A stretch of 62,506 nucleotides of DNA from Ministeria vibrans ATCC 50519. Lineage: Eukaryota; Protista; Filasterea. Shown here piece by piece: positions 1 to 62,506 of the stretch. Numbering within the stretch: the stretch's first letter is position 1; the number at the start of each line of letters is the position of its first letter. Below the pieces are notes generated by a model. That model did no database searches and was not told the origin of the DNA. It saw only the letters and a list, made by a program, of their open reading frames with translations. The DNA lies in assembly GCA_943704425.1 (NCBI GenBank), contig CALSCP010001961.1, positions 1-62,506 on the forward strand. Direction: 5' to 3'. Position numbers and translations under genes: made by a program.

Positions 1-83
<83 letters not shown>

Positions 84-129
84 TCTCTCTCCCTCTCTCT
101 CTCTCTCCCTCTCTCTTTCCCTCTCTCTC
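1..129. repeat. (CT)n microsatellite, probably intronic
   Basis: Continuous ct repeat, followed by a pyrimidine tract and a tttag acceptor at 171-175. Confidence 0.95.
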
Positions 130-175
130 ACACATACTTTGTTCTTTCTTCCTCATCTATTCGTTTCTCTTTTAG

Positions 176-229
176 ATTGTCTTGTTGACTGTCGCTCTCG
201 TGTGTGTCTTCGTCCTTCGACACCACTAA
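176..229 (+). CDS. Probable terminal exon of an upstream gene, encoding a C-terminal hydrophobic tail anchor
   Basis: After the tttag acceptor the frame reads IVLLTVALVCVFVLRHH* (TAA 227-229). Phase 0 is assumed. Confidence 0.4.
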   Translation: MVLLTVALVCVFVLRHH

Positions 230-1025
230 GCATTAATCGTTGCTTTCGCGCCTATTGTTGCTGCTCAACAATGCCCTTGATGACGGTCGTTTGGTCAAGC
301 CCCTTTATCCGGGAGCCAACCGATTTGATGAGGACATTGGCAGTGTAGCGGTTCTGAAGCGGATCAATTTTGTTGACAACATTTTGCAAATGTGCGAATG
401 TGGGGAACGATGCGCCTTTGCGACAAGCGCATTAGTGCAAGCGGTTGAGATGGCTGATATGTTCTTATATGTGCTGCGCGGCAGTTGCGGGCCTCAGGGA
501 TTAATATTTCCGTACAATAGTGTAAAAATATATAAAATAAGCGAGATGTTTTACAATTCGCCCAGATTGTCTCCCTAGTCCCCGCTTTTCTTCTCCCTCA
601 TTGTATGATAGTATTCAACTATGCAGCATCGCATAAATGCTTCTGGGACGAAGTAAGGCGATGACTTCCTTTTATTTATTAGCACTGAAAACATGAAGAA
701 ATTTACACACCAATGGCTTTATAGACGAGCTTGAGAGTGGATACGGTTATACGGATCACCAGGTAGAACAAGCACACAGTACATACTCGTTAGTCGTTAC
801 CTCGTTGCCCGTTGGGGGTGGAATGAAGCATCTCCTTAATTTTTTTTAAAAATACGTCCTCGTCTAAAGGCATAAATAACAAGTTTGATCACTTTTTTTT
901 GTACGTTTAGCTTTACGCGACTCACGTCTCGCTCTAGGCCGTGATCTATTACCGATAATATTATTCAAGGGCTGTGTGTATTGCGTGTGTAAATCGCCAC
1001 CACATCGCAACCCCCTGAAATCGCA

Positions 1026-4000
1026 ATGTCTACCAATCCCCATCTGAATAAAGACGTGCCCACGGCGAGCGATATCATTGCTAGCCATAGCGGCGAGATC
1101 GACCCGCTCGGGAACGACCAAGGGGACAATGACGAGCACGACTGGCGTTCTCCCTCTCCACTCCCGTTTACGAGCTGGGCCAATTCTGTGCTGCTCAGCG
1201 ATGTGCATCCCTTTCTATCACGTTCTTCGTCTCCGATCCCTTCGGTACGGTCGTGAGGCTGATGTGATTTTTGGGTGTGCTCTGTTCTTTTTTGTTTTGC
1301 ATTCTCCCTTTGACTGACCTGTGCGTCGAAAAAATCAGAATTGGCAGAAGAAATAACCGATTTTGTTTTCTCTCGTTTTCTCGCTCTCTCTTTATCCCTC
1401 TCCTTTTTGCCATTGTGCAGCCCGCCCATTGCTCGTTATCTCCAATATTTGCTCGTGCTCCTTCTCCTTTCCGTTTCTTGCGTCCTTGTCAAATTTCTAC
1501 CCGTCTTAATAATATTTTCGACAACGATATCTTATTTTGCTGACGAAATATATCAACTTGACCATCGGCGTGCCTACCTCTAGATTCAAGACAGTCTCGC
1601 TGAGGCAACCATTGCACAACATAAGCGTGTGCTCAATGTTCACGGACATTATTTCTTGGCACTACCGTTCGAGCTGCTTTCGATTATTGTGGCCTACCTC
1701 ACCATAGCCGACGTGGTTCAGCTCGTACAGGTCCATCCCGTGTTTGCATCGCTCCGTGGCCACCTGTACCTGACGTCTATTCGCGCCACCATTGCCGCAC
1801 AATACCCTGTCGACTGTGACACCTGGACGCAACGGATGAAGCCTGTCACTGTCTTTGTCAACAACGGACGCCTCTTTCGCATCTTTTCCGACGCCGTCAT
1901 GCCCCTGTTGCGATCTAAACAACAGAAGATGAGTGCAACACAGAGAAGACAGCTGCTCTTGTGGGTCTTGTCAAACGACTATCCCAACGACGCGGAAATG
2001 GTTTACGAACTGGTAAAGCACCTTTTGGCGGGCTACGTCCTCGACCCACATGTCGACTCTACTACCGCCCTCGACGCCATCTGTGCCGAAGTGATTAACA
2101 AACCGCGGCGGCGTAGCCACGACGCTACCACGAGCCAGACGGGTGTGTTTAGTGCCATTGGTCCCTTTCAGAGTCCCACCTGGCTGGATGGTCATCCCGC
2201 CACCACCTCCATCTTTGCTGTGCTCAAACGCGCTCTTCGCTCGGTCGCCTCCACCGACAACGTGCGTCTCATTGTGTCCTTGGTTTCCTGGCTTCGCGAT
2301 CACGCTCCCAATCACGACGGCGTGAATGCGTCGGTTCTCTCCGACGTGGTGCTGCGCGGCTATCACCACGTCTTTGTTGCGCTGTTGCAAGAGCCCACAT
2401 TACAGTGGTCGGCGATGGCGGTAAGTGAGGCAATGCGCAGCACCGCTTCAACCGACCGACGTGACTTTGCTGAGACCCTCTTTGAGTTGGTTCCCGTGCT
2501 GGTGGATCTCACCGACATTGAGGTGATGCAGCGCGCCGCACGCGCGGGTCACTTGGCGTTTGCTCGTTTCGCGGTCGACAAGGGATTCACTCCTGGTGAC
2601 TGCACCGCTGGAAGTCCCCTCATTATTGCTTGCCGCTCCAACTCGGTTGACCTGGTCCACTTGCTCGTCGAGGTGGGCGGCGTCAACCCAAGCGGTGACA
2701 ACAATCTCGCCCTCCTGAATGCCTGTCGCTTAAATTGTACCGAGATGGTCGAGTACCTCTTGCGTTGCGACGCAGTTGATGCAGGCGCCCGTCAGAATCT
2801 CGCATTGCGCTACGCCGTCAAGACCAACGCTGTGCCTATTGTGAAGATGCTTGTGGCGCGCAGCGATGTCGACGGGGCCGTCAGTGAGTTTGTGTGTCTT
2901 CGAATGGCCGCCGCGCACGACAGCTCCGACGTCTTCCTCCTGCTCTTTCGCGCCATTAACACGGCCTACACGCGCGCGTTGAAAAAAGCACGGCTGACCC
3001 ACGCACCGCGGCCTCCTTCTCCCTTTGACAACATGACGGCGGAGCTTGCGTCCGAACTGATTATGACGCGTCTCCAGTCGGACGGTCTCGCCTACGAGTG
3101 TGTACGCCTTCTTGCCAATGCGTGTCCCGATCAAGTGACAGAGGCACTCTCTCTCAGGCACTTTGCCGCGCTCGTCGTGCGTGCGCCCGAAGAGCTTGCC
3201 CTCATGCGTCTCTTTGATGCCCTCTTGCAGCGCAAGTCGAGTGAGCAGCTGGCGGTAAAAGCAGCCTCGGAGAGCACCCTTTCCGAAAAGATGACTGTCA
3301 TCGAGGCGCTCTGGCGTGTCACTCAGTGGCACGGGGTGCTTGACAGGCTGCTCAAGGTGTGTTGGTTGCCTCCGTTGAAGGATATGGCTCGTGTTGTCAT
3401 CGTGGAAAATTGGGATCCGCGCAACGCAGCCTTTTGCTTGTGGGTGCACTACAGCATGCTGCAGGTGGCGGAGGAGGCGAAGCGAAAGAAGCGTTTGAAT
3501 GTGTTTGATCGGTTGGAAAAGTTTGATTTTGATCAGTTGGCTGTCGACGACGAAGGTATGGTGCTTGGAGAGAATGTTGTTGACAAGGAAGGCACAGAAA
3601 AGGAAGCGACGGTGGAGCATGTGAACAAGCGAGCTCGACTCGAGCTGAGCGTTCTTCAAGACATTACGGATAGCCGTGAGGCAACGACGTTTACCGACAT
3701 GATTTCTGACTTTGACTGTTGGGATGCGTCCAGTAGCGCAGTGCCCATGGAAGGAGTGGGGGAGGAGGAGGATATGGTGGAACTGTTTGAAGACGAGGGC
3801 GAAGATGGTCTTCACAGCGACATTCGCGAACAACCTATTAAAGCTGTGTGTCCGTGGTATTGGGGCCGTGATATTCCTACGTCGGTGGCCATTCTTTTTT
3901 CTCTAGCGCTGAGATACAAGTTGCTTGGCATTGCCACGGTGGTGGTACAGTTTCATTCGGATCTTCTCTGGCGTGGTTTTGTGAAGCACACACCGGAGAA

Positions 4001-4211
4001 ATATCTGAACGACATTGTCGCCTACGCCTGGTCTGTATTGTGTCGATTGCCAGGCACGCCGGAGGCTTTTAGCCTTCGCAATGCCTTTGCATTGCAACAA
4101 TACCCTTTCGAGCGGTTTCGATCCACCTTTATTCCGTTGCAGACACACGTAGCAATCATGCCTCAGGCACCCCTGACACATGGTATGAGCACAAACAAAC
4201 AGGCGCCATGA
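1026..4211 (+). CDS. F-box-like plus ankyrin-repeat protein (2 exons)
   Basis: Exon 1026-1244 (73 codons), intron gtacgg..ctag 1245-1583, exon 1584-4211 in frame with ORF 1629. F-box-like LALPFELLSIIVAYLTIADVVQLVQV. Ankyrin-like units PLIIACRSNSVDLVHLLVE, ALLNACRLNCTEMVEYLL and ALRYAVKTNAVPIVKMLV. Confidence 0.75.
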
Positions 4212-5008
4212 GTGCTTCTCCCAATGACCAAACCAAAAGCATCTGTACCAACCTGTCTCCTCGAGATCAACTATTCTTCACTTTTTTGGAATGTGCCACC
4301 TACCTGTTCATACAAGTGTAAATCAGCTATTTTCAACTTGACGGGTAACTTTAAAATGCCTCAGCTGCAAGTGTAAATCAGCTATTTTTAACTTGGCGCG
4401 AATTCGGATTTGCGTTTAAAATCCGTTCAATTGTGTCGTAAAGCTGCCTCTGTATAATATAAAATACAGATATTAACATTATTGTATCAATAAGAAAGAC
4501 GTAATAATTTAATGTCATTAGTATTGCGATGTATCCAACACCAAAGAACAACACTAATAATACTAACAATGTGATTTGATTACAAAACACGAGAACCTGT
4601 CTATGAGTGACTAAAGTCACTAAACTAAGTGCGGAGTACTCCGTACTCCGTACGGAGTAGTCAATAGTGGGTGCTACTAGCATGTAGAAAGTAAAGTTAT
4701 TCATTATAAGCAACTGCGAGTGAAAGGCTTTGAAGTGAATAAAGTAAAGACGACATATTTCAACTAACTTAAGACTGAGTCAAGAGTGTGACGAGATATC
4801 TGCTATGGCAGATATCTCATATTAGTCATCAGACCTATTATCACTTTAATAATTAATGACTTTATTCACTTATCAGTTGACAGTTACGGTGGCAGAAAAG
4901 AAGTAGAGAATTCCACGAGAAATTATAAGATTAAATTAAATTTAAATTATTATTATTTAATCTTTTATCGTCATACTCACCGCACCCTAGCGTTACCACC
5001 AAACCAAC

Positions 5009-5927
5009 ATGTCAGCCGGAGCGACAGCCTCCTCGAATTTGGGCCCTTCATTTGAGGGGACGCGTACGTCAGCGTTTCCATCACAAAGCACCGCCACCAC
5101 CACCAGGCATGTGCAGGTCGCCACGGGTAATGGTGGTGGCAGTCTTTCATGTATGATATTGTCTCGACCTCCTCTTTCTTGCCTACTGCAAGTGTGTAAA
5201 GTTGGTTGCCATGGCAAAAAAAAAAAAAAGTCAAGGGAATGCTCCACTACATTCACTCGAGTGAATTATCACGCACATACACACACATACGCCCACACAC
5301 GCACACACACACACATACACACACACACACACACGATGTTTCTTCCGTCTTATATTGAAACGCTCTTTCTTTTAGCGTCTGGACACAAGTCGTTTGGCGT
5401 TGGCACGGGCAACGCGTCACGACGCACTGAGTGGTGGAATACAAATTACTCAACACATCGTCCGCTTGAAGACGATGTCACTGGAGAACGACGTGACTAT
5501 GCTGCAGTGCGACAGGTACTAAACTTATACAAATAATGACAATGCAATTCATCAAAAATGATACCATAATATTAATTAATTTATCTTTACAGGTGATGGA
5601 AGGTGTGCCGCGGGGTGAACGTTTGGACTTTAGCAAGGCGCGATTGGTCACAGGTGAACTGGATGACTGCTACTGTGTTCCACGAGTGGCCACAGCGGGT
5701 TATGTGGGCCGTTGGGATCCGGACGCGAACACCGACTACCGTCGTGAGTACGTCGAGCATGGTCATCACAAACGCGACGCAAAGCGTCCCGCCCACTGGC
5801 GTCCCGAGCACGAGCCTTTTGATGGCAAAACAACTCATCGCACCGACTTTCGTGGCCTTTCAACTGAGCCTACCGCTCCCTGTCGACCCAAAGAGACAGT
5901 ACGAACAAACAGAGAAGAAAAGCAATC

Positions 5928-5988
<61 letters not shown>

Positions 5989-6805
5989 TTTGTTTTTTTT
6001 TTTGTGCGTCTACGTGTGCGTATAGCGCCACGAAACGGTAGATATGCCCATGACATCAACCTACGATGAATATGGTCGACTGCCAGGAGCACCGCGTGCC
6101 GATGCGCTTATTCCCGAGGACCATCTGCACACCGCGGGACCTGCCACCAACCGCACCGAAGTTCGAGACAACTACACACCACACGACGCGCGATACGAGC
6201 CACCACGCAGGGCACCCCAGTCGCGCAACGAGCCCGAGGGACACTTTGAAGGGGCAACCACCTACAACAAGGCCTATGTTGAGAAGGAGGTGCCGCGTGC
6301 ACCCCCGCGCACCTTTGGTGACGGCGTCTACCGCCCGGGGCCCATGCTTCTCGACACTGAGTACAACGAGCAGTACAAGGAGAAGGACATTTGTCGCTGC
6401 GGTCAAGGCGAAGTCCGTATTCTCTTCCATGAAATGGGCACAGGTACATTATATATTTTATATATGTGCACGTGTGGGTGTACTGTATCGCGTGTGTTTT
6501 TTGTCTCCGTTTTTTATACAAAAATTGTCATACATTGACACGCGCTCATGAATATAGGTCCTTCGACGGATTGGGAGCGAGTGCCTGAGAAAATGCGAGG
6601 AGTGGGCGGCGGACACATTCGCGTTGGAGACACAGAAGTGCACGCACAGAAGACGGTGTATGCACGTGACGGGCAGTCACTTGTGCAGGGTCGTGACTTT
6701 AAGTTTCTTACATCGCGCGAAAAGGTACAAAATAAGAATAATAATAATAATAATAATTAGAAGAAGAATACAACCCATTTATTAATTATAATAATAACAA
6801 TAATA

Positions 6806-6840
<35 letters not shown>

Positions 6841-6846
6841 TATGTT

Positions 6847-6916
<70 letters not shown>

Positions 6917-6921
6917 TAATA

Positions 6922-6961
<40 letters not shown>

Positions 6962-7899
6962 TAATAAGTTTTCTTTGTGTTTTCCTTGCTTTCATTGACC
7001 ACGGGGCCTTATGTGTATGTATGTAGGAACTTGAAAGGCAACGACGCAATCGTGGAACAATGATGGGCAATGCGTCAGGTGCGAACACAAGGACGACGAC
7101 CACGTCATCAGTGGGGCGCACGCCCTCGCTGGGATCCTCCGCTCTACTGTCGACAGCCACGGCAGTACGCTCGATGTCGTCGGCACAACGCCCCGTTGAT
7201 GGCCCTAGCTATAGGCCTGCCACTCATGATCATGGCCCTCTCCACGAGGGCTCCATGTATCGCTCTGAAGGACTGCGTCGGTCGTACTCGTCTCAGCAGG
7301 GGTATAAAAGCTCAACGGGCACTTCTCATGCCGGTGCGCCCTCGCCCTCCCCCACTCGCGGAATGAGTAACACCTTTCATTACGGTTCGACGAGCAGTGT
7401 TGCCTCTCAGGCATACCCTCCCTCGGGCTATGCCACTGCCCCTTACATCCATCCTCCGGAGCCCGAAAAAGCGGCCACAGCGACCTCCAAGGGGGGAAAG
7501 AGCAAGTCCAATCCGGGTCAGATCACTACGCGACGCTCCTCCATGAAGCATAAGTCCTCAACCCCCGACACCACAACCACCACCACCACTGTCAGTACAG
7601 GCCCAAATTCGACTGCGCGCCGACAAAAATCTCTCTTGCGCTCCGTCTCCTTTGAAGCTCCCTGTGTCCATCCGGCGCCTTCCAAGTCTGGTGGCGGTGC
7701 AAGCGCGGGCGTCTCCGGCTCGGCGTGGCGTCCGGCTGCTCGCCACGACGCAAGCGCCGGCGGGAGCAAGCGAGTGCGTGCCTCGCGACGCGCCGACCTT
7801 GGACGCAAGACATTTGACTCGATGGACGAAGGGCACAAGGAAATGGTAGGTCAATTCTTTACATATGTAGTCTTTGTTCTGAGACAAAATGACTCATTA

Positions 7900-7930
<31 letters not shown>

Positions 7931-8592
7931 TTTATTATTGTTCCTAATCTTATTATTCTTATTATTCTTATTATGATTAGTACCGCTATCAAACGACCAA
8001 GCAACAAATGAATGGAGTGCTGCGCGACTCAAGTCCTCAGCGTGTCCCGTCCGTGCCACAGGGCGCGTCAGCACTGAGCACGTCTCTGGGACACTCCAAC
8101 GTGTACTCGTCTCGTGTGCCCACACACGCGAGCTCTGCGGGGCTAGCCAATGGTACAGCAGCTGGCGCGGGCACACGTGGCCACAACTCAAGTGCGACAA
8201 TGAGTCACAGTGGTAGCAGCGCTCGTCGTGGCGATGATGGTGTGGGTGGCACTGCTTCTAGTACAGCGGTCGGTCGCAGCATGTCGTCGACTTTTGTCAC
8301 GCACGCAGGCTCACGCTCACAGGTTGGCGATGGTCATTTGGAGTCATACAAGTCGTTGGGTCGACACCACTCCAACGGCGGTAGTAATGGCGGTGGCACG
8401 ACCACGACAACAACTCGCCTAGTGCATGGCACAGGGTCAGGCACGGACGGTGGCACCTTCAACCGCAGCTCCACGTCATCGCGTGCGGGCTCGACTGTCT
8501 CCTTTCACGCCACTGACCCCTCTACTTCCGTTTCCCAGCCAGCTACCACCCGCACTGTCACAACGCGAAAGTTTTCTTACAGCAAGCAATGA
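5009..8592 (+). CDS. SAXO/FAM154-like microtubule-stabilising protein with a long Ser/Thr/Gly-rich tail (multi-exon)
   Basis: Repeated Mn-type motifs NTDYRREY, PFDGKTTHRTDF, TEVRDNY, HFEGATTYNKAY and DTEYNEQY. GT-AG introns near 5151-5375, 5516-5591, 5899-6025, 6444-6557, 6725-7026 and 7846-7980. Boundaries are approximate. Confidence 0.65.
6737..6966. repeat. (AAT)n microsatellite in an intron
   Basis: Long aat array. Similar arrays lie at 5929-5987, 20410-20475, 38330-38380 and 45895-46062. Confidence 0.95.
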
Positions 8593-9067
8593 AATTCATC
8601 AAAAACAATTTTTATGCAAGCTTTTTTGCAGCCTGTAGGGAGAGCTTCCGAAGACTTCACTTAGACTTGGGGTTCGCCAAGAATCGAGAAGGTGCTGACA
8701 TTTTCCTCGCCGAGGGTTGACCAAGGGGAGGACGGACTTCGGACGGACATTTTGAAACGGTTTCTCGGATGTACCTTCGATGTACCTCCTCGGATGCACA
8801 TCCACGAACCGCATCGTACCTTCTAATAAATAGACCCCTCAGTGGCATGCTCAAGATTGCGCTGACATCCAAAGGCAACTCATTTTCACTGTTCCGCTGG
8901 ATTGTTAAGGACGAATAATTGGAAGAAGAAGAAATTTCGAAGACATTTACAAATTATAATACAAAACAAAATAATATTATTATAAAAATCAAATTAATTA
9001 TTAAAAGTCACACTATTATTGTTTTACTATAGAAGAGAGTCCCATTCGTTGAGTGCTTCCACAATCA

Positions 9068-13689
<4,622 letters not shown>

Positions 13690-13957
13690 ACTGAAATCAA
13701 GAAACAATGAAAAATTGAAAATTTACAGATTTGAATCGAGTCATTCGAGTGCGAGACTACTGAAGAGCCATATCAAAATAAAAAAGGAAGACAATGTAGA
13801 CTAACCCCGAAAAAGGTAAAGCGCCCCTAGGCCCACGAGGGCCAAGAGCCAAGGGTCAAGGCGGGCTAGAATACGCTCTCATAGCAAGCGAGCGTACGAA
13901 GAATTCGAGGATATTTACAGTAATTTGTTCAGTTGTACAAAAGGTATTACTCCGGTA

Positions 13958-15352
13958 TTACAGCTCTTCATTGCTCTTGCTTTTGCGGCGCTCCTTGATA
14001 TCGGTGTTTTTCGTCGACTGGGTGGGCTGCACTGCCATACGAACTTCGAGGGAAAGTCGTGTTCCAGTAAAATTGATGATAGGTGCTCGGTGGGACAAGG
14101 CGGTGTGTCCTGGGACAACAAGCAGACGCCCTGCAAACGGTTTGATCAGCGAAAGGGCATCTGGATCCCACTCTGTCCCGGTGAAAGTGTCCTCCGCACT
14201 CCCGTACACCGCTGTTTCACCACAATCTTGAGTCGCGCACCCCTGCGTGACAAACGCAACAAGTGCAAACCTCTCATCGTCTCCGCCCTGTTCGTCGGCC
14301 TCGCCAGCACTGCGAATGCGCGGCTCATCTGAGTGAGCACCTAGCTGTAGTGTGATGGACGTGACACGAACGTCGGAGATTCGGGTGCCCGTGAGCGTCT
14401 CAACGGCGGTCAGGACACCTCTCTGGAGAACCTCACGCCACAAAGGCATGGTAACAAAATTTTCGGGTGCGATGGTGCCTTCAAACAGTCGGGTCTTCAA
14501 CGCAAAAGCTTTGCTCGAGGCGTCGCGATCCGCTGTGTTCACTTGTGCACGAGACGAAGTCCACAGTGCAGCCGACATGAGCTGGTGGGCCAGCGCAGCA
14601 TCCTCGCCAAAGACCCCGTCCACGACCGCCATTCGAGCCAAGTGTGGAGCCTGTTGAATCACACGAAGCGTATCAAGGGCCAACGGCTGAAAGGTTGACG
14701 GTACATCGACGGAGGTGACAAGCGGCGTCAGCGCGTACGGTTGTGGATGTGCCAGCATGAGCACCTGCAAGCGACGCACAGCGTACGACGGTGGACGCAC
14801 AAAAAAACGAACGCGATCGTCGAGACGCATCAGACGACCGTGTACGTGATGAACGGAGGCGACCACAGTGTAATTGTCGACGTCGTCCAGTGCGACAAGT
14901 TCACCATAATCATTTCGATTCCAAATTTCGCCCAGAAAGCCCACTATCAAATCTTGCCCTGTACCCTCCGTGTCATGTACAATCTGTGTCTCGTCGCCTC
15001 GTGCAACCGCTACACATCTGACGTGCGCATCGTCAAGCGACAGCGTCGGCGCGTGCCGCAACAGCGCTGCAAACTCGTCGCGCGTCGAATCGTCGCACTG
15101 CGCAGACCACTCAAAGGCACATGCGGTCACGTCACCCCCCACACACGTGCGTCTGTTTTGCCATCGACACCGGTGCAGACAGGCATCGAGAGCCTTGCGA
15201 GCGGCCCCTTCCTCGCGCTCCTTCACCGTCAACAGTTGGATTCCATGTCCCAGCGACGTTTGCCATTTTCGAGGGAGCGCCGCCGTAAAGGGCCCCATTG
15301 CGGCAAGAACAAGTAGAAGACCCACTAAGCGGGTATGGATCGGGGCGTTCAT
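13958..15352 (-). CDS. Signal-peptide protein with a C-terminal prolyl-hydroxylase-like 2OG-Fe(II) oxygenase fold, ending NEEL
   Basis: Intronless ORF. Signal MNAPIHTRLVGLLLVLAAMGPFTAA. C-terminal FALVAFV..CGETAVY..IKPFAGRLLVVPG..HRAP..RLSLEVR resembles the P4H-like beta-helix. KDEL-like end. Confidence 0.55.
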   Translation of the reverse strand: MNAPIHTRLVGLLLVLAAMGPFTAALPRKWQTSLGHGIQLLTVKEREEGAARKALDACLHRCRWQNRRTCVGGDVTACAFEWSAQCDDSTRDEFAALLRHAPTLSLDDAHVRCVAVARGDETQIVHDTEGTGQDLIVGFLGEIWNRNDYGELVALDDVDNYTVVASVHHVHGRLMRLDDRVRFFVRPPSYAVRRLQVLMLAHPQPYALTPLVTSVDVPSTFQPLALDTLRVIQQAPHLARMAVVDGVFGEDAALAHQLMSAALWTSSRAQVNTADRDASSKAFALKTRLFEGTIAPENFVTMPLWREVLQRGVLTAVETLTGTRISDVRVTSITLQLGAHSDEPRIRSAGEADEQGGDDERFALVAFVTQGCATQDCGETAVYGSAEDTFTGTEWDPDALSLIKPFAGRLLVVPGHTALSHRAPIINFTGTRLSLEVRMAVQPTQSTKNTDIKERRKSKSNEEL

Positions 15353-15783
15353 AAAGTAAAACGAAACTGACTGAACGATCAAATATTATTCAATGTAGTG
15401 TAAAACACTATACAAAGCTTCCGGGCGGAGTGAGTTCCGGCATAGGCGCATAGACTAGCCCCAAGAAGACAGAAGTCAAAGAAGATGGAATACTGTTATT
15501 ACTATTATATTATTAGGAATAAATGAAGTCGAAAAGTTTACTCAAAAAGAAGGAGAGAGAGAGAGAGAAATATTAATACACATATAAAAGAGAGTAATAC
15601 AATGCTTCCGCCACGGACTAACTCCAAAAAGATGGGGCGCCCATAGACCCACAAATACTTATTACTATTACTATTATTACTATTATAAGTGTATAATTAT
15701 TTTTGCATTCTCGATTCTCTATTTATGTTCTCTTATAACTTAATGAGTATTATTATTATATGACTTAATTCCAGTTCGACACG

Positions 15784-16431
15784 ATGAGCGACACTACTAG
15801 GGACACTACTGCTGAAGCAATTATAAAGATGCATGACGCTCGCGCCGAGAGTTACTCGAACGAAATGATGGAAGAAATCACAAAACCAATGTACTCGGAG
15901 CGCATCCCGCGTTTCGTTGCGGCTTGCCCAGACCAAGGGCCACTTATCGACGTCGGATGTGGCAGCGGGGACTGTTTGGCGCTCGTACACCAGCGCTTTC
16001 CGGACATTCCGCTTCTGGGCTGCGATGTCTCTTCCGAAATGGTCAAGATCGCCCGCCACCGCGTGCCCAGTGCCACCATCACACAGAGCAGCGGCTCGGC
16101 TCTTAGCGAGCAGCCAAGCAGCGTCCGTGGCATTCTATCCTATTTTGTGATTCACTTCCTCTGCGCTGACGAACTGGCGACCGCAGCGGCGTCGTGGAGC
16201 ACTGCACTGTGCGCAGGCGGGCGTCTGTTGCTTGGCTTCTGGGTGGGCGAGCCTGGCAGCACTATGGAGTTTGGCGAGCAATGGGTGCACGTCCAGGCAA
16301 CGTACAACTCGCGTGCCGAGGTCGTCTTGGCGCTCACCACTGCTGGACTGGCCATTGTGCGAAGTGAAGAGGAGGAGGACCCCGACATGTGTATGATGAT
16401 GGGCTTCATTGAAGCAATCAAGAAGGATTGA
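15784..16431 (+). CDS. Class I SAM-dependent methyltransferase
   Basis: Motif I LIDVGCGSG, GCDVSSEMVKIAR, YFVIHF and LCAGGRLLL. Intronless. Confidence 0.9.
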   Translation: MSDTTRDTTAEAIIKMHDARAESYSNEMMEEITKPMYSERIPRFVAACPDQGPLIDVGCGSGDCLALVHQRFPDIPLLGCDVSSEMVKIARHRVPSATITQSSGSALSEQPSSVRGILSYFVIHFLCADELATAAASWSTALCAGGRLLLGFWVGEPGSTMEFGEQWVHVQATYNSRAEVVLALTTAGLAIVRSEEEEDPDMCMMMGFIEAIKKD

Positions 16432-16637
16432 AATCAGTGTAAACGGGGGAGAGAAAGCAAGCGCAGTCCTGGAGCGGACAAACGATACTCCTGCAGACAG
16501 ACAGACAGTGAGTGAGTGAGTGAGTGAGTGAGTCCTGCTCGACATGTTCTTGGTGCACTTTTCGAAACTTCTCTGTGACAATACGATCGGGGGTTTTAAT
16601 CATCAGTACTCCCTGAAGCAGAACAAAAATCAGGCCC

Positions 16638-17316
16638 TCACTCACAAATGGGAGGCGTTCGCAAGTAATCTGCATTGTGAAGGGACGGCTCGTAGTCATG
16701 GAAGGTCAGGTACGAGTCGAAATCGGAGGGAGCGCCCTTGTACGCCATGTACTGTGCCACGGGAATGTGTGTACCGTGCTGCAGCCAGAACATGCCCTCG
16801 GTGCTCTGTGTGGGCAGGTGGACGGCGAAGGAGTACTCGTCGGAGAGAACCCCCTCACGCATCACCGTCGCGCGAAAGTGCACGTCGGAAGGCACAAACG
16901 CGCCAAAGGAAGGCAAAGGCAGTTTGCTGCACTCGGCAATCCCCGCACTGGTGATGCTCATGCCGTAGCCAAAACTGGCGCTGGGCGGTGAGTGAAAAAT
17001 GGTTTGAGCTCCGAACTTCCCTGTCATGTCCTGGCGCGTCAAGTTGTTAGTCAGGTCGTAGTAGAGACGTCCTTCCATGATGAGGCTGTTGGTTGTGTTG
17101 TCTGCGTTGAATCCTTCGTAGCGTTGGACGTAGCCGGTCGTAAAGGTTGACGTTGACAGCACTATATGGAACCACAACAACCGCAAATGCAAAGAAGATA
17201 GTTGAATGGAACTCCACCTCTCAGCCATGGTGCGTACAGTCGCGCAACGGAACCGACGACGTAAACACCGAGGCCACACACATCAAGAGGACGACGAGAG
17301 TGAGAGTGTGAGGCAT
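16638..17316 (-). CDS. Secreted ependymin-related-like protein (2 exons)
   Basis: Signal MPHTLTLVVLLMCVASVFTS, intron ~17163-17237. GRLYYDLTNNLTRQD, ECSKLPL and C-terminal PPIC resemble ependymin-related proteins. Confidence 0.55.
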
Positions 17317-17412
17317 GCCAGAAAAAATAACACAAAAAAAAATAATAATAATAATAATTATTATAATAAAAAAATATAATATTGATTCAAACTTTTTTTT
17401 AAAAAAAAACTC

Positions 17413-18169
17413 ATGCGACACACCCTGATCACCCACTGTATCATTGTCGGCTTAATAGCACTTTCTGCTGATGGCGAAACCACCGCCAATTGCACGATCA
17501 CTACAAATCGGACTTGCAATGACCTTTCTCCCGAATGCTTTTCCTGCGCCCTTGCCTCTCCCTGCACCTTTGGTCAGCCCACCAATCTCACATGTAGCCC
17601 CATTGGCGACAGCATTCCAAATTGCAGCGTACGTGCTGTCTCCTTGTCAGCTCTATCTGTTTACTCCATTCGTATGTAGACTCGACATGTCCAAGCCGAG
17701 TGTCAATTCTGTTTTCAAGTGACCAACACGTCGCTTGTGCGCTGCACCGATCGACTCGGGTGCAACACACACGACACCGATGGTCTCTTCTACGTCTCCA
17801 CCTGCCGCGTTGTCGACGACGCCTTCTACTGTGCCGGCAATCGCACGTACGAGCGGAAGCGCCCGTGCAACTGGTCGAGTGGCCACTCTTACTGGACGTC
17901 TCTTTTGCTCTCGGTCACCCTCGGGGGATTTGGAGCGGATCGCTTCTATCTCGGGTACAACGGTCTTGGGATTCTGAAGTTTTTCACCTTCGGTGGACTC
18001 GGCGTGTGGTAATAAGAATCTGCATCATTCTCATTCTCATTGTTGTTATGATTCGATCTTAATCGTCACCAACCGCCTTCGTATATGGTTCACTTGTAGG
18101 ACCTTCGTTGATGCTTTTCTCATCTCCATTGGCTATCTGACACCGGCAGACGGGAGCTTGTACTTATAA
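17413..18169 (+). CDS. TM2D3: TM2 domain-containing protein 3 (almondex-like), 3 exons
   Basis: Signal peptide and Cys-rich ectodomain, then CNWSSGHSYWTSLLLSVTLGGFGADRFYLG..KFFTFGGLGVWTFVDAFLISIGYLTPADGSLYL*, which closely matches the TM2D3 C-terminus. Confidence 0.88.
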
Positions 18170-18363
18170 ACTGTTGGTTGTGTGTTTCTTTCAGCTTTCA
18201 TCATTATACACAATGTATATTGAACCAAACAAACGATTCCAAGGTTGACACTCCTTTAGACACAGATTTCACTGACTTGAGACTCTTGAGTGAGTCACTT
18301 CAGTCTATTCATCATCATCCCTTCGGCCTGTTTCCGCTCACCACCCCTGGGCAGCCCAGAGTG

Positions 18364-21300
18364 ATGCTTCTTCTGTCTCTGCTCTTGGCAGTCCTTTTGG
18401 AATCCACCAAGACCGCAGCCCTTACCGCAAACTTTGCCGAAAATTTCTCCTCAACTCTGTTAAACACCAACTTTTGGTCAACGACCGGGTCAAGCGGCTA
18501 CGACACGTCAACAACGCAGTGTGGGCAAGTCGACAGCAACGGAGACGTACGTTGTTTGAGGTTTCTTCTCCTGTCAACACTGAACATTCTTTTTTCTCCT
18601 TCTTGTCGCTTTGATGTCTGTAGAACCTCATCTTCAAGAGCAACGTGCAATCGCGCATCCTTCTCACGGACGAAATCGACGCCAGCAACATCGTCTTCAT
18701 CTCCTTTCTCATGCTGAACGGAGGGACGTGCAACGCCGCAGAGGACGACGAGCCCGTCGACTTTCAGGTGGTGCTCAACTCGGGCTCCACCGTTACCCTC
18801 GCCTCCACCTCCACCTCCGCTTCCGTGCAGTCCTTCCACATCCCATTGCACAGCAGCTACCAGGTCCACGGCGTGCGCTTCCGCTGGATACAGTCTAACT
18901 TTGGCAGAAACAGCGACATTTGGCTGCTCGACAACGTCCTCTTCTCCATCACGCCCTTGCCCACGCTCATCTACCAGCCCCGCTGGACAGCTTCCCAAGG
19001 TACCGCTTCCTGGCAGTCACTAGGCAGTGGTACAGTGTCCACCACTGCTTGCGGTGCCTCAGATGTCCTCTCCTACGCCAGCTCCACCACCATTGTCTCT
19101 CGTGTGCTCACCTCCCAAGCAATCTCCGCCGCGTCCAATAGCATCGTTGCTCAATTTGAGCTGCGAATCGGCTGCAACAACGACTTTGAACTCGACGAAA
19201 GATATCCCGTAAGAACTTTTCATAACAAAGAGAGAGAGAAAAAATAAACAAAAACGTCGTGTGTGTTTTATTGTGATAGGTTGCCTTCCAGTATTCTATC
19301 AATGACGGTTCCACATGGCTCGACACTGCGATAGACTGCGACAAGAACCAGCAGTCTTCGTCGTGCACTAGCTTTGGCGAACCCTGGTTGCAGTACCCTT
19401 CGTCGTTTGTTCAGTGGCGTCGTGTCACTCTGACCTTTAATGTGCCCACTCGAAGTCTCACCTTCCGCTTTATGCAATCTGACTGCAACGGCTTCTTTTG
19501 TGCCCAAGCGTCCACCGTTCAGTTTGCACTGGGCCAAGTAGTAATTACAGGTGCTTGCTCGGGCTGCTCGGGCCACGGCTGGTGCACCGACGTCGCGGAC
19601 GAATGCGTGTGCGACGCGGGCTTCACCGGCGACGCGTGTCAGACTATCATCACTCCAAGCACACTTCCCACTTCCCTGCGCGAATCCTTTGACAAGTAAG
19701 CACTTTTTTTTGTGTGTGTTTTTCCTCTCTTCATAATTATGTGACCCTATTCTTGTACCAATTCACCTTCTTGCCCCAGTTTTGCCCCGGAACTCACAGC
19801 CATCTCCGGTAACACTGTCGGCACCGTGTTGGACACATCGCGATGGGCTTACTCGGCGCTTGCTGGCATCTACATTGGCTGCTGGTGCAACAACTGTAAT
19901 CCCCCGTTGACCAACATGACTGGCGGTGCTGGCTTTACTGCGTCCACTCACTGGCGCCAAATGGTGTCAACGCAACTCGATCTTACCGCCGTCGCTCTGC
20001 CCACCCTCTTTTTTTACTACTCCGACTACTTCTCTGCGACATGCAGCCCCTCCACTAACGACAGCCCTTTCCTTGCCACCACTCTCGACAACGGCATCTC
20101 ATGGTCCAAAGTTGCCCACCTTGGCTCCGGCTCGCCCGTTCCCACCTTCCATGCCTTCCGCATGCCCGTCTCTTCTACCACCGCAACCTCTTTCGCCTTC
20201 ATGCAACCACTTGCGTCCGCTGTTTTGGCCGACTCTTGGCTTGTCGACGGTGTCGTTGTTGACTCGCCCACCGCCTCCTCTCTCACCGACGGTGCCCTCT
20301 TGGAGTCCTTTGACCTCACACCCTCTCCTTCTTACTGGATCTACCTCACCGGTGCCACTCTTGGCTCTTACTGCTCATCATCGTAATCATTGAATAGTTC
20401 TTTTGATTCAATAATAATAATAATATTAATAATAATAATAATAATTATTATTATTATTATTTTTATTATTATTATTAATTTTTTTTCTTCTTCTTTCTAG
20501 TGGTGACGCGGTCTTGTTTGTGGAGGACCGTCTTCGCGTGGCCATGACCAAGTCGGTGCCGGTATCGGCGACTGCCGCACCCATGATTCAGTTTGACCTG
20601 ACCATGGGCTGTAGTAGTGGCCTGGCCACGGCGAGCCTGTCGCTCGATGTCTCGTTTGACGGCGGTCTCTCCTGGACCGCGGCCGTGCCCGAGTCGGCGT
20701 ACGCATCGCTTGCGAATGCTCATACATCTGTTGCCTCCTCGTTTCCCTCGCTCTACGCACCCGGTGTGTATGGGCTCACGCCAGGATTTACTCGTGTCAC
20801 TGTCGACCTCGTCAATGTCATGGCCAAGAGCAGTGCCGAAGTTACAGACGTGATGGCACGCTGGACGCTTCTCAATGACGATGGAAACTCCTATATGCCC
20901 CACAGCAACTTTGCTTTGGACAATGTCTACGTGGGCGATCGTTGTCCCAGCTTGTGCTCGGGCTTTGGCGCGTGTCGTCTCAGCGGCGCCCCTGCCGTGT
21001 TTGGCTGTGTCTGCGACTCGTTTGGCTTGTACGGTTCCTTCTCCTCGAGCGACTGTAGCGTCGCGTCGGGCACGGAAACGCTTGCAGCCGGTGTCGCCGA
21101 GAGTGCCGTTGCAGAGATCATTCCACCGTGGAACATGCCGTTGTGGACGAATCAGAATGGTGTATTCCCAACGTACTTTAGCACAGGCGAGCCGGCGTCC
21201 ACAGCGTGCACCAGCGATGGCCAGGCGGCGTTTGTCTTCAAAGGGCCCGCTCGACTGCTCACAACCTTTCCGCTTGACGTGTCGTCGTCCCTGGCTGAAA

Positions 21301-24300
21301 TTACTTTTCGCATGCAAACTCGCGATACAAGCGAAACAACCAATGTTTGCAGTCGCTCCAGTGCCAACACCGCGGTCACTGCCTCCGTTGTATTGCTCTA
21401 CTCTACCAATAACTTCTTGACGACCCACACGCTCGCAACCTACGACGACAAGCCTGTCATGACGACGTACACGGTGCCGCTGCCAACGGCTGCTCGCACT
21501 TCGCACACGTCGTTTATGTGGACGCAACTGAATGCGTCGCTGGCGGACAGCGACTACTGGTATATGTCGGCTATCCTTGTGGGTGTTCCCGAGTGCAGTA
21601 CATCGTCGTGTCTCAATGGCGGCACCTGTTCAGTCTCACTTTCAGGCTTTACCACACTTACCACGTGCGCGTGCCCTTTGTTTTACACAGGCCTGCGCTG
21701 CGAGACACAATTAGCCACGCCATGTCTGCCGGATCCCTGCAATGGCCACGGAACGTGCCAGGCCAAGCAAGAAGAAGAAGGTATCTTCATTTGTACTTGC
21801 GACTCGGGGTACACCGGTGCCACGTGTGACCAGGACGTAGACGAGTGTGCCTCGTCACCATGCGCGCCTACTGCCACCTGTGTCAATGGTCTCGATGCCT
21901 ACTCGTGCTCATGTCGCCCAGGCGACACGGGTGTCAAGTGTGACGTAAATATTGATGAGTGTGCCTCGTCACCCTGTCTCAACGGCGCACTCTGCACCGA
22001 GACGCAGCCGAATGGGTACAACTGCCAGTGTGCCTCGGGCTACACCGGATCTCAGTGTGCCAACGAAATCAACGAGTGTTCCTCCAACCCTTGTCTCAAC
22101 GGTGGTCAGTGCAGCAACTTGGTCAATGGCTTCACTTGCGCCTGTGTCGCCGGATACACTGGCGTGCTCTGTGGCGTCGACACGAACGAGTGTAGCTCAA
22201 CACCTTGTGGTCTTGGCGCCACCTGCAACAATCTTATCAACGCTTTCGAGTGCACCTGTCCCCCCGGTATTACGGGCGAGCAGTGCACCGTCGACATTGA
22301 CGAGTGCGCAAGTTCGCCGTGTCTCAATGGTGGCGACTGCCTCGACGCGTTAGATACCTTCTTGTGCAATTGCCTGGCGGGCTACACAGGCGCTCTGTGC
22401 GTTGTCAACGTGGACGAATGTGCCAGCACGCCCTGCCTCAACGGTGGCACGTGTGTCGACGAGGTGAACGCTTTCGCCTGCAATTGTATGGCGGGATTCT
22501 TTGATCCTATTTGCTCTTCACCTGTCGACGAGTGTGCCAGCTCGCCCTGTGGACCAGAAGCAGTGAGCTGCAACGACGTGCATTTAGGGTACGAGTGTGT
22601 GTGCAAGGCAGGTCTGACGGGCGTGCTGTGCGAGAGTGAAGTGGATGAGTGCGCCTCATCTCCGTGTGTACACGGCTCTTGCGAAGACCAATTGGGCGCC
22701 TTTGTGTGCGCCTGCTTTGCAGGTTGGACCGGTGACTTGTGTGCAGACACTATTGACGAGTGTGCGAGTACGCCGTGCCACAACGGTGGCACCTGTGTGG
22801 ACGCGGTCGATGGCTACACGTGTCTTTGCGTACTAGGATGGATCGGTGGCGAGTGCGAGACAAACGTTGACGAGTGTGCTTCGTCGCCCTGTCAGAATGG
22901 CGGCACTTGTCTTGACAATGTTGGCTCTTTCACTTGTGAATGTGTTGGGACGGGATATGCTGGTGCACACTGCGAGAGTAACATTGACGAGTGTGTGTCG
23001 TTGCCCTGTCAGAATGGCGGGCTGTGCATCGACGGGGTAGGCATGTTCACGTGCACATGTACCAACGCGACTTTTACGGGACTGACGTGTGAGAGTGAGG
23101 TGGACGAGTGTGCTTCGTCGCCGTGCCTTAACGGCGCCATTTGTGCCGACGGATTGGGAATGTATGAGTGCGAGTGTGCTCCCGGCTACACAGGAAGTGC
23201 CTGTGAGAGCGATATAGACGAGTGCGCCTCGTCACCGTGCCAGAACGGCGGGAATTGTCTCGATGCAGTTGGAAAATTTGAGTGTGACTGTGTCGTGGTG
23301 GGTTTCAAGGGTGTGCTGTGCGAAAGCGAGGTAGACGAGTGCATCTCGTCTCCTTGCCAAAACGGTGGAGTGTGTACCGACCAGGGAACCATGTACCTGT
23401 GTGACTGCGCGACGACTGGCCACACAGGAGTCTTGTGCGAGAGTGGTATTGACGAGTGTGCGTCGTCACCGTGTCAGCACGGCGGCGTGTGCACTTCGGG
23501 GATCGACCGCTATGATTGCGATTGTTTTGGCACTGGCTACACCGGTGTGGTGTGCGAAGCAGAAATCGACGAGTGTGACTCGTGTCCGTGTCAGCATGGT
23601 GCGACGTGTAAAGATCTCTTGCACCGCTTTGTGTGTCAATGCAGCCAAATTGGCTATACTGGAGACCAGTGTGAGACACTTATTGACGAGTGTGTCTCGT
23701 CACCTTGTCAAAATAACGGTCAGTGCAGCGACCGCGTAGGCGGTTTTCAGTGCGCGTGTGCCAATGGCTTTACCGGAGCCACATGCGACGTGAATATTGA
23801 CGAATGTCTGAGCGAGCCGTGTGTCAATGGGGGAACGTGTGTTGACGACATTGCCTCATCGGTGTGTCTATGTGAGGCGGCGCACACGGGTGTGCAGTGT
23901 GAGTCGTCCGTCGATTTTTGTGCGAGCAGTCCGTGCGTCAACACGGGTGTATGCTCCAGCGGAAACCGTCAACACGAGTGTGCCTGTCCTGCGAGTTACA
24001 CGGGTGTCGCATGTGAGGTTGAAATCAACGAGTGTGAAAGCAGTCCGTGCCTGCACGGTGCGACGTGTACGGATATGGTGGGGTTCTATACGTGCCTGTG
24101 TCACGCTGGATTCATCGGAGATGTGTGCGAGACGGACGTTGATGAGTGTCTGAGCGCTCCTTGTGAGAATGTTGGGACGTGCATGAACGAGCTGGGCAGT
24201 TTCCGTTGTGTGTGTGCCACTGGATGGTTTGGCAATGTATGCGAGACCAACACCGATGAGTGTTCGTCGTCGCCGTGCGGCGTCAATGCGCTTGCGTGCC

Positions 24301-27300
24301 AAGATGTCGTCGGTGGATACACATGTGAGTGCTTGCCTGGGTTCACCGGCGAGACCTGCTTAGTGGACGTTGATGAATGTGCGAGTTCACCCTGTGCTCA
24401 CGCTGGCGTATGTACCGATGCTTTAAACAGTTACTTGTGCGCATGCGTGTCGGGGTTTACTGGCCTCATGTGCGAGACGGACGTGGACGAGTGCACAAGC
24501 AGTCCGTGTTTAAACGGCGCGACTTGTGTGGACCAGCCGAATGTTTTTCGCTGTTCTTGCTTGCCCGGTTACACTGGCGGGTTGTGTGAGACAGACGTAG
24601 ATGACTGCGCCAGCTCGCCATGTGATCCAAGTGCAACCTGTGTGAACAATGCTGGACACTATGCGTGTGAGTGTGCGCTTGGCTTGACTGGCGAGACGTG
24701 TGCTGTTGACATTGATGAGTGTGCGAGCAGCCCTTGTGCGAACGGTGGCACCTGTACTAACCTTCTTGGGCGCTATGAGTGTGTGTGTGACATGGGGCAC
24801 ACGGGTGCTCTGTGCGACCAGCTGCTCGTGATATGTGCCTCTGCAACATGTTTAAATGGCGGCACTTGTATTGGTAGCTCGCACAACTTGACCTGCGTGT
24901 GTCAGTCTGGTTTTATGGGTGATAACTGTGAGGAGGATGCATGCGGTTCATCGCCATGTCAGAATGGCGGAGCGTGTCGAGTCGATGTTGAAGTGGTGTG
25001 TGACTGTGACGCTGCATGGACAGGTGCTCTGTGCGAATTGGCTTTTGACCCGTGCGCTTCGTCGCCCTGCCAGAACGCCGGTACCTGTCTGACCGGCGCT
25101 GCGTCATTTGTGTGTGTTTGCCAGGCAGGAATCAGCGGTGCTTTGTGCGCCAACGATACTTTGGAGTGCGCCTCTTCGCCCTGTCAGAATGGTGGTTCCT
25201 GTCTTGAATTGATGGTAACTGGTGGCTACTCGTGTGCGTGCACTGGAGAGTTTTTTGGAGCTTCCTGCGAGCAAACATCCTCGTCTGTGTGCAGCCCACA
25301 GCCGTGTCTCAATGGCGGCAGTTGTGTCGACGATCTTAGCTCGGCGGTGTGCTTTTGCCCGAGCAACTTTACGGGTGAGCTATGCGAGACAGTGGTTGTG
25401 GCCGCGTGTGCGTCGTTTCCCTGTGCCAACGGTGGGGCATGCTTCGAAAGCACAAATGGCTATATGTGCACGTGCGAGACGGGGTTCTCTGGCGTGCACT
25501 GCGAGAACACCGTTGAGTCTCGCTGCGACTCTAGTCCCTGCCTTAATGGTGCCACCTGCGCCGACTCTGTGTGCTACTGTGACTTTGGCTACTCTGGTGA
25601 GTCCTGCGAATCACTTCTTTTACTGTGTGACTCGAGTCCATGTGACAACGGAGGCACGTGTGCCGAGGGAGTTTCTGGATTTGAGTGTATTTGCGCCACC
25701 ACGTTTACGGGGGCGACGTGTACCACCTCTCTTGTTGTAATGTTGCCCTGTGCTTCTTTTCCCTGTACCAACGGCGGTACGTGTGTTGAGAGCGGCAGCG
25801 CTTTTGCGTGCACTTGTGCTGATGGGTTCACTGGGGTTCACTGTGACAGCGCGATTGCGGATGTGTGTGAGTCGTCGCCCTGTACCAACGGGGGAACATG
25901 CCTTGTTGATGTCTCGGGNNNNNNACGTGCACTTGTGCTGATGGGTTCACTGGGGTTCACTGTGACAGCGCGATTGCGGATGTGTGTGAGTCGTCGCCCT
26001 GTACCAACGGGGGAACATGCCTTGTTGATGTCTCGGGCATTTACATGTGCACTTGTGCTGATGGGTTCACTGGGGTTCACTGTGACAGCGCGATTGCGGA
26101 TGTGTGTGAGTCGTCGCCCTGTACCAACGGGGGAACATGCCTTGTTGATGTCTCGGGCATTTACATGTGCACTTGTGCTGATGGGTTCACTGGGGTTCAC
26201 TGTGACAGCGCGATTGCGGATGTGTGTGAGTCGTCGCCCTGTACCAACGGGGGAACATGCCTTGTTGATGTCTCGGGCATTTACATGTGTACTTGTGCTG
26301 ATGGGTTCACTGGGGTTCACTGTGACAGCGCGATTGCGGATGTGTGTGAGTCGTCGCCCTGTACCAACGGGGGAACATGCCTTGTTGATGTCTCGGGCAT
26401 TTACATGTGTACTTGTGCTGATGGGTTCACTGGGGTTCACTGTGACAGCGCGATTGCGGATGTGTGTGAGTCGTCGCCCTGTACCAACGGGGGAACATGC
26501 CTTGTTGATGTCTCGGGCATTTACATGTGTACTTGTGCTGATGGGTTCACTGGGGTTCACTGTGACAGCGCGATTGCGGATGTGTGTGAGTCGTCGCCTT
26601 GTCAGAATGCGGGTACCTGTACCGTTGAGATGAGCGGGTTTGCTTGTGAATGCGCCAGTGGCTTTGGCGGTACCCGGTGTGCTCTGAATTTGGACGATTG
26701 TACGTCGTCTCCATGCCAAAATGGCGCGACCTGTGTGGACGGCACTCAATCCCACACTTGTGAATGCGCCAGTGGGTTTTTTGGCCCACTGTGCGATGCA
26801 ATATTCGATTCGTGTGCGTCGTCACCTTGCGCACATGGTAGCACCTGCTTCAACTCAGCCGCTGACTTTAGTTGCGTGTGTCGATCGGGATTCGCGGGAG
26901 CTCTCTGTGAGAGCGATATTGAGGAGTGTGCTTCTTCGCCCTGCCTGAATGGCGCAACATGCCTGGAGGAGATCCACGATCAGTTCAGCTGTGTCTGTCC
27001 TACCGGCTTTTTTGGCATTATTTGTGATGCTCAGGTCGACTTGTGTGCTTCGCTGCCATGTCATAATGGCGCAACGTGCTCTAGCTTGGCCTCGACTTTC
27101 GTGTGCACGTGCTCCTTGGGGTACAGTGGCGATTTTTGTGAACAAGATGTGGACGAGTGTGCGTCGTCACCGTGCCAGAGCGGTGCTACTTGTACCGACC
27201 AAGTGGATGTGTTTGTGTGCACATGTCCGAGCGGGTTTTCTGGCGCACGATGCTTTGTCGACATGGACGAGTGCAATTCATCTCCGTGCCAGAACTCTGC

Positions 27301-30300
27301 GACCTGCATTGACGACATCAATGCATTTGCATGTGAGTGTCCTGATGGTTTCTTTGGCGTGGTGTGCGATGCGACAATTGATTTCTGTGCTTCCTCTCCC
27401 TGTCACAACAGCGGTACATGCTCGTCATCATCCAATGACTTTACTTGCGAGTGTGTGTCGGGAACAACCGGAAGTGTCTGTGATGTGGGTCTGGACGAGT
27501 GTTCATCATCTCCCTGTCAGAATGGTGCAACATGTGGCGTTGGAGCGAGCGGCTTCACCTGCTCTTGTGCAGCAGGTTTTGCAGATTTATTGTGCTCGAC
27601 TGGCATTGACGAGTGCGCTTCGTCTCCTTGTCAGAATGGTGCAACGTGTAGCGACAACACCAACGGATTTGCGTGTGTGTGCTCTACGGGCTTTATGGAT
27701 GCACTGTGCTCGACTGGCATTGACGAGTGCGCTTCGTCTCCTTGTCAGAATGGTGCAACGTGTAGCGACAACATCAACGGATTTGCGTGTGTGTGCTCTA
27801 CGGGCTTTATGGATGCACTGTGCTCGACTGTCATTGACGAGTGCACTTCGTCTCCTTGTCAGAATGGCGCAACGTGTAGCATTGGTGCGAGTGACTACAT
27901 TTGCTCTTGTGCAACGGGTTTTACAGATTCACTGTGCTCGACTGTCATTGACGAGTGCGCTTCGTCTCCCTGTCAGAATGGCGCAACGTGTAACAACACC
28001 AGCGATGGATTCGTGTGTGTGTGTCCCGTAAGCTATGTAGGCACACTGTGTTTGTTGCGCGGGGGCATTATGACACCCGCTGGCGGGATTATAGCTGTCG
28101 ACTCGGTGGCGTTTGAGTTTGCAGTGGGTGCCATCTCGAGTACAGTGACGGTTGTGGTCGAGGAGATACCCTTTTCTTCATCCCGATCGACCACACTGCC
28201 ATCGAGCGTCGACGTGGCTCCGTCCAGTGCCTTTCGCATGTCGATTGCTGCTTTCTCCATCGGCCAGACCTTCTCGGCCGACGTGCAGGTGACGCTTGTA
28301 GTGGCGGGCTCTCCATCAAACCTCCTTCTTTTCTGGTCGGCTCTCGCCGGTACCGACGGGTGGTCCATGACCGCGTCGGTGGTATCGCGTCGACGCACTC
28401 TTGGTGTGTGTCCCTCCAATGCAGTGTGTGGCGGTATTTCATCACCCGGTTTTATCGCCCCGTTCGCAGTCGACGAGTGTGCATCGTCGCCATGTCACAA
28501 TGGCGGCACATGCGCCGACGGACTTGGGTTGTTCACGTGTACGTGTGCCGCTGGATTTACGGGCAGCGAGTGCGCTGTGAACATTGACGAGTGTGCATCG
28601 GCTCCGTGCGTCAATGGCGGCACCTGCGTGGATCAGGTGGCGAGCCATTTGTGCGTGTGCGACGCGGGGTTCACCGGGGCGGTGTGTGATGGGGTTGTCG
28701 GGGGCACGCCGTCGTCGTCGTCGGCCGGCGGCGGCTTCTCTATGGTGATCATAGTTGCTATTGTGTGTGTCGTGCTGATAGTACTTGTTGTCGTTGGCGT
28801 GGTGGTGTACCGGAAATACGGTCGTCGCCGACGACGCCAGAGCGCGCCCATTGGCAAGCGAGACAAGAACGAGGCGCTCGACGATTTCGAATTAATGGGC
28901 ATGCACTCGTCGGCGGCGCTCGTGCGCAATCCGTCGGGCATGTCACTGGTGTCGTCGTCGCAAGCTCCGCTCATGCTTGGTAACTCGGACGTGGTTGGTG
29001 GCGATGAAATTGAGGCGGCGGTGGCGTCTCTGTCGGCCGAAGAACGTCACAGTCTCGATGTCAAGTATGGCATGTTTGGCAAGCACGACGAGGCCAAATT
29101 TGGCAGCAATGCGCGCGTCGTGTCGCTGACGTCGAGGCGCGGCGATCCCGACTACTACTGCGAGGCAAGCATGCCTGCAGGTGCTTCTTACAGCGTTGCC
29201 GGAGTCACGTCAAATTATGTCAATGCAGTGCCGAGTGGTACTGATGCCGGAATGGGCGCCACCGCTACTCCCGACACAGACTATGCACAGTTGGGCATCG
29301 TGAATGTAGGGGTGCGAGCTACGGCTTCCGAGGGTGACTATGCAAACATGGACATGCAGCCGGACGTGGCGGTGATGGAACTGCGGCCGCGAGAGGAGCC
29401 TGGTGACGACTATGCTGATTATGCGCGACTGCGTGAGCGCGATGTTGAGGCGCTCTATGCGACGGCGGTGCCACGGATTCGCCAGCGGTCGCGCGCCATG
29501 TCGCGACCCGTTACGTATGTGATGGGCAGTGAGTTGGTAGACGGCGTGACGGCGGTGCCGGTTGAGGTGGAGCCCATGTATGCGTCGTTGACGAGCGTCT
29601 CCGAGTTTGACCGGGCTCGTCTGACCATCGAGGATGAGATTGGCGAGGGCGAGTTTGGCCGAGTTCTGCTTGCGACGGCGACTGGTTTTGCAAGCGCGCC
29701 ACACACGCGCAACGTTGCCGTGAAAATGCTGAAGGATGGTGCGAGCGACGGCGACATGAACGAGTTCCTTGAGGAAGGCAAGTTGTTGGGGAGGTTCTCG
29801 CACTCCAATGTGCTCGGGCTGGAAGGTCTGTGTGTGGCTCAGCGGCCCTGGCTGCTCATCCTCGAGTATGCGCCGCATGGCGATCTACGCAACTTTCTGC
29901 GCTGCTGTGCGACCCTCGAGGGCATGGAAGTGTCGGTGCGCGAGCAGCTTGACATTGCGCGGCAGATTGCCTCGGGCATGGCCTACCTCGCCGGGAACCA
30001 GTTTGTACACCGCGATCTTGCGGCGCGCAACTGCCTTGTGGGCAGTGGGACTTGCATTAAGATTGCCGACTTTGGTCTGTCGCATCTGCTCGACGGCAAG
30101 GACTACTACCGCATGGACACGAAGAAGAAGCTGCCGGTGCGCTGGATGTCGCTCGAGTCTATCTTGTATCGGACCTTCTCGCTGCCATCGGACGTGTGGT
30201 CGTTTGGGATTGTCATGTGGGAGATTATGACGTTTGGCACGGTGCGACCGTACAAAGGAATGCAAGCGAAGGACATTGTGATGATGTTGGTGAGCGGTCA

Positions 30301-30496
30301 GCGCCTGAGCGCGCCCGCCGACTGCCCCGACGATGCCTTTGCCATCATGCGCAGCTGCTGGCGCGACAAGCCCGCTGACCGTCCCTCTTTTGCCCAGCTT
30401 GCCGATCAGTTACGTCTCCTTGTTGACTCTCGCATTTCCCAGACACTGCGTGACGTTGCTGCCGAGCTGGAGCTCTTGTCTGCGACGGATGTGTGA
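18364..30496 (+). CDS. Giant receptor tyrosine kinase: signal peptide, Reelin-like repeats, ~56 tandem EGF, ZU5-like, 2 EGF, TM, tyrosine kinase
   Basis: Exons 18364-18546, 18624-19208, 19280-19695, 19779-20382 and 20501-30496. The frame break at 25919-25924 is an N gap. TM at ~28742-28810. Kinase motifs [31 protein letters not shown] and SDVWSFG. Confidence 0.9.
25810..26598 (+). repeat. 120-bp near-identical coding tandem repeat (one EGF per unit, ~6.5 copies) with an assembly gap
   Basis: Sequence lines repeat with a period of 120. The unit encodes [40 protein letters not shown]. Confidence 0.95.
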
Positions 30497-30624
30497 GACC
30501 GATTTTCCTGTGTAATCTATTTCTTTTCTTTTTTACTTGGTAGAAACCTGTAACATGTTTATATAGAACGATAATTGTATAAAGTAAACAAACGACAAAC
30601 AATTAGTATGTTAGAGAGACAAAG

Positions 30625-32285
30625 TTACAGGGGAATTTTCATTGGGGCGACGTCAAAGGCGTCAGGACAGGCGTGGGCGACGCGAGCGAGGAGGGCATGT
30701 TTGCGGTCGAGGGCATGACTAGACTCGAGCTCAAAGAGCACTGCTATGTTGCCACAGACGGTGTCAGCGAGCTGCTCGGACGGGAGTGCCTCAAGCGATG
30801 CCAGCGCCGTGTCCATGGCGCCTGCATAGAGCTGACACACGGCGTGATTGTTGATTGATGTGGTGGCGCGGGAAGCATTACAAGTGCTATTCGAGTTGGA
30901 GGATGCAGATGTGTCTGTCGCTGCGTCTGTGGCTGCATCTATTGCAGCGTCTGTCACTGTGTTCGCCAATTGATCAAAGAGTGCGCCGGCAGGACCAAAT
31001 TTGCCCGAGGCCATGGTAGCCAGGGCCTGGTTCATAGACGCGAGTAGACTGGTCGAGTCGGACATATCGTCGAAGTGGCGTTGGGCGCCCGAAAGGTCAC
31101 CGTAGAGCAGACGGACGCGACCAAGGCTGGAGAGGACGTGGTCGCGCTCGCTGGGCACGGTTGGATCGCAGTCCTGGAGTAGACGCTCAAGAACGCCGAG
31201 TGCTAACGCGTAGTCTTGGGCGCCAATGCAGACATTGGCAATGCTGGCAAGAACGGTACGGATGCGACGGCGCCAGAGAACGCGCGCTTCGACAAGGTCT
31301 CGATCGGTGGGGAGAGCAGTCGGGAGGGCTGGGAGATTGGGCAGGTCGGCATGGAGACGCACGCAAACGCCATGGAGCTGATAGAGACGGTCGAGAGCGA
31401 GTTCTATTTTGCCAACGTGATAGGGTACAATGGCACGAAGGAGGCGGACGCCAAAAGGCAGCATGGAGCCGGTGTAGCCTGCGTACGTGTCGGGATAGAA
31501 CTCGTAAAAGAGCTCCGGTGACTCGACATTTCCGAAGCTTTCGAGTTCGGCAAAAAGTGCTTCGAACAGACCCAATGAGTACATTGCCACAAATCGGCAA
31601 TGCCACATCTAGAACCACACGAAAGAAAGAAGGGAGAGAATGAGGCTTGGCGGTCCGGGACGAGTTGGGACACAACACACAAACCTTCATTGTTTTGTGC
31701 GTGTGCATAGGCGTCGTCGTAGGCGTGCTGGGTGAGCCGGACTCCGTTTCGACTTGACCATGGCCATGCGATTGGAGGTAGTGGGCGGTGAGGTCGATGG
31801 CGGCGTTGAAGCAGCGGCTGCGCAGAAGGGTTTGTACGCCATCAAAGCTCATGGGGACATCGTCGACGCCAACGACACTGCGCGCCGCTGCGTGCTGTTC
31901 GCCGAGAGCGCGAGAGACAATCAACCGAACGGGATCACCCTGGCGAGCAAGAGAGGAGGCGGGAAAAGAAGGAGGAGGAGGAGTGAGTGAGTGAGTGAGC
32001 GAGTCCAGTCCAAATTTGTGTACTCTTGGCGCAGTGATGGCGAATCGCGGAATCGCACTGACCAGCTGCGCAAAGCCTTCTCTAGGTCCAGTCGGGCCCC
32101 AAAGAAGGGCACGGGCTTCACGCGGTTGAGCCTGAACAGTCGACGAAGAAATTATTTTTGTGCCGTTTTTTTTTTTTTTTTTTTTTTTTTTGGTGGTTTC
32201 AAACCTTTGCAACGTCGGCAAGGACACTCTCGGTCGCCTTCGACCTAGGCCAAGCGGTCGAGACTGGGTCCCATTCAGTGGACAT
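30625..32285 (-). CDS. TRAPPC12: Trafficking protein particle complex subunit 12 (TPR protein)
   Basis: Exons give AWPRSKAT, GDPVRLIVSRALGE, FNAAIDLT, PELFYEFYPDTYAGYTGSMLPFGVRLLRA, ALDRLYQL, LSSLGRVRLLYGD and INNHAVCQLYAG. Confidence 0.85.
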
Positions 32286-32354
32286 TTATATCAAATTTAT
32301 AAATTTTTTAATTTTTAATGATCAAAGTTGAAAGTTGAAAGTTTCAACTTTTTA

Positions 32355-33562
32355 TTAGACGGCTGAAGGTTTTGAGACGGCCCACTTAAGGCGCAAGAGG
32401 GGATGGGGCACGACGGGTGCGGAGTAGGGGAGAATGTAAGTGGTCATGGGGCCGGCGCCGTTGGGGATGGCACCGTCGGAGCGCATTTCATGGTACTCTG
32501 CAGGGTAGGCATCAACCGTGACGGCCAAAGGACTGATGCGGGTTGCGGTGCGCATCTGCTCTGGGTGCGCTGCAAGCTCTTTGGCAAGATCGCGCGCTGT
32601 CTGGCGCATCGCATAGCGCACTTCTTCGTCCATCTCAAGCGCGCTCAGCGACATCGCATTCGACGGCTCTGTGGTCCACCAGTTGACGAGGAAGGTGACG
32701 CGACGCACTTGGCTCTCGGCATCGGGCTCGTCTCCCTCCGAGAAGTCAGGCAGCACGCCATGATACTGGTCTACGAACACATACATACACGCACATTTCA
32801 AATGGAAGGGAGAGAGACAGTGTGTGAGGAGGAGATTGTGAGCGATGAACAGTGTAGTGTGTACCTCCTTGGAAGAAGACACAGCGGTTCTTGTGGGGAT
32901 AGACGGCGTAGCCTGCCTCTGCCTTTGTGGGTGAAAAGGGAGTCCATATGGGTGTGGTGTGGTTGAAAAAGGACACGCCTGGCTGCTGCTCTAAGATGAT
33001 GGTGGGCCCGCCAATGTCGGTGAGGTAGACGACGCTGCTGATAAAGGGTGTAATAAGTTCGTTGTGGTCGTTGTACAGCTTCTCGTCTCGATCAAAGTGC
33101 AAGTGCATTCCGGCGTCGAGCTTTCGGATTTGAGTCCAGATCTCAGCACCAACCACCTTAACGTCGCCGAAGTGCTTCTTGACCACCTTGTGAAGAAGGG
33201 CCACAGCGAGCTCCTGAACGGTCCGCGGCTTCTGCACTCGAGAGGGTACGCATGGATGGGAGGGCAGCAGACACGTGTGGGGAGTTCATGAGGCGGCGAG
33301 GGGAGTGTAGAGTGCGTGAGCGGAAGTGCGAAGCGTCGATGGATGTTTGTACCGTTCCCAGCGTCACAAAGAGCGTGCCGAATTGCGCTTGAGACAGCAC
33401 ATCCTGCATTGCAAAGACCTCTTTGTACAAGGCATCGGCGACATTCGGCGGCAAAGGGGTGTCGTACGCCCAGGCGGAGTTGCCCGACGTCAAAGGTCTC
33501 TGAAACGCAGTCACACTCACAAGAAGCGCTGCGAGCGCCGCGAGCGCCAGTACAAGTCGCAT
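32355..33562 (-). CDS. Signal-peptide 2OG-Fe(II) oxygenase (prolyl-hydroxylase-like), 3 exons
   Basis: Signal MRLVLALAALAALLVSVTA. MHLHFDRDE (HxD), SSVVYLTDIGGPT, PHKNRCVFFQG-DQYHGV (distal His) and RRVTFLVNWW (2OG-binding Arg). Confidence 0.75.
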
Positions 33563-33712
33563 TGCTACTACTTCCCGACTCACTCCCTGATTTGAAGAAC
33601 AAACAGAAGAAAAACTAAAAAGTAAAAAGTTACGATTGAGCTGATCTATGATTAAGTATTAATTTGTTCATTGTTGTATCACACATCTTCTTGATTCTCT
33701 GACCAAGCACCC

Positions 33713-34629
33713 ATGGACTTCTCATCGACCCTGCCCTACGCGGCTGCCACGGTCGGCATTGGCTTTGGCGCCTACCTGCTCCTCAGCGGCGACAGCGGGC
33801 CCACCGTCCGCCTGCCTGCGCCCATGTCCCTCACGTCCCAGTCGTACATTGTCGAAGGCACCGAAAAGGTCTCCACACCCACGACCAATCCCCACAACTC
33901 ATTCCTTCTTGTTTTTTTTTCTTCTTTTTTTTTCTGCCTCCCTTCCGTTTGTTTAGACGGAGCGCATTCGTCGAAATCACCTCTGCCGCCTGTTCAACAA
34001 CGGAGAGCTCGTGGCGTAAGAACTATGCGGTGCATGAGGGTGTGGTTGTCTGCATGGGCCGTGTGTGGGACTCGGACATGCGAATGGGAGAGAGAAAGAG
34101 AGAGAGAGAAACACACGGATTTTTTTTTTTTCTTTTTTGCGTTTACAACTCCCTTTTCCTCTCTCGTTGTGTAGAACGCAAGATGGCATCGACACGCTGT
34201 ACAAGGTAAAGGCGACAGTGTGTGTGTGAATGTCTCCGATGAATGGAAAGGGTTGCGTTCCGCGAAAGTGGACATTGAAAGTTTTGTGTGTGTGTGTGTG
34301 TGGTGTGTGTGTGTTGTGTCTTTGTTTGTGTTGTTTGGGTGTGCCACATCACATTCTCCCGAAATGCAGGTGTTCCAACATGGTTTGGGGATTTCGCGCA
34401 GTGGTCCTTGTCTGGGCTACCGTCCGTCGGCCACGAGTGACTATTCGTGGATCTCGTACGACGTTGTTGACCGCCGATCGCGCCACCTTGGCTCGGGTAA
34501 GGAGCATCACTTTGAGGGTTCTGTTTTCATTCGTCCTTCTCTATCACTTTGTTTCATTCTTTCTCTCTATCACTTTGTTTCATTCTTTCTCTCTATCACT
34601 TTGTTTCATTCTCTCTCTCTATCACTTTG

Positions 34630-34725
<96 letters not shown>

Positions 34726-35251
34726 GTTTAGGTATGGTTGACATTGGCGTGAAGCGTCTTGACAACGTTGGCATCTTCTGTCAGAACAACCCTGATTGGG
34801 TTGTCACAGAACAGGTTTAAAAGAAAAAAGGGGGAATATTTGTTCACGTAAAATAATAATTGTAATAATACTCTTGTTTTTTATGTAGGCGTGCAACGCA
34901 AACACATTTGTACTTGTGCCACTGTACGACACGCTGGGTGAAGAGGCGGTGCAGTACATTCTGAACCAGACGCGCATTGCCGTGTGTATCGTGGATGAGG
35001 CTAAAGTGACGCCCATTCTGCAGTACGCGAAGCAGATCAAGACACTCAAGACGGTCGTCAAAATTGGTTCTGTGACCGAGGCGGAGATGGCGGCGGCGCG
35101 CAACTCCAAGATCACACTTATCTCCATGGAGGATCTCGAGGCACAAGGTAGTAAGGCGAACCACCCAGCGAACGCACCTGCCTCAGGGGATCTTGCCACC
35201 ATTTGCTACACGGTACTCTCCCTGTCACTGCCTTTTTTTTTCTCATCTCAA

Positions 35252-35291
<40 letters not shown>

Positions 35292-35903
35292 NNNNNNNNN
35301 NTTTTTTTTTTTTTTTTCTCTCTGTTGTAGAGTGGCACAACGGGCCTGCCCAAGGGTGCAATGATTTCGCACGGCAACATGGCGTCGCTGGTGGCAGCGA
35401 CGGCGATGAGCTTCAACGTGGTGGAGGCGTTGCATGCTGACGACGTGCACGTGTCTTACCTGCCCTTGGCGCACATGTTTGAGCGTGTTGTGCAGGCCAT
35501 GATCTTCTATGTGGGCGGCAGCGTCGGCTTCTTCCGTGGCGATGTCAAGACGCTCGTCAACGACATCCAGGCGCTCAAGCCGACCATTTTCCCGAGTGTC
35601 CCGCGCCTGCTCAACCGCATCTATGACAAGGTCATGCTTGGTGTGCAGAACGCGTCGCCTCTCAAGAAGAAGCTTTTTGACGCGGCCGTTGCGTCCAAGA
35701 GCGCCGAGGTTGCCAAGGGCATTGTGCGCAACACTGGCCTGTGGGATCGTATTGTGTTCAAGAAGGTGCGTGAGACACTCGGCGGGCGTGTCCGCTTCTG
35801 TCTCACAGGCGCTGCTCCTATCAGCCCTGAAGTGCTCACGTTTTTGCGTGCCTCTTTTGGTTGTTTCGTCATGGAAGGTATCGACGGATCGACTGAGAGA
35901 GCG

Positions 35904-35942
<39 letters not shown>

Positions 35943-37037
35943 AGAAAAAAAAAACGCGTCTAATGACACTGGTTTGTACTTTTCAGGCTATGGACAAACG
36001 GAGTGTACTGCGGCTGCGACCCTGACTCTTCCCGGCGATGGTGAGCCGGGCCATGTTGGAACACCCATTCCTAACACCGAAATCAAGGTACTTGTGATGC
36101 ACGCATACGTACAGAGTGTACCATCCACTCCCTCTGTTTACATTTATTTATTATTTGTAGCTTGCGGATGTGCCGGACATGAACTACCATGCTAAGAACG
36201 ACGAGGGCGAAGTGTGCTTCCGCGGCCCTGGCGTGTTCATGGGCTACTTTGAGAATGAGGCGAAGACTAAAGAGGTGCGCAGGAGAAAAGAGATGAATAC
36301 GCTGTGAGTGATTGATTATATGTATGTATGTTTGTGGTGTGTGTCTTTGTGCTGTGTTTGTGTGATGTGTTTGTGTGTGCAGGCACTTGACGAGGACGGA
36401 TGGTTGCACTCGGGCGACATTGGCAAGTGGACGAAGAACGGCACGCTGAAGATCATTGACCGCAAGAAGCACATCTTCAAGCTGGCGCAGGGTGAGTACA
36501 TTGCGCCGGAGAAGATTGAGAATGTGTATGGTCGTGCGGGCTGTGTGGCGCAGAGCTTTGTGTACGGCGATAGTCTCGAGGCGAGCTTGGTTGCTATCAT
36601 TGTGCCGGACCCGGAGGCGTTCCCGTCGTGGGCCAAGAGCCATGGTTTCAGTGGTACTCTCAGCGAGCTGTGTGCCAACGCCGACGTCAACAAGGCTGTG
36701 CTCGAGACCATCACGGCCATTGGCAAAGAAGGTTGACTTGACATTGTTTTTGTTTTTTTTGTGACACTTTTTTGTGTAGGAGGACTCAAGAGCTTTGAGC
36801 AAGTGCGGGCGATCACTCTGCACGAGGAAATGTTCTCCGTCGAGAATGGTACACAATTCTTTGTGTTTGTTTTGTGTGTACATTTCCCCCTTGTATATTT
36901 TTATCACTGTTTTTCTCACTTGTTGATTGGTTCTTGTAGGTCTGCTCACCCCCACTTTCAAGTCGAAACGTCCCCAACTCACCAAGGAGTTCAAGCCGCA
37001 GATTGAGCAGATGTATGAGTCGCTCAAGAGCAAATGA
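33713..37037 (+). CDS. ACSL: Long-chain fatty acyl-CoA synthetase (ACSL1/5/6-like), multi-exon
   Basis: VPLYDTLG, ICYT-SGTTGLPKG, SYLPLAHMFER, GYGQTEC, GWLHSGDIG, IIDRKKHIFKLAQGEYIAPEKIE and GLLTPTFK. Confidence 0.93.
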
Positions 37038-37179
37038 GTTGTTTCATTTTTTTTTGTGTGTGTGTGTTTTCATTGCAAATGAGTTTGAAGAAACAACAAC
37101 AATACCAACTAAAGTGATGGAAGGGGGGATATTCCTAACAGAAATGTAGTGTACAAGAAGATAGTAAATCAAGGGGACG

Positions 37180-38781
37180 CTAGAGATCGTTCTTGAGCGC
37201 AGTCATCTTTGTGACTTCGTAGCCAGAGAAGATGAGAGCACTGTACGGGATAGAGACGGCGAGGCGCGGCGAGAGGCCACGCATGAGGCCTGTGAAGCGC
37301 TCGCGCACTGCCGTCTGCAGTAGAAAGCGCAGAAAGCCCTTGCGCAGTTGGGAGGCGTCGTGGATGTTGGCGGCGTCCAACTGCAGGAAAAAAAAAAAAA
37401 AAAAAAATGCACANNNNNNNNNNCTGGCCGAGAGTAACGGCGTCAACGCCAAAACCCAGCGTCTTGTAGCCGCCAAACTTGAAAGATGCACAACAAGAAA
37501 GAATCAACACACCAATGTATCGTCGTGTGTGTGTGTTTTTTTGTGCTTTTTTTTGGCCTGTACCGTTTGAAAACGGACACGAACCACGTCCATTGGGTTC
37601 ATGAGAGTAGTGGAAAAGCCACCGGCAATGGCACCAGCGGCGAGGAAGTTGGGCAAGGGATTGGCGCCGGGTCCTCGCAGTTCGCACAGCCCAGTCTTTG
37701 CTGCATCGTACGAGGCCCACCAGAGTGCAGACAACGGGCCAAAGTAGGCAACGCTTGCACTAAGGCCACGGTAAAAACCACGAAAGCCTTCGACACGGGC
37801 AATGTCGCGAATAACAGCGGACAGGGAGACATTATTTGTGTGACTGGGAGCAATCATTCTTTGCGATATAATCTCAAATGGCACATGCAATAACTGCGAG
37901 GCAGCGTCAGCAGCAACACCCGCCACAATGCACGCCAATGCTCGCTTCTTGTACGTGTCATGTCCCCACATGTCGGTGAGACGCTCGTGAAACAACTCGA
38001 ATGATGTGAAGAACATTGTCTGGCCAGGTATCTGGCCAATCGTTGATGGCCACAGGCCACGATACAAACCACGTATGCCTTCCTACACACAAGTTTCAAA
38101 ATAAATAAGTGTGGGTGAGACAGTGTGAACGTGAGAAGTAGGACGTGATCAGCATTCGAATGAGAGAAGCAACATCATTTATACGACAAAGAATGATTTG
38201 ATCAGACAATACCACGAAATATCACGTAATGTAAACTATACAATTATAAGAATAAGCGAAGTGAAAAGATTACATATATAATCATAATAATAGGAATACA
38301 TGAAGGTATTATTATTTTTATATCTTTATTATTATAATAATTATAATAATAATTATTATTATTATTATTATTATTATTAATTTATCTCTCACTCACTCTC
38401 TCACTCTCTCTTTCTCATTCTCTTCGTGTCTTTCGCCCTCCTCACACACACACACACTATCGCTTTATCTGCCTATGCACGTGTCTCTCCATCTCCACCT
38501 CTCGCTCTCTCGGGCCCACGCAAGCCGTGTCATCCCTGCGCCACGCGAGCGAGAGTGATCATCCTTACCGTTTTGACGATGCGTCGAGCTTCGCGAAAGA
38601 TGCGCAGTTTCTGCTCGCCTGTGTTCAAATCATACTGCTGGCGAATCTTCAGCACCTCAAACGGGTGTGTGAGCAAGTCGAGTGCGAAGAAAAAGGCGGT
38701 CGAATTTGTCAGATATCCAATGAGCTCCATGTCACGCAACGCAATGTTGTGTGGCGGTCTGCCGGGTGAATTCGACTCCAT
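37180..38781 (-). CDS. Mitochondrial carrier protein (SLC25A44-like)
   Basis: Three carrier signatures PFEVLKIRQQ, PFEIISQRM and PMDVVRVRFQ, plus EGFRGFYRG. Confidence 0.85.
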
Positions 38782-38955
38782 AGCTGCACCGCGTGCCTCG
38801 ACTAACCGTGAATAACGTCAATAATACTAATAATAATAATAATAATTCACAAGAGTGATGACCGATCAGTCGATCACTGATCAGTGATCCCCGAGACAGA
38901 CAGCCGAGTTCACTTTTTTTTTTTGTTATACTACTGAAGAATACCCATCCCCGTG

Positions 38956-41900
38956 ATGTCTTACGAACGCGGTAAGTGAGACACGCACCGTTGAGTGTGT
39001 TTGTCTGATGTGTGTGTCTGCTCCAGAAAACGTTTACGCCGCTCTTCCATCCACCACGCGCGGACAGCCCCTTCACCTTGGAGGCGATCCCAAGGGAAAG
39101 AACTTCCTCTACGCCAACGGCAACTGCGTCTTCATTCGAAACATTGAGGTAAAAAAGAGAAAGTGAGAGGAAAAAAAAAAAAAAAAACCACGACCGCTTG
39201 TGCGTCCTGTTCACCACGCGCGCATTGGACGAGGGTGTCTGTACGGCCGTGTTGCGTGATTTTTTTGCGCAAGCAAGTGGATTTTGCGTCGGGCGGCGGA
39301 TTGAGGAGACACCGTCGCAAATGGGACGCACTTGGTCTGCTCTCTGTGTGTGCTGACTGATGGGCTGTGTGTGTGTGTGTGTGTGTCTGTGTGTGTGTGC
39401 TCGAGACGCAGGACGGACGCGCCTGCGCCCTCGCTGTCGCTCTCCCCTGTGCCGTGGCAGGCTTTGTGATGCTGCCTGCCCCCTGTGTTTATCAGAAGCA
39501 TCTTGTTCGCTTTCGATATCTCATTTGTTTGCCAACACTTACCTTTTTTTTTTTTTTTCGTTCCTTGCCTTTTCTTCGCTCGTCTTTTTCTCCCTTCAGA
39601 ACCCTCTCATTTGTGACATGTACACCGAGCACTCGCTGCCAGTGACCGTTGCGCGCTACTCACCCAGCGGATTCTACATTGCATCGGCCGGTACGACACA
39701 CAAGGCTCCTCAACGAGCGGACGCTAAGCTAAACCCTCCTTGTCTCCTACCACAGATGTTGGTGGACACGTTCGCATTTGGGACACGGTGAACCCAGAGC
39801 ATTTGACCAAATGGGAGTACCGACCTATTGCCGGTATTATTACGGACCTGGCATGGACCGAAGACAGCAAACGCCTCATTGTGTCGGGCAAGGGCAACGA
39901 AACGTACAGCACGTCGAGTCTGAGACTGACCACACACGCACTCACCCACACTTTTGTTGCTTTCTCAGGTTTGGAGCAGCCTTCCTGGTGGACTCTGGCT
40001 CGTCGGTTGGTACCATTACAGGCCACGAGAAGCCTACGTTGTCGTGCGACATGCGCCAGCAGCGACCATACCGTGCGGCGACGTGCGGCGAGGACTTTTG
40101 TATGTGCTTCTTTGCTGGCCCTCCATTCAAACTCAACAAGACCCAAAAGACCCACACGCGTTTCTGCAACTGCGTTCGCTACTCGCCCAACGGTGACTTT
40201 GTAAGGAGACAGAAGAAAAAAGAAACAAATTTGTTGGTACTCAAAAAACGATGATTGTCTTATCTCGTCTTGTGTGCAGTTGGTCACTGTGGGATCGGAC
40301 TGCAAGGGCTACCTGTTTGACGGCAAGACAGGCGAGGAGTTGGGCGTGTTTGAAGGAGGTGAGGGCCACGAGACGGGTCACACAGGCGGCATTCTGTCAG
40401 TGTCGTGGAGCCCCGACTCAACCAAGATTCTCACCGCGGCCATGGACAAGACAGCCCGCATCTGGGACGTCGAGACCAAACAGGTTTGTTTTGCAGTTGA
40501 TATACGCATACACATAGAGACCTTGTCTCTACCACTTTGTTTCTTTCTTGTCCCCTCTCTTGATCACTTTGTTTCTTTCTCGTCCCCTCTCTTGATCACT
40601 TTGTTTCTTTCTCCCTCCTCCTCTCTCACTCGCTAACATGTACGATGCACGCGCGCACCCTACAGGTTCTTCATACGTTTACGTTTGGAGATGCACTCGA
40701 GGACCAGCAGGTGGGGTCGTTGTGGCAGGGTGAGCACCTGCTGACCGTGTCGCTGTCGGGACACATCAACTACCTTGACATCAACAACCCCTCAACACCC
40801 CTGCGCATCCTGCTTGGCAACCAGAAGACCATTACGTCGCTGGCGCTCACAGGCAACGCCATGTTCACCGGCTCGGCCGATTCACGTCTTACCCGTTACG
40901 AGCGCGACTCGGGCGCCGCACAGCTGTACGTCGGTGCCGGTGCACACACTAACGAGATTCTCTCCCTCGCTGCCTCCATTGATGGCTCGCAGATCATTTC
41001 AGCTGGCAAGGACGACTCTGTGCGCTCCCACCCGAGCACAGACACTTCCTTTGGGTACTTTCGTACTAAAAAGAGTAAACTGAAACGATTAATTATGTGT
41101 GTTTGCTTTTAGAACGGAATGTGTGTCGACCAAGGGTGCAGCAAACTGTGTTGCAGTGCACGGTGATGACACCGTCGTCGCTGCTTGCTACAGCGAACTC
41201 ATTGTGCTCAACGCCAACAAGAAGGTCCTACCATTTGTTCTAGCTTCATCACTCTGTCTCTCCATCACTTTGTTTCTTTCTCCCTCCTCTCTCTCTCTAT
41301 CACTTTGTTTCTTTCCTCTCTCTCTATCACTTTGTTTCTTTCTCCTCTCTCTCTCTCTATCACTTTGTTTCTTTCTCCTCTCTCTCTCTATCACTTTGTT
41401 TCTTTCTCCTCTCTCTCTCGCTCTCTGATTCGTGTTTCTTTTCCTCTTAGGTGTTCTCGATGGATATTGCATACATTGCCAGTGGCTGTGCCGTGCACCC
41501 CAATGGCACTGAAGTCTCTGTTGTTGGCAACGACAAGAAGCTCCACGTGTACGCCTTCACCGGCTCTGCCATTGGCGACGAACGCGCCACAGTTGATCTC
41601 AACGTATCACAAAAGTGTCAACAAAACGGCCTTTTCATTTTGTGCATGATTTTAGGGATTGGGAGTGTGTGTGGCATACTCGCCGGACGGTTCGAAGATT
41701 GCCACGGGTGATAGTGGACGTTATGTGCTGGTGACCGACTCAGCCTCACTCGAGGTACAACACTATGCCACGATTGAGCACTACTACTCGATCAAACACC
41801 ACACACATACACACCATAATAATTATCCTCTTTATCACTTTGTTTCTTTCTCCCTCCTCTCTCTCTCACTCACTTACTCTATTTAGGTTATTGAGCGCGG

Positions 41901-42224
41901 TTGGTGCTTCCACGCGAGCCGAGTGGACACGGTTGCCTTTTCGCCCGATGGAAAGCATATTGCCAGTGGCGCACTCGACACTAACATTTTTGTGTGGGAC
42001 CTCGAGAAGAGGACAAAGCGCATTCCCATCAAACGTAAAAAAAAAAATGAAAAAAAAATGAAAAATAAAATAAAAATAATAATAATAACATCGTCCCCTC
42101 CTCCTCTCGTTTAGGCGCCCATGCTCCCGGTGGTGTCACTCGCGTCGTGTGGGCCGACGACAACACTATTGTGTCGGCCGGTGTTGACTGCACTGTCAAG
42201 TCGTGGAAGATCACCTTCCACTAA
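38956..42224 (+). CDS. WDR1: WD repeat protein 1 / actin-interacting protein 1
   Basis: [79 protein letters not shown] and [11 protein letters not shown]. Confidence 0.93.
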
Positions 42225-42330
42225 ATAGGACTCTTTCGTCCATGGTGTGTCTTGTTCCTTCTTCGTTCCAGTCGCGTGCGTTGGAATACAAAAATACAAA
42301 ATAATACTACATTAATCTGATTGTGTCATC

Positions 42331-44324
42331 TCACCACTTGGCGTGCCACGGGGCAAGCAGGCCGCTCATGCGCTGGCGGTCTTCGGCCAGTCCAACATTG
42401 ACTGTGGGCAGAATACGACGGACTCGCACAGCCGAGACAAACTCGCGCAGTTCGCCATAGGAAGAATGTTCGCTGTAGGGCACCTTGACAATGGTGGAGC
42501 GACCAACGTGTGTGACGCTCAGGAGACCCGCGCCCGTAGTCGTGTCCTTTTTCTTGCGCGTCTCGTTCCAACCGCTGGGATGGAACCCAATGACACAGTC
42601 GAATGGGGAGCCCTCTCCACCGGCGCTCCTTGACTTAACAGGTGCCTCCAGTGCGCTCAGGTACAGATGTAGCTTGTTGGGCGTGAGCTCACTCATCGAC
42701 ACAATGTGAACGCGAGCGTCGACTGGTCGTGTCGCAAGGGTTGTTTCGCTAAAATACCGATCATCGAGGAGCTTGAGTGTTTTGCGTTTGCGAGCAGTTG
42801 CATATATTGGCGAGCCAATCGCGCGCGCGACTGCCTTGACCACACGCTCCTTGCCGATCGAGTAGGTGCCCACGACAAAGAGTGCTTTCTTGAAGCGTGC
42901 CAACGAGGTAGTTGCAAATTCCGCCACGGCATCGAGTGTGTCTTGCTGCGTCGGAAAATCGTACCTCGGGTCCAGATACTACATTGCACATGTACACAAA
43001 ATAAAAATCAACATTCATCACAACATGGCTCGTTCTTAATCGCAACATTCATCAAAACATGGCTCGTTCTTAATCGCAATGTTCATCAACACATGACTCG
43101 TTCTTAATCGCAATATTCATCAAAACATGACTCGTTCTTAATCGCAATATTCATCAACACATGACTCGTTCTTGATCGCAATATTCATCAACACATGACT
43201 CGTTCTTAATCGCAATATTCATCAAAACATGACTCTTTCTTGATAGCAACAATCATCAAAGATAATTTGCTCTTAATAGCAACAAAGATGACTCCTTCTT
43301 AATAACACTATAGATGACTCATTTTTGATTTGCTTACGGTCGTGTCGAGGTAGAGCGTGTGCAGTCGTTGAAGATACAACTTCAGGATGGGGTGCTCTAT
43401 GAAACGCTTGTCGTAGCGGCAGTCACCCGTGTGTAAATGAACAGTACCATCGGCAAGAATGAACAGAAAAAGAACTGCACCGGGACAATGATTGGCATCG
43501 ATGAGGGCCACTTTGGCCGTCGTGTTGGGAATGTTGACAAGCGTGTCCATAGGAAGTGCGCGCAAGTACATGTGTGAGACAGCACCGTGTTGTTTCGCCA
43601 AGGCAAATGTCACTTGACTGCAGTAGATTGGCTCGCGCCACAAGCGCGAGAGGCCCCCATAGTGATCGCTGTGATAGTGCGAGAGAAAATACCCAGCGCA
43701 ATCGGGAATTGCACCGTATGTAAAGGCGTCGACAGCAAACGGTCCCACACGCTTGTAAAAAGGACATGGTCGGAGATTTCTTGCGCCTCTGCGCGCAGGA
43801 ACGAGAGAGGTTGTCGAAGCAGTGGCAGAGACGGCGGCAGCGCTGGCAGGAGTTGACGAAGTTTTCGTTTTTGTGGTTCCCCAGAATGAAGAAGAGGAAG
43901 AGCGCACTTGGACAGTGGCTTCCGCGGCAAGTGTACGCATGGTAGAGGAAATGCCAAGAAACACGTCAAGAACGCTCTGTTTCATGGGGCTTCTCGGGGT
44001 GTTGGCGTCGCTTCGAACGCGTTTTGCTTCAACGCTGTCGTTGCTGTCAAGCGGGCGCTTCAGCCCGCTTTCAGCAGCACTTACTGCCACTGCTGCTGTT
44101 GTTGGTGGTGATGGTGACACTGTGGTGGTCGTCGTTGCTGCTGCTGTCGATGCAAACCACGGATGGGCGTAGTGTTGGAAGTGCGTCGGCTCCGAACAAC
44201 AGCACAACTCGCCAGCAGCACATTCTGCCAAACGGCCCTGGTCCACTTGCGTACATTCAAGCAAATGCCCTGTAGGATCACTACTGGGGTCCACTGGAGC
44301 CGAGCAGCAGGAGCACCGAGCCAT
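42331..44324 (-). CDS. DCLRE1A: DNA cross-link repair nuclease SNM1A/Pso2 (metallo-beta-lactamase/beta-CASP) with N-terminal zinc fingers
   Basis: CPFYK, VDAF, FLSHYHSDHYGGL, DANHCPGA, HTGD, LYLDTT-Y, GTYSIGKER and VPYSEHSS. N-terminal CSCC..HLLEC and PBZ-like C..G..C..HFQHYAH. One intron at ~42983-43337. Confidence 0.9.
43016..43310. repeat. 34-bp minisatellite (~7 intact copies plus degenerate ones) in the SNM1A intron
   Basis: Unit catcaa(a/c)acatgactcgttcttaatcgcaatatt starts at 43016, 43050, 43084, 43118, 43152, 43186 and 43220. Confidence 0.95.
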
Positions 44325-44462
44325 TCTAAAAAAAAATAAAAGTTTTAGAGGATTCGTGTTTTAGTCTTATTCGTTTTCAGTTATTATTCGAACTTCGTGC
44401 CCTACACGCACTCGCTTGTAGCTCTTTTTTTTCGCTCGGACACCAGTGTTGAGACAGAAGTC

Positions 44463-45894
44463 ATGTCTGCGGCAGAATCAGGTCGATTGGGAAGTCTGGG
44501 CTCGTCGCCGACGATGCGCCGGCTCAACGTTCCCAGCGACCAGGTGCACGAGAAGACCTCAGAGGAATACGAGGAGGAGGCTAGACAGGTGCGTGCCGAC
44601 CAAAGCATACATGCCCATTCAAAACCACAGTCGCCAAGAAAATTATTAATACTCTAATGCTATCCGGAATTTACGGCGAAACACGCAAACGCAAACGCAC
44701 CGTCGAGTCGCAGACGACGTGAATGAGGAACGCGATCGAGTGTGTGACCGAAGACTGGTCGCTCCAGAAGGCAGCAGCTCGCAGCAGCCGCTGTCAAGCA
44801 CGACGCGCCCCCTCCCTGCCTCCCTCCGCTCCCGCCCCCCTTTCCCCCGCCTCCCTCCTTCCCTCTACCCCCAACCCATCCTCTTCAGCGCCTCATTGGT
44901 CGATGATTTTCTGTTGTAGCTCTTCCTTAAGCAGAAGGCAGCCGAGATTGCCCGTGAGAAAGAGGCGCAGGAGTTGGAGAAGCAATTGGCTGGCTTGTCG
45001 GAGGAAGAAAAAGAACAGTTGGTAAGACGCCTCAACCGCGCCTCGTATGTCTCCTCGCTTCCCTTCATGTCCTTTCACAGTCCATATAGACCCTTTCTCT
45101 TTGCGTTAGCCGACGCCTCTTTCTCCCTGGATAGATATATATGGATATCATATATATTTTTCACTGTCTTTCATTTTTTTTTTCGCAAAATATCTGACGT
45201 CGCACCTCAAAAAACAAGATGTGCTCATTTCTCGCTCTTTGTCGCTCACGTTGTTTCTCCTGCTCTCTATTCAGCTTCAGCAGCGGTCCGAGAAGGCAGC
45301 CGCGGACCGGGCGGCGCGACGGTTGGCATCGTTAAATATCGAGTCTGAAGTGGACGCGTTCAAGGGAGACGACGAGGAGCACTTGATCCAGGCGACCAAA
45401 GTGATCCGACACCTGACACTGCCGCCCTTGCCCAAGGAAGGCATCAAGATGAAGAAGACAAACTTGGTGGACGAGACGGGTCAGCACAAGCTGCTGACGG
45501 CCAAGGAGATCAAGGCAGCAGACGAAGCGGCGCAGCGCAAGGCGGAAGAGTGGAAGAAGGAAATGGACGGCAAGAAGGGCGCTCGACGAGTACCCGTCAG
45601 TCCCGACAACTCGCTTACCAAAATGGACAACATGAACGAGGAACAGCGCGAACAAGAGCGCATGGACGCAGAGAAAGCTCGTCGCAGAATTAAGGAAATT
45701 GCCGCCGAAAACAAACTGAGAAAGGTATAAGACACATGCAGAGCGATCAAAGAATGCTTATTGTGCGTTGTAGTTGAAGTCACCGTTGGACATGCCTGAT
45801 GCGAACCGACGAAAGACAATTGCAGCGCCAAACATGGAGGCATCATCCGTACCAGAGGTATACCGTTGAACAAAAAACACCGAAATGCGAGAAA

Positions 45895-45966
<72 letters not shown>

Positions 45967-45991
45967 TTATTTTATNNNNNNNNGCGAGAAA

Positions 45992-46063
<72 letters not shown>

Positions 46064-46543
46064 TTATTTTATTTATTATTAGAAGTATTATTAGTATTGG
46101 TATTATTAGCATTATATTTTTGAATTTATTATTATTATTATTATTCTGAAATGCGGCGCTATCTGTAGTTCCCTGGGAAAATACTGAGAGCGGCGAGTGC
46201 CGGGTCAATGTCAAAGATACCGGTGACAGACAACGCGGAGGAGACGACAATGGTGACCAATGGTACAGGTGAGAGTGCGAGCAATGAAGCGGGAGAAGGA
46301 GCGACTCAAGGCGAAGGGGGAGGAGGAGAGGGGGCGAAAGCGTTGGCTGGTGCGAGGAAGCTGAGTAAGGAAGAGAAGGTGGCGGAGAAGGAGCGGCTCA
46401 AGGTGGAGAAAGAGCAGCTTAAGGCAGAGAAGCAGCGGCTCAAGGCGGAGAAGAAGGCGGAGAAGGAGCGAGAGAAGGAGAAGAAGCGCCTGGAGAAGGA
46501 GGCCAAGGCACAGGCGAAGAAGGATGCCAAGCAGAAGAAATAG
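44463..46543 (+). CDS. Uncharacterised charged coiled-coil protein (5 exons)
   Basis: Exons ~44463-44588, 44920-45021, 45275-45724, 45774-45857 and 46169-46543 join in frame. Glu/Lys-rich helices and a KEKE-type tail. Confidence 0.65.
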
Positions 46544-46830
46544 GACCGACCGTGTTCATTGTGTACATAGTATTATTGATTTTGTGTGTCAATGAGTGAC
46601 GAAAGAAAGACGCCAGAGAGATAGAGAAAGAGAGAGTGTGTGTGTGTGTGTGCGTGTGCTGTTTTTGATTGCGTGGGAAGGGAGAGGCACACGAGAGACA
46701 GCTTAAAGTGTACTGAAATTCTACTAACAATTTTTGACCAATGTGAAAGATTTTCGAGCTGCACCAACGTTGATTGCCATTAGTAAAACAAATACAAAAG
46801 CACAGTTTGTGTTTATTGCTGTTGAATGTT

Positions 46831-48732
46831 CTACCAGAGGTCTTGGCGAAGACGCTTCGCAAGAGACCAGTCCTTGACGCGGCGCTCGGCGTCAGCGTAG
46901 GATGGGTCGCAACCGTCGCGCACGAGAATGTCAACGAGAGCGGCGGTGACATCGCGGCCCATGCCGTTGGCCTCGCCGCAGACATAGACGCAGGCGGAGG
47001 GATGGGCAAGCATGGTGGACGTGATAGTGCGGCTGTAATGCCGCATGCTGTCTTGCACGTAGCGCAGGTGCGGGGGGGTGTTGGCCTGGTCGTTGCTGTT
47101 GTCGCTGGTGTTGGCGTCAGCGGCTGCACCTTCTGCTGCCGCTGAGGCGGCGGTGCTTGAGGAGGGTGCGGGATCGCGTGAGAAACATACGTGCAGCTGG
47201 GCTGGAGCGTGCTCGAGGACGGAGCGGAAGAGGAAATCGCGGTGTTCGTGACGGCAGCCAAAGAAGAGTGTAGTGCGTGCGGCCGGGATGCACTGGGCCT
47301 CGCGATGCTGCAGGAAGCCAACAAAGGGAGCAACGCCCGTGCCAGGGCCCACAAGGATGATTGGAGTGGCAGGGTCGTCGGAGGGCAGACGAAAGGTGTT
47401 GAGGGGGCGGGGGAAGATGGGAAGAGGCGTGGTGGCGGGGTCGAGAGCGGGACGGGCGCGCACGTGTGGGGCCAGCTCGGTTTGCAGGTGGGCGTCGGCG
47501 GGACTGAGAAGCGACGCGGCGAGGCGTTCGAGGAAGGAGGAGGCAATGCCACGACGACGTGTGTGGCGGTGGGTGTCGGCGTCATCGTGGTCGAGCAGTG
47601 GGTTGGTGTGGTCGTATTCGACAATGTTGAAGGCAAATTCGAGGGTTGTGGGATGCACGAGGGGCGAGCAGGCAACCGAGTAGTAGCGCGGTGCAAGACG
47701 CGGGTAGTGCTCAAGGATGCAGGTGAGCGGAGGCGAGCACGATGGAAAGGCGGTGAGAAGATCGAGTAGAGTGAGTGCTGGAGTGCGGATGAGCTCGGCA
47801 AAGGCGGCCGCACCGTCCCGCGCGCACAATGTGAGCATGCGATGCTTCTCGCTGAGCTCGCAGGTGTGCTCTGCAAGGGCGCGCAGTGTGGCCTTCTTGG
47901 GGACGGCGCGTACATCGACAGCACGTAGAAGCACTGTTCGTGGGGTGAAAGTGCGCGGTGCAGCGAGGTGCGGAGGAACAGCCTTGGATGCGATAGAGGA
48001 GGTGACGGTAAAAGGTACGTCGTGGCTGGACGGGTCGCAGTCGCTGAGGTGTCTGAGGATTTTATCGACTTCGAAGGGGTCATTTTCGGGAAAGACACCA
48101 AAGGCATCGCCAGGCTCGTAGTTCAGGCCCGAACCCGCAATATCTACCTGGATCAGCAGTGTACGCTTGACCGAATCTCGCTGTGTGAGGTACTGGGCGC
48201 CCACAAGATAGGCGGGAAAGGGCGACGCGAGGGTCGCAGATGGTGTGGCAAGACTCTCGCTCTCATTCGCGCTCTCTATCGTGACAGGGGTTGATCGTTG
48301 AAGGTACGGAGCGGGAAGACGAGGAAGACCGGGCACCTCGTTGGGGACGTCGGCAACCGAGCCGTTGCCATTGGCGTTGGCAGTGAACTGACTGTCGTCG
48401 GGCTCAGGCAGGTTGGCAAGCAGTGGACGCTTCGTCTCAATGACAGCGCGCATCAGTGGCACCACAGCCGCAATCCATGGCTCCACCGTCATTTCAAGGC
48501 TGCGTCAAGTACAGAGAGAGTGAGAGAGTGCGAGGTTCAGAGAGAGAGAGAGAGAGAACAAACAAGCGCAAATGAAAACAAGAAGGAAGAGGATCGCAGC
48601 AGTATATGTACCCTGTGCCGTCGTCGGCGGTGCCGAGTGAATGGAAGCGAGTCGCACCGAGTTCGGCCATGCGACTGTCGAGGTTCCGTCCCATCGCACA
48701 GAAATCGTTGTAATTGGTGTCACCAAGACCTT

Positions 48733-48786
<54 letters not shown>

Positions 48787-49132
48787 GGAGTGAGCATTTC
48801 CGTGTTAGTAGCTGCGTGGGCGTCGTACCGAGCACCGCAAAGTGAAGGTTGGCAAAGTTCTTTTCGTTGGCCAGCGTGCGCTTACTCAGACGCCGCCAAA
48901 AGGATGCTGCCGAGTCCGTTGGGTCCCCCTCGTAGTGGGTGGAGACGACAAAGACAGCAATATGCTCGTGGGCAAGTTGCAGGTGCAAATCGGGGAAGGC
49001 GTCGAGGCTGTGGAGGCGAACGCGTGCGACATCGCCGAATTGGTCGACACAACTCGTGTACAGGTCCGTCGCGATTGTTTCGGCGTTGCCTGTCTGCGAT
49101 CCAAACAGAATACTCACTCTAACAGGTGCCAT
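46831..49132 (-). CDS. MTRR: Methionine synthase reductase (diflavin reductase)
   Basis: Flavodoxin motif [37 protein letters not shown] (MTRR-typical), long linker, [27 protein letters not shown] and QDLW*. Confidence 0.82.
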
Positions 49133-49390
49133 TGAGAAAGATAAACGAAAAATGTGAGTGAGTAATGAGTTCTCAGTTCAGAGTTGTCACTTGGTTGACC
49201 GAGTTGTGATTTTTGTTTGGGTCTTGTGACTTGTCAAGTTGTCATCAAAATTCAACGCCCTGCACATATTCTGTTGAGATTATAGCAGTCGTGCTGTTTA
49301 GAGGTTATAGCAGTCGTGCTGCTTAGAGTGATTGTAATTCCATTATGTACATTTCAATGTGACTTAGGTTCGCTCTCTCGCACTCTCTCT

Positions 49391-50384
49391 TCAGGTTGTA
49401 GCGGGGGCGTCGGGCTGGGCGTCAGGGTAGGCAGCCTGAAAGGCAGGCAGTTCGCTGAGAGTCGCATCGATACGGCTGAGAAGAGGGAACTGGTCCATGT
49501 CAACCTTGAATCGTCGCGCATTGTACACCTGTGTATCACACAAAAACAGCAATAATAATAATAATAATAAAATTTATAAGGCGCGACTGGCGAGTGCAAA
49601 ATACACGTACCTGCGGCACGAGACACATATCGGCAAGTGTCACCTCATCGCCCACACAGTACTTTCCCGCCGTCTTGGCCACCATCTTCTCGAGACCCTG
49701 GAACCCCCGTTCAATCCAGTAGCGACCCCACTCCATCTTCTTCTCGGCTCCCACATACTTCAGGACCCGCAGGTTTTGCACCGGCTGAATGTCGGATACA
49801 ATGCTTTGTGCAATGGCTCGAACCTACGAAACGTCAAAATGTAAATGAAATTGTGGCAGAGAAAAAGAAGAGAGAGTAGACAGAGAGGAGAAGAAACAAA
49901 AAGAAAGACGTGTGATAGAGAGGAGTGGAAGAAGGAGGGGCATCCAACTGCTCTACAGCGCACAGACGAGAGTGCGGTGGCGTGGGGTACCTGGGCGCGC
50001 GTCGCCGTGTCCTTGGGCAGGACGGGCGCGTCGGGATACGCCTCCTCAAGATACTCGCAGATGGACATCGATTGGTTCAGGACCAGGCCGTCAATCTCCA
50101 AGGTAGGCACCTGCCGCATGCTGTTCTTTGCAGCGTAGTCGTCCTTGAGCTGAAGAGAAGGAGATTATTATTATAATAAAATATGACTGATAGGAGTGAA
50201 ATACCTGCTCGCCACCGTCGTTCAGCAGGTGCACGGCCACGTACTTGTACTCAATGTTCTTCCAGCTGAGCACCAGCCGAACACGCCAGGAGCATGAGCT
50301 TCGAAAGTACGAATAGAGAACCTGAACCAACCAACGCGTGTTTATTGCTCTATATCAACACATCGCCGTGCATACCACGCTCAT
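49391..50384 (-). CDS. GSTZ1: Glutathione S-transferase zeta / maleylacetoacetate isomerase
   Basis: [60 protein letters not shown] and QPDAP. Confidence 0.93.
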
Positions 50385-50547
50385 GTCTAATCAGAAAAGG
50401 TCGCAGGAGAGAATGGAGATGGTTCGACGGGAGCAGACCAAGCAATAAAAGTGTGGGTGACTGGGTGTGAGTAGTATTCGATATTCGGTTTGCATCTGTG
50501 ATCCCTGATCAGTCGCACTCGTGACTCGGCAGTCATTCATTAAATCC

Positions 50548-51090
50548 ATGTCGAGGTTTGTCTCGTCTGTGGAACTCCGCGCCAAAGAGCAACAGTTGGC
50601 GGAGGACCGAGAGAGGGTGTTGGAACGGGAGCGGGAAGCGGCGGCGCGTCGCGTTCGACAGGAAGACGCTCGTCGGGCTCGCGGCGAAGCCTCCTGGCTT
50701 GCACCAGGACTGGCGGATCGTCTTGCTACATCTGCAGCAGAGAGCTCGGAGGGGAGCAGTCGGCGGCGACGAAGCGACGTCGATCAAAATGATGACGATC
50801 GGTCGCTGAAACGCGTTCGTCGCGACGACAAGACGCATCCATCGTCGTCGTCGTCGCACAAGAAGAAGCATAGGAAGGAGAAGAAGTCAAAGAAGCACAA
50901 AAAGGAGAAGAAGGCCCACAAGAAGGACGAGAAACGTAAGGGCAGCGAGAGCAATGGCAGTAGCGACGAGCACGACAGCTCAGACGCAAGCGATGTCGAC
51001 AATGCTCACGAATGGGTCGAGGCGCCCTCGCCGACCGCATCTGGTGCTGTGCCGTCCTCCTCTGCCACTGCCACTGCCACTGCTGCTGCT

Positions 51091-51121
<31 letters not shown>

Positions 51122-53590
51122 GCGACTCGTGGATGCTGGCACCGAGCGCCGAAGACTTGACGCGATCCTTGTTGGAATCGAAAGAGTCAAGTCGTCGTAA
51201 AGAGGAGGAAGAATCGAAAATCGCAGAGGGACGCGAGGCCGAGGCGCGTCGTCATGCACCTGGTCAGAGCTCACGTGAACTCAACCCTTACTGGAAAAGC
51301 GGCGGCACAGGTGTGCCCGACTCGCTCGCCGAAAGCCAGTCGCGAGGAGACAATCAAGCTCAGCAGCAGCCACCTGCGCAACCGCTCGCCCCGCAAGCAC
51401 AGTCGGCCGCCTCGTTGAGCCTTAGTAGCGACGCGCTGAGCAGCTGGCGACAACGTCTTCTGGCACGTTCGGCGTCCTCCGTGGCGGCGACAGCAGCCGC
51501 CACACCACCCATCTCATCGAGTGGATCCGAAGAGCGCTTTCAGAACAGCTACAAGGCCAAGATGCGTGCGCCAGCGCCTGCCACACGAGCCCCTCCGCTT
51601 CGAGCCCCACCGCTCTCGCGCGCGTCTACCTGGGGGGATGACTCGGATCCAATGGCCGCATTTGCAAGGCCAAAGAGGGACGATGTCGACGACGACGATG
51701 CACTCTTGCTGCCAGCCGACTACAAAGCAGCCAAGCCTCGGAGAGCAGCATCTCCTCCTGCGCTTCCGTCCTCATGGGACCTTGACGAACCTGCTGCACC
51801 ACCAGTTGCCACCGTCGCCGCCACCGCCACCGCCACCACTGCACCTGCTGAATCAACTGCCAACATCGCTACTCTCCCTTCGAATATCACCGCCACTGCC
51901 ATTCCGTCACTCTCGGCCCCTCCACCGATTGTGAGCGAAGAAGAGCGCACGGCAACTCTCAACAGGCTCAATGCCAAGCTAATGCGGGCCGAAATGATGG
52001 GTGACGCGGCCAAGGTGAAGCAATTGCGCGCCAAAATCGAACGCACGAGCGAAACACACACGCCGTCTACTACTTCTACGCGTGCAAGGACGACGACAAG
52101 TGCTGAGTCGACACGAAGCGGAGCAGTGCCGGATGAATTGGTGGTCGAGACGATCATGGACCGACAAGGAGTGATGCGGGCACTGCCGAGTGCAGAAGGG
52201 GCGCGCGATGCGGCGCCCCTGGTGGGTGGGCGACGCAAGCGGAACAAGGCGATTGCAACGCACGGGACTGATGGCGAGCGTGAGCGCTTCTTTCATGACG
52301 ACGACCGGTACTCGCTGCAGGATCTGGTGCGTCAGGAGCGCACCGGCGATGGGCTCGACATGGAATCGGAGATGCTGAGGACTATGGCGAAGGCAGCTAA
52401 GGCGCGAGGGGGCGCAACTGAGCTGGCGGGTCAGCACGACGACTACGGTGTTGACGACGCCTTTGAGTCGAGAGTGCGTACGGAGCGTGGTGCCGCTGTG
52501 CAGCTTGACCGGCAGCGTGCAAGTGCCGTGCGACAAGCTAAGCGTGCTGAGGACGCCCGTCAGCGCTGCACACTGTGTCTCGGTGCCGCAGCCTGTCGCC
52601 AGCACCTCACCGTGTCGTTAGGCATCACTTGCTACCTGGCGCTGCCCGAGCATCCGCTCGTACCAGGTCATTGCCTGGTCGTACCCCTCGACCATGTCTG
52701 CTCACGCCTCTGTGCCGACGAAGGTGTCATTGACGAAATGAAGGTACGACGCACATACATACTGCACACCAAAAGACCCACACGCATACACACACTAATA
52801 TGCCTTCTCGACAATGACACACGTACTCTTTTTCGTTTGATTTTTCTTATTCACAGGTATTTCTGCGATTGCTCCGTCGTATGTTTCGCGAGCAAGGAAA
52901 GCGACTGATTGTGCTGGAGACGGGCAAGCGGCCGCGCGACCAGTCATACCACACGCGACTCGAGTGCATCCCCATCGCGCTTGCCGACGGCGCCGACGAC
53001 GCTCCCATCTACTTCCGCAAAGCCATCACCGAGCACGACGAGCAGTATGGCACGCGCAAGACCGCCCTCATGGATCTCGCACACAAGCCCCTCAGGCGCT
53101 CCATTCCCACTGTAAGTTGATGAGCTTTTATTCTTGCATTGAGTATCTATTTTATAATTATATTATTATAATATTTTTTATTATTATTAAATTTTTAATA
53201 TTATTATGCTCTCTTTTTCTAATAATATTTTTTTTCTATTTCCTACAACACAAAACGAACAAACAATTATGTGTGTGTTTAGGGATTTCCTTATTTTGCG
53301 GTTGAGTTTGACGCGGACGAAGGATTTGCGATGATTCTGGAGGAAGAGGCTGATTTTGATCGACACTTTGGAAAGGTAATAATGAATATCTTTATAAAGT
53401 TTATATCATCTCCTGTTCGTGGCGTCACCCGGTCTTTTCTCAGGCGGTTCTTGGCGGCATGTTGGACATTCTGCCTCACATGTGGACTCGTCCACAGCGC
53501 GAAGATTTCTCCTTGACCCAAAAGCGTGTGGTCGAATTCAGTCGACAGTGGTTTCCGTTCGATTGGACGCGAAGGCTCAATGAAAAATAA
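50548..53590 (+). CDS. CWF19L2: CWF19-like protein 2
   Basis: RELNPYWKSGGTG, LNAKLMRAEMMG, RERFFHDDD, CTLC, GHCLVVPLDH, LECIPI, APIYFRKAI, GFPYFAVEF and PFDWTR. Confidence 0.9.
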
Positions 53591-54193
53591 GACGCTCTTT
53601 CTAGATTCTTCATAACCACTCAGTGAAGTCACAAGATACCTACCACACTCTTTTGTGAGGAGGTAGAGCCTATTGCGAACGAATGGACGCCAGTAGTGAG
53701 CTGCGAGGACTTTAATTTATTTTTTCACACCTTGGATACGAACTTGCTGATAGGACTCAATGCCCTCCGCCAGTCCTATAATGGAACTGATACAAGTATA
53801 CGACAAGCATACGCCATACAGCAGTGTATTGAAACAATCAGAGGTGGAAAACTGAAACAGTGAAACCCTTTTAAAGGCAACAATAGAGCCGAAGTTGTGC
53901 GTGACTGAACCGAAATATTCCGGCCGTATTCGACCACTGCTAAGGCATACCACTATATGCTAAAACAACTAAGTGAACGGAAAAATGTCCAAGAAGGGCC
54001 AGAGGCTCAGAGCGACGAGCGCGCGGATAATGCAATCGCTGTGGGTTTTCTTTGACGTCACAACATTTTCAATCTGAGTGAAGATCGACACGACAAATCG
54101 GCATTATTGTCAATTGTAGATTTAGAAATTTTTCGTTTTGTGAGTGAGTGCTTACGCCTAGCGCTCTATTGACTACTCCATCATCCAACACCG

Positions 54194-55987
54194 ATGGCGC
54201 AATCTAGTTCCTTGCCCGCCAATGCTCAGCCGTTGTACACGCCGTCGTATTCGGTACGCGCCGGTCACACATCCCCGATGTTTTTGTCCTGAGTATTGAC
54301 TCGCTTATTTTCCTGCATCCAGCACCACCTCACGATGAATTCCGGCATGGAAATGCCCTCACAAGGCTTTCAAGCACCCAATGCGCCGTACGGGCGGCAC
54401 ACACAGGGCACAGAGGTAAATTTACAATCGTGTAGCCGTTGCGGTCATCTCCCCTACGACACCTAAACTACCCGTACATCGCTTGTTATTTGCGCGTACA
54501 TGGACATGTGTGTATTTTAAACCGATTGGAAGTCAACACTGGGACATTTATGGCTTGCATACACGCAATTCAAGCTTCAAGCTTGATATGAGTCACAATA
54601 ATTTTTCAAAATACTTCCTCCAGACGTACACCCCGCGCGCTTCTCAGCTTTCATCGACTGCAATAATGGCAAGTGGTCGACAGCTACCTGCATGTGTTCC
54701 TTGCCAGAGCTCTCACGGTACGGCCCAGATCGCATCACATCGGAGATATTTGATGTGCTCATTTTCTTCATGGGCACTCTGAACCCTCCTCCTGTGTTCT
54801 CCCACCTTGCAAACTCTGTAGTTGGTTGTGATCGTGGACAGCCATGCTCTCGCTGCGTCCGTCTTGGTCGGCCGCACGAATGTATTCCAGCGAAGCACCG
54901 AAAGAGAGGCTGGCGTCGTGGGCGAAAGAGAGACAAAAAGGACATCGACGACGAGGAGGAGGAGGACGACGAAGATTCACGTGGCGGCGAAGAGGATGAG
55001 ATCCGACGCGTCTCACCTACCGTTTCCAAAAAACCCCGATCGACGACGTCTGCCAAAGTGACTGTTCGTCCTGGTGGGCCATCTATGCCTGTCTCCATTC
55101 TCAGGTGCGACGCCCCCAAGCCCTGTCACTACGCCTCATCACCCCCATTCCCTTTTTTCTCAAAGCCCTGTCGTTAACCCATTGCTGGAACAATCCATCT
55201 GTTTTTTTTTTTTTTTTTTTTTTATTGTTAGACGCTCATCTTTTCACAACCGTGCTCATCAACGTCCCGATTGGTCTCCTGCAAACGTTCACTGTACACT
55301 TTCTATCGGTCCTTCCCGATGGCTCTCGCCGCTTTGTTGCTTGCGAGGTACTGTTTTCGTGCGAGTGTGTGTGGTCCTTTTTTTTTTTTGTTAAACAAAT
55401 GCCTTTTCTCATTCATCATTCAGGTGAAGGGCAAAGCGACAGAAGCAAATGAAGGAGAAGAGAAGTGCTTTGTGGCGTCGGTCCGTCTATTGCAGGAGCA
55501 AGGGTCGCCGCTTGCTGCACCAGCAACGGATGGCCAGGGGCTGCAACAACACCAACACCAGCAGCACCAACACCAGCACCAGCAGCACCAACAGCCACAG
55601 CAACAGCAACAGCAACAGCACGCGCACCAGCCACTGTCTCTGCACTCGCAGCCCCAGAGCATGGCCTACCAGCCACGCCTCTACCAACCCCATCTGAGCA
55701 GCCCTTCCTCTGTGACCATGCAATACCCACCCCAGATGCCTCTCTACCGCTCCACTTCAGGCGCCCAGCTCCCTTTTGTTCTCAACATGACCCCTGCCCT
55801 CCCGCGCCACTCCGATCCGCTCCTCCAGCTGCCCCAGACGACCCTCCCCGACGATGTCCGCTCTGCCCTCACGCACCCCGCCACCAACACCACCAACACC
55901 AACACAATCACCGCGTCCGTCTCCACTGCCACAAGCTCGTCGTCTGTTACCAAGCAGGACCTCTCCGGTCTCTCCAATTTTTTCTAA
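54194..55987 (+). CDS. Zn(II)2Cys6 transcription factor with basic and acidic tracts, a possible PAS-like segment and a Gln/His-rich tail
   Basis: Spliced ACVPCQSSH-VGCDRGQPCSRCVRLGRPHEC (six Cys) followed by KHRKRGWRRGRKR. Exon boundaries were inferred from GT-AG sites. Confidence 0.78.
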
Positions 55988-56375
55988 GAGCACTTGTTTT
56001 TTGTTTGCTGGTTTTTTTTTTTTTGTGCGTTTTTTTTTTTTTTTTTTTTGTCTCGTTTGTCTCGTTTGTCTTTTCCTCTTCTCACGAAATCTTCTTCGTA
56101 CCTGCAGCTTCTTCTTTGAAACGCAGCACGGCATTGTTCTTGATTTAAAGGGCGTCTTCCTGCACGCCAGCAGCAAATTCGCATCGGTAGGGCAAGCGAT
56201 CACGTTTTGCGCAAACGCCCCTTCCATCTCAAACCCCAACTCCCTTTGCTTCCCAGCTCCTCGGCGTCCTTCCGAATCTGCTCACTGGACGCAACATGTC
56301 AAGTTTCATTCATTCAAACGGTACAGATGGGCCCTCCTTCTCGAATAGTGTTGCTCTCTCATCACCGACTCATTT

Positions 56376-56406
<31 letters not shown>

Positions 56407-56414
56407 CGCCTCCT

Positions 56415-57612
56415 TTGTTCGCTCAAGTAAACGTGACGCGGCGCTTCGAAGGCGGATGCATTCAACCCGCGCGTCATCTCCCCGAAAAATCTCGCAGAGG
56501 CGAGGGCGGAAAAGATGACTTTGACTCGACGGTAAAAGAAAGCGAAACGACAACCGAAAAAGCGCAAAAATCAAACGTTTTGCCGCGGAGCATTGCGAAT
56601 GTGTTGACCCGGTGGTACAAAAATATATGTTATCCTGGACGGCGCCACGGTGGGCGGCTGGATCGGCGGCTCACGGGCGATAGGGTCATTGTACAGTCAC
56701 AAACTCATTCGATCTCTACCTTTCAGTCGCCGCCCAACGATGCCTGGCTGTTGCCGCCGAAGGAAGACACATCAGCCGACGTTGAAGAAAATCAGATTGA
56801 GCACTTGACCGAGCAGGACCGCACCGTAGGTGGTTTAGTTATATCGTGTGTATTTGCTTAATGTTTACTAATAATTATTAGTATTATTATTGCTGTTCTC
56901 CTTTGCTTCTTAGGTACTTCAAGACTTACTCTGTGTGGCTGGTGCAGGGGGTAATGACGACCCTGGAAAAGGCGCAGGTCATTGTGGGGATGGTATGGGC
57001 GGTGATGATGATGGTGATGACGATGACGACGAAGATGACAGCAGTGACAGCCCGGGTGTGGGCTCTGTTGAGGTGTGAAAGAGTTACCATATGGTTTTGG
57101 TACTAAACCCTAAAGTTTAGTGCAAGCCCCATTCATTCGTGCAACACGAGCTGTATGTCACACACAAGCTCAAGTACACCCCCCGATTCCAACGGCTGGT
57201 GATGCAGAAAAGAAAAACTCGCGCGTCTCTCTGTGATCCTGCTTGCGATCGTCGCATCGCAAAGGGAGGGCATCGAGGCAGGCTCGCAGCAGCTGCAGCA
57301 CTTCCGGATATTTTAAATCTGCAATCGATGGGAGCCAGGCCCGTGTCGATGGGAGCCAGGTTCGTGTCGATGGGAGCCAGCCCCGTGTCGATGGGAGCCA
57401 GGTTCGTGTCGATGGGAGCCAGCCCCGTGTTGATGGGTCGCTCTGTGCTGCGCAACGGCAACACCCACGATGAGTACGACGACGACGACGACGAGGACAA
57501 CGACGATGACGACGACAATGACGACGACGACGAAGCTGATGATGACGACGACGACGAAGCTGATGATGATGAAAAGGATGCTGACAAGGTGAACGAACCC
57601 CAATTTATGTGA
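56415..57612 (+). CDS. Hypothetical multi-exon protein with Asp-rich tracts; start uncertain
   Basis: ORF 56415 can splice (~56826-56912) to VLQDLLCVAG..DDDDEDD and then (~57073-57120) to CKPHSFVQHELY..poly-D. Confidence 0.4.
57325..57437 (+). repeat. 21-bp tandem repeat, ~5 copies with alternating variants
   Basis: Units tcgatgggagccag(gc/gt/cc)(c/t)cgtg encode SMGARPV, SMGARFV and SMGASPV. Confidence 0.9.
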
Positions 57613-57697
57613 TCATCCCATGCATGATTAAGTTTCCATTTGTGCACATCTGTGCCTCTCGTTCTATATGTTATAGTCATTGGCAGCGGTTCTGATC

Positions 57698-57979
57698 ATG
57701 GAAAACGCCCCTGCGAGCCATGTAAACACAGTGTTTCAAGAAATTCTTGCGCTGTGTGCGACCGAGCAGCCACAGGCGGCCCTGGAGATTTCCAACAACG
57801 CGGGCGTGCAGAAAGTCTGCAGCGTCGTCAATACCTTCGTGGATACACTAGATCTCAAGATTACCCACGGTGAAGTCATCAACAACACTCTGGTTCTCCA
57901 TACGCCAGAGGACAAGGGCAACACCGCACCCTATGCACTCTCCATTTGCAAGAACGCTGTACGTTTCGAACCCCCCTAA
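57698..57979 (+). CDS. Hypothetical protein exon
   Basis: ORF with globular-looking composition. Possible donor gtacgt at ~57959 and acceptor at ~58041. Confidence 0.3.
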   Translation: MENAPASHVNTVFQEILALCATEQPQAALEISNNAGVQKVCSVVNTFVDTLDLKITHGEVINNTLVLHTPEDKGNTAPYALSICKNAVRFEPP

Positions 57980-58235
57980 TGTTCAACTGACGCTGCTCCC
58001 TCACACACACACACACACACGCTTACTCTCGCACTCTGTAGGAGGGTCATCTGCACTTCGAGTACGGTCTTCTTACATCGAGCGCTGGCTCTGCTTAGAT
58101 TCCTTCTCTTCTGTTCATTGTACCAATGAGCCCTCGTTCATGTTGCAGCTGAGCATACACATAATAATAAAAATATAATAATAATATTCCAAATGCGACT
58201 CATAATAATATAAGACTGACGTCCAATATAAATAA

Positions 58236-60330
58236 TTATTTTAATACTATATTCATACTCATTCTGTGGTGGTTGTGGTCTGTAGGGTGCGCTCTGTTGC
58301 AGCACGGAGGGCACTCGATCGCATCAGAATAATCTGAACAGAGGTCTAACAAGCAAGAAACATCGTGCGAGTGAATAAGTGTATGCGTGAGAGAGAGAGA
58401 GAGAAAGCGAGAGGAGAGGGGAAAGAAACAAAGTGATAGAGAGAAGAAACAAAGCAATCGAGAGAAACAAAGTGATGAAGAGTCTGCAAGTCATTGTGGC
58501 GTGCGTGTGTGGAAAATGGGCAAAAAAAGAAATGAAACGTACAATGTCACGGGGCAGAACAGACAAAATGACGGGCTCGCCGTCATGGTGGGCACGGATG
58601 TTGAGCACAAAGGAGCCGCGGGGACGTGTTGTCTTGGGCCCAATCTCACTGCGGAAGACAGCCTCGCGTGTGAGCTCAATGGCAAACTCACGCAGAAGAC
58701 GGTCCACAAAGGCCTTGAGGCGCACGAGCAGTGGCAGGCGGGCAGCACGACCCAGTGTATCCGGCCCCGTTCGCATGGCCCCCTTCAGCGCCCCGCGTGG
58801 GTTCTCTGCCACTCGCTGCAGCAGCGTCATCAGTTGCACAGAGTTCTCACACGGGCACAGGACAGAGATGGCCGTCTATTGCGTACACAATACAGAACAT
58901 TGCAGTTAAATAAACGTAGAGTTGTACATTTTTTGTTCACTTGGCTTACCTTCTCATGTAGCTGACGAGGGGAACCCGTCTCCTCCTCTTCCTCCCCCTC
59001 CTCCTCTTCTTCTTGCTCCGGAACCGTCGAAGTCTACACACAAGTACGACAGTTAAACAGTATTGTTAGACACACACACACTTTTAGTACCTACACAAAC
59101 AATACACACCCTAAACACACAATAATTTCCTCATACACAGACACAGCGCCACATTCGCACACATGCACACCCACGGCAAAAAAAAAAAAAAAAAAAAAAA
59201 AAGGGACACGCACGCACAACCACATCCACACCTCGTTCGCACATACCGGAGACATCATCAAAGATGCAGGTGAGGATGCGGGGAAGCGGAAGCTTCCATC
59301 CTCCAGTCTCGCATCGCTCAGCTCACCAGGACTCGCGCCCTCACTGGCTCCCCCCGCCACTTTAAGCCTATTCAAGTCCTTTTGAAGGGCACGGACGGGT
59401 GTCGCAGCGGAGGCAGCGGCCACTGTCGCCGCTGCTTTGGATACTGTTGCAGCTGCGGCAGAGCCGCTCGGACCCACATGTGCTGGCTGACTCCAGATGA
59501 ATCGTATTTCCAATGAGCCCATACTCAACTACAAAACAAAAATTAAAAATTAATACAACAAAAACATAATAATAATATTTTAATAATATTTTTAATTTCC
59601 ACCTCATCGGCTATCGGAGTAACAGTCAACTTGCAGTCTGAGCGCACAGTGTCACTCAGAGAGATAACTTTGTAGCGTAATTGCTCCCAGGGCGTATCTT
59701 TCCCTGCATGTTCGGGCCGCCCTTGCAACTGGAGCACCCATTCATGCAGGAATTTATCTCGCTGCGTGGCGTACTCAAGGTACACCTGCGCCAACAAAGC
59801 GTTCGGCGTCGTCTGATTGGTGGATTCCAGAACAAACAGGGACGGTATGTGCGCAGGTGGAATAACGATTTGCCCACACTTCTCAAATACAATTGTCGCG
59901 CCGCCCTCATTTTTTCCCTCATCGTCGCTGTCCCTCGGCTTATACGCACCATGCTATTTACGTAAAAAGGTGGTCAACAGTAGAAGAAAAAAACCCCCCA
60001 TCATACTCCAAAATCGAAATAATGGGGGGGGGGTTTATCGTCAATCTCCTGAGAAGATTTGATTATTTGATTAGGCATAATGCCGGGCCCAAAGAGAGAC
60101 ACAGCAGACAACCCACTTTGATATAATGATGATGCACGCGACACAGTGACAACTGCTTCTCTGTGCGATGTTGCACAAAACAAAGAAGCGGAAAAAAGAG
60201 AAAAATATATTGTGCTCGCACTCTTACTGTCGCGGTATCACAGGGAACTCTCCCTTGCCACTGGTTTGAAGGTATGCTCTCTGGTAGTCTATCATCTAAT
60301 CCGTCTCTTGATTCCATTATCTATCAGAGA
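58236..60330 (-). CDS. Hypothetical multi-exon protein; 5' end not defined
   Basis: Coding-like blocks flanked by GT-AG sites at ~60230-60320, 59602-59955, 59231-59528, 58949-59033, 58543-58900 and 58236-58333. No recognisable domain. Confidence 0.45.
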
Positions 60331-62506
60331 AGAAAAATAAAGAGCGAGAGAGAGTTATTCTCATGCGCGTACGGAAATGATGTTCCCATTTCTCGACTTG
60401 TCGTTCACGCACCCCTCACTCACTCCACGTCACCAAGTACATTGGTGCAAGAGGGAAATGACAAAATTATTAGGAAAAATAAATAAAAGAAGAAGAAGAT
60501 AGAGAACAGATAATAAATAGAAGAAGAAAGAAGTCATCCCACCAAGTTCACCCAAACAGTTGGACGTGCGTAAACGCAGAGTCAAGAGTGAGCGTGGCAG
60601 GTTGTGTGTCGCGCGCAAGGCAGAAGCCGGCTTGAACAGGATGTGTCTCGCGACAGTCTCGTTCGCGTCGATAGCAAAACAAGTCGCCTAACGCCACACA
60701 CATGACGCACGACACGCCGCTCATTGCCCTCCACAACTACCCATGCTTCCACAGAAACGTAGGTGTCGAGCACAACGTGTTGCAATCACACAAATGCGCT
60801 GTTCATTTTTTTTTGAAAATTCAAATTGTGGAGCCATTGATAGGAGAATGATTCACGAGACACCAGCACACTCAGATACCCAAAGAAACGCAAACATACA
60901 CACCTGCGCAATAAAACAACTCACATTGCTATTGGGAATGGGAGTGGACGAGAAGAGAAGGCAACGGCCTATTCATAATCATCTCAGATAAAAATATCTT
61001 ACAGCACTTCAGCAAGAAATAAAAATAGCACGCGCGCACGTCACACCGCGTAGCGTATGTACAACAGACAAAAGAGGGCAGTTACGTATTAAAATAATGA
61101 TATTAAAATTTAAAAACTAGACTTTGAGATGTGCTGGAAATTTCGATGAGTCAACGCCAAATTAAAAGGGAGCAGTGAAGCATCATTATTAGAAATAAGT
61201 TAAAAGAGCAATGGTTTGATGAGATGATGACGCGACACTGCGAAAAAGTCCCCACAATTGCGAATATATGGCCCAGGGGGAGATGAATCCATTGTCAAAG
61301 ATTGGATGTCACTTGGTTACGTATGTCAACTGTACACTGGCTACAGTGTGTACAGTCTACTACACCTACTAGTTCACACTAGGCAGTAGGCGTCGTGACA
61401 CTGCGTAGCGTGAGCGAAAAGCGATGTCAAATGAAAAATCAAGATCAAAAACCGCTGAACGCCACAGACACTCACAATGAAGCTCATATGGCTCCCGCGA
61501 CACGGGCGAATGAGTCAAATGACTTAAATTCATTGGACCGAGCGGCATGCAATGGACGAATACGGTTGGGCGCACTTGCTTTGTCGTTTGTGGAAATGGG
61601 AAAAATTGGTCGAGATGGAGTCGAGATTTAGTCGACTCGCTTATTTCAAAATAATACGACGATGCCTATCGTCCTTGATAGGCAAGCAAGGTGGTGTGTA
61701 TTATGTATATTGGCTATTGCTATCATTTTAGAGGATTTGAAGCGTCTCGTAGGCTGTACTGAGTAAGCGGAATATTTTGATTGGCGAATTGAGGCGACGT
61801 CTGGCGACCCAATGGGACGAGAGGATTAAAATATACCTGCCAAATACAAACTCACTATAATGGGCTTATTGGCTTTCGCAGTGATTAAGGACTGCCTTGT
61901 ATATTTGTTCGACGTAAATGAATTTTGGTCGCTTCGTTAAGCATACAGAAGAAAGGAATAAATAATATGACTATAAATTAATTATTAATCTTAATTATGA
62001 AAGGTCGAAATTTGTTACTGATCCGACACTCAACTCCCCTTAGAACGTCTCGCAATCAGGTCTGAGTCACTAAATATCCCTCACTTAGTGTATGATTACC
62101 CAATCGGCCTTAAGCTTGGGGGTGCAGGACTGGCTCATCGTTACGTATATATATACCGAAGGTATCCCTTAGTAATAGCTTATGGTGGGTTGTAATCTTC
62201 TTCGTCTTCGAAATTTATTTTCTGGAGAGTGTATCCATTATTAAATGGGCTGTATTCTTCTTCGTCTTTGAATTCTATATTCGCTGGTTACGGAGAGCCC
62301 CAGGAACACTTGCTGCTCCTCTGTGCTCACCCAGCGGTGTACCGACACCGACCCTACTCACTGGTCGGCAAGACCCTTGCCGAGGCACTGTGCGCGAGTA
62401 ACGACCATGCACGCATTATGAAGTATTTCATCCTCTGGGGGGGGCTGCATACAACTATTGCCAACCAGCGTCGTCACAATCCCTCGTGGATCATAATCAC
62501 CTCCCT

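What the first reader, a model, noticed from the sequence alone, without database searches (positions are those of the whole stretch)
18364..30496. Reelin-like repeats, a Notch-like EGF array and a tyrosine kinase in one ~3900-aa receptor
Seen: one spliced reading frame links a signal peptide, Reelin-like repeats, 56 tandem EGFs (hand count), a ZU5-like insert, 2 more EGFs, a TM helix and an intact tyrosine kinase. Established: animal Reelin is a secreted ligand that signals through separate receptors and Src-family kinases, and Notch has up to 36 EGFs and no kinase. Inference: this is a domain-shuffled receptor that joins a Reelin-type head to its own kinase. I do not recognise the architecture from animals. 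Unicellular holozoans have many lineage-specific receptor kinases, so novelty needs a search.
Basis: partly seen in the sequence, partly recalled or inferred. Interest (0 to 1): 0.88.

Follow-up and report, generated by a model that had tools for sequence, protein, structure and literature searches.

The report
Reelin-repeat, 56-EGF receptor tyrosine kinase
A single-celled relative of animals (probably the marine filasterean Ministeria vibrans) encodes and transcribes a roughly 3,900-residue membrane receptor. It joins true Reelin repeats, at least 56 Notch-style EGF modules, a ZU5/GAIN-like stalk domain and an intact tyrosine kinase, a combination I found in no other organism.

Summary

**Gene model.** A five-exon gene on the + strand (ATG 18364, stop 30494-30496) reads in one frame. 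RNA contigs from two runs skip all four predicted introns. A DNA run is colinear with the window.

**The N gap.** The 6-N gap at 25919-25924 lies inside a near-identical 120-bp EGF tandem array. The two large ORFs rejoin in frame if the gap holds 7+120n bases, which is what the repeat period predicts.

**Architecture.**
- signal peptide
- five Reelin subrepeats with two EGFs (about 2.5 Reelin repeats)
- 56 tandem EGFs, a lower bound
- a 142-residue insert with a ZU5/GAIN-B fold
- two more EGFs
- a transmembrane helix
- a 277-residue tyrosine-rich juxtamembrane segment
- a complete tyrosine kinase, ending in ATDV

**Context.** The gene is neither a Reelin nor a Notch orthologue. It belongs to a lineage-specific receptor-kinase radiation in this genome. 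At least two paralogues on other contigs also carry Reelin repeats plus a kinase, one of them in a single uninterrupted 4,764-codon ORF. This scan had already flagged such Reelin-repeat kinases on other DNA of this genome (s1-761891, s1-770239, s1-774556).

**Novelty.** Searches of public proteins found Reelin repeats only in animal Reelins and a few bacterial or environmental proteins, never with a kinase. I rate it a new variant of a known kind, of moderately high interest.

The parts
18364..18546 (+). Exon 1: start codon, signal-peptide-like N-terminus ([19 protein letters not shown]) and the start of Reelin subrepeat 1
   Evidence: The donor GT is at 18547. X2 RNA contig record 13 begins at about 18289 and skips 18547-18623.
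18624..19208 (+). Exon 2: rest of Reelin subrepeat 1 and the first part of subrepeat 2
   Evidence: Pfam PF21471 at 2.8e-18. The RNA contigs end the exon at 19208.
19280..19695 (+). Exon 3: end of subrepeat 2 (Asp-box SINDGSTW), the first head EGF (about 19556-19640), and the start of subrepeat 3
   Evidence: Pfam PF21471 at 1.9e-5 and EGF_Teneurin / EGF_2 hits. blastp to lizard Reelin gives 3e-15. Both flanking introns are skipped in X1 and X2.
19780..20382 (+). Exon 4: Reelin subrepeat 3 (Asp-box TLDNGISW) and the start of subrepeat 4
   Evidence: Pfam PF21471 at 5e-6. blastp to Reelin gives 2.5e-13. Splicing is seen in X1 record 2 and X2 record 14.
20501..30496 (+). Exon 5: a single exon of about 10 kb carrying the rest of the protein and the stop codon. 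It is interrupted only by the 6-N assembly gap.
   Evidence: The acceptor AG is at 20499-20500. The RNA contig records carry the five letters 20501-20505 between the mapped pieces.
20502..21590 (+). One complete Reelin repeat: subrepeat 4 (Asp-box SFDGGLSW), EGF at 20943-21056, then subrepeat 5
   Evidence: Pfam PF21471 at 7.4e-23 with two stretches. PDB Reelin chains 3a7q, 2e26, 2ddu, 7lyu and 6a48 match at 9e-22 to 1e-12.
21594..28051 (+). Array of 56 tandem EGF modules (a lower bound)
   Evidence: Regex count. Of 56 modules the script scored (54 of this array plus the two membrane-proximal EGFs), 52 carry C1-x-S-x-[PA]-C2, 40 carry C2-x4-[ST]-C3 and 17 carry the calcium-binding N-terminal consensus.
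25808..26602 (+). Near-identical 120-bp tandem array (one EGF per unit) containing the N gap at 25919-25924
   Evidence: TRF reports period 120, 6.6 copies and 98% matches. The frames rejoin if the gap holds 7+120n bases.
28052..28477 (+). ZU5/GAIN-B-like beta-sandwich insert with an invariant Arg-Arg and two invariant Cys
   Evidence: AF2 gives pLDDT 82 and pTM 0.77, with the RRR in the only loop below pLDDT 50. Foldseek matches ankyrin ZU5 at E 1e-4 with TM 0.63-0.70. VIA gives Z 12.2 for ZU5 and Z 8-9 for GAIN domains. There are 17 paralogous copies in the genome.
28478..28687 (+). Two membrane-proximal EGF modules
28742..28807 (+). Transmembrane helix, followed by a basic stop-transfer stretch ([10 protein letters not shown])
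28808..29620 (+). Cytoplasmic juxtamembrane region with 12 further tyrosines beyond the YRKY stop-transfer, including YVNA, YANM, YAQL and YASL
   Evidence: The motif reading as SH2-docking sites is inference.
29621..30412 (+). Tyrosine kinase domain with all catalytic motifs
   Evidence: Pfam PF07714 at 4.4e-87. It is the best PF07714 match in the genome, at 9.6e-88. The motifs are read.
30413..30496 (+). C-terminal tail ending in ATDV (the shape of a class I PDZ-binding motif) and the stop codon

Best explanation
**What it is.** One expressed gene encodes a type I receptor tyrosine kinase of about 3,930 residues or more. From the N-terminus it has:
- a signal peptide
- about 2.5 Reelin repeats (five jelly-roll subrepeats and two EGFs)
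- a rod of at least 56 EGF modules with Notch-type O-glucose and O-fucose consensus sites
- a ZU5/GAIN-B-like beta-sandwich
- two EGFs
- one TM helix
- a tyrosine-rich docking segment
- an intact tyrosine kinase
- a PDZ-type tail

**Where it belongs.** It is a member of a lineage-specific radiation of receptor kinases in a filasterean-type unicellular holozoan, probably Ministeria vibrans. In that radiation a shared chassis of EGFs, a ZU5-like domain, a TM helix and a kinase carries different heads. The heads seen here are Reelin repeats in at least three genes, Receptor-L domains, and LamG plus a 7TM domain.

**What is shown.** The gene structure, transcription and splicing of the 5' 5.9 kb, the domain content, the catalytic motifs, and the paralogues.

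**What is inferred.**
- The Reelin head at the tip of a roughly 150-nm EGF rod binds a ligand or another cell surface.
- Clustering then lets the kinases phosphorylate each other on the activation-loop YY and on the juxtamembrane tyrosines.
- Those tyrosines recruit SH2 or PTB proteins.
- More speculatively, the invariant RR(R) in the exposed loop of the ZU5-like domain is cut by a kexin/furin-type convertase. The ectodomain would then stay attached non-covalently, as in Notch S1 processing or adhesion-GPCR GAIN domains.
For: - Exon borders, phases and the absence of stops.
- Spliced RNA contigs in two runs and a colinear DNA run.
- The same 120-bp unit on both sides of the gap, with frames that rejoin at 7+120n bases.
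- Pfam domains. PDB Reelin matches. blastp of each head exon to animal Reelins.
- EGF count and consensus sites.
- ZU5 fold.
- Insert paralogues next to kinases, with invariant R114, R115, C120 and C126.
- Paralogue C86 has 16 Reelin subrepeats, EGFs, the ZU5-like domain, a TM helix and a kinase in one uninterrupted 4,764-codon ORF.
- C2128 carries more than 25 subrepeats with a kinase downstream on the same strand.
- In the kinase tree this gene groups with own-genome and marine-metagenome kinases, apart from animal MuSK/Ror and a Capsaspora Eph-like kinase.
- The genome encodes two proprotein-convertase P domains, an O-FucT and GT90 enzymes.
Against: - RNA evidence covers only 18100-24000. 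No read or contig was laid across the gap or over the kinase half.
- One RNA contig (X1 record 1) retains intron 1, which would stop translation after about 118 codons.
- The signal peptide was judged by eye only.
- No ligand, no cleavage and no kinase activity has been shown.
- The RRR motif lacks an Arg at P4, so it fits a dibasic kexin-type site better than a furin site.
- The AF2 model of the head repeat was poor (pLDDT 47).
- The organism name is inferred from run dates and papers, not given.
Confidence: 0.78

Rival explanations
1. There are two genes, or an assembly chimera. The scaffold join at the N gap links an EGF-rich secreted Reelin-repeat protein to an unrelated EGF-rich receptor kinase, because both end in similar EGF repeats.
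For: The gap exists, and the two ORFs are in different frames as assembled. The genome holds many EGF-rich paralogues, and RNA or DNA contigs cross-match within the array (table 5). No transcript was laid across the gap.
Against: The partial unit before the gap matches the units after it almost base for base, and the frames rejoin at exactly 7+120n bases. The downstream ORF has no start codon with a signal peptide; it would have to begin inside an EGF module. The upstream ORF has no stop or TM helix before the gap. Paralogue C86 shows the same module order in one gap-free ORF.
Confidence: 0.06
2. The 'Reelin' label is superficial. The head is a generic Asp-box jelly-roll or carbohydrate-binding module of the kind also found in bacterial surface proteins, and has no special relation to animal Reelin.
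For: PF21471 also hits bacterial gliding-motility / PKD proteins (P0353-P0357). Identity to Reelin is only 24-33%. The paralogue C86 uses units of three subrepeats per EGF, not two. There is no reeler domain.
Against: Alignments span the whole subrepeat-EGF-subrepeat unit of solved Reelin repeats (2ddu residues 66-377). They also span amphioxus Reelin over 366 residues at 1e-19. The C86 paralogue scores 720 bits against vertebrate Reelin. Every strong hit of 74 and 24 hits is an animal Reelin, whereas bacterial hits are weak and cover about 10-20%.
Confidence: 0.1
3. It is mainly an adhesion or matrix protein. The huge ectodomain is shed, or acts as glue between cells or to prey, and the kinase plays a minor or no signalling role.
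For: The ectodomain is very long. There is a conserved basic loop that could be a shedding site. Aggregation biology has been reported for the probable host species (PMC13366479).
Against: All catalytic motifs are intact, and the tyrosine-rich docking region and PDZ tail are preserved. The kinase is the best-scoring PF07714 match in the genome. The chassis is conserved across many paralogues.
Confidence: 0.06

Closest known systems
Animal Reelin (RELN)
   Same: It has the subrepeat-EGF-subrepeat Reelin repeat with Asp-box motifs. Sequence homology to solved Reelin repeats is E 9e-22, and to whole Reelins 1e-13 to 1e-19 per exon.
   Different: It has about 2.5 repeats, not eight. It has no reeler domain and no C-terminal basic region. 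It is membrane-anchored with its own kinase, whereas Reelin is a secreted ligand that signals through ApoER2/VLDLR, Dab1 and Src-family kinases (established knowledge).
Notch
   Same: It has a long tandem EGF array with calcium-binding, O-glucose and O-fucose consensus sites. It has a membrane-proximal non-EGF module with a possible basic processing loop.
   Different: It has at least 56 EGFs against at most 36 in Notch. Pfam found no LNR, NOD or ANK domain. The membrane-proximal module has a ZU5/GAIN-B fold, and the cytoplasmic part is a kinase.
Lineage-specific receptor tyrosine kinases of filastereans and choanoflagellates
   Same: It is a type I receptor with a shuffled ectodomain on a tyrosine kinase that has no animal orthologue. 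The kinase is only 35-47% identical to any animal kinase. The idea of independent receptor-kinase radiations comes from Suga et al. 2012, which I know only as cited in PMC4342544 and PMC8662651.
   Different: I did not find Reelin repeats, a 56-EGF rod or a ZU5-like stalk in any paper I could read. The Suga 2012 paper itself is not held in the library.
Own-genome paralogues on contigs C86 and C2128 (scan findings s1-761891, s1-770239, s1-774556)
   Same: They combine Reelin subrepeats, EGFs, the ZU5-like domain (shown for C86), a TM helix and a tyrosine kinase.
   Different: They carry 16 and more than 25 subrepeats but few EGFs. Their kinases are only 40% identical to this one and lie in a different, strongly supported subclade. 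This gene is the EGF-rich, Reelin-poor member.
ZU5 domains (ankyrin, UNC5, PIDD/FIIND) and GAIN subdomain B of adhesion GPCRs
   Same: It shares the beta-sandwich fold: Z 12.2 over 131 of 142 residues for ankyrin ZU5, Z 8-9 for the CD97, BAI3, CELSR1 and GPR126 GAIN domains, and Z 5-6 for FIIND. Like GAIN, it is extracellular and close to the membrane.
   Different: There is no Pfam ZU5 match. There is no conserved His-Leu/Phe-Ser/Thr autoproteolysis triad. Instead it has an invariant RR in a disordered loop and one Cys pair. Known ZU5 domains are cytoplasmic.

Membership tests
Receptor tyrosine kinase (type I) | Cytoplasmic tyrosine kinase domain with the tyrosine-kinase-type catalytic loop | tested here: met
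   PF07714 at 4.4e-87. [26 protein letters not shown] and an activation-loop YY are read.
Receptor tyrosine kinase (type I) | Single TM helix between the ectodomain and the kinase | tested here: met
   A 22-residue hydrophobic run at 28742-28807, followed by RKYGRRRRR.
Receptor tyrosine kinase (type I) | N-terminal signal peptide | tested here: inconclusive
   The sequence [19 protein letters not shown] has the expected shape. No signal-peptide predictor was available.
Receptor tyrosine kinase (type I) | Tyrosine phosphotransfer activity | not testable with these tools
   This needs an in-vitro kinase assay.
Reelin (RELN orthologue) | Reelin repeat made of subrepeat A, EGF and subrepeat B | tested here: met
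   PF21471 five times, with two intervening EGFs. PDB Reelin matches at 9e-22.
Reelin (RELN orthologue) | N-terminal reeler domain (PF02014) | tested here: not met
   No PF02014 hit in any exon, even at E up to 10. Animal Reelins carry it.
Reelin (RELN orthologue) | Eight consecutive Reelin repeats in a secreted protein without a TM helix | tested here: not met
   About 2.5 repeats, followed by an EGF array, a TM helix and a kinase.
Notch | Tandem EGF array with calcium-binding and O-glycosylation consensus sites | tested here: met
   52 of 56 O-glucose, 40 of 56 O-fucose and 17 of 56 calcium-binding consensus sites.
Notch | LNR repeats plus heterodimerisation domain, and an intracellular RAM-ANK region | tested here: not met
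   Pfam found no Notch/LNR, NOD, NODP or ANK family in either exon-5 piece.
ZU5 / GAIN-B fold class | Beta-sandwich fold | tested here: met
   AF2 pLDDT 82. Foldseek E 1e-4 with TM 0.63-0.70. VIA Z 12.2 with rmsd 2.7 over 131 residues.
ZU5 / GAIN-B fold class | Sequence membership (Pfam PF00791 ZU5 or a GPS motif) | tested here: not met
   No Pfam hit other than a chance 0.11 match. There is no conserved H-[LF]-[ST] in the alignment of ten paralogues.

The most novel reading that the evidence does not exclude
The receptor is a force- or proteolysis-gated tyrosine kinase. A convertase cuts the invariant RR(R) loop of the ZU5/GAIN-like stalk. The roughly 150-nm Reelin-tipped EGF rod then stays attached only through the last two beta-strands. 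Pulling on the rod, by another cell, prey or matrix, releases it and switches on the kinase. This would combine the logic of Notch or adhesion GPCRs with a tyrosine-kinase output. The same stalk in at least 17 other receptors would make this a general signalling principle of the lineage. A corollary is that Reelin repeats began as receptor-kinase ectodomains before animals existed.
Probability: 0.15. Interest if true: 0.88.

Novelty: new variant of a known kind. Interest (0 to 1): 0.62.

Why it matters
**Origin of the Reelin repeat.** Reelin is described as a late-evolving animal matrix protein (PMC3308698). Finding true Reelin repeats in a unicellular relative of animals, wired directly to tyrosine kinases in at least three genes, moves the origin of the module before animals. 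It also raises the possibility that ligand and kinase pathway were once a single molecule.

**How these receptor families diversify.** The gene shows a conserved chassis (EGFs, a ZU5/GAIN-like stalk, a TM helix and a kinase) carrying interchangeable heads. The stalk has an invariant basic loop and is shared by many receptors, which gives a concrete and testable processing hypothesis.

**A possible biological setting.** The probable host, Ministeria vibrans, aggregates and changes the expression of many tyrosine kinases while doing so (PMC13366479).

Tried and rejected
**Steps that gave nothing usable**
- AF2 of the head repeat 20502-21590 with a six-row alignment gave pLDDT 47. I did not use it for fold search, so the Reelin assignment rests on sequence.
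- Pfam on the insert alone gave nothing.
- The ESM Atlas gave only a weak ZU5 lead: 0.89 at rank 17.
- The kinase searches were dominated by multi-kinase proteins and animal MuSK/FGFR. The best single-domain relatives are unnamed marine metagenome fragments at 47-58% identity. None of the nine I checked carries PF21471.
- The ENA contig L052 carries a protein of more than 4,122 residues with 23 Reelin subrepeats. It shows no kinase motif within 6 kb downstream, and the gene continues beyond the flank, so this is undecided.
- Suga et al. 2012 (Sci Signal) is not held in the library, so I could not check whether partial MvPTK sequences were drawn with such domains.

**Limits on the evidence**
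- The organism's name could not be obtained, because run labels are coded. The Ministeria vibrans assignment is an inference from three things: runs dated 2011, 2022 and 2025; a marine signal; and a 29.7-Mb assembly made from culture metagenomes.

- All searches used single exons or ORF pieces by reference.
- I sent no complex-prediction job, because no binding claim is made.
Full report
**Gene model.**
- The + strand between 18364 and 30496 holds one gene of five exons: 18364-18546, 18624-19208, 19280-19695, 19780-20382 and 20501-30496. Every intron has GT..AG borders, the exon phases keep a single frame, and no exon has an in-frame stop.
- I laid contigs of four public runs on 18100-24000. 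Two runs that behave as RNA (X1 and X2, same study) carry contigs that skip 19209-19279, 19696-19779 and 20383-20500. The tool masked 20404-20505, but the records hold exactly five extra letters there, which places the acceptor at 20501.
- X2 record 13 also skips 18547-18623. Its bin depth of 4.54 equals 7.45 x 120/197. X1 record 1 retains that first intron and runs on into the upstream gene, so an unproductive or read-through form exists as well.
- The run that behaves as DNA (X7) is colinear with the window. RNA contigs tile 20506-24000.

**The gap.**
- The six N at 25919-25924 lie in a 120-bp tandem array (25808-26602, 6.6 copies, 98% matches) in which each unit encodes one EGF.
- The partial unit before the gap matches the units after it almost base for base. 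Comparison with a full unit shows that seven bases are missing, plus any multiple of 120.
- The upstream frame has two bases left over at 25917-25918. Adding seven bases makes the next codon start at 25925, which is the frame of the downstream ORF. The two large ORFs are therefore one reading frame broken only by an arbitrary gap length.
- The downstream ORF has no start with a signal peptide, and the upstream ORF has no stop or TM helix before the gap.
- I had no second reads call, so the gap and the 3' 6.5 kb have no direct transcript support.

**Domain content.**
- Pfam finds Reelin_subrepeat-B in exons 2, 3 (weak), 4 and twice in exon 5, many EGF families, and PK_Tyr_Ser-Thr at 4.4e-87.
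- The head reads as subrepeat 1, subrepeat 2, EGF, subrepeat 3, subrepeat 4, EGF, subrepeat 5. That is two full Reelin repeats plus one extra subrepeat. Three subrepeats carry Asp-box motifs.
- A six-cysteine pattern finds 36 EGFs of the array before the gap and 18 between the gap and the insert. It is a lower bound.
- Two more EGFs follow the insert.
- Of the 56 modules the script scored, 52 carry the O-glucose consensus, 40 the O-fucose consensus and 17 the calcium-binding consensus. The genome encodes O-FucT and GT90 enzymes.
- The TM helix is at 28742-28807. A 277-residue segment with 12 further tyrosines follows it. The kinase has every catalytic motif, and the protein ends in ATDV.

**Is the head really Reelin-like?** Yes, at the level of the repeat.
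- The exon-5 repeat matches only Reelin chains in the PDB (9e-22 to 1e-12). One alignment covers residues 66-377 of the solved repeat 3.
- Each head exon matches animal Reelins as well as, or better than, the paralogues in its own genome. For example, the exon-5 repeat scores 1e-19 over 366 residues against amphioxus Reelin.
- The gene is not a Reelin orthologue. It has no reeler domain and about 2.5 repeats instead of eight, and it is membrane-bound.
- It is not Notch either, because no LNR, NOD or ANK domain is present.

**The insert.**
- Residues encoded by 28052-28477 have no Pfam match. They do have 17 paralogous copies in the genome, several of them just upstream of kinase domains.
- An alignment of ten copies shows an invariant Arg-Arg and two invariant cysteines.
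- AF2 with that alignment gives pLDDT 82 and pTM 0.77. The only stretch below pLDDT 50 is the loop that holds the RRR, and it sits before the last two strands.
- Foldseek and the VIA aligner both rank ankyrin ZU5 first (Z 12.2, rmsd 2.7 over 131 of 142 residues). GAIN domains of adhesion GPCRs follow at Z 8-9, then FIIND at Z 5-6.
- The fold class is known for proteolysis that leaves two chains bound non-covalently. Here the classical autoproteolysis triad is absent.
- A dibasic convertase site is the better guess, and the genome has two convertase P domains. This step is inference.

**Genome context.**
- The assembly is 29.7 Mb in 2,860 contigs. PF21471 hits 65 places, concentrated on five contigs.
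- On C86 a single uninterrupted 4,764-codon ORF carries 16 subrepeats (in units of three subrepeats per EGF), further EGFs, the ZU5-like module, a TM helix and a tyrosine kinase.
- On C2128 a 6,560-codon ORF with more than 25 subrepeats is followed on the same strand by EGFs and a kinase.
- The architecture is therefore real and recurrent. This scan had already noted it on those pieces.
- The closest kinase paralogue (C945, 45% identity) has Receptor-L and EGF domains plus the same stalk. C2736 is EGF-only. C155 combines LamG, EGF, Receptor-L, a secretin-type 7TM domain and a tyrosine kinase.
- In a kinase tree the six genome copies and several marine metagenome fragments form one clade (84/89 support), apart from animal MuSK/Ror and a Capsaspora Eph-like kinase. 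Inside it, C155, C86, C2736 and C2128 form a 100/100 subclade that excludes this gene.
- Reelin heads therefore sit on kinases that are not each other's nearest relatives. This points to head shuffling, or repeated loss, on a shared chassis.

**Novelty search.**
- Two word-seeded searches with the C86 Reelin region covered proteins of 888 to 5,510 residues. They returned 74 and 24 hits. Apart from a handful of unnamed environmental (ENA/JGI/Logan) proteins carrying Reelin subrepeats, the strong hits are animal Reelins, sponge included, and the weak ones are bacterial surface proteins. None had a kinase.
- An exhaustive HMMER scan of 1.84 billion cluster representatives with the kinase found nothing above 58% identity. 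None of nine checked neighbours had Reelin subrepeats.
- The full-text library holds no paper that links Reelin with unicellular holozoans. The genome paper and the aggregation paper on Ministeria vibrans do not mention it.
- These are absences within limited tools. The 2012 kinome survey could not be read.

**Organism.** Run labels are coded. The evidence for the marine filasterean Ministeria vibrans is as follows:
- DNA runs of 2022 hold the stretch whole.
- A 2011 RNA run carries the same species label.
- 2025 RNA runs hold 72-93% of the stretch, which is the shortfall expected from introns.
- A seawater metatranscriptome holds a small share.
- The assembly was made from culture metagenomes.

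This is inference, not a result.

**Verdict.**
- The gene is a new variant of a known kind: a lineage-specific receptor tyrosine kinase with an ectodomain combination not found elsewhere.
- It is one of a small family of Reelin-repeat kinases in this genome.
- Exons were searched separately, by reference.

Noticed in passing
G000:C155:3-7730 (- strand; locus L050): A single 2,576-codon ORF carries DUF285, Laminin_G_3, EGFs, a Receptor L domain, a secretin/adhesion-type 7TM domain (residues 1753-1986) and then a tyrosine kinase (residues 2292-2553). It is a GPCR-tyrosine kinase fusion. PMC12716839 reports such fusions only in choanoflagellates and sponges, 'not in other holozoans'.
   Followed up: partly
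window 17413-18100 (+): A TM2-domain gene (GGFGADRFYLGY motif) lies directly upstream on the same strand. One RNA contig (X1 record 1) runs from it into exons 1-4 of the receptor, with intron 1 retained. This could be read-through, overlapping UTRs or a contig-assembly join.
   Followed up: partly
17 loci of G000, e.g. C1933:14177-14578, C99:48392-48796, C945:274315-274740, C807:18938-19285, C904:45902-46318: The ZU5/GAIN-like stalk module, with its invariant RR and Cys pair, recurs in many giant ORFs. Several copies sit next to tyrosine kinase domains. It looks like a family-wide membrane-proximal module of this lineage's receptors.
   Followed up: partly
L052 (ENA assembly contig, 38% GC), gene at 6001-18369 and fragments up to 24369: An unnamed eukaryote-like environmental contig encodes a protein of more than 4,122 residues with 23 Reelin subrepeats and further Reelin/EGF exons downstream. 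No kinase motif lies within the 6 kb fetched.
   Followed up: partly
window 27591-28023: A second, older tandem array (114-bp period, 3.8 copies, 85% matches) encodes four similar EGFs just before the ZU5-like insert. EGF number in this gene has therefore grown by repeated local duplication.
   Followed up: no
window 20404-20477 (intron 4): AAT/ATT microsatellites fill most of intron 4. Both the RNA and the DNA contigs break or are masked there.
   Followed up: no
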